Positions 1 through 64,000 of a DNA stretch of 64,000 nucleotides are shown piece after piece. Source of the stretch: an uncultured bacterium (GTDB lineage Bacteria; Patescibacteriota; Microgenomatia; UBA1400; CG1-02-47-37); the NCBI GenBank assembly GCA_963980215.1, contig CAXBYZ010000001.1, positions 7,370 to 71,369 on the forward strand. The letters run 5' to 3'. The notes beneath the pieces were generated by a model. That model worked only from the letters and a program-made list of their open reading frames with translations, was not told where the DNA came from and did no database searches. Position 1 is the first letter of the stretch; every line of letters starts with the position of its first letter. A program made the translations under genes and the position numbers.

Positions 1-1142
1 TTTGGATATAACTCTGGCTGAGTAATGAAGTAGGAGACGAGGTCTTTTACTTGAGATAAATGTTCAATTCTTTGGCTAATCAATGGCCATATTTTTTTGA
101 GTTTTTCTTTGGTTAGTTCTTTTGGGGTGAATTTTTCTAGTCTTTTTAGGATATCTTCTGGTGGTAGTTTTCTTATCCACTGAGAATTAAACCAGTTTAG
201 TTTGTCGATATCTGCAATTGGACCTTGGATGTGCATCTTTTTAAAAGTAAAGTGTTTGATAAATTCTTTTAGGTCAAAGATTTCTTTACCCTGAGGATGA
301 TTCCAAACTCTTGTGGCTAGAAAGTTGATAATTGCTTCTTTTAGGTAACCCTTGTCTTGATACCACTCAACAGAAGCGTGACCGTGACGTTTTGATAACT
401 TTGATTTATCTGGATTTCTTAGTAATGGAGTGTGAATAAATTTGGGTGGTTCCCAGTTGAAGTATTGGTAAAGTAAGACATGTTTGGGAGCTGAACTGAT
501 CCATTCCTCTCCCCTTAGCATATGAGTAATTTCCATTAAGTGGTCATCGATAACCACGGCTAGATGATAAGTGGGAAAGCCATCTGATTTTAGAATAACT
601 TGATCGTCGATAGTGTTTGAGTCGAACTTAATTTCTCCTCTAACCAAGTCTTTAACTGTGATAGTTTTATTTGTTGGAATTTTAAGTCTAGTAACATAAG
701 ACTCTGTTTTAATTTTTTCTTGGATTTCTTTTTTGGATAGGTTACGACAGTGTTTATCGTACATTGGCGGCTGACCTTTTTTCTGAAGATCTTTTCTAAC
801 TTGATCTAGTCTTTCTGGTGAGCAAAAGCAGTAGTAGGCGTGGCCTTTGTCGATTAACTGTTTTGAGTATTTTTGGTAAAGATCTAGTCTTTCTGATTGA
901 CGGTAGGGACCAAAATCTCCTTTTTTTAAGGGACTTTCGTCTGGAGAAAGATCAAACCACTCAAGAGTATTAAAGATAACTTCTTCGGAACCTTCGACTT
1001 GCCTTTTTTTATCGGTGTCTTCAATTCGAAGAATGAATTTGCCTTGATTTTGTTTGGCGTAGGCAAAATCTAGTAAAGCTTGAAGGATGGTAGCTATATG
1101 AGGATTACCTGTTGGTGACGGGGCAAGTCTAGTTCTAATCAT
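1..1142 (-). CDS. gltX: glutamate--tRNA ligase, N-terminal/catalytic part (3' end lies beyond the window start)
   Basis: Reverse-strand translation from ATG (complement of 1140-1142) gives MIRTRLAPSPTGNPHIATIL...GKFILRIEDTDKKR..., the class I GluRS/GlnRS core with PSPTG, HIG-like and RIEDTD motifs. No stop before the window edge, hence absent from the ORF track. Confidence 0.8.
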   Translation of the reverse strand, partial: MIRTRLAPSPTGNPHIATILQALLDFAYAKQNQGKFILRIEDTDKKRQVEGSEEVIFNTLEWFDLSPDESPLKKGDFGPYRQSERLDLYQKYSKQLIDKGHAYYCFCSPERLDQVRKDLQKKGQPPMYDKHCRNLSKKEIQEKIKTESYVTRLKIPTNKTITVKDLVRGEIKFDSNTIDDQVILKSDGFPTYHLAVVIDDHLMEITHMLRGEEWISSAPKHVLLYQYFNWEPPKFIHTPLLRNPDKSKLSKRHGHASVEWYQDKGYLKEAIINFLATRVWNHPQGKEIFDLKEFIKHFTFKKMHIQGPIADIDKLNWFNSQWIRKLPPEDILKRLEKFTPKELTKEKLKKIWPLISQRIEHLSQVKDLVSYFITQPELYP

Positions 1143-1182
1143 TTGCTTGAATTGTAACAGAGAAAACAGCTATACTCAAAGT

Positions 1183-2256
1183 ATGGCAACCTTAACGGAA
1201 ACAGCGGCGGCGGCAAGGAAAATAATTAAGGTGGGGGGATTGTTGTTGGGTGTGTTTCTATTTGTAAAATTTTCTTGGTTTATTTATGTTAATTACATCA
1301 TGGCAATTAAGCCTCCCCCAAAAGAACCGCCGACGGTGGCTTTTGGTAAACTGCCAACGATTGAGTTTCCTGAAAAACTACATCCGGAGTTAACTTTAAG
1401 ACTAGAAACACCCTCTGGTGGAACTCCCAACTTGGGTGATAGAGGCACAGTTTACTTGATGCCGACTTTCCGATCGAGTTTTCTGGCCTTACAACAAGCA
1501 AATGAGTTGGTGTCTAAAATTAATTTCTTAAAAACACCTAAAGAAATTACAGAGCGTAGATATCGCTGGGAAAATGATGAATTTTTGCCAAGTATTTTGG
1601 AGATGGATATTATTGATGGCTCTTTTACTCTAAAACGAAATTGGCAGTCTGACCCAACGATTTTATCTGAAAAACAATTGCCAGGAAAAGAGCAAGTGGT
1701 GGTGGAGACAAAAAACTTTTTGAGACAAATTGGTTTGTATACTGAAGATTTAAACGAAGCTCGAATTGAAGTGACGTATCTAACTTTTTCGGCTGGTCAG
1801 TACATTAAAGCAGTTAGTTTATCTGAAGCAGATTTTGTTCAGGCTGATTTGTATCGGCCAGATGTTGAAGAGATGGTGTCTATGCCCCAAGACCCGAATA
1901 AGGGAATTATAAGAATAATTTTTTCTGGAGCAAGAGAAGCTGAGAAAAGAATTGTAGAAGCTGAGTATAATTATTTTCCGGTTAACCTAGAACAGGAAGC
2001 TACCTACCCGATTAAGACCGCTAGTCAAGCATGGAGGGAGTTACAGACAAGACAAGGATACATCGCTAGTATTGGAGAAAACACTAGTGAAGTGATTACG
2101 ATTCGAAGAATTTATTTGGGATATTTTGATGCTGAATCTTCATCTGGATTTTTACAACCGATTATTATCTTTGAGGGTGATAATGATTTTTTTGGATATG
2201 TTCAAGCAATCTCTAGTGAGTGGCTAGAGGAACCTCTAACCAATGGTGGTTATTAA
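1183..2256 (+). CDS. hypothetical membrane-anchored protein (N-terminal TM helix)
   Basis: ORF track 1147..2256. The first ATG with a plausible upstream TTGAAT-18nt-TATACT is at 1183 (MATLTETAAAARKIIKVGGLLLGVFLF...). No recognisable family. Confidence 0.5.
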   Translation: MATLTETAAAARKIIKVGGLLLGVFLFVKFSWFIYVNYIMAIKPPPKEPPTVAFGKLPTIEFPEKLHPELTLRLETPSGGTPNLGDRGTVYLMPTFRSSFLALQQANELVSKINFLKTPKEITERRYRWENDEFLPSILEMDIIDGSFTLKRNWQSDPTILSEKQLPGKEQVVVETKNFLRQIGLYTEDLNEARIEVTYLTFSAGQYIKAVSLSEADFVQADLYRPDVEEMVSMPQDPNKGIIRIIFSGAREAEKRIVEAEYNYFPVNLEQEATYPIKTASQAWRELQTRQGYIASIGENTSEVITIRRIYLGYFDAESSSGFLQPIIIFEGDNDFFGYVQAISSEWLEEPLTNGGY

Positions 2257-3166
2257 AAGCCCACTCAATTAATTGAGTTGACTCTCCAAAACGGTCTTGA
2301 CTACCTAAAATAACGGTAATAATTTCTTGATTACCTCTTTTGGTGTAAGTGACCAAACACTCACCTGCTAACTCTGTCCAACCGGTTTTAACTCCGATTA
2401 AACCATCAAGGTTGCCCAAAAGTTCGTTAATGGTTTCTAAATCGTGAGTGATAGTATTGGTGGTGTCGCTAACCGAAATGGTTTTAGTGTTAACCATTTT
2501 TTTAAAAGTGGGGTTATCCATAGCAATGGCGGCTAGAATGGCAATATCATGAACGGTGCTGTAGTGGCCGTAAGAGTCTAGACCGGCAGGGTTTTGAAAT
2601 TGAGTATCTTTTAAGTTTAGTTCTCTAGTTTTGTCGTTCATGGCTTTAACAAAACCATTTTCTCCCTCTTTGTGAAAGTTGGCTAAAGCTGAAGCAGCGT
2701 CGTTACCCGACTGAACCAAAAGACCATAAAGCAAGTTTTTTACGGTGATTTCTTCTCCAGGTTCTAGCTCCATAATTTGACCGATGTTTTCTGGCGTGTT
2801 GATTGTGATTACTTGATCTAGTTGGTAGTTGTCTAAGACAACTAAGGCAGTCATGATCTTGGTGATTGATGCTAGGGGGAGTTTTAGATCAGGATTTTTT
2901 TGGTGCATAATTGCTTTTGAGTTTTGATCGATAACGATGATTGATTTAGCGGTTAGATATGGGGCATTGATGTTGGTGTAGTTAACTGGATAATCTGAGA
3001 TAGATAAAAATTGATGATTGGATGGTCTGACTATTGGATTGTCTTGAGATAAATTTAATGAATAGTAGTAGTTTCTGGCTGGAAGAAGAGAAAGGAAAAT
3101 AAGCCCAAGAATAAAGTTAGTTTTTAGCTTTGGAGAGGATTTAATAAACTTGAGAAAAGTCTTCAT
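2213..3166 (-). CDS. D-alanyl-D-alanine carboxypeptidase (PBP5/6, serine-type)
   Basis: Signal peptide, then SxxK (SITKIMTALVVLD), SGN (SGND) and KTG (KTGWT) active-site motifs. Confidence 0.8.
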   Translation of the reverse strand: MKTFLKFIKSSPKLKTNFILGLIFLSLLPARNYYYSLNLSQDNPIVRPSNHQFLSISDYPVNYTNINAPYLTAKSIIVIDQNSKAIMHQKNPDLKLPLASITKIMTALVVLDNYQLDQVITINTPENIGQIMELEPGEEITVKNLLYGLLVQSGNDAASALANFHKEGENGFVKAMNDKTRELNLKDTQFQNPAGLDSYGHYSTVHDIAILAAIAMDNPTFKKMVNTKTISVSDTTNTITHDLETINELLGNLDGLIGVKTGWTELAGECLVTYTKRGNQEIITVILGSQDRFGESTQLIEWAFNNHHWLEVPLATH

Positions 3167-4554
3167 TTGATAGATTTAAGGTGAAGTTCCTTTAATTGCT
3201 CTGGGGTTGGGATAGAAGGAGCATTTAGAACTGCAGTTTGGCCAGAAGAAATAGTTGGAAATGCCATGACTTCCCTTAGGTTTGGCTCACCGTATAGGAC
3301 CATTAAGAGTCTGTCTATTCCTGGAGCAATACCTCCGTGTGGAGGAACACCGTACTGGAAAGCGGTGAGCATGTGAGTAAATTCTTGTTTTTGTTCTTTG
3401 GTAAAACCAATTAGTTCAAAGATTTTTTCTTGAACTTTTGAATCGTGAATTCTAATAGATCCCCCGCCAACCTCAAAACCATTTAAAACTAAGTCATGCT
3501 GAAGGCCCCTAACTTTTAGAGGATCTTTGTCTAGCAGGTGAACGTCGTCTGGGTGAGGTGAAGTAAACATGTGATGACTGGGGGCAAATTGAGCATTACC
3601 TGAACCATGGAAGTAGTCTTCCTTTGATTGTTTGTTGAATAGAGGAAAGTCGAGTGTCCAAGCAAAAGCTAGTTCGTTTGGATCTTTTTTGTCCTTTCTT
3701 AAGTCAGGTTTATCTGAGCCGTATTTTTTTTGAGCCTCTGAGTGAGAAATTCTTGGCCAAGGTGTTTGTTGGATCTTTTTTTCTGGAAATATCTCTTTGA
3801 CTAAAGAGGTAAACATTTTTTCGGTGAGTTGGAGAATGTCTTCTTGAGTGACAAATGACATCTCGATATCTAGCTGAGTGAATTCTCCGTAGGCTCGATC
3901 GGCACGAGGGTCTTCGTCTCTAAAACATTTAGCAAATTGAAAGTAGCGCTCGAAACCGGCAACCATTAGAAGTTGTTTGTATTGTTGAGGGCTTTGAGGT
4001 AAAGCATAAAACTTACCTGCTTGAAGCCGAGATGGAACGAGAAAATCTCTGGCACCTTCTGGTGTGGTTTTGGTAAGAATAGGGGTTTCTATTTCGACAA
4101 AATCATGATTGGTTAAGTAGTCTCTGATGAACTTTACTGTCTTAGATCTGGTCTTGATGTTTCTATTCATGCGGGGTCTTCGAAGATCTAGGTAGCGATA
4201 CTTCATACGCATCTCTTCATTGATGTCGTGACCGTCTCCAGTAACGGGAATTGGTAGTTCTTTTGATTGGGTGATGATGTCTATTTTTTTGGCTTGGATT
4301 TCTACCTGACCGGTTTCTAGTTTGTCATTGGCTAATTTTCCGGGTCTTTTAACTACCTTGCCGGTAACGGCGATGACATATTCTGGTTTTAAAACAACAT
4401 CTAGGTTTTCGGCGATGACCTGAACTAGACCACTTCTATCTCGAAGGTCAAAGAAAACTAGCTTGCCATGACCCCTGACTGAGTTAACCCAACCTTTGAG
4501 TAAGATAGACTTACCGACATTTTCTGGAGTGGAAATGACTAAGGTTCTTTTCAT
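3163..4554 (-). CDS. aspS: aspartate--tRNA ligase (short archaeal/non-discriminating-type length)
   Basis: Class II aaRS motifs (FRDEDPRADR, QSPQQYKQLLMVAGFERYFQ, GGGSIRIHD). True ATG at complement 4552-4554 (MKRTLVIS); the track's longer ORF begins upstream at a non-conserved extension. Confidence 0.85.
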   Translation of the reverse strand: MKRTLVISTPENVGKSILLKGWVNSVRGHGKLVFFDLRDRSGLVQVIAENLDVVLKPEYVIAVTGKVVKRPGKLANDKLETGQVEIQAKKIDIITQSKELPIPVTGDGHDINEEMRMKYRYLDLRRPRMNRNIKTRSKTVKFIRDYLTNHDFVEIETPILTKTTPEGARDFLVPSRLQAGKFYALPQSPQQYKQLLMVAGFERYFQFAKCFRDEDPRADRAYGEFTQLDIEMSFVTQEDILQLTEKMFTSLVKEIFPEKKIQQTPWPRISHSEAQKKYGSDKPDLRKDKKDPNELAFAWTLDFPLFNKQSKEDYFHGSGNAQFAPSHHMFTSPHPDDVHLLDKDPLKVRGLQHDLVLNGFEVGGGSIRIHDSKVQEKIFELIGFTKEQKQEFTHMLTAFQYGVPPHGGIAPGIDRLLMVLYGEPNLREVMAFPTISSGQTAVLNAPSIPTPEQLKELHLKSIK

Positions 4555-4582
4555 AAAGTGATTGTATCTGTAAATCTGGTGG

Positions 4583-4617
4583 TTGACAAGAAAGAATGAT
4601 TTGCTATGATAGCAAAG
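4583..4617 (+). promoter_or_regulatory. sigma70-like promoter (TTGACA-17nt-TATGAT) facing the Cys-rich ORF at 4774
   Basis: TTGACA at 4583-4588, 17-nt spacer, TATGAT; read directly from the sequence. Confidence 0.4.
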
Positions 4618-4709
4618 AATTAATATGACAGTAAATCGAGTTTTTAACCACCTTACTATTAAGATCCGCGTTGCGGGGGCCAATTCTTGGCTCTTTATTA
4701 ACGCAGATC

Positions 4710-4766
4710 AGGAGGTGGCTTAGAAAGCTAATAAATAATTTATTAACACCTCCTTAAATAAGGAGG
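4710..4766 (+). promoter_or_regulatory. structured 5' leader with anti-SD/SD alternative pairing
   Basis: AGGAGGTG (4710-4717) ... palindrome TAATAAATAATTTATTA (4729-4745) ... CACCTCCT (4747-4754) ... SD AAGGAGG (4760-4766), ATG at 4774. CACCTCCT can pair perfectly with the upstream AGGAGGTG or 7/8 with the SD. Confidence 0.3.
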
Positions 4767-4773
4767 TTTTTTT

Positions 4774-5283
4774 ATGGTTGAATCGCAATCACGAGCAGTG
4801 TTGGTTAACCGGCAAAGAGCAACGTTAGTATCTGTGTTTGATCTAGTTGCTGATGTTGCTGGGAGTGTTGATGATCATTTAAAAGCAAGAAGTGATCCAA
4901 GAAAAAAACTTTTTATTAGAAAATGTTTTTCGGATCCATATTCCTGTAGATCTTCACTTATACAAACAAATGAATGTGGTAGGCATGGTGAGAAAAAAGT
5001 GGTGTGCCACCCAGATATAGGACCTAGAGAAATTCCAGAAATAATCGTTGAAAAACAAAGTAATGTGGTAGTATACCAAGCGACTGGGTGTCAAAATCCT
5101 CCCATTGAATGTATATATAACAAAAAAACTCCGAATTTAGGTTCAACTTGTAATCATCCAAGAATTAGAACCCCCCAGTCAGGAACACATATTATTCGAT
5201 GCACTGATCATAACGATAAAAAGCAATATTTTTCATTACAAAAGGATGGCTTAGGAGCAACAATCGATGCAATTAATAAGTAA
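4774..5283 (+). CDS. hypothetical cysteine-rich small protein (169 aa, about 8 Cys, no signal peptide)
   Basis: ORF with strong SD (AAGGAGG, 7 nt before ATG) and upstream promoter. No family recognised. Confidence 0.45.
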   Translation: MVESQSRAVLVNRQRATLVSVFDLVADVAGSVDDHLKARSDPRKKLFIRKCFSDPYSCRSSLIQTNECGRHGEKKVVCHPDIGPREIPEIIVEKQSNVVVYQATGCQNPPIECIYNKKTPNLGSTCNHPRIRTPQSGTHIIRCTDHNDKKQYFSLQKDGLGATIDAINK

Positions 5284-5341
5284 AAAATGAGTTAGAGTTG
5301 AGTTATAATTAGTTGGTATCAGCTAAGTGTTTATAGACTTT

Positions 5342-5494
5342 ATTTTTAGCTGTAAGGTTTTGTTGCCGTTCCACTCGTTTTTATCGATAGTGTAGATAAT
5401 ATCTATTTTTTGACCTGATTTTAACTTGGTGGCTTTGGCGCCGAGATTAAAAGCGATGGCGGGCAGGTTGTCCTGCAGGGAGAGTCCTTGCAGG
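5342..5494. repeat. 153-bp perfect direct repeat, copy A (orphan copy of the recJ 3' coding end)
   Basis: Identical over 153 nt to 6056-6208 by direct comparison. About 12 nt further left shows degraded similarity (9/12). Confidence 0.9.
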
Positions 5495-5737
5495 TTAGTG
5501 ATAGGCGGATTGGCGGTGGGCGATGGAAAAAATGGTGATGGTTGAGCTTTTAATTGAGTAAATTATTCGGTAAGGCCAAGCTCTGACTGAGTATAAATCT
5601 TTTAATTCACCTCTTAAAATTTTGCCGGCTTTAGGGTCGTTGGTTAGGGCTTCTAGTTTTCTGACTATTTTTTTCTTTTCAACTAAAGGAAGTTTTTTGA
5701 GTTGTTTAATTACTTGAGGTTTATAAACAATCTTCAT
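5495..5737 (-). CDS. type II toxin, RelE/ParE superfamily
   Basis: 80 aa: KIVYKPQVIKQLKKLP...DPKAGKILRGELKDLYSVRAWPYRIIYSI...IFSIAHRQSAYH. Overlaps the upstream antitoxin by 4 nt (ATGA). Confidence 0.8.
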   Translation of the reverse strand: MKIVYKPQVIKQLKKLPLVEKKKIVRKLEALTNDPKAGKILRGELKDLYSVRAWPYRIIYSIKSSTITIFSIAHRQSAYH

Positions 5738-6006
5738 GGAGTTAAACCAATGGCTTTGAGCATGTCTGAGTGAGAGATAGTATTTGTTTCTTTTTTACTT
5801 TGACGTATAGCGGATAACTCTTTTTTGTTTTGTAAGATATCGAGAGTTTCTTGCCAAGACTCAAGCTCTTTTTTACTAATTAACACTACTGGTTCCGAAC
5901 CCCTCAATTTAATAACAAAACTTTTCAAGCCAAGACTGGCTGACTTGATGATTGAGTAAAGATTTTCCCTAGTTTCGCTTGCTGTAAGAGTTGCTGAATA
6001 ATTCAT
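5734..6006 (-). CDS. type II antitoxin, Phd/YefM family
   Basis: 90 aa: ...RENLYSIIKSASLGLKSFVIKLRGSEPVVLISKKELESWQETLDIL... Upstream of and translationally coupled to the RelE-like gene. Confidence 0.75.
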   Translation of the reverse strand: MNYSATLTASETRENLYSIIKSASLGLKSFVIKLRGSEPVVLISKKELESWQETLDILQNKKELSAIRQSKKETNTISHSDMLKAIGLTP

Positions 6007-6014
6007 ATTAACAT

Positions 6015-6043
6015 ATCGTACTATTACTCGTACTAGTTGTCAA
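6015..6043 (-). promoter_or_regulatory. promoter of the phd-relE cassette (TTGACA-17nt-TACGAT on the minus strand) with CGTACT direct repeats
   Basis: Minus-strand reading: TTGACAactagtacgagtaatagTACGAT. Repeated CGTACTA motifs form a likely operator. Confidence 0.4.
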
Positions 6044-7710
6044 GTAATAGATTTGATTTTTAGCTGTAAGGTTTTGTTGCCGTTCCACTCGTTTTTATCG
6101 ATAGTGTAGATAATATCTATTTTTTGACCTGATTTTAACTTGGTGGCTTTGGCGCCGAGATTAAAAGCGATGGCGGGCAGGTTGTCCTGCAGGGAGAGTC
6201 CTTGCAGGGTGAGTTTTAAGTGTTTTTGGTCTTGGCCAACGGTACGAAAATCTACAAGCTCAACCTTTTTACTAATAAAGAGGGGTGGTTTGTTGCCAAA
6301 ACCGCTTGGTTCTAGTTTTTCTAGTTCTTCAAATAATTCCCAGTTAATATCTGAAAGGTTTAGCTGACAGTCTATGTTTATGGTTGGGGTAAGTTGGTCT
6401 TTGGTAAGTTCTTTTTCTGCTAAATCTTCTAGCCTCTTTTGAACTTCTGGTAAGTTAACGTTTTTAACAGTAAAGCCGGCGGCCATTTGGTGACCACCGT
6501 GTTCTAAGATTATGTCTTCCATGCTTCTAATAGCTTTTAAAACATTAAAACCTTTGATGGATCTAGCTGAGGCTTTTGAAAATGTTTCTCCCATGGAGAC
6601 GACAAAGGCTGGTTTGTAGTATTTTTCTACTAAACGGCTGGCAACTAGACCAACAATACCTTCATGGTAAGACTGGTGTTGAACAAAATTTAGTTTCTTC
6701 TTTGATTGGTTGTGCTCGATTATTTGATTGTTGGCATGAAAGTACATCTTCATGGTTTTGTCTTGTCTTTCTAGGTTGGTTTGGTTTAGGTTGTTGGCTA
6801 GTTTGTTGGCTTTTTCTAGACTGGTGGTGCAGAGAAGTCTTAGAGAATCTAGAGCGTGTTCGAGTCTGGCCATGGCGTTTAACCTGGGACCAATCATATA
6901 GCCAATTTGGTAAGTGGCGATGGTTGGTAACTCTATCTTTGAAACTGAAGCGAGGGCATTTAAACCAATTCTTTTGGATTGTTTTAGTGACTCTAGGCCA
7001 AATTTAACTAAGGAGCGATTGGCTTTGGTAAGAGGAACCATGTCTGCGATAGTACCAATGGCAACTAGTTCTAGTGAAGTTTCTAGGTCTTTTAACTCTC
7101 TTGCTAAAAACCAAGAAACACCAACACCAGCTAACTTTGTGGTGTGAACAACACTAACTACTTTTGGGTAGTAGGGTTTTTTGTTTTTTACTTTTGGTTG
7201 GTGGTGGTCGGTGATGATGACATCGATACCCTTTTTGGCGGCATACTCAGAGCCTTTGAAAGCTGAGATGCCGTTATCTACAGTGATGATTAACTGACAG
7301 GGTCCATCCTTGTCAGAGAGAATTTGGTCGATGCCATCTGGAGATAGACCACGGATAGTGTCGCCTCTTCCGGGAATGTAGGGCATGACCTTGGCTTTTA
7401 AAGCGTGAAGAGATTCCCATAAGACTGCTGTAGAAGTGATGCCGTCGGCATCGTAGTCTCCGTAGATATAGATTAGCTCTTTATTCTTGATGGCTTTTTT
7501 GATACGAGTGACGGCTTTTTTTAGTTGAACTTTGTTAATACCCACATCCTCTGGTTTAATTTTTTCTGGATCGATAGGGTTTAGAAAATCTTTTTGGTCT
7601 GCTTTGGTTTTTATGCCTCGATTAATTAAGATAGCAGAGATAATTTTATCTCGTCTTTTTTTGAGATCAGTATCTTTTATTTTTGATTTGATTTTTATTA
7701 TCTTATCCAT
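6040..7710 (-). CDS. recJ: single-stranded-DNA-specific exonuclease RecJ
   Basis: DHH motifs (IYIYGDYDADGITSTAVL; VIITDHHQP) and DHHA1-like region. Start taken as ATG for MDKIIKIK (7710); the track ORF extends to 7836 with alternative starts 7725/7836. Confidence 0.85.
   Translation of the reverse strand: MDKIIKIKSKIKDTDLKKRRDKIISAILINRGIKTKADQKDFLNPIDPEKIKPEDVGINKVQLKKAVTRIKKAIKNKELIYIYGDYDADGITSTAVLWESLHALKAKVMPYIPGRGDTIRGLSPDGIDQILSDKDGPCQLIITVDNGISAFKGSEYAAKKGIDVIITDHHQPKVKNKKPYYPKVVSVVHTTKLAGVGVSWFLARELKDLETSLELVAIGTIADMVPLTKANRSLVKFGLESLKQSKRIGLNALASVSKIELPTIATYQIGYMIGPRLNAMARLEHALDSLRLLCTTSLEKANKLANNLNQTNLERQDKTMKMYFHANNQIIEHNQSKKKLNFVQHQSYHEGIVGLVASRLVEKYYKPAFVVSMGETFSKASARSIKGFNVLKAIRSMEDIILEHGGHQMAAGFTVKNVNLPEVQKRLEDLAEKELTKDQLTPTINIDCQLNLSDINWELFEELEKLEPSGFGNKPPLFISKKVELVDFRTVGQDQKHLKLTLQGLSLQDNLPAIAFNLGAKATKLKSGQKIDIIYTIDKNEWNGNKTLQLKIKSIT
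6056..6208. repeat. 153-bp perfect direct repeat, copy B (functional 3' end of recJ)
   Basis: Identical to 5342-5494. Encodes the last ~51 codons of RecJ (minus the final 4 codons). Confidence 0.9.
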
Positions 7711-7730
7711 AACGGTTATAATCATAACAT

Positions 7731-9074
7731 ATGGAAGTTTTGCTACCGAAACTAGTCGTAAAAGTGATGGGGGTGCTGGAAAAGGCCGGATTTGAAGTAT
7801 ATGTGGTAGGAGGAGCGGTGAGAGATTTGCTTTCAAAAAAGAAAGTTTATGATTGGGATTTTACTACTAATGCAAAGCCTGAAGAAATTACTAAACTTTT
7901 TGAAGATAGTTTTTATGATAATGCTTTTGGAACAGTTGGAGTAGCTGAAAAACATTTGGGTGGTGATGGTGATGGTGTTTTTGAGATAACTACTTTTAGA
8001 AGTGAGGGAAAGTATAGTGATAAACGCCGACCAGATAAAGTGGTTTGGGGGAAGAGTTTGGATGAAGATTTAAAGAGAAGAGATTTTACTATTAATGCGA
8101 TGGCGATTGATAAGAATCTAAAGATTATTGATCCATTTGATGGCCAGAAAGACTTGAAAGCTAAGATTGTAAAGGCGGTGGGTGCAGCTGATGTACGATT
8201 TAATGAGGATGCATTAAGAATGATGAGAGCTATTCGAATTGCTGCTCAACTAGGATTTATTATTGAAGAAAAAACCTTGAAAGCTATTAGCAAGAACTCA
8301 AAACTGATTAATAAAATTGCACTTGAGAGAGTGAGAGATGAGTTTTTAAAGATTATTGCTTCTGACTACCCAAAAGATGGGGTTTTGATGTTGTTTAGTA
8401 GTGGTTTACTTGAACTTATTATTCCTGAGTTGATTGAGATGCGTGGAGTTGATCAAGCTGGGCACCACACAAAAGATGTGTGGAACCATAGTTTGGATGC
8501 ACTTGAAGCCTGTCCATCTAGTAATGTGATTGTGCGGCTTGCTACCCTACTTCATGATGTAGGTAAGCCAAAAGCCAATATGGATCGAGGGGTGGGTAAA
8601 GAGATTACTTTTTATAACCATGAGGTGATTGGAGCCAGAATGGTGAAGAAGATTGCCAGAAGACTTAAGATGAGCAAAAAACAGATTGATTTACTCTGGC
8701 TACTGGTACGCTGGCATATGTTTGCATATGATAGCCACATGACAGATAAATCAATTCGAAGATTTATTAAAAGAGTGGGGGTAGAGAATATTTCTAAAAT
8801 GATGGATTTGAGGGTTGGTGATCGAGTCGGGGGTGGAACTAAGGCAACTAGCTGGAGACTGGAAGAGTTGAAAAAAAGAATTGTGGAAGTTCAAAAAACG
8901 CCAATGCAAGTGAAAGACTTGAAAGTATCTGGCCATGATGTGATGGAGATTTTAGAGATTAAGGGTGGGAAAAAAGTGGGTGAGGTTTTAAATATCTTAT
9001 TTGAGGAAGTGATGGAAGATAGCGAGAAAAATGAGAGGGAGTACTTGTTAAAGAGGGTTAAGGAAGTTAAATAA
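7731..9074 (+). CDS. cca: CCA-adding tRNA nucleotidyltransferase (class II NTase head + HD domain)
   Basis: GGAVRDLL head motif; HD domain (HHTKDVWNHSLD...LLHDVGKP). Alternative start at 7767 (MGVLEKAGFEVYVVGG). Confidence 0.85.
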   Translation: MEVLLPKLVVKVMGVLEKAGFEVYVVGGAVRDLLSKKKVYDWDFTTNAKPEEITKLFEDSFYDNAFGTVGVAEKHLGGDGDGVFEITTFRSEGKYSDKRRPDKVVWGKSLDEDLKRRDFTINAMAIDKNLKIIDPFDGQKDLKAKIVKAVGAADVRFNEDALRMMRAIRIAAQLGFIIEEKTLKAISKNSKLINKIALERVRDEFLKIIASDYPKDGVLMLFSSGLLELIIPELIEMRGVDQAGHHTKDVWNHSLDALEACPSSNVIVRLATLLHDVGKPKANMDRGVGKEITFYNHEVIGARMVKKIARRLKMSKKQIDLLWLLVRWHMFAYDSHMTDKSIRRFIKRVGVENISKMMDLRVGDRVGGGTKATSWRLEELKKRIVEVQKTPMQVKDLKVSGHDVMEILEIKGGKKVGEVLNILFEEVMEDSEKNEREYLLKRVKEVK

Positions 9075-9088
9075 GACAATTACCTCTA

Positions 9089-9107
9089 TCACACCTTAGA
9101 GGTGTGA
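9089..9107. repeat. REP-like hairpin, family A (TCACACCT-TAG-AGGTGTGA)
   Basis: 8-bp stem/3-nt loop within the 21-mer ATCACACCTTAGAGGTGTGAT. Identical copies at 9819, 34731 and 47216. Confidence 0.7.
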
Positions 9108-9110
9108 TTT

Positions 9111-9785
9111 TTATTCTTCGAAGTCGAGCATGACTTTTTTGATGTTTTGAAGATTTCTTTGATGGTCGGCGTGATCGTAAACAAAATTTCGATATGAATT
9201 TTTTTGCTTAAAGTAACTTAGAACAATATCTTTTTGACAGTAGTTGGTATTGGTTAGATGTAGGTATTCAGGTAAAGATGAGTATTGATACTTATCTAAC
9301 TGATTAATATTTTCCGCCAAACCGGCACTGTAGGGATTTAAGTGGATGTAGCGAGAGAGATGTAGTAATTGTGACTCTGTCTCAACTAAAACAGATTTAA
9401 ATTTACCTTGAAAAATGGGGCCAATTCTTTTATTTTTTGTATTAAAATATCGAGTATAACTATTGGCAAATTTACTCATAAAATTAGAGATGCCGTTGTC
9501 AACTGATTGCTCTAACAGTAAGTGAAAATGGTTCGGCATAAAACAATAACTAATTATTTTTACTAAATGCTGTTTAGGTTTGTTGGGCTTTTTATCTTTA
9601 TCGAGGAATTGTTGACGAGAAAAATAGGAAAATCTAATTTTTGGAGATTCTTCTTGATAATAAAGCAGGGTATCTAGGCAGCGCCAATAGTGTCTTTCGT
9701 CTAAGAAAATTGGCATTGAAGCAACTCCGCGGTTAAAGATGTGATAAATGCTGTCTGTAATTAGAGGAGTTTTTCTCCCAGGCAT
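9111..9785 (-). mobile_element. REP-associated tyrosine transposase (RAYT; IS200/IS605-like HuH Y1 transposase), copy 1
   Basis: 224 aa with HuH motif (MPNHFHLLL) and catalytic-Tyr region (SRYIHLNPY). No tnpB partner; family-A REP hairpins sit 3 nt from its stop and 33 nt from its start. Confidence 0.8.
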
Positions 9786-9818
9786 ATTTTTATTATAACA
9801 TTCATCTACCTACCCCCA

Positions 9819-9837
9819 TCACACCTTAGAGGTGTGA
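9819..9837. repeat. REP-like hairpin, family A
   Basis: TCACACCTTAGAGGTGTGA. Overlaps the last 6 codons and the stop of secF. Confidence 0.7.
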
Positions 9838-10712
9838 TGTTTGGCCTTGAGATCCTCCCAGAGGACAAGGAGGGGGGCAGCGGTGAAGGTGGATGAGTAG
9901 GTGCCTGAGATAGTACCAATAAGTAGAGCAAAGACGAACCACTTGGTGGTGTCGCCACCCAAAAGATAGAGGGCAAGCAACATGAATATAATTGTTAAGG
10001 AGTTGTTGACTGATCGACCAAGAGTCTCGGTGACAGCTTTGTTGACTAGGTCTGTGTAGGACAGCCTGGGGTAAAGTTTGATGGATTCTCGGATACGATC
10101 GTAGACGACGATGGTGTCGTGAACTGAGAAAGAGAGAATGGTAAGGATGGCGGTGACAAAGAGAGCATCGACTTCAACTCCCCTAGTGACACCTAGGTAA
10201 CTAAAGATACCAACAGTAATAAAAGTGTCGTGAAGCATGGCCAAGATTGCACAGATACCGTACTTTTTATCTTTAAATCTAGTGGCTACGAAAACTAGGA
10301 TAAAACCGGCAGCGATAAAGACACCGATGAGAGTTTTTTTGATTAACTCTTTACCCATGGTTGGACCGACTGTCTCGAAACGAGTTTCTTCTACCTCCCC
10401 TAGCTGGTCTTCTAGGGTTTGTTTTATGGCTTGATTGGTTTCTTGATCGAACTGCTGAGCTTTAATGACAAAAATGTTGTTTTCTTGTTGTATAGCTTGA
10501 TTTAAGATAACGGTATCTTCAACAAGATTGGTAATTTTATCTAGTGACAACTCTTGGTCTTCTTTTGGAGTGATTGATATCTCTAAGATAGTTCCCCCAG
10601 TAAAGTCGACTGCTGGTTTTAGCCCGTGCTTGATTAGAAAAAAACTACTGGGAATCAGAAATAGTAAGGAGAAGAGAAAATAAAGTGTTTTGTACTTCAT
10701 GAAGTTGATCAT
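9819..10712 (-). CDS. secF: protein-export membrane protein SecF
   Basis: FTGGTILEISI and VHDTIVVYDRIRE motifs with 6 TM helices. The C-terminal HHTSKV and the stop are encoded by the REP hairpin. Confidence 0.85.
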   Translation of the reverse strand: MINFMKYKTLYFLFSLLFLIPSSFFLIKHGLKPAVDFTGGTILEISITPKEDQELSLDKITNLVEDTVILNQAIQQENNIFVIKAQQFDQETNQAIKQTLEDQLGEVEETRFETVGPTMGKELIKKTLIGVFIAAGFILVFVATRFKDKKYGICAILAMLHDTFITVGIFSYLGVTRGVEVDALFVTAILTILSFSVHDTIVVYDRIRESIKLYPRLSYTDLVNKAVTETLGRSVNNSLTIIFMLLALYLLGGDTTKWFVFALLIGTISGTYSSTFTAAPLLVLWEDLKAKHHTSKV

Positions 10713-10718
10713 AGTAGT

Positions 10719-12092
10719 TTAGGTTCGGAACCTAATTCTCCTCATTAAGGTTCTGGTGACAATAATACCGGTGAATAAACTGATAATAACTCCAACTAAT
10801 AAAGTAATGGCAAAGCCTCGAACCATTCCGGAGGTATTTAGAAAACTAAAGTTAAATGGATTAATTAAAACTAGACTAGTAATGATAGTGGCTATGTTGG
10901 CGTCTTTGATTGAGTCCCAAGCTCGACCAAAACCCAACTCTAGGGCAACTGCAAAAGGACGACCGCTTCTTAACTCTTCTTTGAGTCTCTCAAAGATTAA
11001 AATATTACTATCGACAGCCATGCCAACAGATAGAATGAAACCGGCAATACCTGGAAGTGTTAGGGTGACAGGGATGAGCTTGTAGATAGATAGGGTGATA
11101 AGACCGTAGATAAGAAGAGCAATGTTGGCCAGCAAACCATTGAGACCATATAGAAGAACCATAAATAACATAACTAGACCTAATCCAACTGAACCAGCGA
11201 TGATACTTTTTTGAATTGAGTTTTGGCCAAGAGTGGCGGAGATGTTTTTTTGTTCGATAATCTTAATTGGAACCGGAAGAGCTCCGGCGTTTAGTTGGAT
11301 GGATAGTTCTGAAGCGGCCTCTGGAGTGAAGTTACCGGAAATGACGGCTCGACCGTCTTTGATTTCTTCGTTGACAGTAGGAGCGGTGACTAACTGGTTG
11401 TCTAGAAATATGGCTACTGGTCTATTAATATTTCGTGAAGTGATGTCGGCAAATTTTTCTGAACCTTCTTTGGTAAACTCTAAGCCAACTACCGGCTGGT
11501 TAGCAGCTCCCTGACCACTAGAAAATGAGACAAGGGATTTTTTTAGATCTTTACCGGTAAGACCGGTGGACTCGAATGAAAAAACACGGGCAAAGGCTGA
11601 TGGACTAGCGTAGTTGACTTCATTGGCGTCTTGGCTAGTGTCTTCTCTAAAGTCTAGCTGAGCAGTTTGACCAATTAAATTGATAGCTTGTTCAACTTCT
11701 TGAACCCCCGGGAGTTCGACGATGATTCGATAAGAGTCTTTTACTAAAGAAGTTTTGACGATTGATTCACTAACACCGTAAAGGTCGACTCTTCTGGTAA
11801 TAATTTCTTTGGCTGATTCTAGAGCATTGGCTTTATCTAGTTCTTCGATTAGGCTCATATCTGTTTCTAAAACTAAGTGAGTGCCACCTTGAAGATCTAA
11901 GCCCTTTTTTAGGTTTAGATCCCGAGTAAAAGTTGATGAACCTAACTTTAGATTAATGCTTGGATGTGAGATGGTGGTGGAGAAATTTTTGTTGAATATG
12001 TTGATATTTATGGGGATGTTTGGAAGGTTTATGTAGATACAAATTAAAACCAATAGAAAAATTTGGAAGAGACGATTTTTGAGTAACTTCAT
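10719..12092 (-). CDS. secD: protein-export membrane protein SecD
   Basis: LDLQGGTHLVLE periplasmic-domain motif; C-terminal TM bundle. Confidence 0.85.
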   Translation of the reverse strand: MKLLKNRLFQIFLLVLICIYINLPNIPININIFNKNFSTTISHPSINLKLGSSTFTRDLNLKKGLDLQGGTHLVLETDMSLIEELDKANALESAKEIITRRVDLYGVSESIVKTSLVKDSYRIIVELPGVQEVEQAINLIGQTAQLDFREDTSQDANEVNYASPSAFARVFSFESTGLTGKDLKKSLVSFSSGQGAANQPVVGLEFTKEGSEKFADITSRNINRPVAIFLDNQLVTAPTVNEEIKDGRAVISGNFTPEAASELSIQLNAGALPVPIKIIEQKNISATLGQNSIQKSIIAGSVGLGLVMLFMVLLYGLNGLLANIALLIYGLITLSIYKLIPVTLTLPGIAGFILSVGMAVDSNILIFERLKEELRSGRPFAVALELGFGRAWDSIKDANIATIITSLVLINPFNFSFLNTSGMVRGFAITLLVGVIISLFTGIIVTRTLMRRIRFRT

Positions 12093-12277
12093 AATGTTTG
12101 AATGTTGCTTTCGATAGAAAGTTGTTTGGCACCCTTGAAGGTGTAGATAACTTGGCCAGTTTCTAGAATGGTTTTAACTTTGACTTGGTCTCCAGTTTTG
12201 ACACCAACTGATTTAACAAATTTTGAGGGAATAGTAACCCCGATACTGTTGCCGACTTTCATGACTTGTTGTTTCAT
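12089..12277 (-). CDS. AbrB/MazE/SpoVT-family small DNA-binding protein
   Basis: 62 aa with the swapped-hairpin signature MKVGNSIGVTIPSKFVK. Overlaps the secD start by 4 nt. Confidence 0.6.
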   Translation of the reverse strand: MKQQVMKVGNSIGVTIPSKFVKSVGVKTGDQVKVKTILETGQVIYTFKGAKQLSIESNIQTL

Positions 12278-12282
12278 GTGGC

Positions 12283-12867
12283 TTAACTAACCATTTCTTC
12301 TTCGTCACCGATTAACATGACTCGGCCACTTGATAGAATATTTTGGATAAAAGGATCGCGACGGGATTTTCTAAATTGAAATTCATCTATAGCCATGGGG
12401 GCGTAGTTGATTTCTTTTTCTCTAACTGATTCTGACTTTCTAACTAACTTATTTAACTCGGCCATATTGACAGCACCAACCACCAAGAGATCAATATCTT
12501 CCTCTGACTTTCTGGGCATTTGTCTAGCGTAACGACCAGAGAGCATGGCAAACTTAATGTTGCCAATTTTGTTTTTGTGCTTGATGATGTCTGCGCCTAA
12601 ACCAACAGTTTTAGCTGTCAAGCTAATTAGCTCTTGGTAGAAAGGATAGGTTTTGACAAAGAAGTAGTAAAGGCGATTACCTCGAGGTTCTTTTTTTACT
12701 AAACCTCTTTCTTCCATTCTAGCTAGTTCTCTTCGAACGGCATTGATCTCTTCATTGGTGCTTCTAACTAATTGACGAACATAGAACATTTCTGAAGGAT
12801 CTTTAAGAAAAGTTTGAATTAACTTTACTCTTACCTTTGAGACAAATAAATCTTTAAGGTTGGCCAT
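12283..12867 (-). CDS. hypothetical protein: N-terminal winged-helix domain plus nucleotidyltransferase-fold domain
   Basis: wHTH-like YVRQLVRSTNEEINAVRRELARMEERGLV; NTase-like GRYARQ...EDIDLLVVG. Confidence 0.45.
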   Translation of the reverse strand: MANLKDLFVSKVRVKLIQTFLKDPSEMFYVRQLVRSTNEEINAVRRELARMEERGLVKKEPRGNRLYYFFVKTYPFYQELISLTAKTVGLGADIIKHKNKIGNIKFAMLSGRYARQMPRKSEEDIDLLVVGAVNMAELNKLVRKSESVREKEINYAPMAIDEFQFRKSRRDPFIQNILSSGRVMLIGDEEEMVS

Positions 12868-12893
12868 GGGCCTCCTTTGTCGAGCAGATGTTA

Positions 12894-14081
12894 TTAATAA
12901 TCAACTTTTGTACCGACTGGTAGGGCGGATATCCAGATACGCCCTGGATTAAACTTAATCTCTTTACCTTTTTCGTCAAAGAAAGTAGTTCTCTTGAGAC
13001 GACTGGCTTTGGCCCATGTGCCTTCAATTAGATCACCGTCTTTGACGATGTAGGCTTTACCTTTTCCGGTAGTACCAAGTAGTAAGTGAACGTTACCTGG
13101 GTAGCCGTCGTTGGCTTTTCTTTCGGTAACAAACTGGAGAACGAGGTTTTTGGTGGAGAGTTGTTCATCTAGATTGATATCCATATGAGGCTTGGCTCCA
13201 TTGGTTCTTTTATAGGTGTTGGTTTCTTGATCATATTTCCAAGAAACGGCGTAGTTTTCGTCTTCCCAAAAGTTGTAGTCAATCGTGGTAATGGGACCGG
13301 TTTCACTTGACTCTTCTTTAACAAAGCTCCATGGTAGGTAGTCGTCTGCCCACTCTTCCTTGTCTTCGTTAATGTTAGTGTAGCCACGTTTTTCTCCGAT
13401 AGCCCAGAGTTTTTCGGTAGTGCTGTACATGGTGTGTTCGGTGGCCACGGTACGACCAAGTCTTTCGTAGTCACGCCAAAAAGTGGGGTAACCAATAGAG
13501 AATTGGTTCATATCTGTGGCTCCACCCCAACCATAAGTGTTGATCTGACCTAAAGCGTTGGCTGGTCCGGGGGTGTTGGCTCCACCGACGTGAGCGTAGA
13601 GGGGGAAGTTGTATTCTGAAGCCCAGTCTAGAAAATATGTGCGAGCACTTCTGATTGGACCTAGAATGGAGTCATAAGCTGAAGCTTGGCAGTAAAAAAC
13701 TGCCATAAATCTGGTGATACCACCCTCGGCAACGGCTTCATAAATTATGTCTGCATCGGATAAACCAGATTGAGGCCTGGACTCTAGATGGTTTTCGATC
13801 ATGACGGCTAGTGGTCTTCTTGATTCCCAGACTTTTTGTTCTGCTTTGGTGTAGCTAGCTCCATTTAGAGGACAAGTGGCTGACTTTGAACCGGAGATAT
13901 CAAAGAGGGATTTTCTGGAGGAGTTTGCCTCTTGTTCTTCACTACCAATTCCGTCTGGCAAAGGGGAGGTAAAGATAGAGCCTGATTTTGAGAGGTAGGT
14001 AAATGTAGCGTATGAGAAACCGGTTGAGAGTAAGTAAATTCCAAGACCGAGGAAGATTGCTAATGATTTTTTCTTGTTCAT
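12894..14081 (-). CDS. secreted DUF3048-family (YerB-like) protein
   Basis: Signal peptide/lipobox-like N-terminus; AVMIENH...ADIIYEAVAEGGITRF resembles the DUF3048 N-domain. Confidence 0.55.
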   Translation of the reverse strand: MNKKKSLAIFLGLGIYLLSTGFSYATFTYLSKSGSIFTSPLPDGIGSEEQEANSSRKSLFDISGSKSATCPLNGASYTKAEQKVWESRRPLAVMIENHLESRPQSGLSDADIIYEAVAEGGITRFMAVFYCQASAYDSILGPIRSARTYFLDWASEYNFPLYAHVGGANTPGPANALGQINTYGWGGATDMNQFSIGYPTFWRDYERLGRTVATEHTMYSTTEKLWAIGEKRGYTNINEDKEEWADDYLPWSFVKEESSETGPITTIDYNFWEDENYAVSWKYDQETNTYKRTNGAKPHMDINLDEQLSTKNLVLQFVTERKANDGYPGNVHLLLGTTGKGKAYIVKDGDLIEGTWAKASRLKRTTFFDEKGKEIKFNPGRIWISALPVGTKVDY

Positions 14082-14095
14082 AATAATACTTTCCT

Positions 14096-14557
14096 TTACT
14101 TTGCAGTTTGGATGGCCTTCTTCTCTTCGCTGGAGAGCTTAAAGCCATCTGATTTGCCATTTTTAATTGTTTTTGCGTAAAACCTAGTGGCATCACGCGA
14201 GTGTAGTGAGCTTAACACAAAACCGGTGTCTTTTTCATCTAGTAAACTTAGACAAAAACTTTGATCGCCTCCAGTTTGAGGGAATGGGTTAAAACGAATG
14301 AAACCAATTTTTTGGATGTGAGACTTCATCTTGGTTCTAGCAAGACTTAGTGACTTGGTTAGGGATTCTATTTCTTTTTGATTTAAGTTGGTTTGATTTA
14401 ATATTCCTGATAAAACAGTTTTTAAGTCTTTTTTGGTAATGTTCTTGGTGAGTTTATTGTAGTGGTAGATAGATCTGATTGAAAAGACAGTTAGAGTAAC
14501 GAGCCAAACAAAGAGGCCTAAAATGATCCATTGTAAGATGTAGGTTTCGAGTACCAT
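14096..14557 (-). CDS. DUF4446-like membrane-anchored protein
   Basis: N-terminal TM helix; FNPF...GGDQSF motif region. Confidence 0.5.
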   Translation of the reverse strand: MVLETYILQWIILGLFVWLVTLTVFSIRSIYHYNKLTKNITKKDLKTVLSGILNQTNLNQKEIESLTKSLSLARTKMKSHIQKIGFIRFNPFPQTGGDQSFCLSLLDEKDTGFVLSSLHSRDATRFYAKTIKNGKSDGFKLSSEEKKAIQTAK

Positions 14558-14621
14558 ATGTAATCGATTTTGAGGCTTGCAAGTAAATTTGTCAACGAGA
14601 AGATAATATAGTGATATAATT

Positions 14622-14873
14622 TTGGAGATGGCAAAAAGACGAACGAAAAAACAAAAACAAAAAATTCAAAAAAGACAAAATGAAGAAAAGGTAGTGGTAA
14701 ATAAGTATAAGTTTGAAGTGGAAAAGAGTAAAAAAAGATTGGCAACTGAAGTGAGAGAAAAGACGGAAGGGTTGGCTGATAAGAACTTGATTGTGAGAGA
14801 TTTATTAAAATCGATGATAATCTCGATAGTGATTTTGGGATTATTGGCTGGAATTTATTTTTTATTAAACTAG
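14622..14873 (+). CDS. hypothetical small basic protein with C-terminal TM anchor
   Basis: 83 aa; Lys-rich N-half, hydrophobic C-terminal helix. Extended -10 TGATATAAT upstream. Confidence 0.3.
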   Translation: MEMAKRRTKKQKQKIQKRQNEEKVVVNKYKFEVEKSKKRLATEVREKTEGLADKNLIVRDLLKSMIISIVILGLLAGIYFLLN

Positions 14874-15938
14874 AAGCTTACCGTTTGCTAGAATTGGTTT
14901 GCCGTTGACTAAAACTTTTGATTCTTTTGAAGTCATGGATTTAACTAGATCCCAGTGAATAGCTGATTTGTTGATGCCTCCCCCGTCTTTATCTTGGTAA
15001 GCACTACCTAAAGCCATGTGAATAGTGCCACCAATTTTTTCGTCAAATAGGGTGTTTAGCATTGGTTTTTTGATACCGTAATTGGTGCCGATAGCAAACT
15101 CACCTAAACGCTTGGCGCCTTTGTCTGTGTTAAGAGCGGCGTCTAGGTATTTATTGCCTTTTTTGGCTGAGGCTTTAACGACTTTACCTTTACTAAACTC
15201 AAGAGTGACCCCTTCAACGATATTGCCTGATCTTAATGATGGTAAGTCAAAGTAGACTTGACCTTCTGTTTTGTCATCTAGAGGTGCTCCAAAGACTTCT
15301 CCATCTGGCATGTTGTACTTACCGTCGGCTTTTTGAAATGTTCTATCAGTAAAACTTAAAGTGAGGTGGGTTTTTTCACCAATGACTTCTATTTTTTTGG
15401 CGTTATCGAGTTTTGCTTTTAGTTTGGTTAAAGTCTTGCCGATTTTACTCCAATCTTGGAGACAAGCTTTAAAGTAGATGTCTTCAAGTTCATCTAGAGA
15501 GATACCGGCTGATTGGGCCATGCTTTGACTAGGAAACTCGGTTAAAATCCAAGGTTTTTTGAGCATGATTTTTTTGATGGGTTCACTGGACTTGGCTGTG
15601 ATCATTAATTTCTTTGGGTCGATATTTGATAAAGACCTGCTGTTGTTGGCTGAGTAAAGTCTGATGAATTTATCTGCCCAGTTGGCTAGAAATAGAGAGA
15701 TTTCTGGCTTTTTTTGAAGCTGAGCTTGGGAGGCATTTTTGTAAAAAAAATAGTCTAGGTCTCCCGGTGAATAAACGGTGTGAGGAAAGGCGCCTTTTTT
15801 TAAACAAAGCTTGTAGACTTCTTTGGCTAAAATCCAAGCATCTTGATTGGCTGAAATTAAAACTTTATCGCCTTTTTTGACGTTGACTGAGTAGTCGGTC
15901 AAGATACTTGCTAGTTTGGAAACTTTTTTGTCTACCAT
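14865..15938 (-). CDS. aminopeptidase, M29 (AmpS/PepS, aminopeptidase T) family
   Basis: 357 aa; global similarity to thermophilic metalloprotease M29 members, judged from the whole-protein pattern rather than a single motif. Confidence 0.7.
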   Translation of the reverse strand: MVDKKVSKLASILTDYSVNVKKGDKVLISANQDAWILAKEVYKLCLKKGAFPHTVYSPGDLDYFFYKNASQAQLQKKPEISLFLANWADKFIRLYSANNSRSLSNIDPKKLMITAKSSEPIKKIMLKKPWILTEFPSQSMAQSAGISLDELEDIYFKACLQDWSKIGKTLTKLKAKLDNAKKIEVIGEKTHLTLSFTDRTFQKADGKYNMPDGEVFGAPLDDKTEGQVYFDLPSLRSGNIVEGVTLEFSKGKVVKASAKKGNKYLDAALNTDKGAKRLGEFAIGTNYGIKKPMLNTLFDEKIGGTIHMALGSAYQDKDGGGINKSAIHWDLVKSMTSKESKVLVNGKPILANGKLLV

Positions 15939-15955
15939 GGTTTGTATGGTACCAC

Positions 15956-16723
15956 TTAAAACCAGTTAAGAGAAGATATTTCTTCTGTTATTAACCTAGC
16001 TATTAATTGATGACCCAACTCACTGGGGTGAATGTGGTCTTGAGCACTGATGTATTTGAGATTACCGTCTTGGAAATTTAAACTTTGCTCGTAGGCATTT
16101 ACTAACGGAAGTTTTGAGGCAGAGACATACTTTAAAGTATTTTGGAGATACTTCTCGATTTTGTCTGCATGAAAAAGGCGTGTTTGGTTATCCCAAAAGG
16201 CTTGATTTTGGCCGAGACCAAATTTTTGTTTATTGGGAGCGATGGTGGCTAGCAAGATAATCCTAATGTTGTTTTGGGTAGCTAGTGTAGTTATTTGATT
16301 AAAGAGCTCCCACTGATGATCTAGACCCTCATCTATATCTAGATTGAAGGGATTGTAAGCAAAAGAACCGATAACAAGAATGTCTGGAGCTAGAGAGAGA
16401 ATGCTTTTGTAGGTTTTGTCTTTGTAGGTGTAGTCGTTGGTCATCCTAAAAAAACCGTAATCCATGTCAGTGGAACTAACACCATAGTTTAAAAGTGTAA
16501 ATTCTATGTGAGGGAAATTCTCTTGTAGTTCTTTTTTTAAGTATGGCAAATCTTGGCCCATGGTATCTACCATTGAGTCTCCTAGAATAGCGATGGTTAC
16601 TTTTTTTGGAATCTCTGAAGGTGGAGCGGGGTCTGGTTTATGTTGCAAAAATCGATAGAAAAAAGTTAGAGTGCTAAGTACAACTAGAAGAAAGAAGAAA
16701 AAATTAATTTTTTTTAGATTCAT
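15956..16723 (-). CDS. SGNH/GDSL-family hydrolase (secreted)
   Basis: Signal peptide; GDS block (IAILGDSMVD); C-terminal DxxH. Confidence 0.65.
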   Translation of the reverse strand: MNLKKINFFFFLLVVLSTLTFFYRFLQHKPDPAPPSEIPKKVTIAILGDSMVDTMGQDLPYLKKELQENFPHIEFTLLNYGVSSTDMDYGFFRMTNDYTYKDKTYKSILSLAPDILVIGSFAYNPFNLDIDEGLDHQWELFNQITTLATQNNIRIILLATIAPNKQKFGLGQNQAFWDNQTRLFHADKIEKYLQNTLKYVSASKLPLVNAYEQSLNFQDGNLKYISAQDHIHPSELGHQLIARLITEEISSLNWF

Positions 16724-17318
16724 CTTTATTTAATTTTTGTAAATATTTTTTTAGTTTAAACACAGCTTTAGATCTATGGCTAACTTTGTTTTTTTCTTCA
16801 TCTTTCGATTCGGCGTAAGTTTTTTTTAAGTCTAAGCTATAGAAAATAGGATCATAACCGAAGCCATTATTACCAATTTCTGTTTTAGTGATAAGACCGT
16901 GAGATTCACCGGTGAAGGTTTTTACTGTCTTGATTTTAGGGTCAAATAGAGCAATAGTGCAAACGAATTTAGCAGCTCTTTTGTGTTTTGAAACATTTTT
17001 TAGATACTTTAAGATTTTAAAGCGGGCGGATTTAAAGTCTCCTTGGGCGAAACGCCCAGAGTAAACACCAAGCTGTCCCTTTAGTTGATCTATTTCTAGA
17101 CCTGAGTCATCGGCAATGGTTAATATATTAGCTTTTTTACCGTATTGAGTGGCTTTTAAAATGGCATTTTCTTGGTAAGATTTACCTGTTTCTTCAACGT
17201 CAAAGTTTTTGTCTATAGTAGGAACGTCATTAAGACCAATTAGTTTGATTGGCAAGGTTTCAAGAATTTGTCTGTATTCTTTTAGTTTGCCTTGGTTTCT
17301 GGTGGCAAGAAGTATCAT
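16704..17318 (-). CDS. rdgB: non-canonical purine NTP pyrophosphatase (RdgB/HAM1)
   Basis: MILLATRNQGKLKEYRQIL; FGYDPIF motif. Confidence 0.8.
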   Translation of the reverse strand: MILLATRNQGKLKEYRQILETLPIKLIGLNDVPTIDKNFDVEETGKSYQENAILKATQYGKKANILTIADDSGLEIDQLKGQLGVYSGRFAQGDFKSARFKILKYLKNVSKHKRAAKFVCTIALFDPKIKTVKTFTGESHGLITKTEIGNNGFGYDPIFYSLDLKKTYAESKDEEKNKVSHRSKAVFKLKKYLQKLNKDESKKN

Positions 17319-17319
17319 A

Positions 17320-18063
17320 TTACTTTAAATAACTAAAGAATTGAGGATTGAGACCAACCATTAAACTCCAGATAATGTAGGTGACTGAGCCTGAAAGAGA
17401 AATAATAACTGACATTAAAGTCCATGGTCTTTTGGTTAATGATAGTTGATGTTTTTTAATTAACCACAAGATAATTACTAAGAAAATAATCATGGTTGGA
17501 AGACTGGTGAAGATAGAAAGATTACCTTCGCTCAAGTTTAAACCCCAAAAAACTCCAATGATTAGATTAATAATAAACATGATGTTTATTTCTAGTTTTT
17601 TTATTGCTTTTGATAGTGGTCTTTCTATCTCAAGTAGTGACATGATGAAAAATGAAGAAATGGTTGAAAGAAAGAGAAAGATGTGTGAGATGGTTTCGTC
17701 TAGTAAGTCTGCAAACTGGTAGATATCTAACCAATTAAAAGGTAAAAATAACTTAATAGAATCAAAAATTAAGTGAGCGATGACAGATAGCCAACCGAAA
17801 AATAAGACAATGTAAAGGCTAAGTTTTAGCTTTGAACCATTAATGATAGTGGGGCCTGTTTTTTTATTTTTTCTAGCAGCATTGAAAAATGTGTAGCTTA
17901 AGATAAATAAAGCGAGGAGTAGAAATGTGTCTTTGATGACATTGCCAAAGTATATTTCTTGAAAAACATTTAGAGAGATATCTGAAATACCGATAAAACG
18001 GATTAAGATGTAGCAAGAAAAAGTAAAAAGTAAAGCTATCTGTGATTTAAAGGTAGAGCTCAT
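17320..18063 (-). CDS. hypothetical polytopic membrane protein
   Basis: 247 aa with about 7 predicted TM helices; overlaps the next gene by 4 nt. Confidence 0.45.
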   Translation of the reverse strand: MSSTFKSQIALLFTFSCYILIRFIGISDISLNVFQEIYFGNVIKDTFLLLALFILSYTFFNAARKNKKTGPTIINGSKLKLSLYIVLFFGWLSVIAHLIFDSIKLFLPFNWLDIYQFADLLDETISHIFLFLSTISSFFIMSLLEIERPLSKAIKKLEINIMFIINLIIGVFWGLNLSEGNLSIFTSLPTMIIFLVIILWLIKKHQLSLTKRPWTLMSVIISLSGSVTYIIWSLMVGLNPQFFSYLK

Positions 18064-19190
18064 TTCTTTAATTTCTTGAGAGAGTTTTTAGCTAATAAAG
18101 TGATGGCTCCAAGGCCGTTTAGAAAGAGGATGAAGTAAGTCAGCCAGCCAATAATGGGGATTAGTTTTAAGGCAGTGATGATAACTAAACCTAATGATAA
18201 ATTTTTATAAGGAGTTGTCAGCTTGCTATCTTTAAGGATTTTGGTGCCAAGACTTAAAGAAATAACTAACTTGGAAGCGTAAACGGCTAAGCTAAAAATA
18301 AGAAAAACTAAAACTCCAACTGGAATGCCAATGAGGGTGAGTAGAAACATAACTCCGATAACTGGAGTAAGTAGTAGATTTAAGAAGCCCCAACCTAAAG
18401 CTAAGCCTGGATCTTTTTGACTAAGAGTGTTTAGTTGTTTGGCAACTTTGGGGAATAAGATGATTAATAGACAGCCAACGAGAATTTCTATTATAAGGAC
18501 AGTGAGTTGTTGAAGGAAAATTAGTAGAGTAAATTTATTTAATGGTTTTATTTTTTGAAAAATAGTTTGATTATTTGAGTTAACTTCTTTTTGCATCTTA
18601 GTAGTGATGAGGTCCCCACTAATAGTAGATTGGTCACTAATGTTGGAGTGGGTGTAGTAGTTAAGTTCCAAGTTTTTGGAAACTTTTGCGTTTTTACCAA
18701 TAGTGACTTTGTTGGTGGTGATAAAAACATTGTCTTCAGCTTGACCATTTAAGTAGATGTTGTCTCCCAAGATAGTTGTTTTACCTGAGGCAGTTCCACT
18801 GAAGTCTAGGATTTTGGCAACGGCAGTTAAGCTATTTTTTATTAAGGTGTCTTTGTGGATTTTCAGCTGACCGGAGACCATAGTAACGTCGTCATTGATG
18901 ATTGAGTTAATATCGGCTCGACCTGATAAAACTCGCAAGTCACCTCCTATGGTGCCTTTGATATCTGTTTGGCCGGCTATGATTATAAGATCGCCACTAA
19001 TGGTGGCGTCGACAGTAACTTCTCCTCCGACTAAAAAGACATCACCATCAATAGTGTCAGTAAAAGTGATAGATTCATCGACTTTAAAAATTGGACCAGA
19101 AATTGAGACACTTTCTTCTTGTGGTTTGGTAAAACCAGTTAGGAAAAGAAGTGAAGTTATAATTAAAGTTGTTGGTATGAATTTTTTCAT
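18060..19190 (-). CDS. hypothetical protein with signal peptide, bactofilin-like beta-helix repeats and C-terminal multi-TM domain
   Basis: Repetitive GDxxxxG beta-helical pattern (VTVDATISGDLIIIAGQTDIKGTIGGDLRVLSGRADI...) followed by 4-5 TM helices. Confidence 0.5.
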   Translation of the reverse strand: MKKFIPTTLIITSLLFLTGFTKPQEESVSISGPIFKVDESITFTDTIDGDVFLVGGEVTVDATISGDLIIIAGQTDIKGTIGGDLRVLSGRADINSIINDDVTMVSGQLKIHKDTLIKNSLTAVAKILDFSGTASGKTTILGDNIYLNGQAEDNVFITTNKVTIGKNAKVSKNLELNYYTHSNISDQSTISGDLITTKMQKEVNSNNQTIFQKIKPLNKFTLLIFLQQLTVLIIEILVGCLLIILFPKVAKQLNTLSQKDPGLALGWGFLNLLLTPVIGVMFLLTLIGIPVGVLVFLIFSLAVYASKLVISLSLGTKILKDSKLTTPYKNLSLGLVIITALKLIPIIGWLTYFILFLNGLGAITLLAKNSLKKLKK

Positions 19191-19269
19191 GATTTTTTAG
19201 GGGTAAGAATCTAGGGAGAGGTTATCAAATGTTTATCCAAAGGGCAAGTTTATATATAATAGATAAAGT

Positions 19270-19845
19270 ATGAATCATGATCACTGGAAAGCAATTGCAG
19301 TCTTTAAGATTATTTCGATTGGAATGGTGGTGGTGGTTTCTATTTTGTTGTTCTCAACTTATCGAAAAAATGCTCAAGTGAATCAACTGAATTCAAAAAC
19401 GGGATTTTCAAGTTTGATTAACCAAGGAGTTGACGGAACTATATTGTCTATCCCTTATGAACAAACTTTGTATAAGCATTTTGGAAATGCAATTAATCCT
19501 CAAGTAAAGTTGCCGGTAAAAACAATAACTGGGTATGAAGAGTATCAATTCTTGATTGATAGTGGTGCGGTGGTTTCGGCTGTGCCAAAGACTTTGGCTT
19601 ATGATTTGGGGGCTGATTTAAATGATTTACCAAGAATTACGATTGAGGGATTTGCTGGACAAAAAACATTTGCTTATAAAGGAGAGTTTGTGATTAAGAT
19701 TGGGCGTGAGGAAGTGGCTATACCGGTGGTGTTTAGTGAAAATTCTGGGGCAAATAATATTTTGGGGAGAATTGGTTTTTTTGATGAATTTAATATAAAA
19801 TTTGATGCTAGTTTACAAAAAATTATAATTAGCTATAAGGGGTAA
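19270..19845 (+). CDS. retropepsin-like aspartic protease, membrane-anchored
   Basis: N-terminal TM helix; FLIDSGAVVS aspartyl-protease (clan AA) motif. Confidence 0.55.
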   Translation: MNHDHWKAIAVFKIISIGMVVVVSILLFSTYRKNAQVNQLNSKTGFSSLINQGVDGTILSIPYEQTLYKHFGNAINPQVKLPVKTITGYEEYQFLIDSGAVVSAVPKTLAYDLGADLNDLPRITIEGFAGQKTFAYKGEFVIKIGREEVAIPVVFSENSGANNILGRIGFFDEFNIKFDASLQKIIISYKG

Positions 19846-19846
19846 T

Positions 19847-20671
19847 ATGCTAAAAAAACGAACAAAAATTTTACACTGGTTTTATAAGCTATCATGGAAA
19901 AAGATGGTTGGTTTTTCGATGTTTTTGTTGATTCTTGGGGCGATGCCTTTAGCCCGTGAGGCGGCAGTTAACCCGACAAGAACTAGATCTGAGGCGGCTT
20001 TGTTGACCCCAAAACCACAAGAGATAACAACTGAGTTTGAAACTCCAAAAGGTCCGCCTAAAATTTACTTGGTTGATCACTTTTTTGGAAGAGTTGGAGA
20101 TGCCGTTTTGATACATGGAGAAAATTTGGGAGGATTTCATCAAAGTAGCTGGGTAAATTTGGGAGGAAAGAAGGTTACCAAAGATGATATTGTAGCTTGG
20201 ACTGGGAACTATATTGAGTTTAAAGTGCCGGTAACAGCCACTTCTGGAATTGTAGAAGTGAGTATTTTAGGTCAAAGAACTAGCTCACCTGTAATGTTTT
20301 TTGTGACAGATGAGAATACTGAGACTGAACTAAGATTGGTCGAAGGACAACTAAAAGCGAAGAATTTGGGTCAAGGGAAAGAGTTGTTGGTCTGGTTTAT
20401 TAAAGTTAGGGGTGAGGGTGAGTTGAGTGTTTCTGGGGTGAGCGGGGTTGGCACAACTTTAAAGCAAATAGATACGCCGATTGGCAAGATTTATGAAGCA
20501 AAGATTCAGATAACTCCGAGTATGGCTTCTCAATCTGAAGTTGAGTTGGCTAGTTTGCTTAACTTAAGTAAACCTGAAGATCTGACTGTGGGTATTGCTA
20601 GAGGAGAACTAAGCACGAATACAAACACCCTAATCCCCCTTCAAGCCCACCCGCTTTACGTTAGTTTTTAA
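19847..20671 (+). CDS. hypothetical secreted/membrane-anchored protein, IPT/TIG-like fold
   Basis: N-terminal TM helix; Ig-like region (YIEFKVPVTATSGIVEVSI). Probably co-transcribed with 19270..19845. Confidence 0.4.
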   Translation: MLKKRTKILHWFYKLSWKKMVGFSMFLLILGAMPLAREAAVNPTRTRSEAALLTPKPQEITTEFETPKGPPKIYLVDHFFGRVGDAVLIHGENLGGFHQSSWVNLGGKKVTKDDIVAWTGNYIEFKVPVTATSGIVEVSILGQRTSSPVMFFVTDENTETELRLVEGQLKAKNLGQGKELLVWFIKVRGEGELSVSGVSGVGTTLKQIDTPIGKIYEAKIQITPSMASQSEVELASLLNLSKPEDLTVGIARGELSTNTNTLIPLQAHPLYVSF

Positions 20672-20690
20672 ATTAGTCCTTGAATGGTCC

Positions 20691-20719
20691 TTGACAAAGG
20701 TCATATTATGGACTAATAT
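20691..20719 (+). promoter_or_regulatory. promoter TTGACA-17nt-TAATAT within the palindrome CCTTGACAAAGG, upstream of the TA pair
   Basis: Read directly: TTGACA at 20691-20696, TAATAT at 20714-20719. Confidence 0.45.
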
Positions 20720-20727
20720 GTAAATAT

Positions 20728-20976
20728 ATGATGTCTACTCAATTGAAAGTGACTTTGCCACTAAACTTATTTGACTATCTTCAAGCTAAAACTGAAAAAT
20801 TTGGCTTAAGTATGTCTGCTTATTTAAAACACCTTGTTATTGAAGATGTTAAAGATATGGAGACTCCAGAATTTAAGATGAGTGATTCTACTGAAAAAAT
20901 AGGACTTAAAGCTCTTGAAGATTTTAGATCTGGCAATCTAAAAAAAGTTAAATCTATTGATGAGTTATTTGAATGA
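20728..20976 (+). CDS. ribbon-helix-helix antitoxin (RelB/ParD-like)
   Basis: KVTLPLNLFDYLQAKTEKFGLSMSAYLKHLV is an RHH pattern. Overlaps the downstream toxin by 4 nt. Confidence 0.65.
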   Translation: MMSTQLKVTLPLNLFDYLQAKTEKFGLSMSAYLKHLVIEDVKDMETPEFKMSDSTEKIGLKALEDFRSGNLKKVKSIDELFE

Positions 20977-21233
20977 ACCTATACCCCACCACCCATTTTA
21001 AACGACAACTAAAACAAAAAGCTAAGAAAAATTTCACATTAAAAAATTTAATTAAAAATAAATTAAATCTTCTCTTAGATGATTCTCGCCATCCTTCTTT
21101 AAGGTTACATAAATTAAAGGGTAAGAAAATTGATCAATACTCTATCTGGATAGAGTCTAATTTGAGAATAATTTTCTTAAAAGAAAAGGATAGCTACATT
21201 CTTACAGATTTGATAAATCACGATCAATATTAA
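20973..21233 (+). CDS. type II toxin, RelE/StbE family
   Basis: HPSLRLHKLKGKKIDQYSIWIESNLRIIFLKEKDSYILTDLINHDQY matches the RelE/StbE consensus. Confidence 0.7.
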   Translation: MNLYPTTHFKRQLKQKAKKNFTLKNLIKNKLNLLLDDSRHPSLRLHKLKGKKIDQYSIWIESNLRIIFLKEKDSYILTDLINHDQY

Positions 21234-21976
21234 AGAGATAGTAAGATTGTGAAGCCGAGGGTAAAGCAGTAGTAGCCAAAGAAGTGGAGTTTGCCGCATA
21301 CGACAAAACGTTTGAGGAGTTTTAGGGCGAAAACTCCTGAGAGAAGAGCGGTGAGGAAGCCAATAGCAAGAACGGGAAATTCTTTTGGAGATAAGCTTCC
21401 TAGTTTATTTAATTGAAGTAGTTGAGCTCCGGCAATAGCGGGAAGAGAGATGAGAAAAGAAAAATTGAAAGCGTCTTTTGGAGTTAAGCCTTGATGCAAA
21501 CCAGCAGTGATGGTGCTTCCTGATCTAGAGATACCAGGAAAGATGGCCAGGGCTTGGGCTAGGCCGATTAGAAATGAGTTTTTGGGGTTTAGCTTGGGTG
21601 TCAAGGTGTATCCCTGACGGATCTTTTTGGTTGAGAACAAGATTAAGCCAGTAAAAATTAAACTAAAACCAACTAACTTTAAAGAACCAAAGAGTTCTTC
21701 TATTTTTTGATTTAGTAGAATACCAAAAACTCCGGCTGGGATACTGGCTATTAGAATAAGCTTTATTTGATCTAGATTAATATTCTTTAGAGTTTCTCGT
21801 ATAACAATAACTACAGCTAAAGCAGTAGCTAAGTGAACAAAGACGTCAAAAACTACTGGGGGTTCTGTTAGTTTAAGTAGATTTTGAGCAATAACCAGGT
21901 GACCGGAACTACTTACCGGCAAAAATTCAGTAAGGCCTTGGATAAGACCTAATATTAATCCTTGAATTGGCGTCAT
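21230..21976 (-). CDS. uppP: undecaprenyl-diphosphatase
   Basis: GLTEFLPVSSSGHL and SRSGSTI motifs; 8 TM helices. Confidence 0.85.
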   Translation of the reverse strand: MTPIQGLILGLIQGLTEFLPVSSSGHLVIAQNLLKLTEPPVVFDVFVHLATALAVVIVIRETLKNINLDQIKLILIASIPAGVFGILLNQKIEELFGSLKLVGFSLIFTGLILFSTKKIRQGYTLTPKLNPKNSFLIGLAQALAIFPGISRSGSTITAGLHQGLTPKDAFNFSFLISLPAIAGAQLLQLNKLGSLSPKEFPVLAIGFLTALLSGVFALKLLKRFVVCGKLHFFGYYCFTLGFTILLSL

Positions 21977-21979
21977 GAT

Positions 21980-22684
21980 TTACTTTCCTTTTTTCTTAAA
22001 GTCAGTATACCAGTCAAGTAAGATTTTTGAGACGATATCCTTACCTCCAAGACCAATACTTAAACCAATGCCTAAAGTTAGAGTAGCAACTACTCCAATA
22101 AATAGGGTGTTGATAAGCGCTTGAGCGATACCTAGCTCGTTGATAGCTGCTAGAGTAGCAACAGTAACAACTAGGTAGCTAGCAATTTTGCTTAGCAATC
22201 TACTGGTTTTTGGTTCGACTTGGTTAACAGTACCTTTGACAAAGTTTTCAATTAAACCGGCAAGAAGAACTCCTGCGGTAAGAATCAAAACTGAAGAAAG
22301 AATATTTGGTAAATAACCTAAAATATTGCTTAAGACCTCGGATACTGTGGTTAAACCCAAGACGTTTACACTGGCAATAAAGAAGACAATGGTAATAAGC
22401 CAGCGAACAATTTCTCCTAGGAATGTTGAAGCTTTTTGTTTGACTTCGGCTTTAACTAAGAAAGGTTCAAGACCGCTTTTACTTAAAAGCTTATCGAATT
22501 TAATTAGGTTTAAGATTTTAACAATAAGGGCTTTACCCCATTTGGCTAAAATTAAACCAAAGATAAAGATAACAATGGCTCCAAACAGACTAGGAAGAAA
22601 AGCAAAGAATTGACTAAGTACGTTTGCTCCTGCCAATAAAATAGCTTCTTGCCAGTTTGAGATGGCGTTTAGTGAGTTTGACAT
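21980..22684 (-). CDS. hypothetical membrane protein (TM-helix-repeat type)
   Basis: 234 aa; repeated amphipathic TM segments. Confidence 0.45.
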   Translation of the reverse strand: MSNSLNAISNWQEAILLAGANVLSQFFAFLPSLFGAIVIFIFGLILAKWGKALIVKILNLIKFDKLLSKSGLEPFLVKAEVKQKASTFLGEIVRWLITIVFFIASVNVLGLTTVSEVLSNILGYLPNILSSVLILTAGVLLAGLIENFVKGTVNQVEPKTSRLLSKIASYLVVTVATLAAINELGIAQALINTLFIGVVATLTLGIGLSIGLGGKDIVSKILLDWYTDFKKKGK

Positions 22685-22776
22685 ATTATATTTTCACCTC
22701 CTTAGATTTATTCTTTAATTATGGGAAGAATAGTATAGAAAGTCAATTGAGTAGACTTTGTTTGGTATAATACAGA

Positions 22777-23117
22777 GGCTAGGAAGTGTGGTGATGCCCT
22801 GACTTTATGTCAGGGAGGAAAGTCCAGACTGCAGAAAACAGGGTGCCCAACGTAAGTTGGGGCTTGAGTAGACTTAGCTACCCAAGCCAGTGAAGCCACA
22901 GAGACGAGTTCTTTGTAAGTTAATTACTTATAAAAGAAGTGAAACGTCCTAAACCACAGTTGGTTTAGGAACTACTTTAACCTTTGGTTGAAGAGTGGTA
23001 ATTCTCCTCGCAGCAACTTCCGATCGATCCATTATGAGGATGTTTTCCCTAGGATCAAAGATTGAAGGCATTAGATAGATATCACCTTAAACAGAATCTG
23101 GCTTACTGCTTCCTAGC
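22777..23117 (+). ncRNA. rnpB: RNase P RNA (bacterial type)
   Basis: P4 halves GGAGGAAAGTCCAGAC (22815-22830) and AACAGAATCTGGCTTAC (23090-23106). P1 pairing GCTAGGAAG (22778-22786) with CTTCCTAGC (23109-23117). TATAAT at 22766-22771; T-run after the 3' end. Confidence 0.7.
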
Positions 23118-24113
23118 ACTTTTTTTAGGCTTAATTTTTAAAATTAAAATTGAGATGGCAATAACAAGCAGATAGCTTAATAAAGTTGGGGCGACCGGAA
23201 CGAGAGATAAATCAAATTTAAGTAAATGAAGTGGCATGGGGTGAGCTAGGTAAATAAGATAAGAGTTTTGGCCAAACCAAGCTAAGTATTTATTTTTAAG
23301 TAATTTAGAGGTATTGGTAAGAAAAAAGCCAATCAGACCAATTGCATAAATGAAGTTTGGTAATTTTGCAAAGCGAATAGCTTGAATAATATCCCCGCTT
23401 GAACTAACTATTTTTGAGGCTTCAAAAACTGATAAAAATAAACCTATAAATATTAGAGTGATTGAACTTCTCTTTGAGATAAACTTATCTTGACTGGCAA
23501 GGTAGATACCTAAGATGAAGTAGCCAGTCCAAACTAAAATATTACTGTGTTGAAGCTGATCTGGGATAAAAGGAATTTTTAGAGTGAAGTAGGAGTACAG
23601 ACCTAGCTTTATAACTAGAGCTAAGGAGAGAAGGGGTAGTAATAGTTTTTTGGGTAGTTTTTTTAGTAAGGCAAAGACTAGATAGAGTTTGAAGATAACC
23701 GGAACAAAGTAAAGATGGTAGTCGGCCCGACCGTTGAATATGATTTGAGAAGCTGACCAGCCACTTAAAACCTTCCACCAAGGTTTGATAAAAATTGACA
23801 AAGCTATGTAGTAGGCTGACCAAAGAATGTATAGAGGCAGGGTGGTGAAGCTTCTTTTTTTGATAAAAGATTTGAAGACAAAAGGTTTTTGTTGATAACT
23901 TAAACTTAGACCAAAACCAGACAGAAAGATAAAGATTGGGACGCAGAAACGCATGACTTGATCTAGAGATAGAAAGATTAAGTTTTGAGGGTGAGTGGTA
24001 AACTGTTCTTGAGTGGCGAGGGTAAGAAGGTGAATAGAAACAACAGCAAGAATAGATAGACCTTTGGCGGAGTTGACGGTGAGCCTGTCTTTATTAATTA
24101 AGGCGACAGACAT
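23103..24113 (-). CDS. acyltransferase family 3 (OafA-like) membrane protein
   Basis: 10-TM acyl_transf_3 architecture. 3' end overlaps rnpB by about 15 nt, antiparallel. Confidence 0.7.
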   Translation of the reverse strand: MSVALINKDRLTVNSAKGLSILAVVSIHLLTLATQEQFTTHPQNLIFLSLDQVMRFCVPIFIFLSGFGLSLSYQQKPFVFKSFIKKRSFTTLPLYILWSAYYIALSIFIKPWWKVLSGWSASQIIFNGRADYHLYFVPVIFKLYLVFALLKKLPKKLLLPLLSLALVIKLGLYSYFTLKIPFIPDQLQHSNILVWTGYFILGIYLASQDKFISKRSSITLIFIGLFLSVFEASKIVSSSGDIIQAIRFAKLPNFIYAIGLIGFFLTNTSKLLKNKYLAWFGQNSYLIYLAHPMPLHLLKFDLSLVPVAPTLLSYLLVIAISILILKIKPKKSARKQ

Positions 24114-25094
24114 TTATTGTTTTTTAAGATGAGTCTTGTAGAGGTCGTTGATGAGGATTTCTAGGAATAAAACTGTGGGGAGAGAAAGAATGGCTCCGGT
24201 AGCCCCAGCAACCCTAAAACCGATCATTAAAGAAATGATGACCACGAGCGGACTAACACCGACGGCTTTGGAAAATATCTTGGGGACAATGAGGTTGTTT
24301 TCTAGTTGTTGGATAACAAAGTAGAGAGCAAAGACTGCTAAGCCTAAAATTGGAGAAGTACCAAGAGCAACTAAAATAGCTGGAACCATAGAAAGAGTGG
24401 GGCCGATGTTGGGAATTATTTCAAGTAAACCTGCGATGAAAGCAAGTGGGACGGCAAACTCAACTCCAAGGAAAGTAAGACCAATGTATGACATAAGACC
24501 AACAATTAGCATGAGGGCTAGTTGACCACGAACCCAACTACCTAGTTTTAGTTCTAGTTTGGTGATGAATTGTTCGGCATGCTTTTCTTTATCTCCTGTC
24601 CCAAAAAGAAAGGTTAGGTATTTTTTTAGATTTTTTCTTTCAATTATTAAGTAAAAGACAACCACCATAAGGGTGAAGATTTGGATAACGTTGTTGAAAG
24701 TGCTGACAACTATCTTAAGTATTTGTTGTGGTAGAGTGGCAAAGTGTGACTCGAATACGGAGAAGTCAAACCTTCCTTGACTGAGCTGAGCTACGTCTTG
24801 GGGAAGTCTGGAAATAAACTTGGATGATTGTTCGACTAGAGGTGGAACTAGAGAGGCAACACCAAAACTGATAATTAACCACATTAGAATAAAGAAAACA
24901 GTGGTGCTTAGACCACGGGGAATTTTTCTTTTCTCTAGCTTATCGACCATGGGAGATAGAGCTGACATAAAGATGATGGCGATAAAGATGAATAAAATGA
25001 TGTGGCGAATTTGAAATAAAAACCAGATAAAGATTAAAAATAAGATGGTGAAGATGATGGTTTTGTGAGATATCTCGACTTTGGCTGGTTTCAT
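24114..25094 (-). CDS. AI-2E family transporter (PerM/YhhT-like)
   Basis: 326 aa, 8 TM helices with the UPF0118 pattern. Confidence 0.75.
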   Translation of the reverse strand: MKPAKVEISHKTIIFTILFLIFIWFLFQIRHIILFIFIAIIFMSALSPMVDKLEKRKIPRGLSTTVFFILMWLIISFGVASLVPPLVEQSSKFISRLPQDVAQLSQGRFDFSVFESHFATLPQQILKIVVSTFNNVIQIFTLMVVVFYLIIERKNLKKYLTFLFGTGDKEKHAEQFITKLELKLGSWVRGQLALMLIVGLMSYIGLTFLGVEFAVPLAFIAGLLEIIPNIGPTLSMVPAILVALGTSPILGLAVFALYFVIQQLENNLIVPKIFSKAVGVSPLVVIISLMIGFRVAGATGAILSLPTVLFLEILINDLYKTHLKKQ

Positions 25095-25095
25095 A

Positions 25096-26028
25096 TTACT
25101 TAGTATACCAAGTAGCTACTTGATTGACTATATGTTGGTAGTAATCTGGCTTGGAGATATCAAACCAGTTGATATTTTTTTGTTTATTGAACCAAGTTAG
25201 TTGACGACGAAGATATTGTTTTTCAGCTAAATTCCAAGTTTGTTCAAGTTCTTTTGTAGCTATTTCTTTATCGAAAAATAATCGCCATTGCTTGTAACCC
25301 ATGGCTGACATGGAGGGTAGATTAAAAGAGTAACCTTTTTTTATTAATGACTCTACTTCTTTTTGTGAACCGAATTTGATTCGCTTAATAACTCTTGCCT
25401 TTATATTAGCATCTAGAATTTTTTTATCTGCAGTGAGGCCGAGCCAGAGAGAATCTAGTTTTAAAGATTTTGGTTTTAATGATTTCTGGTTGTGGATAGC
25501 TACTTCGATAGCCCGTATGAGGCGACGAGGATTTAGGCTATCTGAGTTATTCAGGGAGTTAAATTTATCTGGATTTATTTTTTTTAAAGTATTTGCTAGT
25601 TTAGTTCGTGATAGTTTTTCTAGTTTTTTTCTTAGAGATGGATTGGGGGGAATGTTGATGGTGTCTATGCTTCCAGTTACGGCTTTTAAGTAAAGGCCGG
25701 TGCCACCGACTAGAATTGGGAGTTGATTTTGATGGTGAATTTTTTTGATTAATGGTTTGGTAAATTTAATAAAGTGGCCGACGGAAAAATCTTGGTTGGG
25801 ATTGATTAGATCGTAGCCCCAAACTTTTATCCCTTTAATTAAGTAGTGGCCATCTTTTTGTTGTTTGGCATTTAATGGCAAATCTTTACCGGTACCGATA
25901 TCCATACCTTTGTAGACTTGCCTGGAGTCGGCTGAGATAATTTGGCCGTTGTATTTTTTGGCTAACTTTAAACCTAAGCTAGTTTTGCCAGTAGCAGTAG
26001 GGCCGCAGATGACGAGTGCTTTTTTCAT
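25096..26028 (-). CDS. miaA: tRNA dimethylallyltransferase
   Basis: P-loop ICGPTATGKT; ...ISADSRQVYKGMDIGTGK. Confidence 0.85.
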   Translation of the reverse strand: MKKALVICGPTATGKTSLGLKLAKKYNGQIISADSRQVYKGMDIGTGKDLPLNAKQQKDGHYLIKGIKVWGYDLINPNQDFSVGHFIKFTKPLIKKIHHQNQLPILVGGTGLYLKAVTGSIDTINIPPNPSLRKKLEKLSRTKLANTLKKINPDKFNSLNNSDSLNPRRLIRAIEVAIHNQKSLKPKSLKLDSLWLGLTADKKILDANIKARVIKRIKFGSQKEVESLIKKGYSFNLPSMSAMGYKQWRLFFDKEIATKELEQTWNLAEKQYLRRQLTWFNKQKNINWFDISKPDYYQHIVNQVATWYTK

Positions 26029-27209
26029 TTAATAACTATTGGTCTTGTCTTTAGGTGGGGTTTGTTGATTAATCTCTCCAGGATTAGCCAACGATGTTTT
26101 TTTTCTTTGGGGGGGATTATGTCTTTGAATAGCTTGTCTGAAGCGGTGTTGGGCCGAGGTGAGTATTGAGCTACGAAAGCAACTTTGAAGCCTACTTTTT
26201 TGGCTAGATCGATAGTGTCATTGAAGTCTTTTTTGGTTTCTCCGGGAAAACCGACGATAATATCTGTGCCAAGTTGTATATCTGGAATTGATTTTTTTAA
26301 TTTTTTGATTAAACTCAAGTAGTCTTCTCTGGTGTATCCCCTGTTCATTTTCTTTAAAATTTTGTTTGAGCCTGATTGAACTGGAAGGTGAATGTATCGA
26401 TCGATTTTTTTGTGATCTTTAATACACTTGATTAAATGGTCTGAAAAATCCCAAGGATTGGGAGTGAGGAATCTAACTATTTTGATTTGATCGTACTGAC
26501 AAATTTTTTCTAGTAACTTAACGAAAGGTGGTTTGCCGGTAGTTTTTTTGTATTGTGATTGGTTGGTGGGAAGAGTGATATTTTTCGGGTCGTGCATTAG
26601 GAGTTTTCTTATGTTAATGCCAAGCTTTTCAAGACCGTAGGAGTTAACGTTTTGACCGACTAGAGTAATTTGGGTGTAGCCATTTTTAACTAGGTCATCG
26701 ATTTCTTTTAAAATATCTTTGATGGGACGAGATTTTTCTCGACCACGGGAAAAAGGAACAATACAGTAGGTACAAAATGAGTTGCAACCACTAGAGATAG
26801 AGATCCATGCATGTTTTTTGTCTCTTCTAATGGTGGGGAGGTTGAAACCAACTTCCATGATGGGGAGAATTTCATCTACAAACGGAAGCATTTTTAAAAG
26901 CTTTTCCTCGCCGTGGTGAATCATGCAGCCGGTGAGAATGATTTTGGGCCCCACTTTGCCAAGGCTTCGCGGGGTAAATTTTTTTTCTTGATTTTTATAT
27001 TTTTGGGAGAGATTGTAGATGAGACCGACGACGCGATCTTCGGCTCGTTGGCGAACAGCACAAGAGTTGATGATGATTTCGTCGGCTTGATTGACGGTTT
27101 TGGCGGGTTTAAATCCCCTAGCTTGATAATCACCGGCAATTCTTTCGGAGTCGGATTTATTTGCCTGACAACCGAAAGTATAGATGTAGTAAGTCTTGGT
27201 GTGAACCAT
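26025..27209 (-). CDS. miaB: tRNA methylthiotransferase, radical SAM (MiaB-like)
   Basis: N-terminal MTTase Cys triad (FGCQAN..., C...C) and radical-SAM CNSFCTYC. Adjacent to miaA. Confidence 0.8.
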   Translation of the reverse strand: MVHTKTYYIYTFGCQANKSDSERIAGDYQARGFKPAKTVNQADEIIINSCAVRQRAEDRVVGLIYNLSQKYKNQEKKFTPRSLGKVGPKIILTGCMIHHGEEKLLKMLPFVDEILPIMEVGFNLPTIRRDKKHAWISISSGCNSFCTYCIVPFSRGREKSRPIKDILKEIDDLVKNGYTQITLVGQNVNSYGLEKLGINIRKLLMHDPKNITLPTNQSQYKKTTGKPPFVKLLEKICQYDQIKIVRFLTPNPWDFSDHLIKCIKDHKKIDRYIHLPVQSGSNKILKKMNRGYTREDYLSLIKKLKKSIPDIQLGTDIIVGFPGETKKDFNDTIDLAKKVGFKVAFVAQYSPRPNTASDKLFKDIIPPKEKKHRWLILERLINKPHLKTRPIVIK

Positions 27210-27237
27210 GAAGGTATTTTAACAGATGTTTCTTTGT

Positions 27238-28023
27238 TTAACTTGAAGCTGAGGAGTATTTGGTTAGGGAGAAATGCCAGAATTTAAAAGAGAGAAAATA
27301 GACAGTTAGGGAGATGGCGAGAGCGATGAAGATGGTTGGAGAAGGAATGAGGCCATAAAGAGACTTGGCTGGGAAAGTAAAGATAACAGCAATGGGGACA
27401 ATGTAGGTAAGAAAAGTGCGGATAAATTCGACGTAGATGTCTATAGGAACTTTGGCCATTTCTGAAAGATCTCTAAAGATCCACATAGTGTGATCAACTT
27501 CGGTGGTCATGACTCCAATTGAGGCGATAACAATGTGAAGGGAAGTTAAGATAATTAGAGAGGCTAAACTTAAAATGCCAAAATGAAGAAGTTCTATTGG
27601 AGAAACTTGAGGGAATCTTTTGACTAAAAAGGTAATAACCAAAACAAGTAAAGGTAAATCTAGAAAGTCGGTGTGCTTGGTCATGATTTGAAATAAAGGG
27701 CTGATAGGTTTTAGTAAGCGGTAGTCAAAGTTACCTGAAATAATTTCTGACCTAAACCAGTAGATGCCTCGGTATAAAAATTGGCCAAGGAGGTCGAATA
27801 AGTTAAAGATTAGAAAAAAAGTGATTAGTTGGTCTATTGAGTAACCAGCGACTAGTTGGATTTTGTCTTTTAAGACTAGCAGAAAGATGATGTATAAAAA
27901 GAAACGGGCGAACTTCCCGGTAATAAATAGAATTGAAGATAGTCTGGTGGCAACCAAGGAAACGAGAGTTAACTCGCTTGATTTAATCCAGTAGTACCAG
28001 TAAGTTTTTAGTTTAGCGACCAT
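27238..28023 (-). CDS. ABC-2 type transporter permease
   Basis: 6-TM permease, overlaps the upstream permease. Confidence 0.55.
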   Translation of the reverse strand: MVAKLKTYWYYWIKSSELTLVSLVATRLSSILFITGKFARFFLYIIFLLVLKDKIQLVAGYSIDQLITFFLIFNLFDLLGQFLYRGIYWFRSEIISGNFDYRLLKPISPLFQIMTKHTDFLDLPLLVLVITFLVKRFPQVSPIELLHFGILSLASLIILTSLHIVIASIGVMTTEVDHTMWIFRDLSEMAKVPIDIYVEFIRTFLTYIVPIAVIFTFPAKSLYGLIPSPTIFIALAISLTVYFLSFKFWHFSLTKYSSASS

Positions 28024-28813
28024 AGGCTCCGTAGACTTTTAGTCCTTTTTTAAAGACTGCTGTAGATATTTTGTACAAGATAAAGACCCAAGCTAGCATG
28101 ATGATAATTGTTAGTCCGACTTGATTAGCTGGAATCCTACCTAAGTATATTTGCATGGGGTAAAACATAAAGTAACCGAAGGGTAGAATCTTGAAGATAG
28201 TTTGAGCAACTGCCGGAAAGATGTCTAGTGGAAAAGTGTCTCCTGCTAGAAAACCAATGATCATAAAGACTATGAATCTTAGAGGCCAACCATTGTGCTC
28301 GGGATACCAAAATGTAAAACAACTAACTAAGAAGCTAAAGAAGAAGTACATAAGAGTGGCTATTAATGCTGCTACTATAAAAGCAACAAAGTACCATGGG
28401 TTATTGGGAAAGATAAATGGAGGTTTGATAACTAGAAAAATAATTACCATTTCTGGGATAAAGAAAGCTAAATTCAGGGCTTTGTCGGCTATGTCACGGG
28501 CTAACCAGTTTTTTAAGTAGTTTATTGGCTTAACTAGATAGTTGTTTAAATCTCCATTGGCGATTTCCATGCCAGCTGAAACACTTCTGGAGCTTAAGAC
28601 TAAAGACCTTAGGAATGAAGTACCAATAACGTAAGTTAATAAGGTTTGAGAGTCATAGTTAAAGACCTGATCGTTTTGAGAAAGGATGGCAACCCAAAAG
28701 TAGTAGATGGTAAAAAACCAGATAATGGTTCTGACTCGCCACATAATGAAGTTGAGACGATAGACAAAACCATTAGACCAGCTAGTCTTGGTAATTTGCC
28801 AGTATTTTTTCAT
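28013..28813 (-). CDS. ABC-2 type transporter permease
   Basis: 6-TM permease. Confidence 0.55.
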   Translation of the reverse strand: MKKYWQITKTSWSNGFVYRLNFIMWRVRTIIWFFTIYYFWVAILSQNDQVFNYDSQTLLTYVIGTSFLRSLVLSSRSVSAGMEIANGDLNNYLVKPINYLKNWLARDIADKALNLAFFIPEMVIIFLVIKPPFIFPNNPWYFVAFIVAALIATLMYFFFSFLVSCFTFWYPEHNGWPLRFIVFMIIGFLAGDTFPLDIFPAVAQTIFKILPFGYFMFYPMQIYLGRIPANQVGLTIIIMLAWVFILYKISTAVFKKGLKVYGAYGR

Positions 28814-28814
28814 T

Positions 28815-29804
28815 TCAGGAAAGATCGCGACCGGTAAAAACTTCTCTGATGATGTCTTCTATTGATGATTCTAAAATATTTAAGTCAGCGACGGGGAAGC
28901 TCTCTAGTAATTTGGCAGCGACAGAGTTGGCTGATTTTCTTTTGACCGAGAAAGTGACACGAGGGGGGTCAAATTTTTTGATCTTGGCGGCTCTAATAGT
29001 TTTAAAATCTTTTTTCTCTATTGGTTTTGAGAAAGTGACTTCTAGAATCTTTCGATCGGCGTATTTTTTGATGATTTCATCTAGCAAGCCGTCGAAGAAA
29101 ACTGTGCCTTTGTCGATGATGATAACTCGGTCGCATAACTCTTTGACGTCGTCCATGTAGTGGGAGGTAAGAATTATAGTGGCTTGGTATTTTTGGTTGT
29201 ATTCTTTTAGGAACTCTCTGATTTTTTGTTGCATGACAACGTCTAAGCCAATGGTTGGTTCGTCTAAAAATAATACTTTTGGGGAATGTAGGAGAGCGGC
29301 GACAAGCTCGCACTTCATTCTTTGACCTAGGGATAGTTTTCTAACTTGGATTTTTAGAATGTCTTTTAGGTCTAACATTTTGGTTAGGTCATCTAGGGTT
29401 TTTTTAAATTGTTTTTTGTCGATCTCGTAAATTTCGCGGTTTAAAATGAACGAGTCTAGGGCTGGTAGGTCCCACCAGAGCTGATTTTTTTGACCCATGA
29501 TGAGGGAAAATTGTTTTTGGAAGGCTGGTTTTCTATCAAAGGGGGTGAAACCCAGAACACTAACGTCTCCGGCGGTGGGGTAAAGTAGTCCTGATAAAAC
29601 CTTTAGGGTGGTGGTTTTGCCAGCACCGTTTGGGCCAATGAATCCGACCAACTCACCTTCTTTGATGGAAAAAGATATGTCGTTGACGGCTTTGACACTT
29701 TGATACTCTCTTTTAAATAAAGATTTTACAGAACCTTTTAAACCCGGTTCTTTTTGGTGAACTTTGTAGTATTTCTTTAGGTTTTTGACTTTAATAACTG
29801 ACAT
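28815..29804 (-). CDS. ABC transporter ATP-binding protein
   Basis: Walker A GPNGAGKTT, signature LSLGQRMK, Walker B LFLDEP. Confidence 0.8.
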   Translation of the reverse strand: MSVIKVKNLKKYYKVHQKEPGLKGSVKSLFKREYQSVKAVNDISFSIKEGELVGFIGPNGAGKTTTLKVLSGLLYPTAGDVSVLGFTPFDRKPAFQKQFSLIMGQKNQLWWDLPALDSFILNREIYEIDKKQFKKTLDDLTKMLDLKDILKIQVRKLSLGQRMKCELVAALLHSPKVLFLDEPTIGLDVVMQQKIREFLKEYNQKYQATIILTSHYMDDVKELCDRVIIIDKGTVFFDGLLDEIIKKYADRKILEVTFSKPIEKKDFKTIRAAKIKKFDPPRVTFSVKRKSANSVAAKLLESFPVADLNILESSIEDIIREVFTGRDLS

Positions 29805-29871
29805 ATTTTTATTCTATCACGATGAAGCGGAGGTGTAGTGTTTTAAAGCAAAAAGGTAGAAGGGTGGAGAT

Positions 29872-30147
29872 TTATTTTTTAACTAATCTTTTGAGGGTTT
29901 TGCCGACCAGGAAGCGGACAACGCGGTGAGATTTGATGATTAGATCTTCTCCTGTTTGAGGATTGCGTCCTTTTTTGTCTTTAACTTTACTAACTTTGAA
30001 AGTGCCAAAACCTGAAAGAACAATTTTTTCACCTTTGTTGATTTGTCTAACAATTTCGTCTAGGAAAGCGTCGACACATTCGTGAGCGGCTTTTTTTGTA
30101 AGGTGAGATTTTTTGGCAACTATCTCTATCAATTCTGCTTTAGTCAT
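29872..30147 (-). CDS. hup: DNA-binding protein HU
   Basis: 91 aa: MTKAELIEIVA...GFGTFKVSKVKDKKGRNPQTGE. Confidence 0.85.
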   Translation of the reverse strand: MTKAELIEIVAKKSHLTKKAAHECVDAFLDEIVRQINKGEKIVLSGFGTFKVSKVKDKKGRNPQTGEDLIIKSHRVVRFLVGKTLKRLVKK

Positions 30148-30212
30148 ATAGCTAGTATATTAGCTGATATATCAGCCTGAATCAAGCGGTAATTTAAATG
30201 ATTAAAGTCTGA

Positions 30213-31748
30213 TTATGTGGTTGCTTCGGTTTTGGTTTCTCTGGTAACTGATACTTTGATCTGGCCTGGAAAATCTTTGACATCTTCTTTGATTTTATCT
30301 CTGATGTCGTTGGCTAGTTTGGTTGCCCCATCGTCATCTAACTCTTGCGGGTTAGCTATGACTCTAACTTCTCGACCGGCTTGAATAGCAAAAGCTGATT
30401 TAACCCCGTTAAAAGATTTGGCAATGTCTTCTAGCTCTGTCATTCTTTGAATGTAACCATCGTGATCTTCATATCTTGCCCCTGGCCTTGAACCGGAGAT
30501 AGCATCTGAGATGTAGACCAAGACTGATTCTGTCGAGGAAAATGGCTTGTCTTCATGGTGTTCGGCTACACAGTCGATAACTGCCTGAGGAAGCCGATGT
30601 TTCTTTAGAAACTTAACTCCAAGCTCAACGTGAGTACCTTCTTCATCGTTGATAACTTTACCAATGTCGTGAAGAAGACAAGCTAACCTGACAATGTTGA
30701 CATCTGCACCAACCTCGTGAGCTAACTTGATACCAATTTTAGTCTCTTCTAGGGTGTGAGTGATCATACTTTGACCATAAGAGAAGCGGTATTTGAAGCG
30801 ACCAAGCATGTCGATAACGGGAATTGGGAGGTTATAGACTTTGACAGCATGACAAAGCTTTTCACCTTCTTGGTGCATTAATCTTTCTAGATCTTTTTTG
30901 ACTCTTTGATAAACCTCTTCAATACGAGAAGGCTGGATTCTGCCGTCGGCTAAAAGTTTTTCTAGAGTTACTCTAGCGATTTCTCTTCTGATCGAGTCAA
31001 AGCAAGAAAGCCTGATAACTCCGGCTTCATCTAGATCGACCTCGACACCAGTAACTTTTTCAAAGGTTCTAATATTTCTACCTTCCCTACCAATAACCCG
31101 ACCCTTTATCTCTTCATCTTTGACTTTGATGAGTGAGACGGTGTACTCGGCTACATAGTCAGTGGCTCCGTGACGCATAGCTTCAACTAAAAGTTCTTTT
31201 GATTTGACTTCAGCCTCAGCTTTGGCTTTTTTCTCTGCTCCAGTAATGATCTCGGCAATATCTCTGGTCATTCTATTTTCGTAGGCCTTGATAATTAATT
31301 CTTGAGCTTCTTCTTTTTTAAGCTTGGCGATTTTTTCTAGTTTTTCAAGTTGTTTTTTCTTGGTTGCGTCAATACTTTCAAGTTTTTTGGTTATAACTTG
31401 TTCCTGACTGGAAACTGATTTTTCTCGGTGTTCAATGGCTCCTAGTTTGTGTTCTAGTTCAGCTCGTTGCCTTAAAGCTTCTTCTTTTAGTTTGCCAGCA
31501 TCTTGAACCATTCTTTGAGCATTGGCGTCGGCTTGACGCTTGATGTCAAAAGCTTTGTCTTTGGCTTCTATGATAAGCTCTCTAGCTTTGTTTTCTATCT
31601 CGGCTAAGTTGATGGTTGATTGAGGAGTTGGTTTTGCGTTTGGAGTTTTAGTTTTGGGTGGTTTTTGAGGTTTTGCTTGAGGCTTACCGGCTGATTTTTG
31701 AGCGGGTTGATTACTAACAATTTTGGTAAAGCGTGAAAAAAATGACAT
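30213..31748 (-). CDS. rny: ribonuclease Y
   Basis: Coiled-coil N-half, KH domain (GREGRNIRTFEKVTGV), HD domain (LLHDIGK). Confidence 0.85.
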   Translation of the reverse strand: MSFFSRFTKIVSNQPAQKSAGKPQAKPQKPPKTKTPNAKPTPQSTINLAEIENKARELIIEAKDKAFDIKRQADANAQRMVQDAGKLKEEALRQRAELEHKLGAIEHREKSVSSQEQVITKKLESIDATKKKQLEKLEKIAKLKKEEAQELIIKAYENRMTRDIAEIITGAEKKAKAEAEVKSKELLVEAMRHGATDYVAEYTVSLIKVKDEEIKGRVIGREGRNIRTFEKVTGVEVDLDEAGVIRLSCFDSIRREIARVTLEKLLADGRIQPSRIEEVYQRVKKDLERLMHQEGEKLCHAVKVYNLPIPVIDMLGRFKYRFSYGQSMITHTLEETKIGIKLAHEVGADVNIVRLACLLHDIGKVINDEEGTHVELGVKFLKKHRLPQAVIDCVAEHHEDKPFSSTESVLVYISDAISGSRPGARYEDHDGYIQRMTELEDIAKSFNGVKSAFAIQAGREVRVIANPQELDDDGATKLANDIRDKIKEDVKDFPGQIKVSVTRETKTEATT

Positions 31749-31972
31749 ATTTATCCTTTATTAAGAGCAGGTTACGAACCTATTTGAAGTTCCTAACAAC
31801 TGCAAGCTATATTTAGTTTTTGGATAAATGGCGAAGGAAAAACTAATTCCGATACGGACCCGGCAGTTAAGCGGGGGTTGAGGTAAAGACTGATTTAGAT
31901 TGATACAACAACATTTTTAGTTAATAATAATCGCTATTTATCGATAAGAGTATTCTACTCTTTTATACCTAG

Positions 31973-32383
31973 TCAGTCAATGCTATTAAAGGTAAATCCT
32001 CGGGAGTAGAGATATTTATATGCTTTTTGTTTGTCGGTGATTTTTTTGGATTTTAATAGCTTTTTTGCTAAGTCTTTTTCTTGCTCTGATGAGAGTAGAA
32101 CTGAATCGATAATAGATTGATCAACACCTTTTTGAAATAGTTCGCTTTTTAGAGCTATGTTACCCTTTGGTCTATGAGTGGTTCTTTGTTCAACCCACCA
32201 AGAGGCAAACTTTTGATCATCTAGCAAGCTTGCGTTGATAAAATAATCCAGAGTTTGAGTGATTAAATCTGGAGTAGCGTACTTTAATCTTGATAGCTTT
32301 TGCTTGATCTCGAAAATACTTCTAGGACGATAAGATAGTAACCTTAAGGTTTTATTTTTTAATCGCTCTAAGTCTTTTTCCAT
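31973..32383 (-). CDS. recX: recombination regulator RecX
   Basis: 136 aa with a three-helical-repeat pattern, immediately downstream of recA. Confidence 0.75.
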   Translation of the reverse strand: MEKDLERLKNKTLRLLSYRPRSIFEIKQKLSRLKYATPDLITQTLDYFINASLLDDQKFASWWVEQRTTHRPKGNIALKSELFQKGVDQSIIDSVLLSSEQEKDLAKKLLKSKKITDKQKAYKYLYSRGFTFNSID

Positions 32384-32386
32384 TGA

Positions 32387-33418
32387 TTATTTTTTGGCAG
32401 GTCGACCACGCTTCTTGGTTTCTACTTGGTCGCCTTTTACAGCTTTCCAAACTAGACCTTCAATCTCTTTGGCAACTTTTTGAGTTTCGTTTAGGTACAT
32501 ACGGACAGCTTCTTTGCCTTGACCGACTACTTCTCCTTTGTATTTGTAGAAACTACCAGATTTCTCGATGATGTTGTGCTCAACGGCTAGATCAATTAGT
32601 CCACCCATCTTGGAAATACCATCGGTATTTAAGATGTCTACTTCGGCAAGTCTAAAAGGAGGGGCAACTTTGTTTTTGACAACCTTAAAACGATGACGAG
32701 AGCCAACGATAACTTCCCTATCTTGGATGTTGCCGATTTTTCTACAATCTAATCTAACTGATGAGTAGAACTTTAATGCCTTACCACCTGGAGTAGTTTC
32801 TGGATTACCAAACATGACTCCGATCTTCATACGGAGTTGGTTGGTAAAGATAACTACTGTTTTTGACTTGGCAATGGCACTGGTGAGTTTTCTCATGGCT
32901 TGACTCATAAGTCTTGCCTGAAGACCAATAATGGAGTCACCCATCTCTCCTTCGATTTCTGCTTTTGGTACAAGAGCGGCGACGGAGTCGATACAGATAA
33001 TGTCTACAGCTCCAGAGCGGATTAAAGTTTCGGTGATTTCTAGGGCTTGTTCGCCAGTATCTGGCTGAGAAATAATAAGGTCGTCTAGCTTAACACCAAT
33101 AGCTTCGGCTCTTTGAGGGTCTAGGGCATGCTCGGCGTCTATAAAAGCGGCGGTGCCTCCAATTTTTTGAGCTTCGGCAATGACATGTAAACAAAGTGTA
33201 GTTTTACCTGAAGCTTCTGGTCCATAAATTTCAGTGATACGAGATCGAGGTAAACCACCAACACCAAGAGCGATGTCTAGAGTAATTGAACCGGTGGGAA
33301 TAACGGCAACTTCTAGGTGCTGTTTGTCACCTAGTTTCATGATTGAACCTTGGCCATATTCTTTTTGAATCTGTTCCATCGCCACTTTAATTGCTTGAAG
33401 TTTTGGATCTTGTGCCAT
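32387..33418 (-). CDS. recA: recombinase RecA
   Basis: Walker [10 protein letters not shown]; [11 protein letters not shown]; canonical RecA throughout. Confidence 0.95.
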
Positions 33419-33449
33419 GTTTTCTCCTTTTGTGATGAGCAGGTTTATT

Positions 33450-33479
33450 ATCTTAACTCATTAAACAAACTTTTACCGA
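33450..33479 (-). promoter_or_regulatory. recA promoter (TTGACA-18nt-TTTAAT on the minus strand) with downstream SD AAAAGGAG
   Basis: Read from the reverse complement of 33450-33479. Confidence 0.35.
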
Positions 33480-33505
33480 AACTGTCAATGGGTGGATTGC
33501 CAAAC

Positions 33506-33781
33506 CTAAAGACCACTAAAGCTAATCTTTAATTCTCCACCAAATGTATTTGCTAATCGTTTTAGAAAAGAGACTGAAGTTGTAGTTTGGGCGTTTTCAA
33601 TGCGAGAGATAACTGATTGTTTGGTTTTAAGTTTTTTAGCTAATTGCTCTTGAGTGAGCTGATGTTTGACTCTAGCCTTGATGACTGTTCTGGCAATTTC
33701 ATATTCAAGACAACTCTTTTTGAGAGCTTCTTTGAACTTTGGATTTTTTAACAGTTGTTTTTTGTGTGTTTGCCAGTCCAT
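33506..33781 (-). CDS. HTH XRE-family antitoxin (HigA-like)
   Basis: LTQEQLAKKLKTKQSVISRIEN is an XRE HTH. Downstream partner of the HigB-like toxin. Confidence 0.65.
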   Translation of the reverse strand: MDWQTHKKQLLKNPKFKEALKKSCLEYEIARTVIKARVKHQLTQEQLAKKLKTKQSVISRIENAQTTTSVSFLKRLANTFGGELKISFSGL

Positions 33782-33811
33782 ATGTTTTTATAATATCACA
33801 ATATTGTGATA

Positions 33812-34153
33812 TTAGTCAAGTGAGTTTTTTAATCTTTGCAAGGCTATCTTGATTTCTTTTTTAGGAGTTTTTTGAGATTTTTTGATAAAAGCATGGAGAA
33901 ATAAAAATATTTTATTTTTTTTAGTAAAGTAAAAAAACCGTATAGATTTCTTGCCAATAAGCCTTAATTCCCATAATGGCGTACCCTTAAGTTTCTTGAT
34001 ATAAGGTCTACCTAGCTTGAGGTTAAATTCTATTAACAATTCGAATGTATCGTGAACTTTTGCCTGAGAAGTTTCTGGCAAATTATTAATAAAGTCTTTA
34101 ACTGGAATTTTACCTGATGATTTAGTGTAGTATTTTATTTTCCATTTGGGCAT
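33812..34153 (-). CDS. type II toxin, HigB/Gp49 (RelE superfamily) family
   Basis: ...GTPLWELRLIGKKSIRFFYF...IFLFLHAFIKKSQKTPKKEI; toxin-first gene order typical of higBA. Confidence 0.65.
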   Translation of the reverse strand: MPKWKIKYYTKSSGKIPVKDFINNLPETSQAKVHDTFELLIEFNLKLGRPYIKKLKGTPLWELRLIGKKSIRFFYFTKKNKIFLFLHAFIKKSQKTPKKEIKIALQRLKNSLD

Positions 34154-34220
34154 TAGTTCATTAAATCAAATAAAACCCGAAGGTGTCAAGTGGGAGTTGA
34201 CGTGATAAAATAAATAAAAA

Positions 34221-34291
34221 CGGGGATTGGTTTAACGGTAGAATGCGCGGCTGGGGGTCGTGCGGCGACAGTTCAATTCTGTCATCCCCGA
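34221..34291 (+). tRNA. tRNA-Pro (anticodon GGG), no encoded CCA
   Basis: Cloverleaf built by hand. Acceptor CGGGGAT/ATCCCCG (C1:G72), discriminator A73, U8, A14, D-loop GG. Anticodon loop CUGGGGG (U33, G37). T-arm GACAG-TTCAATT-CTGTC. Confidence 0.8.
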
Positions 34292-34297
34292 CTATTT

Positions 34298-34315
34298 AGA
34301 TTGATATATCAATCT
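34298..34315 (+). terminator. perfect 18-bp palindrome AGATTGATATATCAATCT followed by TTTAT (tRNA terminator or operator)
   Basis: Self-complementary by inspection. Shares the TGATATATCA core with a palindrome at 30157-30175. Confidence 0.35.
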
Positions 34316-34318
34316 TTA

Positions 34319-34337
34319 TCACACTCCAGGAGTGTGA
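34319..34337. repeat. REP-like hairpin, family A variant (TCACACTCCAGGAGTGTGA)
   Basis: Same ATCACAC...GTGTGAT arms as the canonical copies, different centre. Confidence 0.65.
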
Positions 34338-34348
34338 TATTATAAACA

Positions 34349-34729
34349 ATGAAAATAATAAAGAAATTAATTGAACCGAAGTATAGAAAGGAAGGTGGAT
34401 TGTGGATGTTGGATATTGATAAGATTGAAGTGGGGTTTGAGGTAAAACAACGATCTATAGTACATATTCCTCCTGGCCAACTAGGAGGCAATCACAAACA
34501 CCCCAGGACTGAAGCGTTTATTGGAATTGGTAGAGAGTTAGAGTTGGTGTGGAAAGAAAATGAGAAGCTAATAAAAGAGATGATGAATCCAGGGGGACAG
34601 CTAGTATTGTTTACTATTCCTCCACAAGTGGAGCATGCGGTGAAAAATAAGTCTGAAGCTGAAAACGGGATGTTGATTGAGTTGGCTGATGCTGAACAAG
34701 ATCTGGTAGAAGTTTGTAAATTAATCTAG
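34349..34729 (+). CDS. cupin-domain protein
   Basis: Cupin motif 1 GGNHKHPRTEAFIGIG (G-x-H-x-H-x3-E-x6-G) and motif 2 PPQVEHAVKN (P-x-x-x-H-x3-N). Confidence 0.65.
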   Translation: MKIIKKLIEPKYRKEGGLWMLDIDKIEVGFEVKQRSIVHIPPGQLGGNHKHPRTEAFIGIGRELELVWKENEKLIKEMMNPGGQLVLFTIPPQVEHAVKNKSEAENGMLIELADAEQDLVEVCKLI

Positions 34730-34730
34730 A

Positions 34731-34749
34731 TCACACCTTAGAGGTGTGA
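34731..34749. repeat. REP-like hairpin, family A
   Basis: TCACACCTTAGAGGTGTGA. Sits 1 nt after the cupin stop and supplies the stop plus HTSKV to the convergent phosphoribosyltransferase gene. Confidence 0.7.
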
Positions 34750-35279
34750 TTTTGGAAATATTTGACTTGTTCGGGGGAGAAATTAAGGGATTTGAGGGAG
34801 TCGAGTTTGCCTAGTTTTTTAAGGTCGTCTATGGTCTCTCTAACATCGTAAGCAAAAACTACCCACTTGTCTGTTTTGATTTGCCAGTAATCTGGCAAGG
34901 GTTTACTCCAAGGTTTGATAATGGGAGTGAAAGTGGTAATTTTTTTGGGTTTTAGGGGCTTTAAATAATTAAAGGCGGCTTTTAGAGTAGTACCTTTATC
35001 TGTAATTTCGTCGACTAGTAAAATTGACTCGCCTTTGATATCAACAGCTAATTTTTCAACAATTTTGGGCTCGCCGGAATTGCCAACACTGGCGTAGGAA
35101 ACGAGAGTGAAATTGGATATAGGTAGCTTTAGAAAATCTGAGAGAATGCGAGAGATGACTAAACCGCCACGAGAGATACAAACAATGCGATCGAACTTTA
35201 TTTTTTTGTCGATAACCGTTTTTGAAAATTGAAAGCAGTGGTCTTGGATTTGATCCCAAGAAATGTATTGAAATTTCAT
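34731..35279 (-). CDS. phosphoribosyltransferase (type I PRTase fold)
   Basis: PRPP-binding motif ILLVDEITDKGTTL. The C-terminal NHTSKV and the stop are REP-encoded. Confidence 0.7.
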   Translation of the reverse strand: MKFQYISWDQIQDHCFQFSKTVIDKKIKFDRIVCISRGGLVISRILSDFLKLPISNFTLVSYASVGNSGEPKIVEKLAVDIKGESILLVDEITDKGTTLKAAFNYLKPLKPKKITTFTPIIKPWSKPLPDYWQIKTDKWVVFAYDVRETIDDLKKLGKLDSLKSLNFSPEQVKYFQNHTSKV

Positions 35280-35291
35280 AGGTTTACTCTA

Positions 35292-35310
35292 TCACGCTCC
35301 AGGAGTGTGA
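35292..35310. repeat. REP-like hairpin, family A variant (TCACGCTCCAGGAGTGTGA)
   Basis: One mismatch in the stem relative to the 34319 copy. Confidence 0.6.
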
Positions 35311-35327
35311 TTGGGTGGTGTATTGGC

Positions 35328-35906
35328 TTATTCGATTATTATATCAAGATTATTAAGAAGAGATAAAACTTCAGGCTGGGAAAACTTGACTTTGGTGAGC
35401 TTGTTGGTGGTTGGATCGATAGTGTAGTTGGTGGCTTTGGTAAAATTTGCCTTGGTGAGATTTGAGTTTTGGAAAACGCTTCGATTGAGATCGGAGTTGG
35501 AAAAGTTTGAACTAGTTAAATCGGTATCGATAAAAAAAGTGTCTCTGATGATACATTCTTGAAAAGAAGTATTTCTTAGGTCTAGTTTTGAGAAACTACA
35601 TTTATCTAGTAAGCATTTGCTGAAACTAATGGTAAGTAAAAAGGGGTTTAATTGAGAAAAATCTATGTCCGTTAGCTTGCAGTCTTTTAGACTAATATCT
35701 TTAAAACTAGTGGATTCTATGGAAACTTGACTAAGCTCACAATTGGTAAATTGACAGTCGGAAAAATCGGCATTGGTAAAGTTGGTTTTGGTAAAAATAC
35801 ATTTGGTAAATTGAGAGTCTAAAAATTCTTTGGCAGAAAAATCTTGATTGGAAAAATTTAAATTTTTAAAATTTTGATTTTCGTAACTTTGATGATTAAG
35901 GTTCAT
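35328..35906 (-). CDS. pentapeptide-repeat protein
   Basis: Tandem A(D/N)LxX-type pentapeptides (NFSNQDFSAKEFLDSQFTKCIFTKTNFTNADFSDCQFTNCELS...). Confidence 0.8.
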   Translation of the reverse strand: MNLNHQSYENQNFKNLNFSNQDFSAKEFLDSQFTKCIFTKTNFTNADFSDCQFTNCELSQVSIESTSFKDISLKDCKLTDIDFSQLNPFLLTISFSKCLLDKCSFSKLDLRNTSFQECIIRDTFFIDTDLTSSNFSNSDLNRSVFQNSNLTKANFTKATNYTIDPTTNKLTKVKFSQPEVLSLLNNLDIIIE

Positions 35907-35909
35907 ATT

Positions 35910-36668
35910 TTAATAGCAAAAATAACTACCAATAGGAGAAAATTCTTTGATGTAGGTTTGGGGGGTATAGAAAGCCGAGGCGGAACCGCCATCTAAATTG
36001 ATGGCCACATCAAAATCTTGATTAATTTTTTGGCCGATAATTTCTAGAACTTGTGGGGTTTCGGCTAGTAGGGGTCCGTTAAACTCCGAGTCTTTAGAAA
36101 CAATGGTGATAAATATTAGTTGATTTTGAGGGGTGAGAGTGGCGATGACTCTTCGCCTACCTTCGTCGTTGATAATTTTTAAGGGCATTAAGGCTTGATC
36201 TTTGATTAACAAGGGGCCTGACTGGAGACCAAAGTCGGCATTTGCTATTGGAGTGGTGGTGATAGAAAATTGATTGTCTTTTGAATAAATAAAGCCATTA
36301 AATAAACGGCTGGTGATTTCTCTTGACTTTTCTATTTTGTTTTCTACAAACCAACCTAAAGGTTGATTGTTTTGATCATAAAATCCACCATTGGTAAGAA
36401 ATGTACAGTTATGTTTTTTGATTAAGTCTGTGGATGAATCTGATTGAGGGAGGTTTAAAAATAATTGTAAGTTTTTTGAGTTAGGGACTAGATAGTAAGC
36501 AAAAGGGTAGGTGTGTTGGTGGTAGTTGACGGAATTGAGGGTATCGACTAATGACGGGAGTTTAACTTCTTGAGGTAAAGGTGTGACCCCTGGAGTTTTT
36601 TGGGGAGAGTTTTTGAAAAAGAGAAGATAGAGGCTGAGGATTAGGAGAAGAAAAAAGATTTTTTTCAT
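35910..36668 (-). CDS. secreted phosphodiester glycosidase-family protein (DUF2233/NAGPA-like)
   Basis: Signal peptide; NGGFY...GWFVEN and AINLDGGSAS motifs. Confidence 0.6.
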   Translation of the reverse strand: MKKIFFLLLILSLYLLFFKNSPQKTPGVTPLPQEVKLPSLVDTLNSVNYHQHTYPFAYYLVPNSKNLQLFLNLPQSDSSTDLIKKHNCTFLTNGGFYDQNNQPLGWFVENKIEKSREITSRLFNGFIYSKDNQFSITTTPIANADFGLQSGPLLIKDQALMPLKIINDEGRRRVIATLTPQNQLIFITIVSKDSEFNGPLLAETPQVLEIIGQKINQDFDVAINLDGGSASAFYTPQTYIKEFSPIGSYFCY

Positions 36669-37621
36669 AAGTTGGCGGTGACGATGGTTTGGAGTTGTTC
36701 TCTAGTGGTGGTGGCCATGAGTTGTTGGCGGAGATTTAGGGCATTAGGAAAGTCGTTGATGTAAACTTTGATAAATCTTTTTAAGACATGAATAGGTTTT
36801 TTATCTCCCCAATTTTTGATAAAGATGTTTAAGTGGTCATCTAATAATTTAAATTTTTCTTGAGGAGATAAATCTTTGATGGATTTTTGGGGATTGAAGA
36901 TAAAGGGATCGTGAAAGACTCCCCGACCGATCATGACGCCATCAACTTGATACTTTTTAACTTTTTGGTGAGCGTCTACTAATGAAGTAACGTCGCCATT
37001 GCCGATGATTAGAGTATTAGGGCTGATTTTGTCTCTTAGCTTAACCGCTTTTCCAATCTCATCCCAATGAGTGGGAACGTCGGATAATTCTTTAGTGGTG
37101 CGACCGTGAATGGTAAGGGCTGAGGGTTTGAATTTTAGTAAAAAGCTGATCCAGATTTCAGTTTGGATAGTTTTAAAACCAATTCTGGTTTTGATAGAGA
37201 CTGGGATTTTGTTGTTGGCACCTTTTATAGTAGCGGTGATAATTTTTTCGGCTAAGGAATGATTGTTGATCAAAGCAGAACAGGCACCTTTTTTGATGAC
37301 GGTTTTTTCTGGACAGCCAAAATTCAGGTCAACTCCGTTAAAACCTAAGTTATAAACTAGATCAGCTGAAGCTTCAAAAAGCTCGGGAACTAGACCCCAA
37401 AGTTGGGCGATTAAGGGTTTTTCTTTTGGGGTGTGATTTAAATATTGAAGATAGCTTGATTGATCGTGAGAAAAGATGGATTGAACGTTAACAAATTCGG
37501 TAAACATTAAGTCTGGTTTTCCGATATTAACCAACAATTGCCGAAAGGCCATGTCGGTGACCCCCTCCATGGGAGCTAAGCAAATGATGGGCTTTTTTAG
37601 GATTTGCCAAATATTTACCAT
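36665..37621 (-). CDS. dus: tRNA-dihydrouridine synthase
   Basis: ICLAPMEGVTDMAFRQL; TIM-barrel FMN site; catalytic Cys region NFGCP. Confidence 0.8.
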   Translation of the reverse strand: MVNIWQILKKPIICLAPMEGVTDMAFRQLLVNIGKPDLMFTEFVNVQSIFSHDQSSYLQYLNHTPKEKPLIAQLWGLVPELFEASADLVYNLGFNGVDLNFGCPEKTVIKKGACSALINNHSLAEKIITATIKGANNKIPVSIKTRIGFKTIQTEIWISFLLKFKPSALTIHGRTTKELSDVPTHWDEIGKAVKLRDKISPNTLIIGNGDVTSLVDAHQKVKKYQVDGVMIGRGVFHDPFIFNPQKSIKDLSPQEKFKLLDDHLNIFIKNWGDKKPIHVLKRFIKVYINDFPNALNLRQQLMATTTREQLQTIVTANL

Positions 37622-37638
37622 AGTGAGATGATTATACT

Positions 37639-38502
37639 ATGACTAAAGATAAGTACTCGGCTACTTGGGTTTCTCATTCTTCGATTAGTGATTGGTTGGC
37701 TTGTCCTCGAGCTTACTTTTTGAAAAATGTGTATAAAGATCCAAAAACTGGGCATAAAATTTCTTTAATGAGTCCACCACTAGCTTTGGGGTCGGCGGTA
37801 CATGAAGTGGTGGAGGGGTTGTCTGTGTTGCCAACCGATAAAAGATTTGATGAGTCGTTGATTAAAAAATTTGATAAAGTCTGGGGGAAATTTAGTGGTA
37901 AGAAGGGTGGGTTTGGGGATGAAGCTGAGGAGGGCCGGTATAAAGAGAGAGGAAAAAAGATGTTGAGGCGAGTGATGAAGTATCCGGGGCCTTTGAAAAA
38001 TTTGGCGGTGAAGATTCAGATGGATTTGCCTAATTATTGGCTAAGTGAAGAAGATAATATAATTCTTTGTGGAAAGATTGATTGGCTTGAATATTTGAAA
38101 GACGAGGACATGGTCCATATTATTGACTTTAAAACCGGAAAAAGGGCGGAGCAAAAGGGTTCGTTGCAACTACCGATTTATTATTTATTGGTAACTAATA
38201 CTCAAAAACGGGCGGTAAAAAAGGCAAGTTATTGGCATATTGATTTGGCCGATGAGCCGATGGAACAAAAGTTACCGGATATTAAAAAAGCTAATGAGAA
38301 GATTTTAAAAATTGCTAAGGAGATAAAGCTGGCGAGAACTTTGGAGAGGTTTAAGTGCCCGAATGATGGCTGTCGAGCTTGTAAACCAATGGAGAAAATT
38401 ATTAAAGGCGAAGGTGAGTTTGTGGGGGTGGATGAGATTCGGCGGGATATTTATATTCTACCTAGAACGAAAGAGGATAAGCCTGAGGGTAAGATATTGT
38501 GA
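37639..38502 (+). CDS. PD-(D/E)XK nuclease, Cas4/RecB-like, with 4-Cys cluster
   Basis: N-terminal Cys (WLACPRAYF), IIDFKTGKR (D...K) core, C-terminal FKCPNDGCRACKP Cys triad. Confidence 0.6.
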   Translation: MTKDKYSATWVSHSSISDWLACPRAYFLKNVYKDPKTGHKISLMSPPLALGSAVHEVVEGLSVLPTDKRFDESLIKKFDKVWGKFSGKKGGFGDEAEEGRYKERGKKMLRRVMKYPGPLKNLAVKIQMDLPNYWLSEEDNIILCGKIDWLEYLKDEDMVHIIDFKTGKRAEQKGSLQLPIYYLLVTNTQKRAVKKASYWHIDLADEPMEQKLPDIKKANEKILKIAKEIKLARTLERFKCPNDGCRACKPMEKIIKGEGEFVGVDEIRRDIYILPRTKEDKPEGKIL

Positions 38503-38513
38503 GTGAGTAAAAT

Positions 38514-39581
38514 ATGAAGAAAGTGAAATCAAAACAAATTGACGATGGTTTGAGAGAAATCATACTCTATAGAACAGCTAGTGATCAGGTTAGGGTGGAG
38601 GTTTTTTTAATCAATGAAACTTTGTGGCTGACTCAAGAGAGGATAGCTAAAGTTTTTGGGGTTCAAAGGCCGGCCATTACCAAGCATTTAAGAAATATAT
38701 TTGCTAGTGGTGAGTTAGACGAAAAAGGGGTTAGTTCCATTTTGGAACACACCACTAAGCATGGGGCTATCAAGGGAAAATCTCAGGTTGGCAAAGTTAA
38801 GTATTATAATCTTGATGTGATTATTGCCGTAGGATATAGGGTTAATAGTAAGCGTGCGACTCAATTTAGAATTTGGGCTACTAGTGTATTAAAAGAGTAT
38901 GTGGTTAAGGGTTTTGCTATGGATGATAATAGGCTTAAAGATCCTAAATATTTTTTTGGTAAAGATTACTTTGAGGAGCAGTTAGCCAGAATTAGAGATA
39001 TTCGCTCGAGCGAGCGTAGGTTTTATCAAAAAATTACTGATATCTACGCCGAGTGTAGTGCGGATTATGATTCAGATGAAGAAATAACTAGAGAATTTTT
39101 TGCCACGGTGCAAAATAAGCTTCACTTTGCCGTCTCTGGGCAAACAGCTGCCGAGATTATTAATGCTAGAGTGTCTAGTAGAAAACCCAATATGGGATTA
39201 ACTACTTGGAAAAATTCCCCTAAAGGTAAAGTTAGAGAGGCTGATGTGGAAATTGCTAAAAATTATTTAAGTGAAAAGGAATTAGACCATCTCAATAGAA
39301 TCGTATCTATGTATCTCGATTATGCTGAGCTTCAAGCAAAAAGGGGGCGAGTCATGTATATGAAGGATTGGGTAAAAAAACTTGATGCTTTTTTACATTT
39401 TAATGATCAGGATATTTTGCAAGGAAAAGGTGAGGTCAGCCATGAAGTGGCAGTGGCGCTGGCAAAAAAAGAGTATAAGGCTTTTTGTATTAAACAAGAT
39501 AAAAATTACTTGTCAGATTTTGATAAGTTTAGTGGACAATATTTGGAGCAGCTGGATAAGAAAACTAATGACAAACTGTAA
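38514..39581 (+). CDS. RhuM-family protein (virulence protein RhuM family)
   Basis: Strong similarity to the RhuM pattern from memory: IILYRT...VRVEVFLINETLWLTQERIAKVF...YYNLDVIIAVGYRVNSKRATQFRIWAT...LKEY..KGF..DD.RLK...YF.E...RIRDIRSSERRFYQKITDIYA...DY. Confidence 0.65.
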   Translation: MKKVKSKQIDDGLREIILYRTASDQVRVEVFLINETLWLTQERIAKVFGVQRPAITKHLRNIFASGELDEKGVSSILEHTTKHGAIKGKSQVGKVKYYNLDVIIAVGYRVNSKRATQFRIWATSVLKEYVVKGFAMDDNRLKDPKYFFGKDYFEEQLARIRDIRSSERRFYQKITDIYAECSADYDSDEEITREFFATVQNKLHFAVSGQTAAEIINARVSSRKPNMGLTTWKNSPKGKVREADVEIAKNYLSEKELDHLNRIVSMYLDYAELQAKRGRVMYMKDWVKKLDAFLHFNDQDILQGKGEVSHEVAVALAKKEYKAFCIKQDKNYLSDFDKFSGQYLEQLDKKTNDKL

Positions 39582-39876
39582 AGATAAAGCTTTAAAGTGG
39601 GTGGGTAAAATTCCCAAAGGGAAAGTGGCAACTTATGGGCAAATTGCTAAGTTGGCGGGAATGAAAGGGGCCAGGCCGGTGGGAAATTGGCTTCATACTC
39701 ACGGACAACCAATCACCATAGTTCCCTGCCACCGGGTGGTAAATAGTAAGGGTGGGTTGGCGAAAAATTTTGGAGCCAAAGGGAAGATTCAAACCCAAAA
39801 AAAGCGATTGGAGTCCGAGGGGGTGAAGGTTAAAAACTATAATGTTGATTTGGATAAATTTTTATGGAAGGGGTAG
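39568..39876 (+). CDS. MGMT-family DNA-binding-domain protein (retains the -PCHRV- Cys)
   Basis: 102 aa from ATG 39568 (MTNCKDKALKWVGKIPKGKVATYGQIAKLAG...IVPCHRVV). Overlaps the RhuM end by 14 nt in another frame; the track ORF 39382.. is an upstream alt-start extension. Confidence 0.65.
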   Translation: MTNCKDKALKWVGKIPKGKVATYGQIAKLAGMKGARPVGNWLHTHGQPITIVPCHRVVNSKGGLAKNFGAKGKIQTQKKRLESEGVKVKNYNVDLDKFLWKG

Positions 39877-39902
39877 CCCTACAAGGATAAACCCTGTAGA
39901 TG
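39877..39902. repeat. REP-like element, family B variant (CCCTACAAGGATAAACCCTGTAGATG)
   Basis: CTACA-AGG...CCCTGTAG imperfect inverted repeat with the GTAG/CTAC signature. Confidence 0.5.
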
Positions 39903-39912
39903 AAAATACAAA

Positions 39913-39931
39913 TCACACTCCCGGAGTGTGA
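39913..39931. repeat. REP-like hairpin, family A variant (TCACACTCCCGGAGTGTGA)
   Basis: Contains the CACTCCCGGAGTG core found in the rplM/rplQ insertions. Confidence 0.65.
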
Positions 39932-39936
39932 TTTGG

Positions 39937-40785
39937 CTAACTGTTTTTGCCGTGTTCGAGGACTTCCCCGCGACGGACAGTAAAGTTATAGTTTTTTAAT
40001 AACTTTTGAATTGTCTGGCTAAGGTCTGCTTTGTATTGGTCATTTTTGGCTTGATAGAATTTCTTGATAACTTGATCTTTTTGGCCGGAAAGTTTTTTTA
40101 ATAATCTATCTTTGATGTAGGAGGAAAGATTTAAGTGCTCTAAATAAATTTCGGTGGTGCCGGTGTTTTTGATGGCATCAAAGATACCGGTTAAGTTTCT
40201 GGGATTAGCAGAAAAATGAGGCAGTAAAGGACCAATAAAGGCGTAGGTTTTAATGCCCTCTTGATTTAGTTTTTTTAGAGCTTTTAATCTTAATGATACC
40301 GGCGGGGCGGATTTTTCTAAAAATTGACTAACCTTATCTTTGGTGGTGGTAATGGTTAAACCAACTTCAATTTTTTGGAGTTGGTTGAAAAGATCAATGT
40401 CTCGGGTGACTAAACTGGACTTGGTTAAGATACTGATTTGGCCTGGCCAATTATGCTTTATTAATAACTTTAAAACTCCTCTAGAAAGCTGGTATTTGGT
40501 CTCGATACCTTGGTAGGGGTCAGTAACCGAACTTAAAAAAATGGTTTTGGTTTTATCTTTGATTTTAGCTAATTGCTGGTCTAAAACTTCAAGGAGATTA
40601 ACTTTAACAAAGACGTAGTTACCTCAATCGTTGATACTTTTGCCAACAAAGCGACCCATAAAACTGGCATAACAATAACTACAACCAAAGGCACAACCGG
40701 TATAGGGATTGATGACGTAGTCGGCGTCTGGTAATTTGGAAGCGACTAAAGCAGTTTTGACTTTTATTTCTTTGACGATGTTCAT
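39937..40785 (-). pseudogene. radical SAM protein, SplB/spore-photoproduct-lyase-like, interrupted by one in-frame TGA
   Basis: Manual translation: [65 protein letters not shown]...EHGKNS. CxxxCxxC radical-SAM motif; TGA at complement 40624-40626; no Met downstream of the stop. Not in the ORF track. Confidence 0.6.
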
Positions 40786-40812
40786 TTTGGGTAAATTATA
40801 GCAAAGAAAGTG

Positions 40813-40839
40813 CCTACAGGGTCGGACCCTGAAGGTTGG
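40813..40839. repeat. REP-like element, family B (CCTACAGGGTCGGACCCTGAAGGTTGG)
   Basis: CTAC + palindrome CAGGGTC-G-GACCCTG + GAAGGT. Confidence 0.6.
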
Positions 40840-40885
40840 CTTGACGGTGGAGAGAATTTGGGAGAAGATTTGAATAGTAGGTTTT

Positions 40886-41563
40886 ATGAAGAAACTAAAG
40901 AAAAAGTTGTTGATATCAAAGTGGTTGGGATTAGGATTGCTGATCCCCTCTTTATTGCTGAATGCCTACTTTGTTAGTCGGCCAAAAAGTGATTATGGAA
41001 TTGAAGTGATGGAGGTGTTGGATGGAGATACTTTGCTATTGGAAGGGAAAACTCGATTGAGGTTACGGCAAGTGGATATGCCGGAACTTGATAATTGTTA
41101 TGGACAGGAAGCTAAACAATTATTGGAAGAGATGGTAAAGGGAAAGAAAATTACTATTCAAGATAAAATCTTGGATCAGCGAGGTCGAGCCATGGCTTTG
41201 GTCTATTTGGGAGATAGATTAGTCAACTTGGAGTTATTAAAGAATGGTATGGGACGGTATCATTCGGACAAAACTCGAGCGACTGAGGAGTTGAAAGCGG
41301 CCGGAGCCAAAGCGAAGGCAGAAAATTTGGGAGTGTACTCGCCGGAGTGTTACCAACAAGAAAAAAATTTGGAAAAACCGGAGTGTATTATTAAGGGAAA
41401 TATCGATTTAAATAATCAAAGTATTAAGAGATATTACTACCCGGGTTGTGCCCAGTATAAATTCGTGATTGTGGAGAAAGATAAAGGTGAAGATTGGTTT
41501 TGTAGTGAAGCGGAGGCTGAGGTGGCAGGGTATGTGAAGGCTAAATCCTGCCCGGAGGGATGA
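40886..41563 (+). CDS. secreted staphylococcal-nuclease (SNase/thermonuclease) family nuclease with C-terminal Cys-containing domain
   Basis: Signal/TM N-terminus; SNase motifs [36 protein letters not shown]-terminal KGNI...YYYPGCAQY...[13 protein letters not shown] module. Confidence 0.75.
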
Positions 41564-41581
41564 AGTTTTAAGAGAAGGTTG

Positions 41582-41604
41582 CCTACAAGGTTGGACCCTG
41601 AAGG
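41582..41604. repeat. REP-like element, family B (CCTACAAGGTTGGACCCTGAAGG)
   Basis: Same CTACA-GG...CCCTGAAGG framework as the 40813 copy. Confidence 0.6.
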
Positions 41605-41625
41605 AAAAAGATCATGGTAAAATAG

Positions 41626-42270
41626 ATGAATATGAAAAAGCGAATGTTTTTTGCGTCAAGCATAGATAGAGTGGCAAGTCATATAGTTGGGAAAATTGAA
41701 GGAGGAGTGGATGGACTAAAGTCGGTGTTTATTAATACAGCTGCGGAAGCGGAGGAAGGTGATAAAAGTTGGATGGAAATTGATAGAACTGGATTAAATG
41801 AAGCTGGAATTAAAACTTTTGATTATACTATTACCGGTAAAACTAAAAGTGATTTGGAACGAGATTTAGGTGATTGTGAGTGGATCCATGTAAATGGCGG
41901 AAATGCTTTTTATTTACTACTCCAAATGCGAAAGTCGGGGTTTGACCAATTTATTAAGAGGCAGATTAATAAAGGGGTTATTTATTCCGGTTCAAGTGCT
42001 GGCTCGATAGTGGCGGCACCGGATATTGAAATTACTAAATGTATTGAGAGTAAAGACTTTGAAAAAGAGCTTGGAAGTTTTGAAGGATTAGGATTAGTAG
42101 ATTTTATTACTCTACCTCATTGGGGTGGTGATGATTTTAGAGAATTATATTTAAATCAAAAAATTAAGTCTGCTTATAGAAAAGGGAATAAAATCATTTT
42201 GTTGAATGATGATCAGTATGTGGAAGTGGTGGATGGAAATTATAAAATTGTGGATGTAACGAAAGATTAA
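41626..42270 (+). CDS. peptidase S51 (dipeptidase E-like)
   Basis: GGNAFYLL and GSSAGSIV (Ser nucleophile) motifs. Confidence 0.7.
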   Translation: MNMKKRMFFASSIDRVASHIVGKIEGGVDGLKSVFINTAAEAEEGDKSWMEIDRTGLNEAGIKTFDYTITGKTKSDLERDLGDCEWIHVNGGNAFYLLLQMRKSGFDQFIKRQINKGVIYSGSSAGSIVAAPDIEITKCIESKDFEKELGSFEGLGLVDFITLPHWGGDDFRELYLNQKIKSAYRKGNKIILLNDDQYVEVVDGNYKIVDVTKD

Positions 42271-42273
42271 AAG

Positions 42274-42298
42274 ACCTTCAAGGACTGTCCTTGAAGGT
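42274..42298. repeat. REP-like element, family B, perfect 12-bp-arm palindrome (ACCTTCAAGGAC-T-GTCCTTGAAGGT)
   Basis: Perfect inverted repeat by inspection. Confidence 0.6.
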
Positions 42299-42351
42299 GC
42301 GGGAAAATAGTTTTCTCAAGAGAATTTTATTTGTGAATAAATTATAGGGTT

Positions 42352-42375
42352 ATACAGGGACTGTCCTTGAAGGTG
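42352..42375. repeat. REP-like element, family B (TACAGGGACTGTCCTTGAAGGTGG)
   Basis: CAGGGAC-T-GTCCTTG with one mismatch. Confidence 0.55.
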
Positions 42376-42392
42376 GAGGGCTAGAGTTTTGA

Positions 42393-42791
42393 TTAACGTT
42401 TGGGGGATTGGCGCTTACGCCTGGCGGAGCCACCCATGCCGGCTTTGCGTCGTTCTCTTTTTCGTGGGTCTCTAGTAACTAGACCTTTTTTCTTTAGAAT
42501 TGGTTTGAATTTCTCTTCATTGACTTTGATTAAGGTTCGTGCAATTCCGTGAATAGTGGCATCTAGTTGACTGGATTTGCCTGAACCTAAAACTTTGACG
42601 GTAACGTAGTATTTTTCTAGAACGTTGCAGATTTTGAATGGCTCTAGGAATAAACCTTGGTTGACTGAACCAGGAAAGTACTTACTAACTGGCAGATCAT
42701 TGACTTCGTGGTCACCTTTTCCAGTGAATAGTCTAACTCGAGCGATGGCTCTTTTTCTTCTTCCGGTTGCGTAAACGTATTTTTTTGACAT
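42393..42791 (-). CDS. rpsI: 30S ribosomal protein S9
   Basis: YATGRRKRAIARVRL...GGSARRKRQSPKR. Confidence 0.93.
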   Translation of the reverse strand: MSKKYVYATGRRKRAIARVRLFTGKGDHEVNDLPVSKYFPGSVNQGLFLEPFKICNVLEKYYVTVKVLGSGKSSQLDATIHGIARTLIKVNEEKFKPILKKKGLVTRDPRKRERRKAGMGGSARRKRQSPKR

Positions 42792-42793
42792 AT

Positions 42794-43279
42794 TTATTTA
42801 TCCTTTTTTAATTTCTTAACAGACACTCCTGGAGTGGGAACTTCTTTCACTCCGGGAGTGAGAGATTTCTTTAATTTATCAGCATAAATGTGGGTTTCTG
42901 TTTTAAATATTTTTAATCTCTTTAACCTTGGACTTCTTAGCTTGTTTTTTGGCAACATGCTGGAAACTGCTCTAGTAATAATTTTTCTTGAATCTTTTTC
43001 TAACTGACGGTCAAAGGTGATTTGTTTTAAGCCATTTGGAAAGTTGGTGTGGCGGTAGTAAATTTTATTTTGTTCTTTTCTACCAGTTACTTTGACGTCG
43101 TTGCTGTTTATGACTACTACATAGTCTCCACAATCTAGGTGGGAAGTGAAGTAGGGTTTGGTCTTGCCGATTAATTTTTGGGCAATTTGAGTAGCGACTC
43201 GACCCAAAACTTGGTCTTTGACATCTACTAGATGCCAATCTCTTTTTATATCTGATTGTTTGGTTGCGTATGTGTCCAT
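42794..43279 (-). CDS. rplM: 50S ribosomal protein L13 with REP-encoded C-terminal extension
   Basis: L13 core; after ...IYADKLKK comes SLTPGVKEVPTPGV (encoded by the 42824-42860 element) then SVKKLKKDK. Confidence 0.9.
   Translation of the reverse strand: MDTYATKQSDIKRDWHLVDVKDQVLGRVATQIAQKLIGKTKPYFTSHLDCGDYVVVINSNDVKVTGRKEQNKIYYRHTNFPNGLKQITFDRQLEKDSRKIITRAVSSMLPKNKLRSPRLKRLKIFKTETHIYADKLKKSLTPGVKEVPTPGVSVKKLKKDK
42824..42860. repeat. BIME-like inverted pair of family-A hairpins (CACTCCTGGAGTG-GGAACTTCTTT-CACTCCGGGAGTG), in frame inside the rplM 3' end
   Basis: 36/37 identical to 43297-43333. The two hairpins are reverse complements of each other. Translated on the minus strand as LTPGVKEVPTPGV. 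Confidence 0.7.
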
Positions 43280-43281
43280 AA

Positions 43282-43701
43282 TTATTTCTCCACTTTCACT
43301 CCCGGAGTGGGAACTTCTTTCACTCCGGGAGTGAGTGAAGATTCTATTTTATCGACGAATTCGATTTTGGCCATCATGGTGTTGTCTCCCCTTCTTTGAC
43401 CTAGTCTAACTATTCTAGTAAAACCAGAGTTTCTTTTTTTAGCTCTAGGAGCGATAACGTCAAAAAGATGATTGGCAGCTTTCTTGTGTGAGAGAAAAGC
43501 CATAACTTGGCGACGACAAGACAGAGAACCCTGCCTAGCTTTAGTCATTAATTTGTCAATTAATGGCTTTATTGCTTTGGCTTTGGCCTCGGTAGTCTTG
43601 ATCTGCTCTTTGAAGATCAAGTTAGTGAGCAAGCTTTTAAATAAAGCTTTTCTCTGTTTGATGTTTCTACCAAGTTTCTTGGATTTGACTCTGTGTCTCA
43701 C
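43282..43701 (-). CDS. rplQ: 50S ribosomal protein L17 with REP-encoded C-terminal extension
   Basis: L17 core (...FTRIVRLGQRRGDN); tail SLTPGVKEVPTPGVKVEK. Confidence 0.9.
   Translation of the reverse strand: MRHRVKSKKLGRNIKQRKALFKSLLTNLIFKEQIKTTEAKAKAIKPLIDKLMTKARQGSLSCRRQVMAFLSHKKAANHLFDVIAPRAKKRNSGFTRIVRLGQRRGDNTMMAKIEFVDKIESSLTPGVKEVPTPGVKVEK
43297..43333. repeat. BIME-like inverted pair of family-A hairpins, in frame inside the rplQ 3' end
   Basis: CACTCCCGGAGTGGGAACTTCTTTCACTCCGGGAGTG. Confidence 0.7.
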
Positions 43702-43703
43702 AA

Positions 43704-44621
43704 TTACTCCTTGACGATAACGTCTTTTTCTTTGAGTTTATCGATAATAATATCTATGGATTTGCCACCGAGATTTTTAACTTTAGTAATATCTGATCGA
43801 GTAGCCTTAGATAACTCCTTGACTGTAGAGTAACCACCATTGCGTAGAGCGTTGGCGATACGAGTGGGAAGATCTAACTCTTCGACTGATAGTTTTAAGG
43901 ATTCGTTTTCATCGACTGCTTCTGTCTCTTCTTCTACTTGGACTTCAAATGTTGGGTCGACAATTTGAGTGAAGGAAGAGATTAAGATAGAGGCGGCTTG
44001 CTCTAAAGCTTTTGATGGCTTGATGGTACCGTCGGTGTAGATTTCCATGACTAGTTTGTCTAGGTCAATCTTTCTACCAACGCGGGCAACCTCGACATTG
44101 TAGTTGACTCTAACAACTGGAGAGAATGATGCGTCTAGAACCATCTGGCCAAGTTTCTGGGCTTGACGATTTCTGGCTGGCAAGTAACCGTGGCCAGTTT
44201 CGACTTCCATTTTTACATCTAGTTTTGAGTTTTTGTCTGAAAGAGTGGCTAAAACTAAATCCTTGTTGGCAATCTTGACGTTGGCTGGAGTTTTGATGTC
44301 TCCGGCTTTGACTTCTCCTGGACCAACTGCGTTTAGACTTAACTCTAGAGGTTTTTCACCGGTGTAGCTTAGTCTAACTTGCTTTAGGTTTAAGAGTAGT
44401 TCAACAATATCTTCTTTGACTCCTGAAAGAGAAGTGAATTGGTGGGTAACTCCGTCTATAGATGCGTTGGTGATAGCGGCTCCAGTTAGACTTGAAAGAA
44501 GAACTCTTCTTAAAGCGTTACCGATAGTTTGACCATAACCCTTTTCTAGTGGAGTTAGTTCGAATTTACCGAAGTCTTCTGTCTCGGCAATGGCAGTTGT
44601 TTTAAAGTTTGGTTTGATCAT
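43704..44621 (-). CDS. rpoA: DNA-directed RNA polymerase subunit alpha
   Basis: N-terminal dimerisation domain plus alpha-CTD; full-length similarity. Confidence 0.92.
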   Translation of the reverse strand: MIKPNFKTTAIAETEDFGKFELTPLEKGYGQTIGNALRRVLLSSLTGAAITNASIDGVTHQFTSLSGVKEDIVELLLNLKQVRLSYTGEKPLELSLNAVGPGEVKAGDIKTPANVKIANKDLVLATLSDKNSKLDVKMEVETGHGYLPARNRQAQKLGQMVLDASFSPVVRVNYNVEVARVGRKIDLDKLVMEIYTDGTIKPSKALEQAASILISSFTQIVDPTFEVQVEEETEAVDENESLKLSVEELDLPTRIANALRNGGYSTVKELSKATRSDITKVKNLGGKSIDIIIDKLKEKDVIVKE

Positions 44622-44635
44622 AAAAATAATCTCCT

Positions 44636-45250
44636 TTATCTTGAGTAGAACTCAACGATGAGCTGCTCTTGAATATTAATATCTATTTCTTCACGTTCTG
44701 GCAGTCTTTCTAGTTTAGCAGCAACCGCTTTTCTTTTGAGCCACTTGGGAATGACCATGTCTTTTTTTGCTTTTGCTAAAAGAGCGGCTACATCTGGAAT
44801 CTTTTGACCTTTGGCGTCTAGGCTGATGACTTGGCCGATCTTGACTAGGTACGATGGAATGCTTAGTTTTTTGCCGTCTACCATGACATGGCCATGGGAA
44901 ACTAGCTGACGAGCGGCTGGCCTAGTGGCGGCAAATCCGGCTCGATAGACTAAGTTATCTAGACGAGACTCTAGGATCTGGAGAAGCTTTTCTCCGGTAG
45001 CACTTTGAGTCTTTCTAGCTACTTTGTAGTATCTTCTGAATTGTCTCTCTAGAACCCCGTAGGCAGTTTTTAGTTTCTGTTTTTCTTTTAGCTGTGAGCC
45101 GTAATCTGATAGCCTTCTTTTGAGTTTTTTACCGTGAAATCCTGGTGGATGAGGTTTTTTGGCTAGAAGTTTGTCAAACTTGGGAGAACCAAAGATGTTC
45201 TCTCCAAATTTTCTAACTAGCTTACCTCTTTTGGTTGAAACTTTTGCCAT
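44636..45250 (-). CDS. rpsD: 30S ribosomal protein S4
   Basis: Full-length similarity. Confidence 0.92.
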   Translation of the reverse strand: MAKVSTKRGKLVRKFGENIFGSPKFDKLLAKKPHPPGFHGKKLKRRLSDYGSQLKEKQKLKTAYGVLERQFRRYYKVARKTQSATGEKLLQILESRLDNLVYRAGFAATRPAARQLVSHGHVMVDGKKLSIPSYLVKIGQVISLDAKGQKIPDVAALLAKAKKDMVIPKWLKRKAVAAKLERLPEREEIDINIQEQLIVEFYSR

Positions 45251-45252
45251 AT

Positions 45253-45633
45253 TTATCCTCTACGCCTCTTTTTGGGACGACAACCATTGTGGGGAATGGG
45301 TGTAATATCTGATATTTGAGTAACTTTTACTCCACTAGATCTGATGACACCAAGAACTGCGTCTCTGCCTGAACCTGGGCCCTTGATAAAGACTTGAACG
45401 GTGGTGAGACCACGATCTTTGGCTTTGGCAAGAACGGCCTCAATAGCTGTAGAGGCGGCAAATGGAGTGGATTTTCTTGAACCCTTGAAACCTGAAGCTC
45501 CAGTGGAACCCCAAGTGATAACATTACCTTTTATGTCCGTGATGGAAATTAGGGTGTTGTTGAAGGTAGCGGTAATAAAAATTTTACCGGTGGTGATTTT
45601 GGTAGTGGATGTGGTTGGTTTATCGTTTTTCAT
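45253..45633 (-). CDS. rpsK: 30S ribosomal protein S11
   Basis: Full-length similarity. Confidence 0.92.
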   Translation of the reverse strand: MKNDKPTTSTTKITTGKIFITATFNNTLISITDIKGNVITWGSTGASGFKGSRKSTPFAASTAIEAVLAKAKDRGLTTVQVFIKGPGSGRDAVLGVIRSSGVKVTQISDITPIPHNGCRPKKRRRG

Positions 45634-46028
45634 TTTTTAGCTGCCTCCATTTTTGCGGCATCTTCTTTCTTTAGAGCTCCGACGGTCATTCTGCGACCAC
45701 GCCTGGTTCTGGCGTTGTGTCTTGTTCTTTGGCCTCGTGATGGTAACTTAGCAGCATGACGCATGCCTCTGTAGGTGCCGATTTGCCTAAGTCTTTTGAT
45801 GTTTTCGGTGATTATTTTTCGGAGTGAACCTTCGGTGGGAAGAGTTTCTAAGGACTTTTGAATTCTAACAACTTCTTCTGAGGTGAGATCTTTGGCTCTC
45901 TTATCTGGGTCGACATTGGCAAGCTTTAAAACTTTTTTGACATTTTCTCGGCCAATACCGTAGAGATAGGTTAAGGCGATGCCTGTTTTTTTGTTTTGAG
46001 GTAGGTCGATTCCTGATATTCTTGGCAT
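45630..46028 (-). CDS. rpsM: 30S ribosomal protein S13
   Basis: MPRISGIDLP...GIG. Confidence 0.92.
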   Translation of the reverse strand: MPRISGIDLPQNKKTGIALTYLYGIGRENVKKVLKLANVDPDKRAKDLTSEEVVRIQKSLETLPTEGSLRKIITENIKRLRQIGTYRGMRHAAKLPSRGQRTRHNARTRRGRRMTVGALKKEDAAKMEAAKK

Positions 46029-46032
46029 AAAT

Positions 46033-46126
46033 TATCCTTGACGCTGTTTATGGCGAGGATTCTCACAAATAACGTAGACAACCCCCTTGCGACGGACTGT
46101 CTTGCATTTTATACATCTTTTTTTGA
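46033..46126 (-). CDS. rpmJ: 50S ribosomal protein L36
   Basis: Manual translation [37 protein letters not shown]. Too short for the ORF track. Confidence 0.85.
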
Positions 46127-46198
46127 CTGATGCTTGTACTTTCATAAAAAAATCTCAAAACCATTTTATTTAAAATAGCAGGTTTTGAGGTTATTTAG

Positions 46199-46420
46199 TT
46201 ATTTTAATCTGTAAACGATGCGACCCTTGTCTTCATCGTAAGGGGATTGCTCCACTTTGACTTTATCTCCAGGAAGGACACGAATTCTGTACATTCGCAT
46301 TTTTCCACCGAGATGACAAAAAATTGTTTTGTCTGAGTTGTCAACTTTTACTTTGAAGGTGGCATTGGGAAGATTCTCAATGACTACTCCTTCTACTTCT
46401 ATAATGTCTTTCTGACTCAT
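46199..46420 (-). CDS. infA: translation initiation factor IF-1
   Basis: S1-like fold; full-length similarity. Confidence 0.92.
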
Positions 46421-46466
46421 TATTGTCCTTATTATATCAGATAATTAATAATTTTTCTATAATTTA

Positions 46467-47204
46467 CTAGGTTAGAATAACTGGGCCGTTTTTGGTGACG
46501 GCGACAGTGTGTTCAAACATGCCAGCTAGCTTACCGTCTTTGGTGGCAATTGTCCAACCGTCTTTTTTATCGGTGATGGTGTCGCTTGAACCTTGCATGT
46601 AGATAATTTCGATAGCTATGGTTAGCCCTTCTTCAATTACTGGAGTAGATTTGACGTCTTCCTCAAGGTAACAAGGAATCATGGGCTGGTGATGAAGAGT
46701 GGTGCTGATGCCATGGCCAGTTAAATTCCTAGCAACATTGTAGCCTTCTTTTTCAACAGTTTCTTGCATGGCTCTTGAGATGTGGCCAATGTGTTTGCCA
46801 ACTTTGGCTTGCTTGATAGCTAGATTTAAGGCTTTTTCTCCGGTTTCGAGAAATTTTTTCTTTTCTTGGTAGTCATCTGGTTTACCGATAATGAAAGTAA
46901 ATGAGGTGTCTGTGTGATAACCTTTAAAATAAATACCGACGTCTATAGAGACGACGTCCCCGTCTTTAATAACTTTGTCATCTGGAATGCCGTGAACTAA
47001 CCCAGAGTTTAAGTTTATACAAGTGGCCCAAGAGTAACCGGGAACCATGGCAAAGCTGGCTTGACCGCCGGCCTCTTTGATTAACTTTTGAGCTTCGGCT
47101 TCGATTTGGCTTAATTTCATCCCCACTTTAGTTGTTTGAATTAGGGTTTTTTTTATCTCTTTTAACTTAGCTCCACCGATGGCCATTATTTTGACTTTAT
47201 CCAT
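46467..47204 (-). CDS. map: methionine aminopeptidase
   Basis: Pita-bread fold metal ligands. Start taken at ATG 47204 (MDKVKIMAIG...). The track ORF start 47219 is a GTG inside the REP hairpin. Confidence 0.85.
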   Translation of the reverse strand: MDKVKIMAIGGAKLKEIKKTLIQTTKVGMKLSQIEAEAQKLIKEAGGQASFAMVPGYSWATCINLNSGLVHGIPDDKVIKDGDVVSIDVGIYFKGYHTDTSFTFIIGKPDDYQEKKKFLETGEKALNLAIKQAKVGKHIGHISRAMQETVEKEGYNVARNLTGHGISTTLHHQPMIPCYLEEDVKSTPVIEEGLTIAIEIIYMQGSSDTITDKKDGWTIATKDGKLAGMFEHTVAVTKNGPVILT

Positions 47205-47215
47205 AGTTACCTCTA

Positions 47216-47234
47216 TCACACCTTAGAGGTGTGA
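47216..47234. repeat. REP-like hairpin, family A
   Basis: TCACACCTTAGAGGTGTGA. Supplies the stop and HTSKV to cmk. Confidence 0.7.
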
Positions 47235-47938
47235 TTGATTAATTTGAGGTGGAGGAGTTTTTTGATGATTGCTTCTACAACTTGGTTGATTGTTAGTTTT
47301 GTGGTTTTTAGTAACCAAGCTCCTGGAACAATTTTAAGTGGATCTGCTTCTCTACCAGAATCTTGTTGGTCTCTTTTTTTTGTTTGTTTTAGAGTGGCTG
47401 GAAATGATTGTTTGGTTCCTTTTTTTGATAACTCAATGTGTCTACGTTTGGCTCTTGATTCAACTGAAGCTGTCATGAATATTTTAATGTCTGCCTTGGG
47501 AAGAACAACTGAAGTGATGTCCCTGCCCTCCATAACAACGCTTTGTTTTTTTGCCATTGTTTTTTGAAGATTGACCAAGTGTTTTCTTACCCTTGGAAGA
47601 GTAGCTACCGAAGAAGCTCCCCAACTGATTTTCTCTGATCGAAGTTCTTTGGTGACATCTTTGTTGTCTAACATAACAGTGCAGAAGCGACTGTTGTTTT
47701 TGGGTGGATAGAGCGAGATTTTTGATTTTTTTAGTAAAGGAATTAATTCTTTTTCATTGGTAAATTCAATTGAATTTCTTTGAGCTATTAGAGCGACTGT
47801 CCGATACATTGAACCGGTGTCGATGTAGGTAATGCTTAGTTGTTTAGATAGTAAGCGAGCGATGGTGCTTTTTCCCGCTCCAGCTGGACCGTCGATGGCA
47901 ATTTGAATATTCTTGGTAGGTTTATACTTTGGCTTCAT
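47216..47938 (-). CDS. cmk: cytidylate kinase
   Basis: IAIDGPAGAGKST P-loop and CMP-binding region. The C-terminal HTSKV and stop are REP-encoded. Confidence 0.8.
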   Translation of the reverse strand: MKPKYKPTKNIQIAIDGPAGAGKSTIARLLSKQLSITYIDTGSMYRTVALIAQRNSIEFTNEKELIPLLKKSKISLYPPKNNSRFCTVMLDNKDVTKELRSEKISWGASSVATLPRVRKHLVNLQKTMAKKQSVVMEGRDITSVVLPKADIKIFMTASVESRAKRRHIELSKKGTKQSFPATLKQTKKRDQQDSGREADPLKIVPGAWLLKTTKLTINQVVEAIIKKLLHLKLINHTSKV

Positions 47939-48503
47939 TTACTGTTTTCATAACATCTTGGTGAATGTCTTCTATGGACTGCTCGCCGTTGATGGTTTTT
48001 AGTAAACCTTCTTCTTTGTAGTACTTTAGAACATCGGCTTCTTGCCTGTGATAGATGTCTAGTCTTGATTTAACTTTTTGTTCGGAGTCGTGAAGAGAGC
48101 CATCTGGGCTTTTTCTGCCTCTTTTTAGCAATCTTTTGACTGACTCTTCATTGCTAACATCGAGGTGAAAAACAAAGTTAACTTTTTTGCCGTACTTGTC
48201 TAGTTTATCAGCTAAAAATAGAGCTTGGGTGTGGTTTCTGGGAAAACCGTCGATAACAAAACCGTCTTTGACGTCATCTTCTTTGAGTCGATATTTCCAG
48301 AGAACAAACATTTCTGAGTCAGCAACGTAGTGACCTAGAGTTAAACAATCTCGACAAACGTCGCCCATGATGCCTTGGTCTTCTTTGGCAAATTTTCTAA
48401 CTAGATCCCCTGAACCCAAGTAAGGAACGCCAATTTTTTCGGCTAACATCTTGGCTTGAGTGGATTTTCCTGAGCCTTCTGGCCCGTAAAAAATTATAAA
48501 CAT
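47922..48503 (-). CDS. adk: adenylate kinase
   Basis: MFIIFYGPEGSGKSTQAKML; LID region. Confidence 0.9.
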   Translation of the reverse strand: MFIIFYGPEGSGKSTQAKMLAEKIGVPYLGSGDLVRKFAKEDQGIMGDVCRDCLTLGHYVADSEMFVLWKYRLKEDDVKDGFVIDGFPRNHTQALFLADKLDKYGKKVNFVFHLDVSNEESVKRLLKRGRKSPDGSLHDSEQKVKSRLDIYHRQEADVLKYYKEEGLLKTINGEQSIEDIHQDVMKTVNEAKV

Positions 48504-48504
48504 T

Positions 48505-49779
48505 TTAGAGGAAACTTTCGTAGTTTCGCATAATTAATTGAGATTCAAAGTTTTTGCTGGTTTCTAGAATAACTGAGACGACGATGAGAATTCCAGTACC
48601 ACCGATAGTCATGGTGGTAATACCGGTGATGTATCTAGCAATAGATGGCAAGATAGCTATCAATCCCAAGAATAGAGCCCCGGCTAGAGTGATTCTATTA
48701 AGAACGTAAGACAGGTAGTCGGCAGTAGGTCGACCTGGCCTAATACCGGGAATAAAGCCTCCGTATTTTTTGATGTCTTCGGCAATTTTATCTGGATTAA
48801 AGGTAACGGCGGTGTAGAAGTAGGTAAAGGCAACTACTAGAAATAAATAAATAATGTGGTAGGGAGCTTTATTGGGGTCAAATAGATCGGTAACTTTAGT
48901 GGCAAAGGAGGCAACGGCTGGGTTGCTAACCCCTGATAAAAATCTACCAACTACTGATGGCATGAGGACTAGAGAAACTGCAAAGATTATAGGAATAACT
49001 CCAGCTTGATTGACTCTTAGAGGTAAGTGAGTTGATTGACCTGGCTGAGTACGACCAGAAACTCTTCTGGCATAGCGAACCTTGATTTGACGAGTGGCTT
49101 CGTTGACGTAGATGATGCCGGAGATAACTAATAAACTTAGGGCAGCAAAAGTGATGATACCAACAAAGTTTAGAGTTTGACTAATTGAAGAGGTTTGGAG
49201 AAGAGAAACAGGGAGACGACCAACGATACCTGCAAAGATAAGTAGAGAGATACCGTTGCCGATACCGTACTCTGTTAGTAACTCCCCGAGCCACATTAGC
49301 AAGACTGTGCCGGCAACCATGGTGACAACGGTGCTAACTGCAAAGAGTGGGTTTGAGATAGAGATAATCTGTTGGTTTTTTAGGAGAGCGACCATGCCAA
49401 TACTTTGAAGTGTGGCTAGGGGAATGGATAATAATCTAGTCCATTGGTTGATTTTTTCTCGACCATACTCGCCTTCTTTGCTGATCTCTTCTAGTTTGGG
49501 GAAGATGATGGTGAGCAGATTAAAGACGATTGAGGCATTAATGTAGGGACCTAAACCTAGAGCCATGATAGAGAAGTTGGCTAGGGTGCCCCCTGAAAAA
49601 ATGTCTAGAAGTCCTAGTAGTTGGTTTGAACCAAAAAGTTGTTTTAAGGCGTTGACATCAACACCTGGAACTGGAATGTGAGCAACAAAACGAAAAATGA
49701 CAAAGATAAAAAATGTTATTAATATCTTTTTTCTTAAATCTTTTATTTTAAATATATTTAAGATTGGTTTTAAGTTCAT
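48505..49779 (-). CDS. secY: preprotein translocase subunit SecY
   Basis: 10-TM SecY; full-length similarity. Confidence 0.92.
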
Positions 49780-50291
49780 TTAGTCTTAGGAGCAGCTTTT
49801 TTTGGTTTAGCTACTTTTTTAGTGGCTGGTTTTGTTTTTGGTTTGGCCTCAACTACTTTTCCACCGGCCTTTTTTATTTTAACAGCTGCGGCTTTAGAAA
49901 CTGGTAGCTTGATGGTTAAGGCTACTTTTAGGTCTCCGTCTCCTAAAACTTTCACTTTTAAGTCTTTGGCACTGGCTGGTAGAACCTTGTTTTTGATTAA
50001 AGTATCTACTGAAACTGTAGCCCCTTTCTTAAAACTTTCAAGATGTTTTAGGTTGATGATTAAGGGTTTGACCCCAACTGGTTTGTTTTTTAGTTTTCCA
50101 CGTAACATAGGAACTCTCCTTATTAATGTTTTTCTCATTGGCGCACCTTCAAAGTAGAGTGGGACTTTGCTTCTGGCCTTTTGACCTTTGGCTCCACGAC
50201 CGGAGGTGTGACCACCTTTGCCGGATCCATAACCACGACCAACTCTTTTTTTTGGTTTGTCTTTGATTTTTGTAAGTGTGTTTAGTGTCAT
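49776..50291 (-). CDS. rplO: 50S ribosomal protein L15 with Lys/Ala-rich C-terminal tail
   Basis: [24 protein letters not shown]. No L30 gene between rpsE and rplO. Confidence 0.92.
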
Positions 50292-50794
50292 TTTGTCTCC
50301 TTTTGGAGTTTAGTGTAGTTTTGAAGTTGTTTTAGAGCTTTGATAGTACAGTAGACGTTTGAAGCTTTGTTTCTGGTTCCAAGAACTTTGCTGGAGATGT
50401 TTTTGACTCCAGCGGCCTCCATAACTGATCTAACTGCTCCACCAGCAATAATACCACTACCTTTTGGAGCTGGTTTAAGCATGACTTTGGCGGCACCAAA
50501 TTTTACCAAAACATCGTAAGGAATGGTGTCTTTTTTCATGGGAACGGTGATGAGGTTTTTCTTGGCTTTTCTGATTCCTTTTTTGATTGAGGAAAGAACA
50601 TCTGGGGCTTTTCCTAGACCGACACCGACGCGACCCTTTTTGTCTCCAACCACCATTAGGACTGAGAAGCCGATTTGGTTGCCGCCTTTGGTTTTTTTGG
50701 AGACACGACTGACTTGAATGACTTTCTCGTCGAATTCTTTGTCTTGTTGGTATCTACCTTGATTTCTATTGTTGTTTTTTGGTGGTTGATTCAT
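50288..50794 (-). CDS. rpsE: 30S ribosomal protein S5
   Basis: Full-length similarity. Confidence 0.92.
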   Translation of the reverse strand: MNQPPKNNNRNQGRYQQDKEFDEKVIQVSRVSKKTKGGNQIGFSVLMVVGDKKGRVGVGLGKAPDVLSSIKKGIRKAKKNLITVPMKKDTIPYDVLVKFGAAKVMLKPAPKGSGIIAGGAVRSVMEAAGVKNISSKVLGTRNKASNVYCTIKALKQLQNYTKLQKETK

Positions 50795-50796
50795 AT

Positions 50797-51147
50797 TTAT
50801 ATTTTTAGACCAGCTTTTCTGGCTGCATCTGCTAGAGCTTTGACTCGGCCGTGGTACTTGTAGGGACCACGATCGAAAACTACTTGTTTAATTTTTTTAA
50901 GTTTGGCTTTTTTGGCGATAGCTTCACCCAAAGCAATAGCTTGGTCTAGCTTGGTTTTGGCTTTGGTGTCTAGTTTTTTGGTAGTAGCTGAAACTAGAGT
51001 AACTCCTTTGGTGTCGTCTATGATTTGAGCTGAAGTGTATTTATTTGACCTAAAGACAGTTAGTCTTGGCCTATCCTTGCTTGTGGTTAAGCTTGCTCTA
51101 GTTCTGATTTGTCTTTTGGTTTTTTTGTTTTTGTATCTATTGATCAT
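50797..51147 (-). CDS. rplR: 50S ribosomal protein L18
   Basis: Full-length similarity. Confidence 0.92.
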
Positions 51148-51149
51148 GT

Positions 51150-51698
51150 TTATGCTTCGGCTGCTTTGGCGGCTTTACCTGGTTTTAATTTAACAACTTC
51201 GCCTTGATACCTAACACCCTTACCTTTGTAAGAGTCGGGTTTTTTAAATTCTCTAATTTTGGCGGCTACTTGACCAACTAACTGTTTATCTGCCCCGGAG
51301 ACAACGATAGTTTTGTTGTCTTTGACTTCGACTTTGATTGATTCTGGTGCCTGGTAAACAACTGGGTGAGAAAACCCGAGAGAAAGTTCGATGGCTTTAC
51401 CCTTGGCTTCGACTCTAAAACCGGTGCCTTCTAGCTCTAGAGTTTTGGAGTAGCCTTTGGTAACACCTTCAACCATGTTGAAAAGAAGACTTCTGACTAG
51501 ACCGTGATAGGCTTTGGTTTGGTTTGAAGTAGTGGTAGTGGTAACTGTAGCTAGCTTATCTTTGACTTCAATGGCTATACCCTCAGGGATTTTTTGAGTA
51601 AGAGAAATGCCCTTGGAAGAGACTTTCATCTGATTGTCTTTTACCTCTAGAGTAACTTCTTCTGGGATGGTGACTGGTTGTTTTCCGATTCTAGACAT
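51150..51698 (-). CDS. rplF: 50S ribosomal protein L6
   Basis: Full-length similarity. Confidence 0.92.
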
Positions 51699-51700
51699 AT

Positions 51701-52093
51701 TTAGCTAACTTTGAGAAGAACTTCTCCTCCTAAATTTTTTTCTTGAGCTTGACGAGCACCCATAACGCCTTTTGAAGTAGAGATAATGACATAGCCTCGA
51801 CCCCTCATGTACTTGGCTAACTCTTTGACGGTGGCGTAAGTTCTGACACCTGGCTTTGAGATTCTTTTTAGTTGGCCTATGGCTGGCATTCTATCTTTGT
51901 ACTTGAGGGTAAGTTTTAAGGTTTTTAAGGGGACTTTGCCTTCAACTGAGTAGTCTTTGATGTAGCCTTTATTCTTGAGAATTCTAACTATGTCTTCTTT
52001 TAAGATAGAGTGAGGGATAGAAACGGTTTTGTGGTTAACTGATTTGGCGTTTCTAATTCTGGTGAGTAAGTCTGCAATAGGGTCTGATAGCAT
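51701..52093 (-). CDS. rpsH: 30S ribosomal protein S8
   Basis: Full-length similarity. Confidence 0.92.
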   Translation of the reverse strand: MLSDPIADLLTRIRNAKSVNHKTVSIPHSILKEDIVRILKNKGYIKDYSVEGKVPLKTLKLTLKYKDRMPAIGQLKRISKPGVRTYATVKELAKYMRGRGYVIISTSKGVMGARQAQEKNLGGEVLLKVS

Positions 52094-52102
52094 ATATATA
52101 GT

Positions 52103-52288
52103 TTACCAACTGGCTTTGGTAACTCCTGGTAATTCTCCGTTTTGGGCTAGTTTTCTAAAGCAAAGTCTGCAGATGCCAAAGAGTCTAATAAAAGCTCTTG
52201 GACGACCACAGAGTTGGCAACGATTTTTTTGCCTGGAGCTGTATTTTGGTTTTCTGGCTTGTTTTGCAAAGTATTTTATTTTTGCCAT
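52103..52288 (-). CDS. rpsZ: 30S ribosomal protein S14, zinc-binding type Z
   Basis: 61 aa with CxxC...CxxC. Confidence 0.9.
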
Positions 52289-52319
52289 AGTTTGTTAGGT
52301 TAAAGTTCAAAACTTTATG

Positions 52320-52874
52320 TTATTTTTTTGTCTCCAATTTTTCAAAAGGCATACCGAGGAGTTCTAGTAATCTTAAGGCCAGTTTGTTTTCACCAGCTGA
52401 AGTCACAAAGTTTATTTGTAATCCACGGACAGCGTCGATTGTATCATAATCTACCTCATGAAAAACAGTCTGTTCTTTTAAACCGATGGAGTAGTTGCCC
52501 CGACCGTCGAAAGATTTCCTGGCAACTCCTTGAAAGTCCCTTACTCTTGGGAGAACAATGGAGACAAATTTGTCGAAAAATTCGTACATTCTTTCGTTTC
52601 TTAGAGTAACCATGACGCCGATTGGGTCGTTTTTTCTAATTTTAAAGGCGGCTTCGGCAACACGAGCTCGGGTGATGATGGCTTTTTGACCGGCAATAAG
52701 GCTGATGTAGTCGGAAACTTTTTTGACTACGCCTTTGTCTCCAGCGCCCTCTTTGAGCCCAACGTTGATAATAATTTTTTGTAACTTGGGGACAGCTAGG
52801 TCGTTACCGAGCTTAAACTCTTCTTTTAGAGTTTTTAGGATTTCTGTTTGGTATTTTTCTTTTAGTCTATTCAT
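52320..52874 (-). CDS. rplE: 50S ribosomal protein L5
   Basis: Full-length similarity. Confidence 0.92.
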   Translation of the reverse strand: MNRLKEKYQTEILKTLKEEFKLGNDLAVPKLQKIIINVGLKEGAGDKGVVKKVSDYISLIAGQKAIITRARVAEAAFKIRKNDPIGVMVTLRNERMYEFFDKFVSIVLPRVRDFQGVARKSFDGRGNYSIGLKEQTVFHEVDYDTIDAVRGLQINFVTSAGENKLALRLLELLGMPFEKLETKK

Positions 52875-52903
52875 AGTTAATTATAAGGTTAAAGTTCGTA
52901 ACC

Positions 52904-53209
52904 TTATATTATTTTTAAGCATTTTTTACAGATTCTAACTTTCTTTTTGCCAACACCCTGGTAACCAACTCTGGTGATTTTTTTGCATTTGGGACATATT
53001 AAAGCTACTTTGGAGACGTACATTGGCTTGGTGATATCTACAATACCGCCTGGCTGAGACTCTCCTTGTGACTTTATGTGTTTTTTGTACATGTTGATGC
53101 CGTTAACTAAAACCATGTTTTTTCGTGGAAAAACTTTTTCGATTTTTCCAGTTTTACCATTGTCTTTACCTAGAGTAACTTTGACGGTGTCGTTGATTTT
53201 TAATTTCAT
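52904..53209 (-). CDS. rplX: 50S ribosomal protein L24 with C-terminal zinc-ribbon (CPKC...CKKC)
   Basis: KOW motif N-half; C4 ribbon extension. Confidence 0.9.
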
Positions 53210-53580
53210 AGTACCTCTGGTGCTTGGGAGGCAATTTTGTTGTACCCAAGTTCTTTAATTTCTCGAGCAATGGGACCAAAAATTCTGGTGCCTTTTGGCT
53301 CTTTATTTTTGACGTTTTCTAGAATAACGGCGGCGTTGTCGTCGAAACGAACGAATGAGCCGTCTTTTCTACCGGTTTCTTTTCTGGTGCGAACAATAAC
53401 AGCTTTAACAACCTCACCGGCTTTAACCTGAGCGTGAGGGTGAGCTTGGATAACGGCGGCGGTGATGATGTCTCCGATGTGACCGAAACGTTTCCTTGAA
53501 CCACCGTGCACTAGAATAGTTCTTAGTTTTTTACCTCCAGAGTTATCAGCTACCTTTAGGGTTGATCTTAGTTGAATCAT
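53206..53580 (-). CDS. rplN: 50S ribosomal protein L14
   Basis: Start at ATG 53580 ([18 protein letters not shown]); the track ORF is extended upstream into rpsQ. Confidence 0.92.
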
Positions 53581-53807
53581 ACTTTGCTCTCCACTTGCCA
53601 ACGCTTTTTCTTGCTGATTGGCTTAGTTTCCTGAATGATGACTTTGTCTCCTGGTTTTAAGTCGAATTTCTCGTTGTGGACTAGGTAGTTTCTTCTTTTG
53701 CTGATAGTTTTTTTGTAGACAGGGTGGGTCCATCTACGGACGACTTGAACCTTGGCTGATTTTTCCATCTTGGCACTGATAACGATAGCGGTTAGTTGTT
53801 TTTTCAT
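53577..53807 (-). CDS. rpsQ: 30S ribosomal protein S17
   Basis: Full-length similarity; ATGA overlap with rplN. Confidence 0.92.
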
Positions 53808-53809
53808 AT

Positions 53810-54007
53810 TTATTTAGCCTTAGATTGGATAATTGTTTTGATAAGAGCAATTTGATATCTAGTTTTTTTAATAAGAGAGGTGTCTTTTAGGGAACCTGTC
53901 TTTAACTTTAATTTTTGATCAATTAAATCTTTTTTGGATTTAATTAAATCTTGGTTTAGTTCTTTGGTGGTTTTAGCTTGAAAAGCTTTTTTGTCTTTTG
54001 ATTTCAT
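53810..54007 (-). CDS. rpmC: 50S ribosomal protein L29
   Basis: 65 aa; assigned by its position between rpsQ and rplP in the conserved operon order. Confidence 0.9.
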   Translation of the reverse strand: MKSKDKKAFQAKTTKELNQDLIKSKKDLIDQKLKLKTGSLKDTSLIKKTRYQIALIKTIIQSKAK

Positions 54008-54008
54008 G

Positions 54009-54416
54009 TTAAATTCTTTTTACAAATCTAGTTTTCATAGGTAGTTTTTGGGTAGCTAGTCTGAATGACTCTCTGGCAATACTTTCCTCTACTCCGGCTA
54101 ACTCAAATATAACTCGACCTGGCTTGATAACACAAACGTAACCCTCTATCTCCCCCTTACCGTTACCCATGCGAACACCGGCACCTTTTTTGGTGTAGGT
54201 TTTGTCTGGAAAGACTCGAATCCATAGCTTGCCAGCTCTTTTGGTGTGGTGAGTAATGGTTTTTCTGGCGGCTTCTATCTGTCTGTTGGTCATCCAGCCT
54301 CTATCCATGGCTTTTAGGCCATACTCGCCAAAAGATACTTTTGAGCCAACGTTAGCGTTTCCGTTCATAGAACCTCTAAAGTGCTTGCGGTATTTCATTC
54401 TTTTTGGTTGTAGCAT
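54009..54416 (-). CDS. rplP: 50S ribosomal protein L16
   Basis: Full-length similarity. Confidence 0.92.
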
Positions 54417-54437
54417 AATTAAGTTCGTAACCTTAGG

Positions 54438-55094
54438 TTATTTTAAGTCTTTTTCTCCTTTGTATACCCAGACCTTGATACCAACGTAGCCAAATTTGGT
54501 TAGAACTGGGTTCTCGAAGTAATCAATATCTGATCTAATGGTGCTTAGGGGAACGCTGCCCTGTGAGTATTTTTCGGTTCGACTAATTTCGGCGCCATTG
54601 ATACGACCGGCTAGAACAATCTTGACACCCTTGGCACCGGAAGTCATAGCTCTTTCTAGGGCTTGGGAGATAGCTCTTCGGTGAGGGTAGCGCTTGAGGA
54701 TTTGGTCGGCAATTCTTAGGCCAATTAATCTGGCGGAGATGTCTGGTTTTTTAACCTCTACAACTTCTAGTTCGAACTTTGGAGCTTTGCCGTCTTTTTT
54801 GTTAAAGTCTAGTTTTTTGGAAATAATCTTTTTTAGTTCCTCGATGCCTGAGCCACCGCGACCAATAACCACACCTGGCCTGGAGACGTGAAGAATAAAT
54901 TTAATGGTATTAATAGAACGTTCTATTTTGACATCGGTGATACCGGCTAAAGCAAGTTTTTCAAACAAGAACTTTCTTAGTTGAAGGTCTTGAATTAAGA
55001 ATTTTCTGTAGTCTGATTTGGTAGCAAACCAGTTACTTGACCAAGTGTATAGTGGTCCGATTCTAAATGATTTTGGATTTACTTTTTGTCCCAT
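54438..55094 (-). CDS. rpsC: 30S ribosomal protein S3
   Basis: KH domain plus S3-C domain. Confidence 0.92.
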   Translation of the reverse strand: MGQKVNPKSFRIGPLYTWSSNWFATKSDYRKFLIQDLQLRKFLFEKLALAGITDVKIERSINTIKFILHVSRPGVVIGRGGSGIEELKKIISKKLDFNKKDGKAPKFELEVVEVKKPDISARLIGLRIADQILKRYPHRRAISQALERAMTSGAKGVKIVLAGRINGAEISRTEKYSQGSVPLSTIRSDIDYFENPVLTKFGYVGIKVWVYKGEKDLK

Positions 55095-55095
55095 A

Positions 55096-55518
55096 TTACT
55101 CGCCTCGCTTTTGCTTCATCGAAGCAGATTTTTTCTTAGTAGCAACTTTTTTTGCTGATTTTTTGGTGGTTGGCTTTGGTTTTTCTTCTTGGCTTTTTAG
55201 TATAACTTTGATGTGGCTGGTTCTCTTTAGTATTGAATGGGCACGACCACGAGAAACTGGATTCCAGCGCTTGTAGGTAGAGCCTTCGTTGATTTCAATT
55301 GATTGAATTTTGAGTGAGTCTTTGGGTAAGTTTAGGTTGTTGACTGCGTTGGCAACCGCTTGTTTTAGGGTTTTTAATAGAGGAGTGGAAGCTCTTTTTC
55401 TTAAGTGAGTTAGAGTAGTTAAGGCTTCGTTTAAGCTCATGTTTCTAACTAGATTAGCAACTAATCTAATTTTTCTTGGGCTAGTTCTGATGAATTTTGA
55501 TTCTGCTTTGATTAACAT
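55096..55518 (-). CDS. rplV: 50S ribosomal protein L22
   Basis: Start at ATG 55518 (MLIKAESKFIRTSPRK); the track ORF is extended into rpsS. Confidence 0.9.
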   Translation of the reverse strand: MLIKAESKFIRTSPRKIRLVANLVRNMSLNEALTTLTHLRKRASTPLLKTLKQAVANAVNNLNLPKDSLKIQSIEINEGSTYKRWNPVSRGRAHSILKRTSHIKVILKSQEEKPKPTTKKSAKKVATKKKSASMKQKRGE

Positions 55519-55522
55519 AAGA

Positions 55523-55807
55523 TTAGGTTTTAGTAATAGTTCTCTTAACCATTTTTCCGTGACCTCTAAAGGTTCTGGTGGGGGCAAACTCCCCTAATCG
55601 ATGGCCAACCATGGATTCGTTGACGAAAACTTCTATAAATTTATTGCCGTTGTGAACAAGAAAAGTGTGGCTAACAAATTCTGGCGAGATTTGACTTGAA
55701 CGAGACCAGGTTTTGATTGGCTCTTTTTTGCCCTCGGCTTTCATTTTGTCGATCTTTTTTGATAATCTTGGATCGACGTATGGTCCTTTTTTGTTTGATC
55801 TAGACAT
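55523..55807 (-). CDS. rpsS: 30S ribosomal protein S19
   Basis: Full-length similarity. Confidence 0.92.
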
Positions 55808-56634
55808 TACTTTCTCCTGTCTTTGATAATAAATTTGGTTGAGTATTTCCTTGGTTTTCTGGTTTTCTTACCAAGAGTCTTTTTACCCCAAGGGCTTAAA
55901 GGGGATGGCATACCAATACCACTACGACCCTCACCGCCACCGTGTGGGTGTGAGCCGGGGTGTTGAGCAGTACCACGAACAGTTGGCCTGACTCCCAGGT
56001 GTCGTTTTCTTCCGGCTTTACCAAGTTTTATGTTCTTTACATCTTGGTTTCCAACCTCGCCGATTGTAGCATAACACTCCAAAGAAATTAAACGGACTTC
56101 TCCAGACGGAAGTTTGACGATGGCTTTTTTGTCTTTTCCTTGAAGAGTAGCGGCGGTACCTGCTGATCTAACCATCTGGCCACCTTTTCCTGGGGTGATT
56201 TCAAGATTGTGGATTAAACTACCAACCGGGATTGATCTTAATGGACAGGCGTTTCCGGGTTTGATTGGAGCTTTTTCACCGGAAATGATTGGTTGGTTTA
56301 CTTTTAATCCTTTGGGGGCAAGAATGTATCTTTTGGCCCCATCGATGTAGTGAAGAAGGGCAATGTTGGCACTTCTGTTTGGATCGTACTCGATGGTAGC
56401 GACTTTGGCGACGATGTCTCTTTTGTCTCTTTTAAAGTCGATAAGACGATATTGTCTTTTGTGGCGACCACCGTGATGACGAACAGAAATTTTACCTGAA
56501 CTGTCTCGGCCAGCCTTGTACTTGATAACCTTGGTGAGGCTTTTTTCTGGTTTGGTGGTGGTGATTTCATCGAAAGTAATGTCTCTTCGATGCCTTCGAC
56601 CCGGGGTGGTGGGTTTGTATGTTCTAATTGCCAT
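55807..56634 (-). CDS. rplB: 50S ribosomal protein L2
   Basis: Full-length similarity. Confidence 0.93.
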
Positions 56635-56636
56635 AT

Positions 56637-57047
56637 TTATTTATCTTGAGTCCTTTTTTCTTGTCTTTTACCTAAACCTAGTAAGCCTCTCTTTTTTGGG
56701 GCAGATTTTGGAGTGGGTTTAGCGGTTTTGGTGATAGATTTTTTTTGGGTTGATTTTTCTTCTGGAAGCTTGAAGTACTCGATCATTTGACCTGTTTTTA
56801 GAGTGACGATGGCCTTTTTTTGATCGGCGGTTCTTTTTGATATTCTGCTTTTGCCTGATCTTTTAACTTTGCCGGCTTTTTTGACAGTTTTAACCATAAT
56901 CACATCTACTTTGAAAAGCTCTTCAATAGCCTGGGCAATAGCTGGCTTAGTAGCAGTTTTTTTAACAAAAAAGGTAAACTGGCTGTTTTGAGCTAGTTGG
57001 AATGATTTTTCGGTGATTGATGGTCTTAGAATGATATCAAGAGACAT
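56637..57047 (-). CDS. rplW: 50S ribosomal protein L23 with basic C-terminal extension
   Basis: L23 core over the first ~95 aa plus a Lys-rich tail. Confidence 0.9.
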
Positions 57048-57663
57048 AGTGCTCCTCTAAGTTTTTTAAGGATTCTTTGGTAAAGATTATTTGATTGGCG
57101 TTTAGGGCGTGGTAGGTGTTTAGGCTTTTTGCTGAAGTGGTGTTGATGTAGTTTAAGTTTTTGGTAGCTCTCTTGACAGAAAGCTGACTGGTGACTAGAA
57201 GAATCTTTTTTGGCTCTTTGTTTAGAGTTGTAAAGACTTGGTTGAATTTTTTGGTTTTTGGATCTAGTTTTTCTAGACCTGAAATAGCTATGATGTTTTC
57301 GTTTTTATACTGCTTTGAGAGAGCGCTGAAGAGGCTGGCTTTTTTCATTTTTTTAGCCATTGAGAGTTTGAAGTGTTGCTCTCCGGTTGGACCATGAGCC
57401 TTGGCACCACCAACAAAGATAGGGGCATTTCGACTCCCGTGACGAGCTCGACCAGTACCTTTTTGTCTCCAAACTTTTTGTTTGGTGACTTTAACTTCTC
57501 CTCTTGATTTGGTTTTGGCTGGAGATTGGCGTTGATTGGATAGATAAACCTTGATAGCTTGAGCCATTAGTGGCTCGTTGATTTTAGCCTCAAAGATTTT
57601 TTTCTTTAGAGTAATTTTGGTGTTTTTTTTGGTGCTGATGGTGTAGAGATTTATGGATGACAT
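57037..57663 (-). CDS. rplD: 50S ribosomal protein L4
   Basis: Full-length similarity. Confidence 0.92.
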   Translation of the reverse strand: MSSINLYTISTKKNTKITLKKKIFEAKINEPLMAQAIKVYLSNQRQSPAKTKSRGEVKVTKQKVWRQKGTGRARHGSRNAPIFVGGAKAHGPTGEQHFKLSMAKKMKKASLFSALSKQYKNENIIAISGLEKLDPKTKKFNQVFTTLNKEPKKILLVTSQLSVKRATKNLNYINTTSAKSLNTYHALNANQIIFTKESLKNLEEHYVS

Positions 57664-58313
57664 ATTGTTGGGTTTTTGATTTTCTTTGATTTGGTGATTT
57701 CTAGTAAGCTAGAGTTGAAGCTAGGAACGGTACCCTTGATGGTAATGATGTTTTCTTGATCGTTAACTTCTAAGATTTGAAGGTTGGTGACGGTAACTCT
57801 GTCTGTACCCATGTGGCCTGGCATTTTTTTACCCTTCCAAACACGACCAGGGTCTGATCTTTGACCGATGGAGCCGATTGATCTTGGTCTATCTGATTGA
57901 CCGTGAGTTCTTGGTCCACCTTTAAAGCCCCAACGCTTCATGCCACCGGCAAAACCACGTCCTTTTGAGGTACCGGCAACTTTGACTCCGTCGCCAGCCT
58001 TGAAAACGTCTGAAGCTTTGATTTGGTCACCGACTTTTAGAGTAGGTTCTTCTTTGGTTCTGATTTCTTTGATAAATTTTGGAGGATTTTTTAGTTTAGA
58101 TTTTTTTAGGTGTTTTAGAAGAGGTTTGGAGAAAGATTTTTTGGATTTTTTACCAAGAGCGCATTGAATTGACCAATAACCGTCTTTTTCAAGAGATTTC
58201 ACTTGAGTGACAGTTAGGGGGGTGGCTTTGGCTTGGGTAACTACCAAACGATTACCTTTGTCATCAAAGGCTTGGGCAGTCTTTAGTTTGGTAGCAAAAA
58301 ATGTATTAATCAT
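57651..58313 (-). CDS. rplC: 50S ribosomal protein L3
   Basis: Full-length similarity. Confidence 0.92.
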   Translation of the reverse strand: MINTFFATKLKTAQAFDDKGNRLVVTQAKATPLTVTQVKSLEKDGYWSIQCALGKKSKKSFSKPLLKHLKKSKLKNPPKFIKEIRTKEEPTLKVGDQIKASDVFKAGDGVKVAGTSKGRGFAGGMKRWGFKGGPRTHGQSDRPRSIGSIGQRSDPGRVWKGKKMPGHMGTDRVTVTNLQILEVNDQENIITIKGTVPSFNSSLLEITKSKKIKNPTICHP

Positions 58314-58322
58314 GGGAATTTG

Positions 58323-58631
58323 TTACATTCGAATTTCAATACCAACTCCGGCGGGCAACTCCAGATGCATTAAACTATCGATAGTTTTGTCTGTTGAGTC
58401 CATTATGTCTACAAGTCTTTTGTGGGTGAGTAGCTGAAAGTGCTCTCTGGCGTCTTCATCGACATGTGGGCTGGTGTTGACACATACTAGTTTTCTTCTG
58501 GTAGGCAGAGGGATTGGGCCAATGACTTTAGCTCCTGTTGAAAGAGCAGTGTCTAGTATTTTTTGGCAACACTCATCTATGATCCTGTGATCATATGATT
58601 TTAGCCTGATTCTGATTCTACCTTTTGGCAT
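58323..58631 (-). CDS. rpsJ: 30S ribosomal protein S10
   Basis: Start at ATG 58631 (MPKGRIRIRL); the track start 58637 is a TTG. Confidence 0.92.
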   Translation of the reverse strand: MPKGRIRIRLKSYDHRIIDECCQKILDTALSTGAKVIGPIPLPTRRKLVCVNTSPHVDEDAREHFQLLTHKRLVDIMDSTDKTIDSLMHLELPAGVGIEIRM

Positions 58632-58641
58632 AAACAATGAT

Positions 58642-58679
58642 AAGGTTCCGAACTCGAACTTCTCAAAGTTCGGAACCTT
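58642..58679 (-). terminator. 13-bp-arm inverted repeat (AAGGTTCCGAACT...AGTTCGGAACCTT) between tuf and rpsJ: terminator/attenuator or processing hairpin
   Basis: Perfect arms by inspection, 11 nt upstream of the rpsJ ATG. Member of the GTTCGNAACCT hairpin family. Confidence 0.4.
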
Positions 58680-58702
58680 ATGTTAGATTTAATTTTAAAT
58701 TA

Positions 58703-59881
58703 TTACTTAATAATCTTGGTAATAACACCAGCTCCTACGGTAAGTCCACCTTCGCGGATAGCGAAACGAAGACCTTCTTCTAGGGCAACTGGTTGAATTA
58801 GCTTGGCAGACATATTCGCTTTGTCTCCAGGCATTACCATCTCGACTCCTTTTGGCAAGGTAACATCTCCAGTGACATCAGTAGTTCTGATGTAGAACTG
58901 AGGTTTGTACCCGGTAAAGAATGGTGTGTGGCGTCCACCTTCTTCTTTGGAAAGAATGTAGATTTCGGCTTCAAATTCTGTAAAGGCTTTTACAGAACCT
59001 GGTTTAGCAAGAACTTGACCTCTTTCGACGTCATCTTTTTCGACTCCTCGAAGCAAGATACCAACGTTATCACCGGCTTGACCGTCTTCGAGTTGTTTTC
59101 TGAACATCTCGACTCCAGTAACAGTGGTTTTTCTGGTGTCTTTTAGACCGATGACTTCGATTTCCTCACCGACGGTGATTTTACCGCGGTCGATTCTACC
59201 AGTAACAACTGTGCCTCTCCCTTTAATAGAAAAGACGTCTTCGACAGCCATTAGGAACGGTTTGTCTAGAGGTCTTTCTGGGGCGGGAATGTATTCATCT
59301 AGGGCTTTCATGAGCTCTTCGATGGATTTACCAGCTTCGGCGTCTCCCTCTAAAGCTTTTAGAGCACTGCCTCTAATTATTGGGACGTCTTTACCTGGAA
59401 AGTCGTACTTGGTTAGTAGTTCTCTAACTTCCTCTTCAACTAAGTCAATCATTTCTTTGTCATCGACCATGTCGACTTTGTTAAGAAAGACTACTAAAGC
59501 TGGAACGTTAACCTGCTTGGCCAAGAGTAGATGCTCTCTGGTTTGAGGCATTGGGCCATCGGTTGCGGCAACAACTAAAATAGCACCGTCCATTTGAGCG
59601 GCACCAGTAATCATGTTCTTGATGTAGTCTTTGTGTCCTGGACAGTCGATGTGGGCGTAGTGGCGTTTGTCTGTTTCGTACTCTAAGTGAGAGATAGAAA
59701 TAGTAATACCACGCTCTTTTTCTTCTGGAGATTTATCAATCTCGTCAAATTTTAGAGCTTGGGCTTGGTTTTTACTTGCCAAGTATTGAGTAATTGCGGC
59801 AGACAAAGTTGTCTTGCCGTGATCGACATGACCAATGGTCCCGACGTTTAGATGGGGCTTGGTTCTGTTGAATGTTGCCAT
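58703..59881 (-). CDS. tuf: elongation factor Tu
   Basis: [19 protein letters not shown] motifs. Confidence 0.97.
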
Positions 59882-59943
59882 ATGGCCTCCTTTTATTTAT
59901 TAGCTAGTTAATTGTTTTTCTAGCGTTTTGTATTTTATCATAA

Positions 59944-62100
59944 TCAACCCCCTTTTTCAGAGGTGGATGGATTTTGCTTTTTTATGATAGTTTCGGTGAT
60001 GTTTTGTGGAACTTCTTCGTAGTGAGATGGCTCCATGTAGAAGCTGGCTCGACCTTGAGTCATGGACCTTAAAATGGTAACGTATTGGGTCAACTCTGCT
60101 AGGGGTACAAGGGCGGTAATGATGGTGACTTTGCCTCGGCTAGTTGTGCCTTGAACTTGAGCTCTTTTGGCTGATAAGTCACCGATAATTTCTCCCATAA
60201 ATTCTTCTGGGGTAGAAACTTCGACCTTCATGATAGGCTCTAGTAAAATTGGATCGGCTTTTTTAACGGCAGTTTGTAGAGCCATGGAACCGGCAATTTT
60301 GAAGGCAATTTCTGAAGAGTCGACATCGTGATAAGAGCCGTCGTAGACGATGGCTTTGACGTCGACCATTGGGTAACCGGCAATACAGCCATTTTCTAAA
60401 GCTTCTTTGACACCCTTGCCGACGGCTGGAATAAATTCTTTGGGAATACGACCACCAACAACTTCTGAGACGAACTCGAAACCTTCGCCAGAATCTCTTG
60501 GCTCTATCCTTAATAAACAGTGACCGTATTGACCGCGACCGCCTGACTGTTTGATGTATTTGCCTTCGGCTTCGGCTTTCTTTTTAATGGTTTCTTTGTA
60601 AGCAACTTGAGGTTGACCAGTATTGGCTTCTACATTAAATTCTCTTTTCATACGATCGACTAAGATTTCTAGATGAAGTTCGCCCATTCCGGAAATGATG
60701 GTTTGGCCGGTTTCGGGATTACTCTTGATAGTAAAGGTTGGATCTTCTTCTGAAAGTCTGTTTAGGGCGTAACCCATTTTTTCTTGGTCGGCTTTGGTTT
60801 TTGGCTCGATAGCAAGAGAGATAACTGGGTCGGTAAAGGTAATTCCTTCTAGGACAATGGGGTGGTCTGGATCACAAAGAGTGTCTCCGGTAGTGGTTTT
60901 CTTGAGCCCAACTATAGCGACGATCTCACCTGCAAAGGCTTCTGTAATTTCCTCTCTGGTGTTGGCGTGCATTAAGAGAAGTCTGCCAGCACGCTCTTTT
61001 TCTCCTTTAGTGGAGTTGGCAATGTAACTGCCTGATTGAAGAGTGCCAGAGTAAACACGGACATAGGTAAGACGACCAACGTGTGGGTCGGTTTGAACTT
61101 TGAAAGCTAGGGCTGAGAAAGGGGCTTCTTTTTGGTTGGGTCTAATTTCTTCGGCTTCTGTCTTTGGATGAGTACCCTTAATGTCTTTGACATCGACTGG
61201 ACTTGGAAGGTAGTCGACAACTCCGTCAAGAAGTGGCTGAACACCTTTGTTTCTTAAAGATGAGCCAGCGTAAGTGGGAACTAGTTTGTAGGCAAGAGTG
61301 GCTTTTCTTAAGGCAGTTTTAAGCTCGTCTAGAGTGGGCTCTTCTCCTTCTAGAAATTTTTCTAGGAGTTTGTCGTCGTGTTCACTAATTTGCTCAATAA
61401 GGAGTTTTCGGTATTTTTCGACATCTTCTTTCATGTCTTCGGGGATACCTACGGCTTCGTACTCGGCTCCAGTTTCGTCTGATTTCCAGACCAAAGCCTT
61501 TTCATCTAGAAGAAGGACTATTCCTTTGAAAGCATTTTCAGCTCCGATTGGGAGAGTCATGATAGCTGGGTTGGCTCCTAGGCGGTCTTTGATGTCTTGA
61601 ACGGTGGCTAAAAAGTCGGCTCCTAGTTTGTCCATTTTATTGATGAAACATAGACGAGGAACGTTGTATTTATCGGCTTGATGCCAGACAGTTTCTGATT
61701 GAGATTGAACTCCTTCTTCGGCGTCTAGTACAGTAATCCCCCCATCTAAAACTCGGAGGGATCTTTCTACTTCGGCGGTGAAGTCAACGTGTCCAGGAGT
61801 GTCGATAATGTTAACACGGTGTTCAACTTGATCAACAGCTCCCTTCATTGTTGGGGTCCAGAAAGCAGTGGTGGCGGCTGACATGATAGTGATGCCTCGC
61901 TCTTTTTCCTGCTCCATCCAGTCCATCTGGGTATCGCCATCGTCAATATTGCCTATCTTGTAAGACTTGCCGGTGTAGAACAAAATACGCTCGGTAGTGG
62001 TAGTCTTACCGGCGTCGATGTGGGCAATAATGCCAATGTTCCTGATTTTATCAAGAGGCATCTTTCGCTTATTGGTGGTGTCTGTTTGTTTGTCTGCCAT
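59944..62100 (-). CDS. fusA: elongation factor G
   Basis: [24 protein letters not shown] motifs; domains II-V. Confidence 0.97.
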
Positions 62101-62106
62101 AAGGCA

Positions 62107-62134
62107 ATAAAAAAATCGCTCACAATAGGCGATT
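62107..62134 (-). promoter_or_regulatory. hairpin AATCGC-N9-GCGATT followed by U7 on the minus strand, in the fusA leader (attenuator/terminator-like)
   Basis: Stem 62114-62119/62129-62134; A-run 62107-62113 on the plus strand, which is a T/U-run on the minus strand, directly before the fusA ATG. Confidence 0.4.
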
Positions 62135-62171
62135 GCTTTGTGAAAATAGCTTTTTATAAATTAGTAGAGGT

Positions 62172-62200
62172 ATTATAGACAAGAAATGTGATTTTGTCTA
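62172..62200 (-). promoter_or_regulatory. near-consensus promoter for fusA-tuf (TAGACA-17nt-TATAAT on the minus strand)
   Basis: Complement of TGTCTA (62195-62200) and ATTATA (62172-62177). Confidence 0.45.
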
Positions 62201-62224
62201 GAGAAAGAGTGTGTGGATTGTATA

Positions 62225-62248
62225 CCTACAGGGATCATCCTTGAAGGT
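62225..62248. repeat. REP-like element, family B (CCTACAGGGATCATCCTTGAAGGT)
   Basis: CTAC + hairpin CAGGGAT-C-ATCCTTG (one G.T) + AAGGT. Sits 15 nt upstream of the RAYT-2 start. Confidence 0.65.
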
Positions 62249-62412
62249 ATATAATGATTATAGATGCCTCCCAAGAATGCTGTAAAAAAATATAAACCAA
62301 GGTCTATTTATCATGTTTATAATAGAGGTGCTGGAAAACAAAATATTTTTAAAGATGAAGAGGATTACAAAACATTATTAGGTTATTTTAAATTTTATTT
62401 AACTCCCATAGA

Positions 62413-62436
62413 CCTACAGGGATCATCCTTGAAGGT
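62413..62436. repeat. REP-like element, family B, in frame inside the RAYT-2 CDS
   Basis: CCTACAGGGATCATCCTTGAAGGT translated as (D)LQGSSLKV, in frame +2 relative to the repeat. Confidence 0.65.
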
Positions 62437-62716
62437 GGCTCCATCTAGGGTATTAAAGAATCATGCTCTAAAAATTGAGTTGATTGCCTACTGCTTAATG
62501 TCAAATCACTTCCATTTAATTCTCTATCAGGAGGAGATTGATTCAATAAATAGTTTTTTGAGGTCAGTTGCAACTAAGTATGCAATGTATTTTAACCGTA
62601 AATACAAGAGAACTGGTCATTTATTTGAAGGTATATATAAGGCTGTTTTAATGAAAACTGAAGAACAGTTATTACACTTATCTAAATATATTCATAGGAA
62701 TCCTCTAGAGATTTTA

Positions 62717-62740
62717 CCTACAGGGATGATCCTTGAAGGT
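62717..62740. repeat. REP-like element, family B, in frame inside the RAYT-2 CDS
   Basis: CCTACAGGGATGATCCTTGAAGGT translated as PTGMILEG, in frame 0. This differs from the frame of the 62413 copy. Confidence 0.65.
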
Positions 62741-62914
62741 TATAAATATTCGAGTTACGGGAATTATTTAAAACAATTTACGCAAACCTGGGTGAAATCT
62801 GAAAAGGTTATGAGTGTGTTTAACAGAGTTGATCATGAATATTCATCATATAAAGAATTTGTTGAAAAAAATGAAGAAATTATAAAATTTAAAGAAGTTT
62901 TATTGGATTATTAG

Positions 62915-62938
62915 CCTACAAGGATGATCCTTGAAGGT
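62915..62938. repeat. REP-like element, family B
   Basis: CCTACAAGGATGATCCTTGAAGGT. Sits exactly between the RAYT-2 stop (62912-62914) and the rpsG stop (62939-62941). Confidence 0.65.
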
Positions 62939-63418
62939 TTACCACCTAAAGTGGGAGAAGGCTTTGTTGCTCTCGGCAACTTTGTGGGCTTGAGTTTTTC
63001 TATCGATAGCTCCACCTTGATTCTTGAGGGCGTCTGTTAGTTCAGCGGCTAGTTTTTGGTAGAAGTGATGGTACTCTGAGTTTGATCTTTTTCTGGCAGC
63101 ATCGATAATCCAGCGAATAGCTAGGGACTCTCTTCTATCTCCCCTAACAGGCATAGGGACCTGATAAGCGGCTCCGCCGACTCTTCTGGATCTAACTTCC
63201 ATGGTGGGTTTGACGTTATCTATAGCTTGATTTAAAGCAACTATTGGATCTTCTTTGGTTTGGGTTTTTACAATCTCTAGAGCTTTGTAAACATGTTTTT
63301 GGGCGATAGATTTTTTACCACTTAACATGATTTTGTTGATTATTTTAGCTACTAGCCTATTTTCGTAGACTGAATCTGGCTTGGTAACTCTTTTGGTAAC
63401 TTTTCCTGTTCTTGGCAT
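62939..63418 (-). CDS. rpsG: 30S ribosomal protein S7
   Basis: Full-length similarity. Confidence 0.93.
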   Translation of the reverse strand: MPRTGKVTKRVTKPDSVYENRLVAKIINKIMLSGKKSIAQKHVYKALEIVKTQTKEDPIVALNQAIDNVKPTMEVRSRRVGGAAYQVPMPVRGDRRESLAIRWIIDAARKRSNSEYHHFYQKLAAELTDALKNQGGAIDRKTQAHKVAESNKAFSHFRW

Positions 63419-63423
63419 AGATA

Positions 63424-63900
63424 TTATTCTGCTGGTTTGTCGTCTGCAGGTGCGTCACTTGCACTTGAAGATGATCCGGTTGATGATTTGACTCCACCTG
63501 ATTTGGTGCCGTACTTTGATCTTGAAGATTTTCTATTTGCAACTCCTGAAGAGTCGTATTTGCCTCTAATGATGTGGTACTTAACACCGGGTAAGTCTTT
63601 GACTCTCCCCCCTCTAACTAAAACAATAGAGTGTTCGGCTAAGTCGTGACCTTCTCCTGGAATGTAGGCAGTAACTTCTTGTTTATTGCTTAGTCTAACC
63701 CTAGCAACTTTACGAAGAGCTGAGTTTGGCTTTTTTGGAGTCATGGTTTTTACAACTGTACAAACACCTCTTTTTTGAGGATTGGTGGTTGGGGTAACTC
63801 TCCTGGTGTTTAAGTTGAGAGATTTTCTTAATGCAGTGGCCTTGATCTTTTTTGGCTTAGATCTTCTTTTGTTTCTGACGAGTTGATTTATTGTTGGCAT
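63424..63900 (-). CDS. rpsL: 30S ribosomal protein S12 with ~30-aa Ser/Gly-rich acidic C-terminal extension
   Basis: [18 protein letters not shown]...; [13 protein letters not shown]; tail ...[23 protein letters not shown]. Confidence 0.93.
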
Positions 63901-63901
63901 G

Positions 63902-64000
63902 TTATTCTTTTATTTCAGCTCTTTCTTCGCTGGTGGGAATTAAACGACCGATTATAACATTTTCTTTTAGACCTAGTAAGTTGTCTACTTTTCCTTGAGC
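63902..64000 (-). CDS. rpoC: DNA-directed RNA polymerase subunit beta-prime, C-terminal end (gene continues beyond the window end)
   Basis: Manual translation ...[32 protein letters not shown]-stop, matching the conserved rpoC C-terminus (KENVIIG[KR]LIP). Confidence 0.75.

Follow-up and report, generated by a model that had tools for sequence, protein, structure and literature searches.

The systems closest to the repeats reported here are the REP/REPIN elements with their RAYT transposases, the palindromic elements of Rickettsia (RPEs) and MITEs. Two superfamilies of REPs, carrying a GTAG or a CGTC tag at one end, have been distinguished (PMC3733652, Di Nocera et al. 2013). REPs are short palindromic units of about 20–60 nt. 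They are predominantly extragenic, and in P. fluorescens SBW25 14 of 1,067 REP 16-mers overlap genes (PMC3116915, Bertels & Rainey 2011). In-frame intragenic REP dimers that encode 20–30 aa are also known, some of them at the ends of ORFs (PMC3733652). The RPEs of Ogata et al. 2000, taken here from the summaries in PMC10969869 and PMC3733652, are palindromic repeats that have entered unrelated housekeeping genes in frame, in a bacterium with a small genome, adding a peptide segment and leaving the gene intact. They comprise RPE-1 to RPE-10, of which RPE-1 is about 100–150 bp long (about 150 bp in PMC10969869). MITEs are small, non-autonomous and hairpin-forming, and are sometimes fused in frame to host ORFs (PMC10969869); they have IS-derived terminal inverted repeats and target-site duplications. 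No report of REP/RAYT repeats in CPR/Patescibacteria was found in the literature searched. As intragenic REPs and RPEs are already known, the case described here, in rplM and rplQ, is a known kind of event in a new lineage.

The window, which is the whole 64-kb stretch of DNA that was analysed, contains one copy of a 37-nt element (the A doublet) in the tail of each of these two genes. The A doublet consists of inverted 13-nt palindromic arms separated by an 11-nt spacer, i.e. CACTCCNGGAGTG, the spacer and CACTCCNGGAGTG. It is like the REP/REPIN–RAYT systems in its short palindromic unit, in the arrangement as an inverted doublet with a spacer that folds as one hairpin, in the dispersal of its copies over at least 120 metagenome loci, and in the association with a single Y1/HUH gene that is flanked by cognate repeats in conserved synteny. 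However, the A arms have no GTAG or CGTC tag, either within or adjoining the arm, and each arm is itself a perfect 6+N+6 palindrome.

An earlier note on this DNA had likened the locus to the in-frame insertions of Rickettsia, and this comparison holds for the mode of existence, as the A doublet was found in frame inside many unrelated conserved genes elsewhere and the genes are intact. The likeness is one of mode only. The A element measures 37–42 nt (12–14 aa) and is thus much shorter than RPE-1, and its host belongs to the CPR. The A arms are also found on either side of RAYT-like genes, an association that was not found described for RPEs in the literature examined, which covers them in summary.

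The doublets in rplQ and rplM

The positions of the doublets, of their host genes and of the related features are given in Table 1. The genes rpoA, rplQ, rplM and rpsI are all on the minus strand and adjacent genes are separated by 2 nt, as are the rplQ stop and the rplM start. In a homologue search, the nearest L17 and L13 proteins were from Candidatus Beckwithbacteria. Judged by these two proteins, the host is an uncultured member of Candidatus Beckwithbacteria in the Patescibacteria (CPR), which agrees with the suggestion in the earlier note that this looked like a CPR organism.

Table 1. Positions of the A-type repeats, their host and neighbouring genes, and the transposase genes in the window
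Feature	Position	Strand	Details
42-nt in-frame unit, rplQ (L17) tail	43297..43338	-	Encodes SLTPGVKEVPTPGV; 37-nt A-type doublet at 43297-43333
42-nt in-frame unit, rplM (L13) tail	42824..42865	-	Encodes SLTPGVKEVPTPGV; 37-nt A-type doublet at 42824-42860
rplQ (ribosomal protein L17, 139 aa)	43282..43701	-	Host gene; ORF, Pfam PF01196, homologues
rplM (ribosomal protein L13, 161 aa)	42794..43279	-	Host gene; ORF, Pfam PF00572, related loci
rpsI	42393..42791	-	Downstream of rplM
rpoA	43704..44621	-	Neighbour of rplQ
Intergenic single A-type palindrome TATCACACTCCAGGAGTGTGATA	34317..34339	.	Predicted fold -12.8 kcal/mol, z -4.7
Intergenic single A-type palindrome ATCACGCTCCAGGAGTGTGAT	35291..35311	.	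Between two minus-strand genes
Intergenic single A-type palindrome CAAATCACACTCCCGGAGTGTGATTTG	39909..39935	.	Predicted fold -16.7 kcal/mol, z -5.8
RAYT-like Y1 (HUH) transposase gene	9114..9809	-	phmmer; S-family hairpins at 9088-9108 and 9817-9839
Second RAYT-like Y1 transposase gene	62264..62914	+	T-family imperfect palindromes at 62224-62248 and 62914-62938

The 37-mers in rplQ and rplM lie 473 bp apart and are identical at 36 of 37 positions, with the sole mismatch at the centre of one arm. When the 42-nt units are compared on the coding strand, where they read TC(A/T) CTC ACT CCC GGA GTG AAA GAA GTT CCC ACT CC(G/A) GGA GTG, 40 of 42 positions are identical and both of the differences are synonymous. 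The two units read, in the same gene frame, as SLTPGVKEVPTPGV, a Pro/Gly-rich peptide of 14 residues, and this is followed by the Lys-rich ends SVKKLKKDK (L13) and KVEK (L17) before the stop. The main features had been set out in the earlier note: two 37-bp elements differing at one position, each an inverted hairpin pair with an 11-nt spacer, lying in the same frame inside the ORFs of two ribosomal protein genes and giving both proteins an identical 14-aa tail, within a 42-bp unit that preserves the frame and contains no stop. Coordinates and identity were recomputed, the arms and spacer were confirmed on the sequence, the ORFs, their Pfam L13 and L17 matches and the translations agree, and both ORFs are intact. 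The description is accurate in all details.

The window has seven sites of the 13-nt arm, against 0.05 expected, and two of the 37-mer (0.00 expected), which is open in five of its six reading frames. In the intergenic singles the A arm extends from its 13-nt core to 21–27 nt. In the rplQ copy the arms pair without a mismatch over 14 bp, around a loop of 11 nt, and as mRNA this copy is predicted to fold with −35.8 kcal/mol (z −6.9). For the rplM copy, whose sense strand contains a single A-C mismatch, the predicted value is −20 kcal/mol (z −3.3). The similarity of the two copies reaches weakly into their flanks (81% over 70 nt).

The Pfam domains cover residues 13–130 of L13 and 20–116 of L17, and homology to solved chains stops near residue 134 in L13 and at residues 116–122 in L17. 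The repeat-encoded segments (residues 139–152 of L13 and 122–135 of L17) are beyond both limits, so that they belong to C-terminal extensions and not to the fold. In bacterial 50S structures, extensions of this kind are solvent-exposed and disordered, as is expected for those of L13 and L17 here. That the two tails are translated is suggested by the open reading frames.

Two further candidates were rejected. A scan for intrinsic terminators flagged the A arms on the antisense strand only, where Lys codons are read as T-runs; the sense strand has no T-run, and an intragenic terminator was therefore dismissed. A ribosomal protein leader or riboswitch was dismissed on the grounds that no relevant Rfam match was obtained at E ≤ 1.

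Empty sites and turnover in relatives

The insert is missing from both genes in L009, where L17 ends in EFVDKGKK and L13 in YQDKLKKKDK, and the tails of L17 and L13 are equally short and without the segment in L008 and in more distant Microgenomates. L009 and L008 are species representatives from GTDB with an L13 identity of about 75–79% (79% for L009). Among the relatives compared, inserts are confined to the closest Beckwithbacteria clade. Among 120 L17 homologues the tails were variable and Lys-rich, and translated palindromes were present only in the nearest few. The alignment of L13 and L17 that the earlier note had proposed thus places the segment in the closest clade only, and the empty sites in L009 and L008 bear out for both genes its view that the elements were inserted. 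The same note had named, as an observation that would speak against it, the same peptide encoded by diverged, non-palindromic DNA in close relatives; none was found among the relatives.

Copies were also found in other genomes. The L17 tail of P0001 (ENA), a distinct strain with 98% aa identity, reads SLTPGVKGVPTPGV, with KGV replacing KEV. Both copies are present 473 bp apart in L100, but this contig is 99.95% identical to the window and represents the same population, so that it was not counted as independent support. These sequences bear on the possibility that the repeat was collapsed or duplicated between rplM and rplQ during assembly, which the earlier note had raised. The two repeats are short, near-identical and close together, and L100 may derive from the same data as the window. 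However, sequencing reads are longer than a repeat of 37 nt, both ORFs are intact with native-looking Lys-rich ends, P0001 carries a variant of its own, and sister species from other samples have A at the same position in rplM. The copies in P0001 and in the sister species effectively rule out such an artefact, to which we give next to no probability.

In the sister species, the tails carry a mosaic of three palindromic families, A, B and C. Both tails of the window contain A. In L001 and L007, the L17 tail contains C (translated as GSEL...SSEP, from GGTTCCGAACT / AGTTCGGAACC) and the L13 tail contains A followed by B (AAGGTGACACCTT ... AAGGTGTCACCTT). In L003, the L17 tail has B and that of L13 has half an A joined to a short B; L005 has degenerate halves of A and C in L17 and a degenerate B in L13. 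The B copies of L001 rplM and L003 rplQ are identical at 73 of 74 positions, compared with 80.1% for the flanking operon (binomial P about 1e-6), and the A copies of the rplM genes of the window and L001 are identical at 35 of 37 positions, compared with about 78% for the flanks. Family C is also found as an intergenic hairpin, in the tuf-rpsJ spacer of the window and the rpsM-rpsK spacer of L001. Given these mosaics, the conservation of the copies beyond that of their flanks and the intergenic copies of C, we conclude that A, B and C are DNA-level repeat families which have been moved or homogenised between sites and which can decay, as in L005.

Since remnants of A are seen in sister species at the corresponding position of each gene, the insertions are probably older than the species split. 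By this sequence comparison, the A copies of rplM and rplQ probably go back to old insertions and have been kept alike since then, rather than being two fresh hits; recurrent insertion at a hot spot is an alternative. The conservation of orthologous copies, and the presence of three families in the same tails, could equally reflect selection for a hairpin at the junction.

When filled tails (window, L001, L003, L005) were aligned with the empty tails of L009 and L008 to find a target-site duplication or an exact boundary, only ambiguous repeats of Lys codons were found. The result was the same when the tails of L3 and L15 were compared with L128 and L137, and no consistent target-site duplication was seen in 33 flank pairs. 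In this the A element differs from MITEs, as neither a duplication (33 flanks; filled against empty alignments) nor an IS parent was found. Relatives of the Y1 transposases (IS200/IS605) insert without duplications.

Copies of the doublet in other genes

Metagenome contigs were scanned for two perfect A arms 5–35 nt apart, and A doublets were found at at least 120 loci. The matches listed include 62 non-redundant copies in low-GC (CPR-like) sequence, and these make up the census. Each was classed by the longest open frame spanning it, an ORF-length rule that does not use gene calls. By this rule, among the matches listed, 32 of the 62 copies fall in the interior of an ORF of at least 120 aa and four in a C-terminal tail, 11 lie no more than 25 aa from the first start codon, and no long ORF spans the other 15. 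In all, 36 of the 62 low-GC doublets listed are inside long ORFs, and both doublets of the window are coding. Over half of the sampled A doublets are therefore coding, whereas REPs are mostly outside genes.

Hosts confirmed by Pfam are ribonucleotide reductase (RNR), RadA (two copies in one gene), TsaD, LepA, LeuRS, MgsA/RarA, a P-type ATPase and ComEC, as well as the tails of L3 and L15. In alignments to solved homologues, the element is opposite a gap in a linker in LepA and opposite a gap in a loop in TsaD. The flanks of the copies show no conservation past the 37-mer. A variant of the doublet with a nested 18-nt palindrome in its loop is present in three different genes, which indicates that whole units are copied.

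The frame and orientation of the in-frame doublet differ between host genes. Across both orientations, the peptide read from the matches listed was TPGV in 25 copies, HS[RGW]S in 21 and L.E in one. With copies used in different frames and orientations no single peptide appears to be selected, and selection at the peptide level was rejected. This bears on the reading in which a native TPGV motif was copied between the neighbouring genes by duplication or gene conversion, with no mobile element involved and with a functional peptide, for example as a 50S surface site for binding or modification. The proximity of the two copies, their common orientation and frame, their identical 14-aa product and the weak similarity of their flanks are what this reading would predict. 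Nevertheless, other contigs have the 37-mer in unrelated genes as well as in spacers, with a different frame or orientation (HSRS..HSGS, TPGVE..), single arms are intergenic in the window, arms flank RAYT-like genes (see below), and relatives carry unrelated palindrome-encoded peptides instead. We consider a native peptide very improbable.

Among the matches listed, 34 of the 36 coding copies have a core length of 1 mod 3, compared with 7 of the 15 non-coding ones (Fisher p = 3e-4). Such a bias is the signature of selection for an intact frame, and the elements are therefore most likely translated and not removed.

The same census bears on a reading in which selection maintains the hairpins as RNA structures that act as punctuation of the operon. 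Each would be a stable stem at the end of a cistron and would serve to protect the mRNA upstream, as a processing site or for translational coupling to the next gene. The coding tail would then merely be the only room for a hairpin in a genome without spacers, a view that is compatible with a mobile origin. Several observations fit. Families A, B and C are found at the same two gene ends in sister species, and orthologous copies exceed their flanks in conservation. The tuf-rpsJ spacer that has a C hairpin in the window has an A doublet in the relative L128. Further hairpins are present at the rplX/rplE and rpsC/rplP junctions, and the T-family hairpin 3' of rpsI resembles an operon terminator. 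The extended rplQ stem is predicted to pair the GGAG that precedes the rplM start. REPs are reported to be mostly 3' of ORFs and are thought to act as RNA elements (PMC3733652). On the other hand, neither junction has a hairpin in L009, in L008 or in most Microgenomates, the copies of L005 are decaying in both tails, and no Rfam match was obtained. The rplM stem is mismatched and weaker, and is not predicted to pair with the rpsI ribosome-binding site. In addition, the identical element is found in the middle of the genes for RNR, LepA, LeuRS, TsaD and RadA, where there is no cistron boundary. As a primary explanation operon punctuation is unlikely. An RNA role at cistron ends may be a secondary co-option of the hairpins.

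RAYT-like transposases and the proposed origin

A doublets are also associated with transposase genes. In L186 and L188, a Y1 gene has an A doublet upstream and a single A palindrome downstream, and L207 has the same layout. Homologues of the L186-type protein number at least 7,249 at E ≤ 1e-20, and those with a named source are from Daviesbacteria, Microgenomates or Patescibacteria. In the loci that were fetched, each RAYT-like homologue found has a hairpin family of its own on both sides. The arms co-vary between orthologues, with CACTCC/GGAGTG in L207, CAATCC/GGATTG in L208 and L209, and CAAACC/GGTTTG in L210. In three syntenic orthologues from Daviesbacteria, the gene order HisKA, response regulator, RAYT-like gene and H+-PPase is kept. 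When dispersed copies of the arms were sought within 15–20 kb of these three genes, only the copies flanking the gene were found. With the arms confined to the flanks of the gene, the presence of a RAYT does not imply proliferation.

The Y1 genes flanked by A have the REPtron architecture of REP/RAYT systems (PMC3733652, PMC3116915). REP_Tyr_transpos (NF047646) was the best NCBIfam model for all four RAYT-like proteins tested, and nearly the only one that they matched. The transposases nonetheless score below the curated threshold, with 34–53 bits against a cut-off of 80; the Pfam threshold for Y1_Tnp is passed. The earlier note had called the elements a REP pair in a BIME-like arrangement. 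This stands in so far as the arms flank RAYT-like genes and the doublet forms one long hairpin, with the qualifications that the GTAG/CGTC tag is lacking and the RAYT score is below the threshold.

Both RAYT-like genes of the window are flanked by other families, and no A-flanked RAYT gene is present within its 64 kb. The product of the gene at 9114..9809 scored 53 bits with NF047646. The S-family hairpins on either side of this gene share the outer stem ATCACAC/GTGTGAT with the intergenic A singles, and its product is a candidate trans-acting mobiliser. The second gene, with its T family, which carries CTAC, shows that this genome runs REP/RAYT systems.

Taken together, these observations make it very likely that the A doublet is a REPIN-like element associated with a RAYT, and that it survives within genes in tolerant tails or loops if the frame is kept. 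The element would be a REPIN-like doublet that folds, as single-stranded DNA or RNA, to one stem of about 14 bp, and the family would belong to a REP/RAYT-type system of the Microgenomates (CPR). As their genes are flanked by the same arms, the RAYT-like HUH Y1 proteins are the likely trans-acting enzymes, and hairpins of single-stranded DNA may be the form in which they copy or maintain the repeats. Since there is almost no intergenic space in the ribosomal operon, copies that land at gene ends would persist only inside coding sequence, and would do so only where the frame is kept, no stop is introduced and the segment is tolerant. As the doublets of L17 and L13 lie in Lys-rich C-terminal extensions outside the folded domains, they would be read through as a 14-residue peptide, and we infer that such tails are neutral. 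The near-identity of the two copies could be due to gene conversion, with each other or with other members of the family, or to selection on the hairpin; co-option of hairpins at cistron ends as operon punctuation is a possibility.

A wider reading is that the CPR/Microgenomates have a class of RAYT-associated REPINs which is now compatible with coding sequence, being short, open in five of six frames and, by its length, frame-preserving. Such a class would be mainly intragenic and translated, and among the essential proteins that it would routinely decorate are at least four of the ribosome (L13, L17, L3 and L15). We put this forward tentatively, as possible but doubtful. If it is true, the class would be a main source of lineage-specific insertions and tails in CPR proteins and would offer a candidate transposase for RPE-like intragenic repeats.

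The findings indicate that selfish repeats of the REP/RAYT type operate in reduced CPR genomes, and that where intergenic space is nearly absent they persist in coding sequence, even in that of core ribosomal proteins. This case of a known kind stands out by its very high coding fraction, by its occurrence in four ribosomal proteins across relatives and by a clear association with a transposase. Part of the odd and variable C-terminal tails of CPR ribosomal proteins is explained in this way, and annotators and phylogeneticists should take such segments as repeat-derived and not as homologous characters. The A family provides a natural system that ties intragenic palindromic repeats to a specific transposase family.

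RAYT-like genes and their hairpins

The two RAYT-like genes of the window, both encoding Y1 transposases, are each bordered by hairpins of a different family (see table). On either side of the minus-strand gene lies the S-family palindrome (C)ATCACACCTCTAAGGTGTGAT(G), and gene and flanks together are a complete REPtron, a transposase gene with cognate repeats on either side. The plus-strand gene lies between T-family imperfect palindromes, ACCTACAGGGATCATCCTTGAAGGT and GCCTACAAGGATGATCCTTGAAGGT, which have the same orientation and each include the tetranucleotide CTAC (GTAG when read on the opposite strand).

In Daviesbacteria-type contigs, a set of syntenic RAYT-like orthologues have kept an upstream doublet, its spacer ending in TTGA, and a downstream single arm (L207, L208 and L210). 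Among these orthologues the arms change by compensatory substitutions, from CACTCC/GGAGTG to CAATCC/GGATTG and then CAAACC/GGTTTG.

Location of hairpins and associated genes in the window and, where an L-number is given, in other contigs
Feature	Position	Strand	Associated sequence
RAYT-like Y1 transposase gene	9114–9809	-	S-family hairpins 9088–9108 and 9817–9839
RAYT-like Y1 transposase gene	62264–62914	+	T-family imperfect palindromes 62224–62248 and 62914–62938
S-family hairpin	34730–34750		3′ end of phosphoribosyltransferase gene (34731–35279)
S-family hairpin	47215–47235		3′ end of cytidylate kinase gene (47216–47938)
T-family hairpins	42274–42298 and 42355–42374		directly downstream of rpsI
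Predicted mRNA fold of rplQ element	43285–43341	-	rplQ
Hairpins related to C family	52882–52908 and 54422–54432		rplX/rplE and rpsC/rplP junctions
C-family doublet AAGGTTCCGAACT..AGTTCGGAACCTT	58642–58679		tuf-rpsJ spacer
Upstream doublet/downstream single	L207 2441–2478/3157–3169		RAYT-like orthologue
Upstream doublet/downstream single	L208 5085–5122/5807–5819		RAYT-like orthologue
Upstream doublet/downstream single	L210 9942–9979/10657–10669		RAYT-like orthologue
Nested-palindrome A doublet	L128 5437–5491		L3 tail
Nested-palindrome A doublet	L137 664–718		L15 tail
Nested-palindrome A doublet	L191 1992–2046		glycosyltransferase-like ORF

Hairpins at gene ends and in the ribosomal operon

The cytidylate kinase and phosphoribosyltransferase genes each run at their 3′ end into the S-family hairpin ATCACACCTTAGAGGTGTGAT, and the TGA stop of each falls within it; it is because of this overlap that the two unrelated products end alike, in NHTSKV. 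What is seen with the A doublets in rplQ and rplM thus recurs here with a different repeat family.

The T-family hairpin at 42274–42298 is followed on the minus strand by a T-run and matches the terminator consensus, so that the ribosomal operon probably ends here. The tuf-rpsJ spacer of a relative (L128) carries an A doublet in place of the C-family doublet of the window. In the predicted mRNA fold, the stem of the rplQ element is extended by 7 pairs (UCUUCAC/GUGGAGA), which pair the GGAG that precedes the rplM start codon by 8 nt. The rplQ element may thus enforce translational coupling.

Variation and persistence of intragenic copies

In one variant of the A doublet, found in L128, L137 and L191, an 18-nt palindrome, CCTGCCTGCGCAGGCAGG, is nested within the loop, and the element reads ...TPGVKPACAGREVPTPGV.

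The 13-nt A arms are common to CPR-like and high-GC contigs. They are also paired in the latter (L087, L088, L096, L098, L142 and many others, GC 0.6–0.7), usually lengthened to GGAAATCACTCCNGGAGTGATTTCC. At 11655–11814 in L108, A arms in tandem array read as CEYTPGV repeats within a 1023-codon open frame.

Elements were found at the same site of the same host gene in related contigs in several instances (L089, L097 and L095, in RarA; L127/L178 and L168; L129 and L157). The length or sequence of the loop varies among such copies, for example 37 nt versus 43 nt in RarA. Judged from these comparisons, intragenic copies outlast speciation, evolving by in-frame loop indels.

Follow-up and report, generated by a model that had tools for sequence, protein, structure and literature searches.

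A RAYT-type gene lying between rpsG and fusA in this patescibacterial genome is accompanied by four copies of one REP-like hairpin, one on either side of the gene and two within its coding sequence. Sequence comparison indicates that the internal copies are a conserved, co-evolving feature of a large Patescibacteria RAYT clade and no recent accident. In our view the locus is probably a REPtron-like unit, composed of a single-copy, vertically inherited class-2 Y1/HUH gene and its four cognate REP hairpins. Coordinates below refer to the window, i.e. the whole 64-kb stretch of DNA that was analysed (64,000 nucleotides). The features are the following:

59944..62100, minus strand: fusA (EF-G), 718 aa
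62134..62107, minus strand: fusA leader, a hairpin (AATCGC...GCGATT) and U7, ending 6 nt (AUUGCC) before the fusA ATG
62200..62172, minus strand: fusA promoter TAGACA-17-TATAAT, score 11/12, outside the inserted unit
62215..62938, plus strand: entire insert, composed of about 10 nt (GGATTGTATA) followed by H1, the promoter region, RAYT-2 and H4
62225..62248, plus strand: H1, upstream REP hairpin CCTACAGGGATCATCCTTGAAGGT, with its end 15 nt from the ATG and a single nucleotide from a conserved TATAAT
62250..62255, plus strand: -10-like box TATAAT, 8 nt upstream of the RAYT-2 ATG
62264..62914, plus strand: RAYT-2 CDS, 216 aa, class-2 TnpA_Y1 (HUH/Y1) protein
62413..62436, plus strand: H2, internal REP (site 1), inside the RAYT-2 CDS
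62507..62515, plus strand: HuH motif H82-F83-H84 (within NHFH), invariant columns in the 26-homologue alignment
62687..62704, plus strand: catalytic tyrosine motif Y142-I-H-R-N-P147 (Y-x-x-x-N-P)
62717..62740, plus strand: H3, internal REP (site 2), inside the RAYT-2 CDS
62915..62938, plus strand: H4, downstream REP CCTACAAGGATGATCCTTGAAGGT, filling exactly the 24 nt between the RAYT-2 and rpsG stops
62939..63418, minus strand: rpsG (ribosomal protein S7), 159 aa

The arrangement agrees with what the first-pass annotation had described: a 216-aa plus-strand ORF amid two minus-strand genes, antisense between rpsG and fusA, with family-B repeats upstream of its ATG (H1) and from the first base past its stop codon (H4). 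This supports the view of the locus as a RAYT-type Y1/HUH gene flanked by a cognate palindrome, in a REPtron-like unit. The limits of the inserted unit were drawn by comparison with the empty site of the relative L095 (TAG/ACTCTCTTTTC/CTCTAGACA...), as well as with L001 and L005. On the right the unit directly adjoins the rpsG stop codon, while on the left its limit is placed to within about ±3 nt. The -10-like box of RAYT-2 is kept in L001 and L005 and reads TATACT in L124. A promoter scan returned no full plus-strand promoter for RAYT-2 and no -35 match; the TATAAT might act as a promoter giving a short or leaderless mRNA.

RAYT-2 matches the Pfam Y1_Tnp family (PF01797; E 7.6e-8; 33 bits, cutoff 23). 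The HuH and tyrosine motifs pointed out earlier are indeed made of residues that are invariant across 26 homologues (H82, H84, Y142, H144, N146 and P147), and the homologue consensus contains the motifs NHFH, LFQG (F[EQ]G), YIHRNP and YKYSSY. According to PMC6006769, Y-x-x-x-N-P is the class 2 TnpAY1 signature, while IS200 transposases have Y-x-x-x-Q. In a fold comparison with the AlphaFold model of RAYT-2 (pTM 0.80; core pLDDT >85), the best PDB match was 4ER8_A (E 2.1e-6, target-normalised TM 0.68), the E. coli RAYT in complex with a REP hairpin (PMC3479197), which ranks above the ISDra2 and IS608 TnpA structures. This link comes from the fold comparison only, the PDB sequence-profile search having returned nothing at E <= 0.01. 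RAYT-2 scored 34.5 bits with the NCBIfam RAYT equivalog NF047646, under the cutoff of 80, and no C-terminal HTH-like domain was detected in it by Pfam. Judging from the Y-x-x-x-NP motif and from the E. coli RAYT as best structural match of the model, RAYT-2 is a RAYT-type protein. It is present in one copy in the 64-kb window; a second RAYT (9111..9785) is 35% identical to it and has its own, different hairpin.

The pattern CCTACAGGGATSATCCTTGAAGGT is found at 62225, 62413, 62717 and 62915, each time on the plus strand and with 0-1 mismatch. No other match was present in the 64-kb window at up to 3 mismatches, and 100 shuffles of the sequence gave 0 matches: chance would give none of these four 24-nt near-palindromes. 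As single-stranded DNA, each of H1-H4 forms a hairpin of about 10 bp with one A.A mismatch (-4.7 to -6.8 kcal/mol), and the consensus (A)CCTACARGGAT-S-ATCCYTG[A/T]AGG(T) corresponds to a stem of 10-11 bp. The foot reads 5'-C CTAC ... GTAG G-3' or ... GAAG G-3'. A canonical 5' GT[AG]G guide is absent from the foot; CTAC and GTAG are found inside the stem in reverse order, the GTAG tetranucleotide being part of the stem on the 3' side on both strands. No inverted REP pairs (REPIN or BIME) are formed by H1-H4, which are single units in one orientation. Hairpin copies in homologues were located by mismatch-tolerant scans. Flanking on both sides of the RAYT gene is seen also in L001, L005, L009, L092, L124 and L119. 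An Rfam search of 61900-63100 at the E-value threshold produced a chance miRNA match only, and the hairpins and the fusA leader fit no known RNA family.

The exact pattern was also scanned for in metagenome contigs. Of 24 loci, about 21 were solo, and the copies were mostly intergenic, adjoining stop codons; at least 12 of the contigs belong to a single sample. The family seems to have few copies (0-3 per 20 kb), and the remaining 63 kb of the window contain 0 copies of the exact 24-mer. This dispersal of solo copies in relatives suggests that the family-B hairpin behaves as a REP. A search at stem level (CCTNCARGG-N5-CCYTGNAGG) revealed five more hairpins in the window, at 5472, 6186, 40813, 41582 and 42275, with the family-B stem and other loops. 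One same-stem hairpin lies in frame inside a recJ-like gene. Pairs of same-stem hairpins bracket an SNase-like gene and a toxin-antitoxin pair, the latter with a duplicated segment of 162 nt whose end lies at the hairpin.

Two extra family-B copies had been reported within the CDS in different frames, encoding LQGSSLKV and PTGMILEG, and both were recovered. H2, translated from codon position 3, gives (D)LQGSSLKV (residues 50-58) and belongs to the loop that joins helix 1 to strand 2, ahead of the HuH motif. H3, translated in frame 0, gives PTGMILEG (residues 152-159), part of the linker past the tyrosine helix. In the RAYT-2 model, pLDDT is <50 at residues 54-62, which overlap site 1, and 149-159, which cover site 2. 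The internal copies are predicted to occupy flexible surface loops, and the low pLDDT there may be due in part to the shallow alignment of 26 sequences; family-wide, both positions fall in length-variable loops. In 24 homologues (54-78% identity) the two segments are ungapped and conserved, with L51, Q52, G53, L56, P152, L157 and G159 invariant or almost so. The same two positions hold hairpins in homologues down to about 33% identity, including unrelated hairpins in the more distant L080, L084, L024, L027 and L039. At least one internal copy was found in 25 of the 59 hairpin-flanked homologues scored and none in the other 34, a scoring that missed L092 and L124, both of which carry both internal copies. 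A deletion between hairpins was considered for shortened homologues and discarded, P0008 merely starting at M79.

Conservation of the internal copies is driven by DNA and not by protein, because the copies covary in two frames, their synonymous sites are frozen and a third frame is used in L119, where it reads site 2. Freezing of synonymous sites within the internal copies is indicated by hairpin codons, 13 of 15 of which are identical compared to 51 of 129 elsewhere (Fisher p = 6e-4). Among 67 distinct site 1/site 2 peptide pairs, 31 can be encoded by one 23 nt read in two frames, whereas 2000 permutations of the pairs averaged 4.1 and never exceeded 11; the mean mismatch was 1.18 observed versus 2.32 permuted. 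Coupled changes of the site 1 and site 2 peptides include K/E to Q/A. The loop type is common to the four copies of a lineage, with ATSAT in the window, AGACT in L009 and L092, AGAGT in L124 and ACWGT in L126; within a lineage, all four copies covary. Site 1 uses GAAGG or GCAGG because a perfect foot GTAGG would make a TAG stop in frame, and the internal copies match the REP consensus as closely as the reading frame permits. A pairing of loop orientations (H1/H2 versus H3/H4) was not retained as a rule: the window, L001, L039 and L080 follow it, and L005, L009, L024, L027 and L084 do not. Loop flips look neutral.

Synteny in close relatives was obtained from exact-protein look-ups. Comparison of the rpsG-fusA interval, as the first-pass annotation had suggested, showed that relatives with 76-78% identical proteins share both the gene and its repeats: L001 (78% identity) and L005 (76%) carry the RAYT at the same site with all four hairpins, synteny extends over L001-L008, and the gene is syntenic in two host clades. 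The gene between rpsG and fusA is thus not specific to the source genome. The RAYT dN/dS of 0.07-0.11 (dS >1) is similar to that of rpsG (0.07-0.14); RAYT-2 is under purifying selection. In the source organism the gene was at this site in 4 of the 4 places listed, and 19 more of 23 contigs were reported as similar; P0025 had one fixed context in 10 of the 10 places listed, of 24 contigs. The RAYTs of the window, L001 and L005 show a star-like pattern of identities (76-78%), whereas by host proteins L001 and L005 are nearer each other. Given this disagreement, descent may not have been strictly vertical.

Different states of the rpsG-fusA site were observed among closer relatives. The spacer is empty in L095 (112 nt). 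In L098 it contains a solo hairpin with exactly the sequence of H4 from that genome's RAYT, which is located elsewhere on the same contig, and the L092 site is occupied by a different RAYT, a 309-aa ORF and a family-B solo hairpin. These sequences point to gain, loss or replacement at this site. A search of genome contigs with the family alignment gave, among the matches listed, mostly 30-47% relatives, without the closest ones. A rule for antisense-island orientation, tried on 79 family members, was rejected (30 '--', 22 '++' and 27 mixed).

A model can be proposed for the maintenance of these copies. RAYT-2 would bind and cut the hairpins formed on single-stranded DNA and then rejoin the strands. 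Such cleavage and rejoining, by spreading or replacing REPs, would together with selection for recognition keep internal, flanking and dispersed copies alike, and the internal copies could persist since their loops would tolerate any peptide.

The first-pass annotation had interpreted the internal 24-mers as secondary in-frame insertions and not ancestral coding sequence, i.e. as REPs that entered in this lineage after the RAYT gene was established. There is a precedent, since in-frame REP insertion into tnpAREP is documented for TnpAY1 subclass 2.4 and some 2.8 members (PMC6006769). The different frames of H2 and H3, in-frame REPs in other genes (e.g. the recJ-like gene of the window) and the length-variable loops at both positions are also consistent with it. 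Nevertheless, we consider it improbable. The two 8-aa segments align with 24 homologues without any indel and their key residues are invariant or nearly so, the two positions are already occupied in homologues at about 33% identity, and orthologues in two host clades, at saturated dS, already carry the copies. As a recent event, insertion is refuted by these ungapped, conserved segments; alignment of the 24-mers with conserved positions was also the outcome that the first-pass annotation had named as speaking against its interpretation. The proposed DNA-level origin was therefore right in spirit, but secondary insertion in this lineage was not upheld; insertion in a distant ancestor is plausible. 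The opposite reading, in which the repeats reflect conservation of the protein only and resemble the flanking ones by coincidence, could explain the conservation of both peptide segments in the close clade. It is extremely unlikely and was rejected, given that the same 23-24 nt are found in non-coding flanks and in intergenic solo copies, that differing peptides co-vary exactly as predicted by a shared DNA read in two frames, that site 2 is read in a third frame in L119, and that the peptides lie in low-confidence loops.

The unit might instead be an active IS200/IS605-type IS moving by single-strand 'peel and paste', with H1 and H4 as left and right subterminal hairpins and RAYT-2 as transposase. 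Its two ends do have hairpins of the same orientation, some 10 nt remaining outside the left one and the right end being flush; family members occupy many genomic contexts, relatives show empty and solo-hairpin states at the same site, and the fold also matches ISDra2 and IS608 TnpA. We regard such an IS as very unlikely, since the tyrosine motif is Y-x-x-x-NP and not the IS200 Y-x-x-x-Q (PMC6006769), the protein has 216 aa with a C-terminal tail and not an approximately 150-aa core, and there is one copy per 64 kb, the other RAYT being 35% identical with its own hairpin. Moreover, the context is fixed across many samples and syntenic across lineages with dS >1 and dN/dS of about 0.1. Another reading, which overlaps the REPtron-like interpretation and does not exclude it, gives the internal hairpins a function of their own, as protected master copies seeding the REPs of the genome, as sites where the enzyme would restrain or regulate its gene by binding or cutting the coding DNA at replication, or as mRNA hairpins. 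Two positions kept across a very large clade, frozen synonymous sites, covariation with flanking and dispersed copies and the -10-like box adjoining H1 would fit such a function, as would two anecdotal differences seen in the source gene close to H2, one a contig breakpoint lying 10 nt on its 5' side and the other a duplicated GCT 3 nt beyond it. However, the L136 contig, which has the breakpoint, has 1.4x coverage and may be chimeric, and many members have one internal copy or none (34 of 59 scored none). Strict sequence-specific roles are also disfavoured by the free flipping of loop orientation from copy to copy. A function of this kind is possible, if rather doubtful. It is speculative and fairly unlikely that the in-frame REPs would be obligatory working parts (master copies or self-control) of a RAYT that would also move or recombine, in trans, cassettes bracketed by the same stem; if true, working-part REPs and bracketed genes would constitute a hairpin-delimited gene-cassette system in Patescibacteria.

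Under the REPtron-like interpretation, the unit can be compared with REPtrons, RAYT/TnpAREP genes flanked by cognate REPs of the E. coli yafM type (PMC2817692, PMC3333891, PMC3479197). It shares with them a Y1/HUH core with Y-x-x-x-NP and 4ER8 as best structural match, a single-copy, vertically inherited gene under purifying selection, and a short flanking palindrome that in relatives is also found solo near gene 3' ends. It differs in that RAYT-2 scores under the NCBIfam equivalog cutoff, the hairpin foot lacks the 5' GTAG guide, the flanks are single same-orientation hairpins and not inverted REP pairs or BIMEs, copy number of the family appears low, two copies lie inside the ORF and the host belongs to Patescibacteria.

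REPs in frame inside tnpAREP have been described for TnpAY1 subclass 2.4 (Bertels group 4) and some 2.8 (PMC6006769); in-frame REPs in RAYT genes are therefore already published for another subclass. As in subclass 2.4 (same source), H2 and H3 lie in peripheral variable regions of an intact ORF, here of 216 aa, and the palindromes are perfect and 'double-foot'-like. In contrast to what is reported there, the RAYT-2 sites fall outside the interval given for subclass 2.4, before HuH and after Y, the motifs are FQ/FE-G and YIHRNP instead of WQ and YIxNNP, and the foot is CTAC...GTAG instead of GTAG...CTAC. In the part of PMC6006769 consulted, neither clade-wide covariation of internal with flanking copies nor reading in two or three frames is described. 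By motif only, the closest set is that of subclass 2.1 or TIRYT (Bertels group 1), with NH[YF]H, FQ, Y[IV]H.NP, the 'SS' tail motif and >200 aa (PMC6006769). Members of this subclass are described as without REPs and with terminal inverted repeats GGGGWSAS (PMC3733652; PMC6006769), whereas RAYT-2 is flanked by same-orientation hairpin REPs and not TIRs, and the HTH-like C-terminal domain was not detected in it.

The HUH/Y1 fold, same-orientation subterminal hairpins and precise empty sites in relatives are shared with IS200/IS605 elements (IS608, ISDra2). These have Y-x-x-x-Q, about 150 aa and multiple identical moving copies, none of which was seen for RAYT-2 in the 64 kb. Intragenic REPs and RPE (PMC3733652) likewise are palindromes tolerated in frame in genes, often of DNA repair. 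Unlike RPE, the RAYT-2 hairpins are hosted by the gene of their own presumed enzyme, at positions that a large clade has conserved. When the literature was searched for RAYT together with Patescibacteria, only unrelated microbiome papers came up.

For RAYT function and for the spread and uniformity of REPs, the clade provides a ready-made record. Its RAYT gene contains the presumed recognition site of the enzyme two times, in different reading frames, and this site changes together with the flanking and dispersed copies across many lineages. RAYT-REP co-evolution and REP homogenisation can thereby be tested directly, through comparative genomics and a few oligonucleotides. For annotation, many Patescibacteria 'transposase' genes could be treated as single-copy RAYTs with up to four hairpins.

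The locus also bears on the organization of the str genes. As claimed in the first-pass annotation, fusA has its own promoter and a hairpin-U7 leader, which looks like a terminator or attenuator. They were not acquired, as had been assumed, but are ancestral: promoter and leader occur in 6 of the 6 relatives compared, the empty-site L095 among them, and CTCTAGACAAA and TATAATA are invariant in these. Because both promoter and leader are present in this empty site they predate the insertion, and therefore no co-transcribed pair was split in this clade. This corrects the idea of a str operon split by insertion, the str genes having apparently been two transcription units here before RAYT-2 arrived.

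The rpsG-fusA interval (window G+C, 38.8%) carries RAYT-2, a HUH/Y1 gene lying antisense to the surrounding str genes, with four copies of a family-B hairpin. The coordinates and sequence statements made for this locus in the first-pass annotation were all correct on re-check. The genes are arranged as follows:

63424..63900, minus strand: rpsL, str gene
62939..63418, minus strand: rpsG, str gene
62264..62914, plus strand: RAYT-2 ORF, 216 aa, antisense, in the rpsG-fusA interval
59944..62100, minus strand: fusA, str gene
58703..59881, minus strand: tuf, str gene

The family-B 24-mer CCTACAGGGATSATCCTTGAAGGT is present four times, always on the plus strand, at 62225 (H1, upstream), 62413 and 62717 (H2 and H3, inside the coding sequence) and 62915 (H4, downstream). 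RAYT-2 ATG starts 15 nt past the end of H1, and H4 exactly fills the 24 nt between the RAYT and rpsG stop codons. H2 and H3 are read in different frames, encoding (D)LQGSSLKV and PTGMILEG, respectively. Each copy folds, as computed, into a ssDNA hairpin of ~10 bp with one A.A mismatch (-4.7 to -6.8 kcal/mol). No other copy was found in the window with up to three mismatches allowed, and no chance match occurred in 100 shuffles. RpsL (63424-63900) is 158 aa long with a low-complexity, serine-rich C-terminal tail, and 159-173 aa in relatives.

RAYT-2 matches Pfam Y1_Tnp (E 7.6e-8, 33 bits, cutoff 23) and, weakly, the NCBIfam RAYT equivalog (34.5 bits, under the cutoff of 80). A homologue search (E <= 1e-5) returned 2872 proteins; the best 120 are nearly all 212-237 aa and, where a source name is given, are Patescibacteria or Candidatus Beckwithbacteria ‘transposase’ or ‘RayT’. 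Residues H82, H84 (HuH), Y142, H144, N146 and P147 were invariant when RAYT-2 was aligned with 24 of the best homologues and RAYT-1, the other RAYT of the window. According to Quentin et al. 2018 (PMC6006769), the signature of class 2 (RAYT-like) is Y-x-x-x-NP and that of IS200 transposases Y-x-x-x-Q, and the motifs NHFH, LF[EQ]G, YIHRNP and YKYSSY of the RAYT-2 clade resemble those given there for subclass 2.1. The AlphaFold model built from the alignment (pTM 0.80) has a confident core; the solved structure closest to it is 4ER8, in which the E. coli RAYT is bound to a REP hairpin (E 2.1e-6, target-normalised TM 0.68), and next come the transposases of ISDra2 and IS608. Searching the PDB by sequence profile with RAYT-2 gave no match.

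The internal copies had been taken for secondary insertions in this lineage. The homologue alignment does not bear this out: neither 8-residue segment is an indel among homologues of 54-78% identity, and both align without gaps and are conserved, with consensus DLQGxSLKVAPS around the position of H2 (site 1) and LPTGxxLEGYKYSSY around that of H3 (site 2). All four hairpins of the window recur in the loci of the closest relatives, L001 (78%) and L005 (76%), at -39, +149, +453 and directly after the stop. More distant relatives carry a different palindrome of their own with positions unchanged: a loop ...AGACT... in L009, a loop ...AGAGT... in L124 and the hairpin CCTTCAGGGAGACTCCCTGAAGG in L092, each at the four positions; CTATGGAGGTTGAACCTCGA in L080 at -45, +175, +470 and +716; and own palindromes at both internal sites in L084, L024, L027 and L039. 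Some other relatives have site 1 alone or site 2 alone occupied. At least one internal copy was present in 25 of the 59 scored family genes with flanking hairpins, a count which leaves out L092 and L124, each with both internal copies. RAYT-1 (35% identical to RAYT-2) has flanking copies only, of a different palindrome.

A RAYT 50% identical to RAYT-2 was also observed in L119 (3645-4325, minus strand) with a nearly identical family-B hairpin, read at site 2 in the third frame (YKDDPCR). Two population variants of the source gene both differ beside H2. In L137, GCT is duplicated immediately 3′ of it (equivalent to window 62440). L136 (589 nt, coverage 1.4x, may be chimeric) matches the window until 10 nt 5′ of H2 (~62403) and continues as unrelated sequence; this 10-nt offset equals the distance between H1 and the left boundary of the inserted unit in the rpsG-fusA spacer.

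The constraint on H2 and H3 acts on DNA, not on peptides. Synonymous sites are saturated among the RAYTs of the window, L001 and L005 (dS 1.2-2.0), and codons identical in the three amount to 13/15 in the hairpins vs 51/129 elsewhere (Fisher p = 6e-4). In a two-frame test, we asked whether one 23-nt sequence, read in two frames, can encode both the site 1 and site 2 peptides of a homologue. Zero mismatches were needed in 31 of 67 distinct peptide pairs (mean 4.1 and maximum 11 in 2000 permutations), and the mean mismatch was 1.18 compared to 2.32 permuted, with none of the 2000 permutations as low as the observed 1.18. Changes are coupled: in the pair LQGQSLQV/PAGTVLAG, for example, one and the same A to C change accounts for both K to Q (site 1) and E to A (site 2). 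The perfect foot GTAGG, often present in site 2 and non-coding copies, never occurs at site 1, where it would create a TAG stop in frame; GAAGG or GCAGG is found there instead. In the model, pLDDT falls below 50 for residues 54-62, which overlap site 1, and 149-159, which cover site 2 (flanks >85), and in the wider family both sites fall in loops of variable length. The central hairpin loop often flips orientation among copies with no consistent rule, which we read as neutral hairpin-loop inversion.

The rpsG-fusA spacer was compared in relatives, with host clades drawn from identity matrices of four host proteins (clade I: window, L092, L095 and L098; clade II: L001 and L005):

Window, L001 and L005: RAYT-2 and four hairpins
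L095: empty, 112 nt, reading TAG, then ACTCTCTTTTC, then CTCTAGACA...
L098: one solo hairpin with the same sequence as H4 of this genome's own RAYT
L092: different RAYT (57% identical, own hairpin), 309-aa ORF (4774-5703, between this RAYT and fusA, no Pfam hit) and a solo hairpin of family B, 1 nt from the fusA promoter

Relative to the empty site, the inserted unit spans ~62215..62938, extending ~10 nt beyond H1 on the left and directly abutting the rpsG stop at its right end. Since RAYT-2 occurs in both host clades, it was more likely inserted long ago and later lost or replaced in some relatives; recurrent gain at a hot spot is a possible alternative. Identities among the three orthologous RAYTs (window, L001, L005) are star-like, at 76-78%. 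For REPs of this clade, landing in the spacer behind rpsG is nothing unusual.

It had also been proposed that fusA acquired its own promoter. However, the promoter (TAGACA-17-TATAAT, 62200..62172, minus strand) and a hairpin with U7 (62134..62107, ending 6 nt upstream of the fusA ATG) are kept in 6/6 relatives compared, empty site included, and are therefore older than the insertion. The predicted fusA transcription signals thus lie outside the inserted unit, and fusA in this clade possessed its own beforehand. With ~60 nt of leader between promoter and hairpin-U7, the order promoter, hairpin-U7, ATG looks like an attenuator; no Rfam family matches this leader. A possible alternative leader pairing co-varies (CACAA/UUGUG in the window, GUUC/GAAC in L001, UUCUC/GAGAA in L005). 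Another strong promoter-like sequence on the minus strand, TTTACA-18-TATAAT (11/12, 62257-62286), lies within the RAYT-2 5′ end and points through H1 to fusA.

RAYT-2 behaves as a domesticated RAYT and its hairpin, judged by solo copies in relatives, as a REP. Its dN/dS (0.07-0.11) is similar to that of rpsG (0.07-0.14). In the source organism it occupies the rpsG-fusA site in 4/4 places shown, the 19 others of 23 contigs being reported as similar. Homologue P0025 keeps the context glmS-RAYT-cofD in all 10 places shown (24 contigs read), and P0051 is located between lepA and hrcA; across RAYT family members there is no general orientation rule relative to neighbours. In each lineage, the hairpin specific to it is rare beyond the unit (0-3 copies per 20 kb). 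Scanning JGI metagenomes for the exact family-B pattern gave 24 loci, comprising the source locus (L118), two other RAYT loci and ~21 solo copies, with at least 12 contigs carrying solo copies from a single sample. Solo copies are mostly intergenic and abut stop codons; a few are within ORFs. A stem-level search of the window found five further hairpins with other loops (0 in 200 simulated sequences). Solo family-B hairpins often adjoin hairpins of other families (e.g. AAGGTAGGACCTTGAAGG, CCTGCAAGGACTGTCCTTGCAGG, TGACAGGGACAGTCCCTGTCA) in BIME-like clusters, as observed in L103, L110, L111, L121 and L122.

Directly observed are the anatomy and conservation of the unit, the covariation of its hairpins and the constraint on their DNA, purifying selection on the gene, solo copies at dispersed sites, and the differing states of the spacer (gain, loss or replacement). 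As to activity, E. coli TnpAREP cleaves REP ssDNA and rejoins the ends (PMC3333891, PMC3479197). By analogy with Y1/HUH biochemistry (IS608 and ISDra2 TnpA, E. coli TnpAREP), RAYT-2 would recognise the hairpin on single-stranded DNA, cut beside it and rejoin strands, and this activity, together with selection for recognition, would keep the copies of one genome alike. H2 and H3 would persist because their host loops tolerate any peptide. The internal copies might in addition serve a purpose themselves, either as master copies or for self-regulation.

REPs inside other genes are already known (PMC3733652), and Quentin et al. 2018 report in-frame REPs within tnpAREP genes of subclass 2.4 and some 2.8 members. 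From those cases the RAYT-2 clade differs in host phylum (Patescibacteria), in two fixed REP positions outside the HuH-Y interval, in reading of the internal REPs in two or three frames and in clade-wide covariation with flanking and dispersed copies. It also differs in subclass: its motifs are 2.1-like, and subclass 2.1 is reported as lacking REPs. Its main interest is that RAYT-REP co-evolution becomes testable.

The window includes other REP-associated elements:

9111..9785, minus strand: RAYT-1, 224 aa, second REPtron (9088-9838)
5333-5494 and 6047-6208: 162-nt direct repeat, 99% identical, bracketing a toxin-antitoxin pair
5495..5737 and 5734..6006, both minus strand: toxin-antitoxin pair
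40886..41563, plus strand: SNase-like ORF, 225 aa, within 40813-41604

RAYT-1, which has no internal copies, lies between two copies of ATCACACCTCTAAGGTGTGAT (9088 and 9818), and further solo ones occur at 34730 and 47215; the upstream copy provides the last six codons and stop of secF (...HHTSKV*). Both 162-nt repeats correspond to the 3′ end of a recJ-like ORF (6040..7836, minus strand) and end in the hairpin CCTGCAGGGAGAGTCCTTGCAGG; in 5333-6208, a REP thus seems to have been the site of a recent rearrangement or insertion. A family-B-stem REP (6186-6208) lies in frame in the recJ-like ORF, ~50 codons before its end, and encodes LQGLSLQ. The SNase-like ORF is bracketed by family-B-stem hairpins with other loops (CCTACAGGGTCGGACCCTGAAGG at 40813, CCTACAAGGTTGGACCCTGAAGG at 41582) and may form with them a hairpin-delimited cassette. 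A solo hairpin, CCTTCAAGGACTGTCCTTGAAGG (42275-42297), separates the convergent ORFs 41626..42270 (plus strand) and 42393..42791 (minus strand). Four sites (34317, 35291, 39909 and 42843) carry another family of palindromes, which is related to family A (ATCAC[AG]CTCC.GGAGTGTGAT). The syntenic contig L105 has a family-B REP in its place at the spot equivalent to 39909, likewise at that gene's 3′ end; one intergenic spot therefore harbours different REP families in different genomes.
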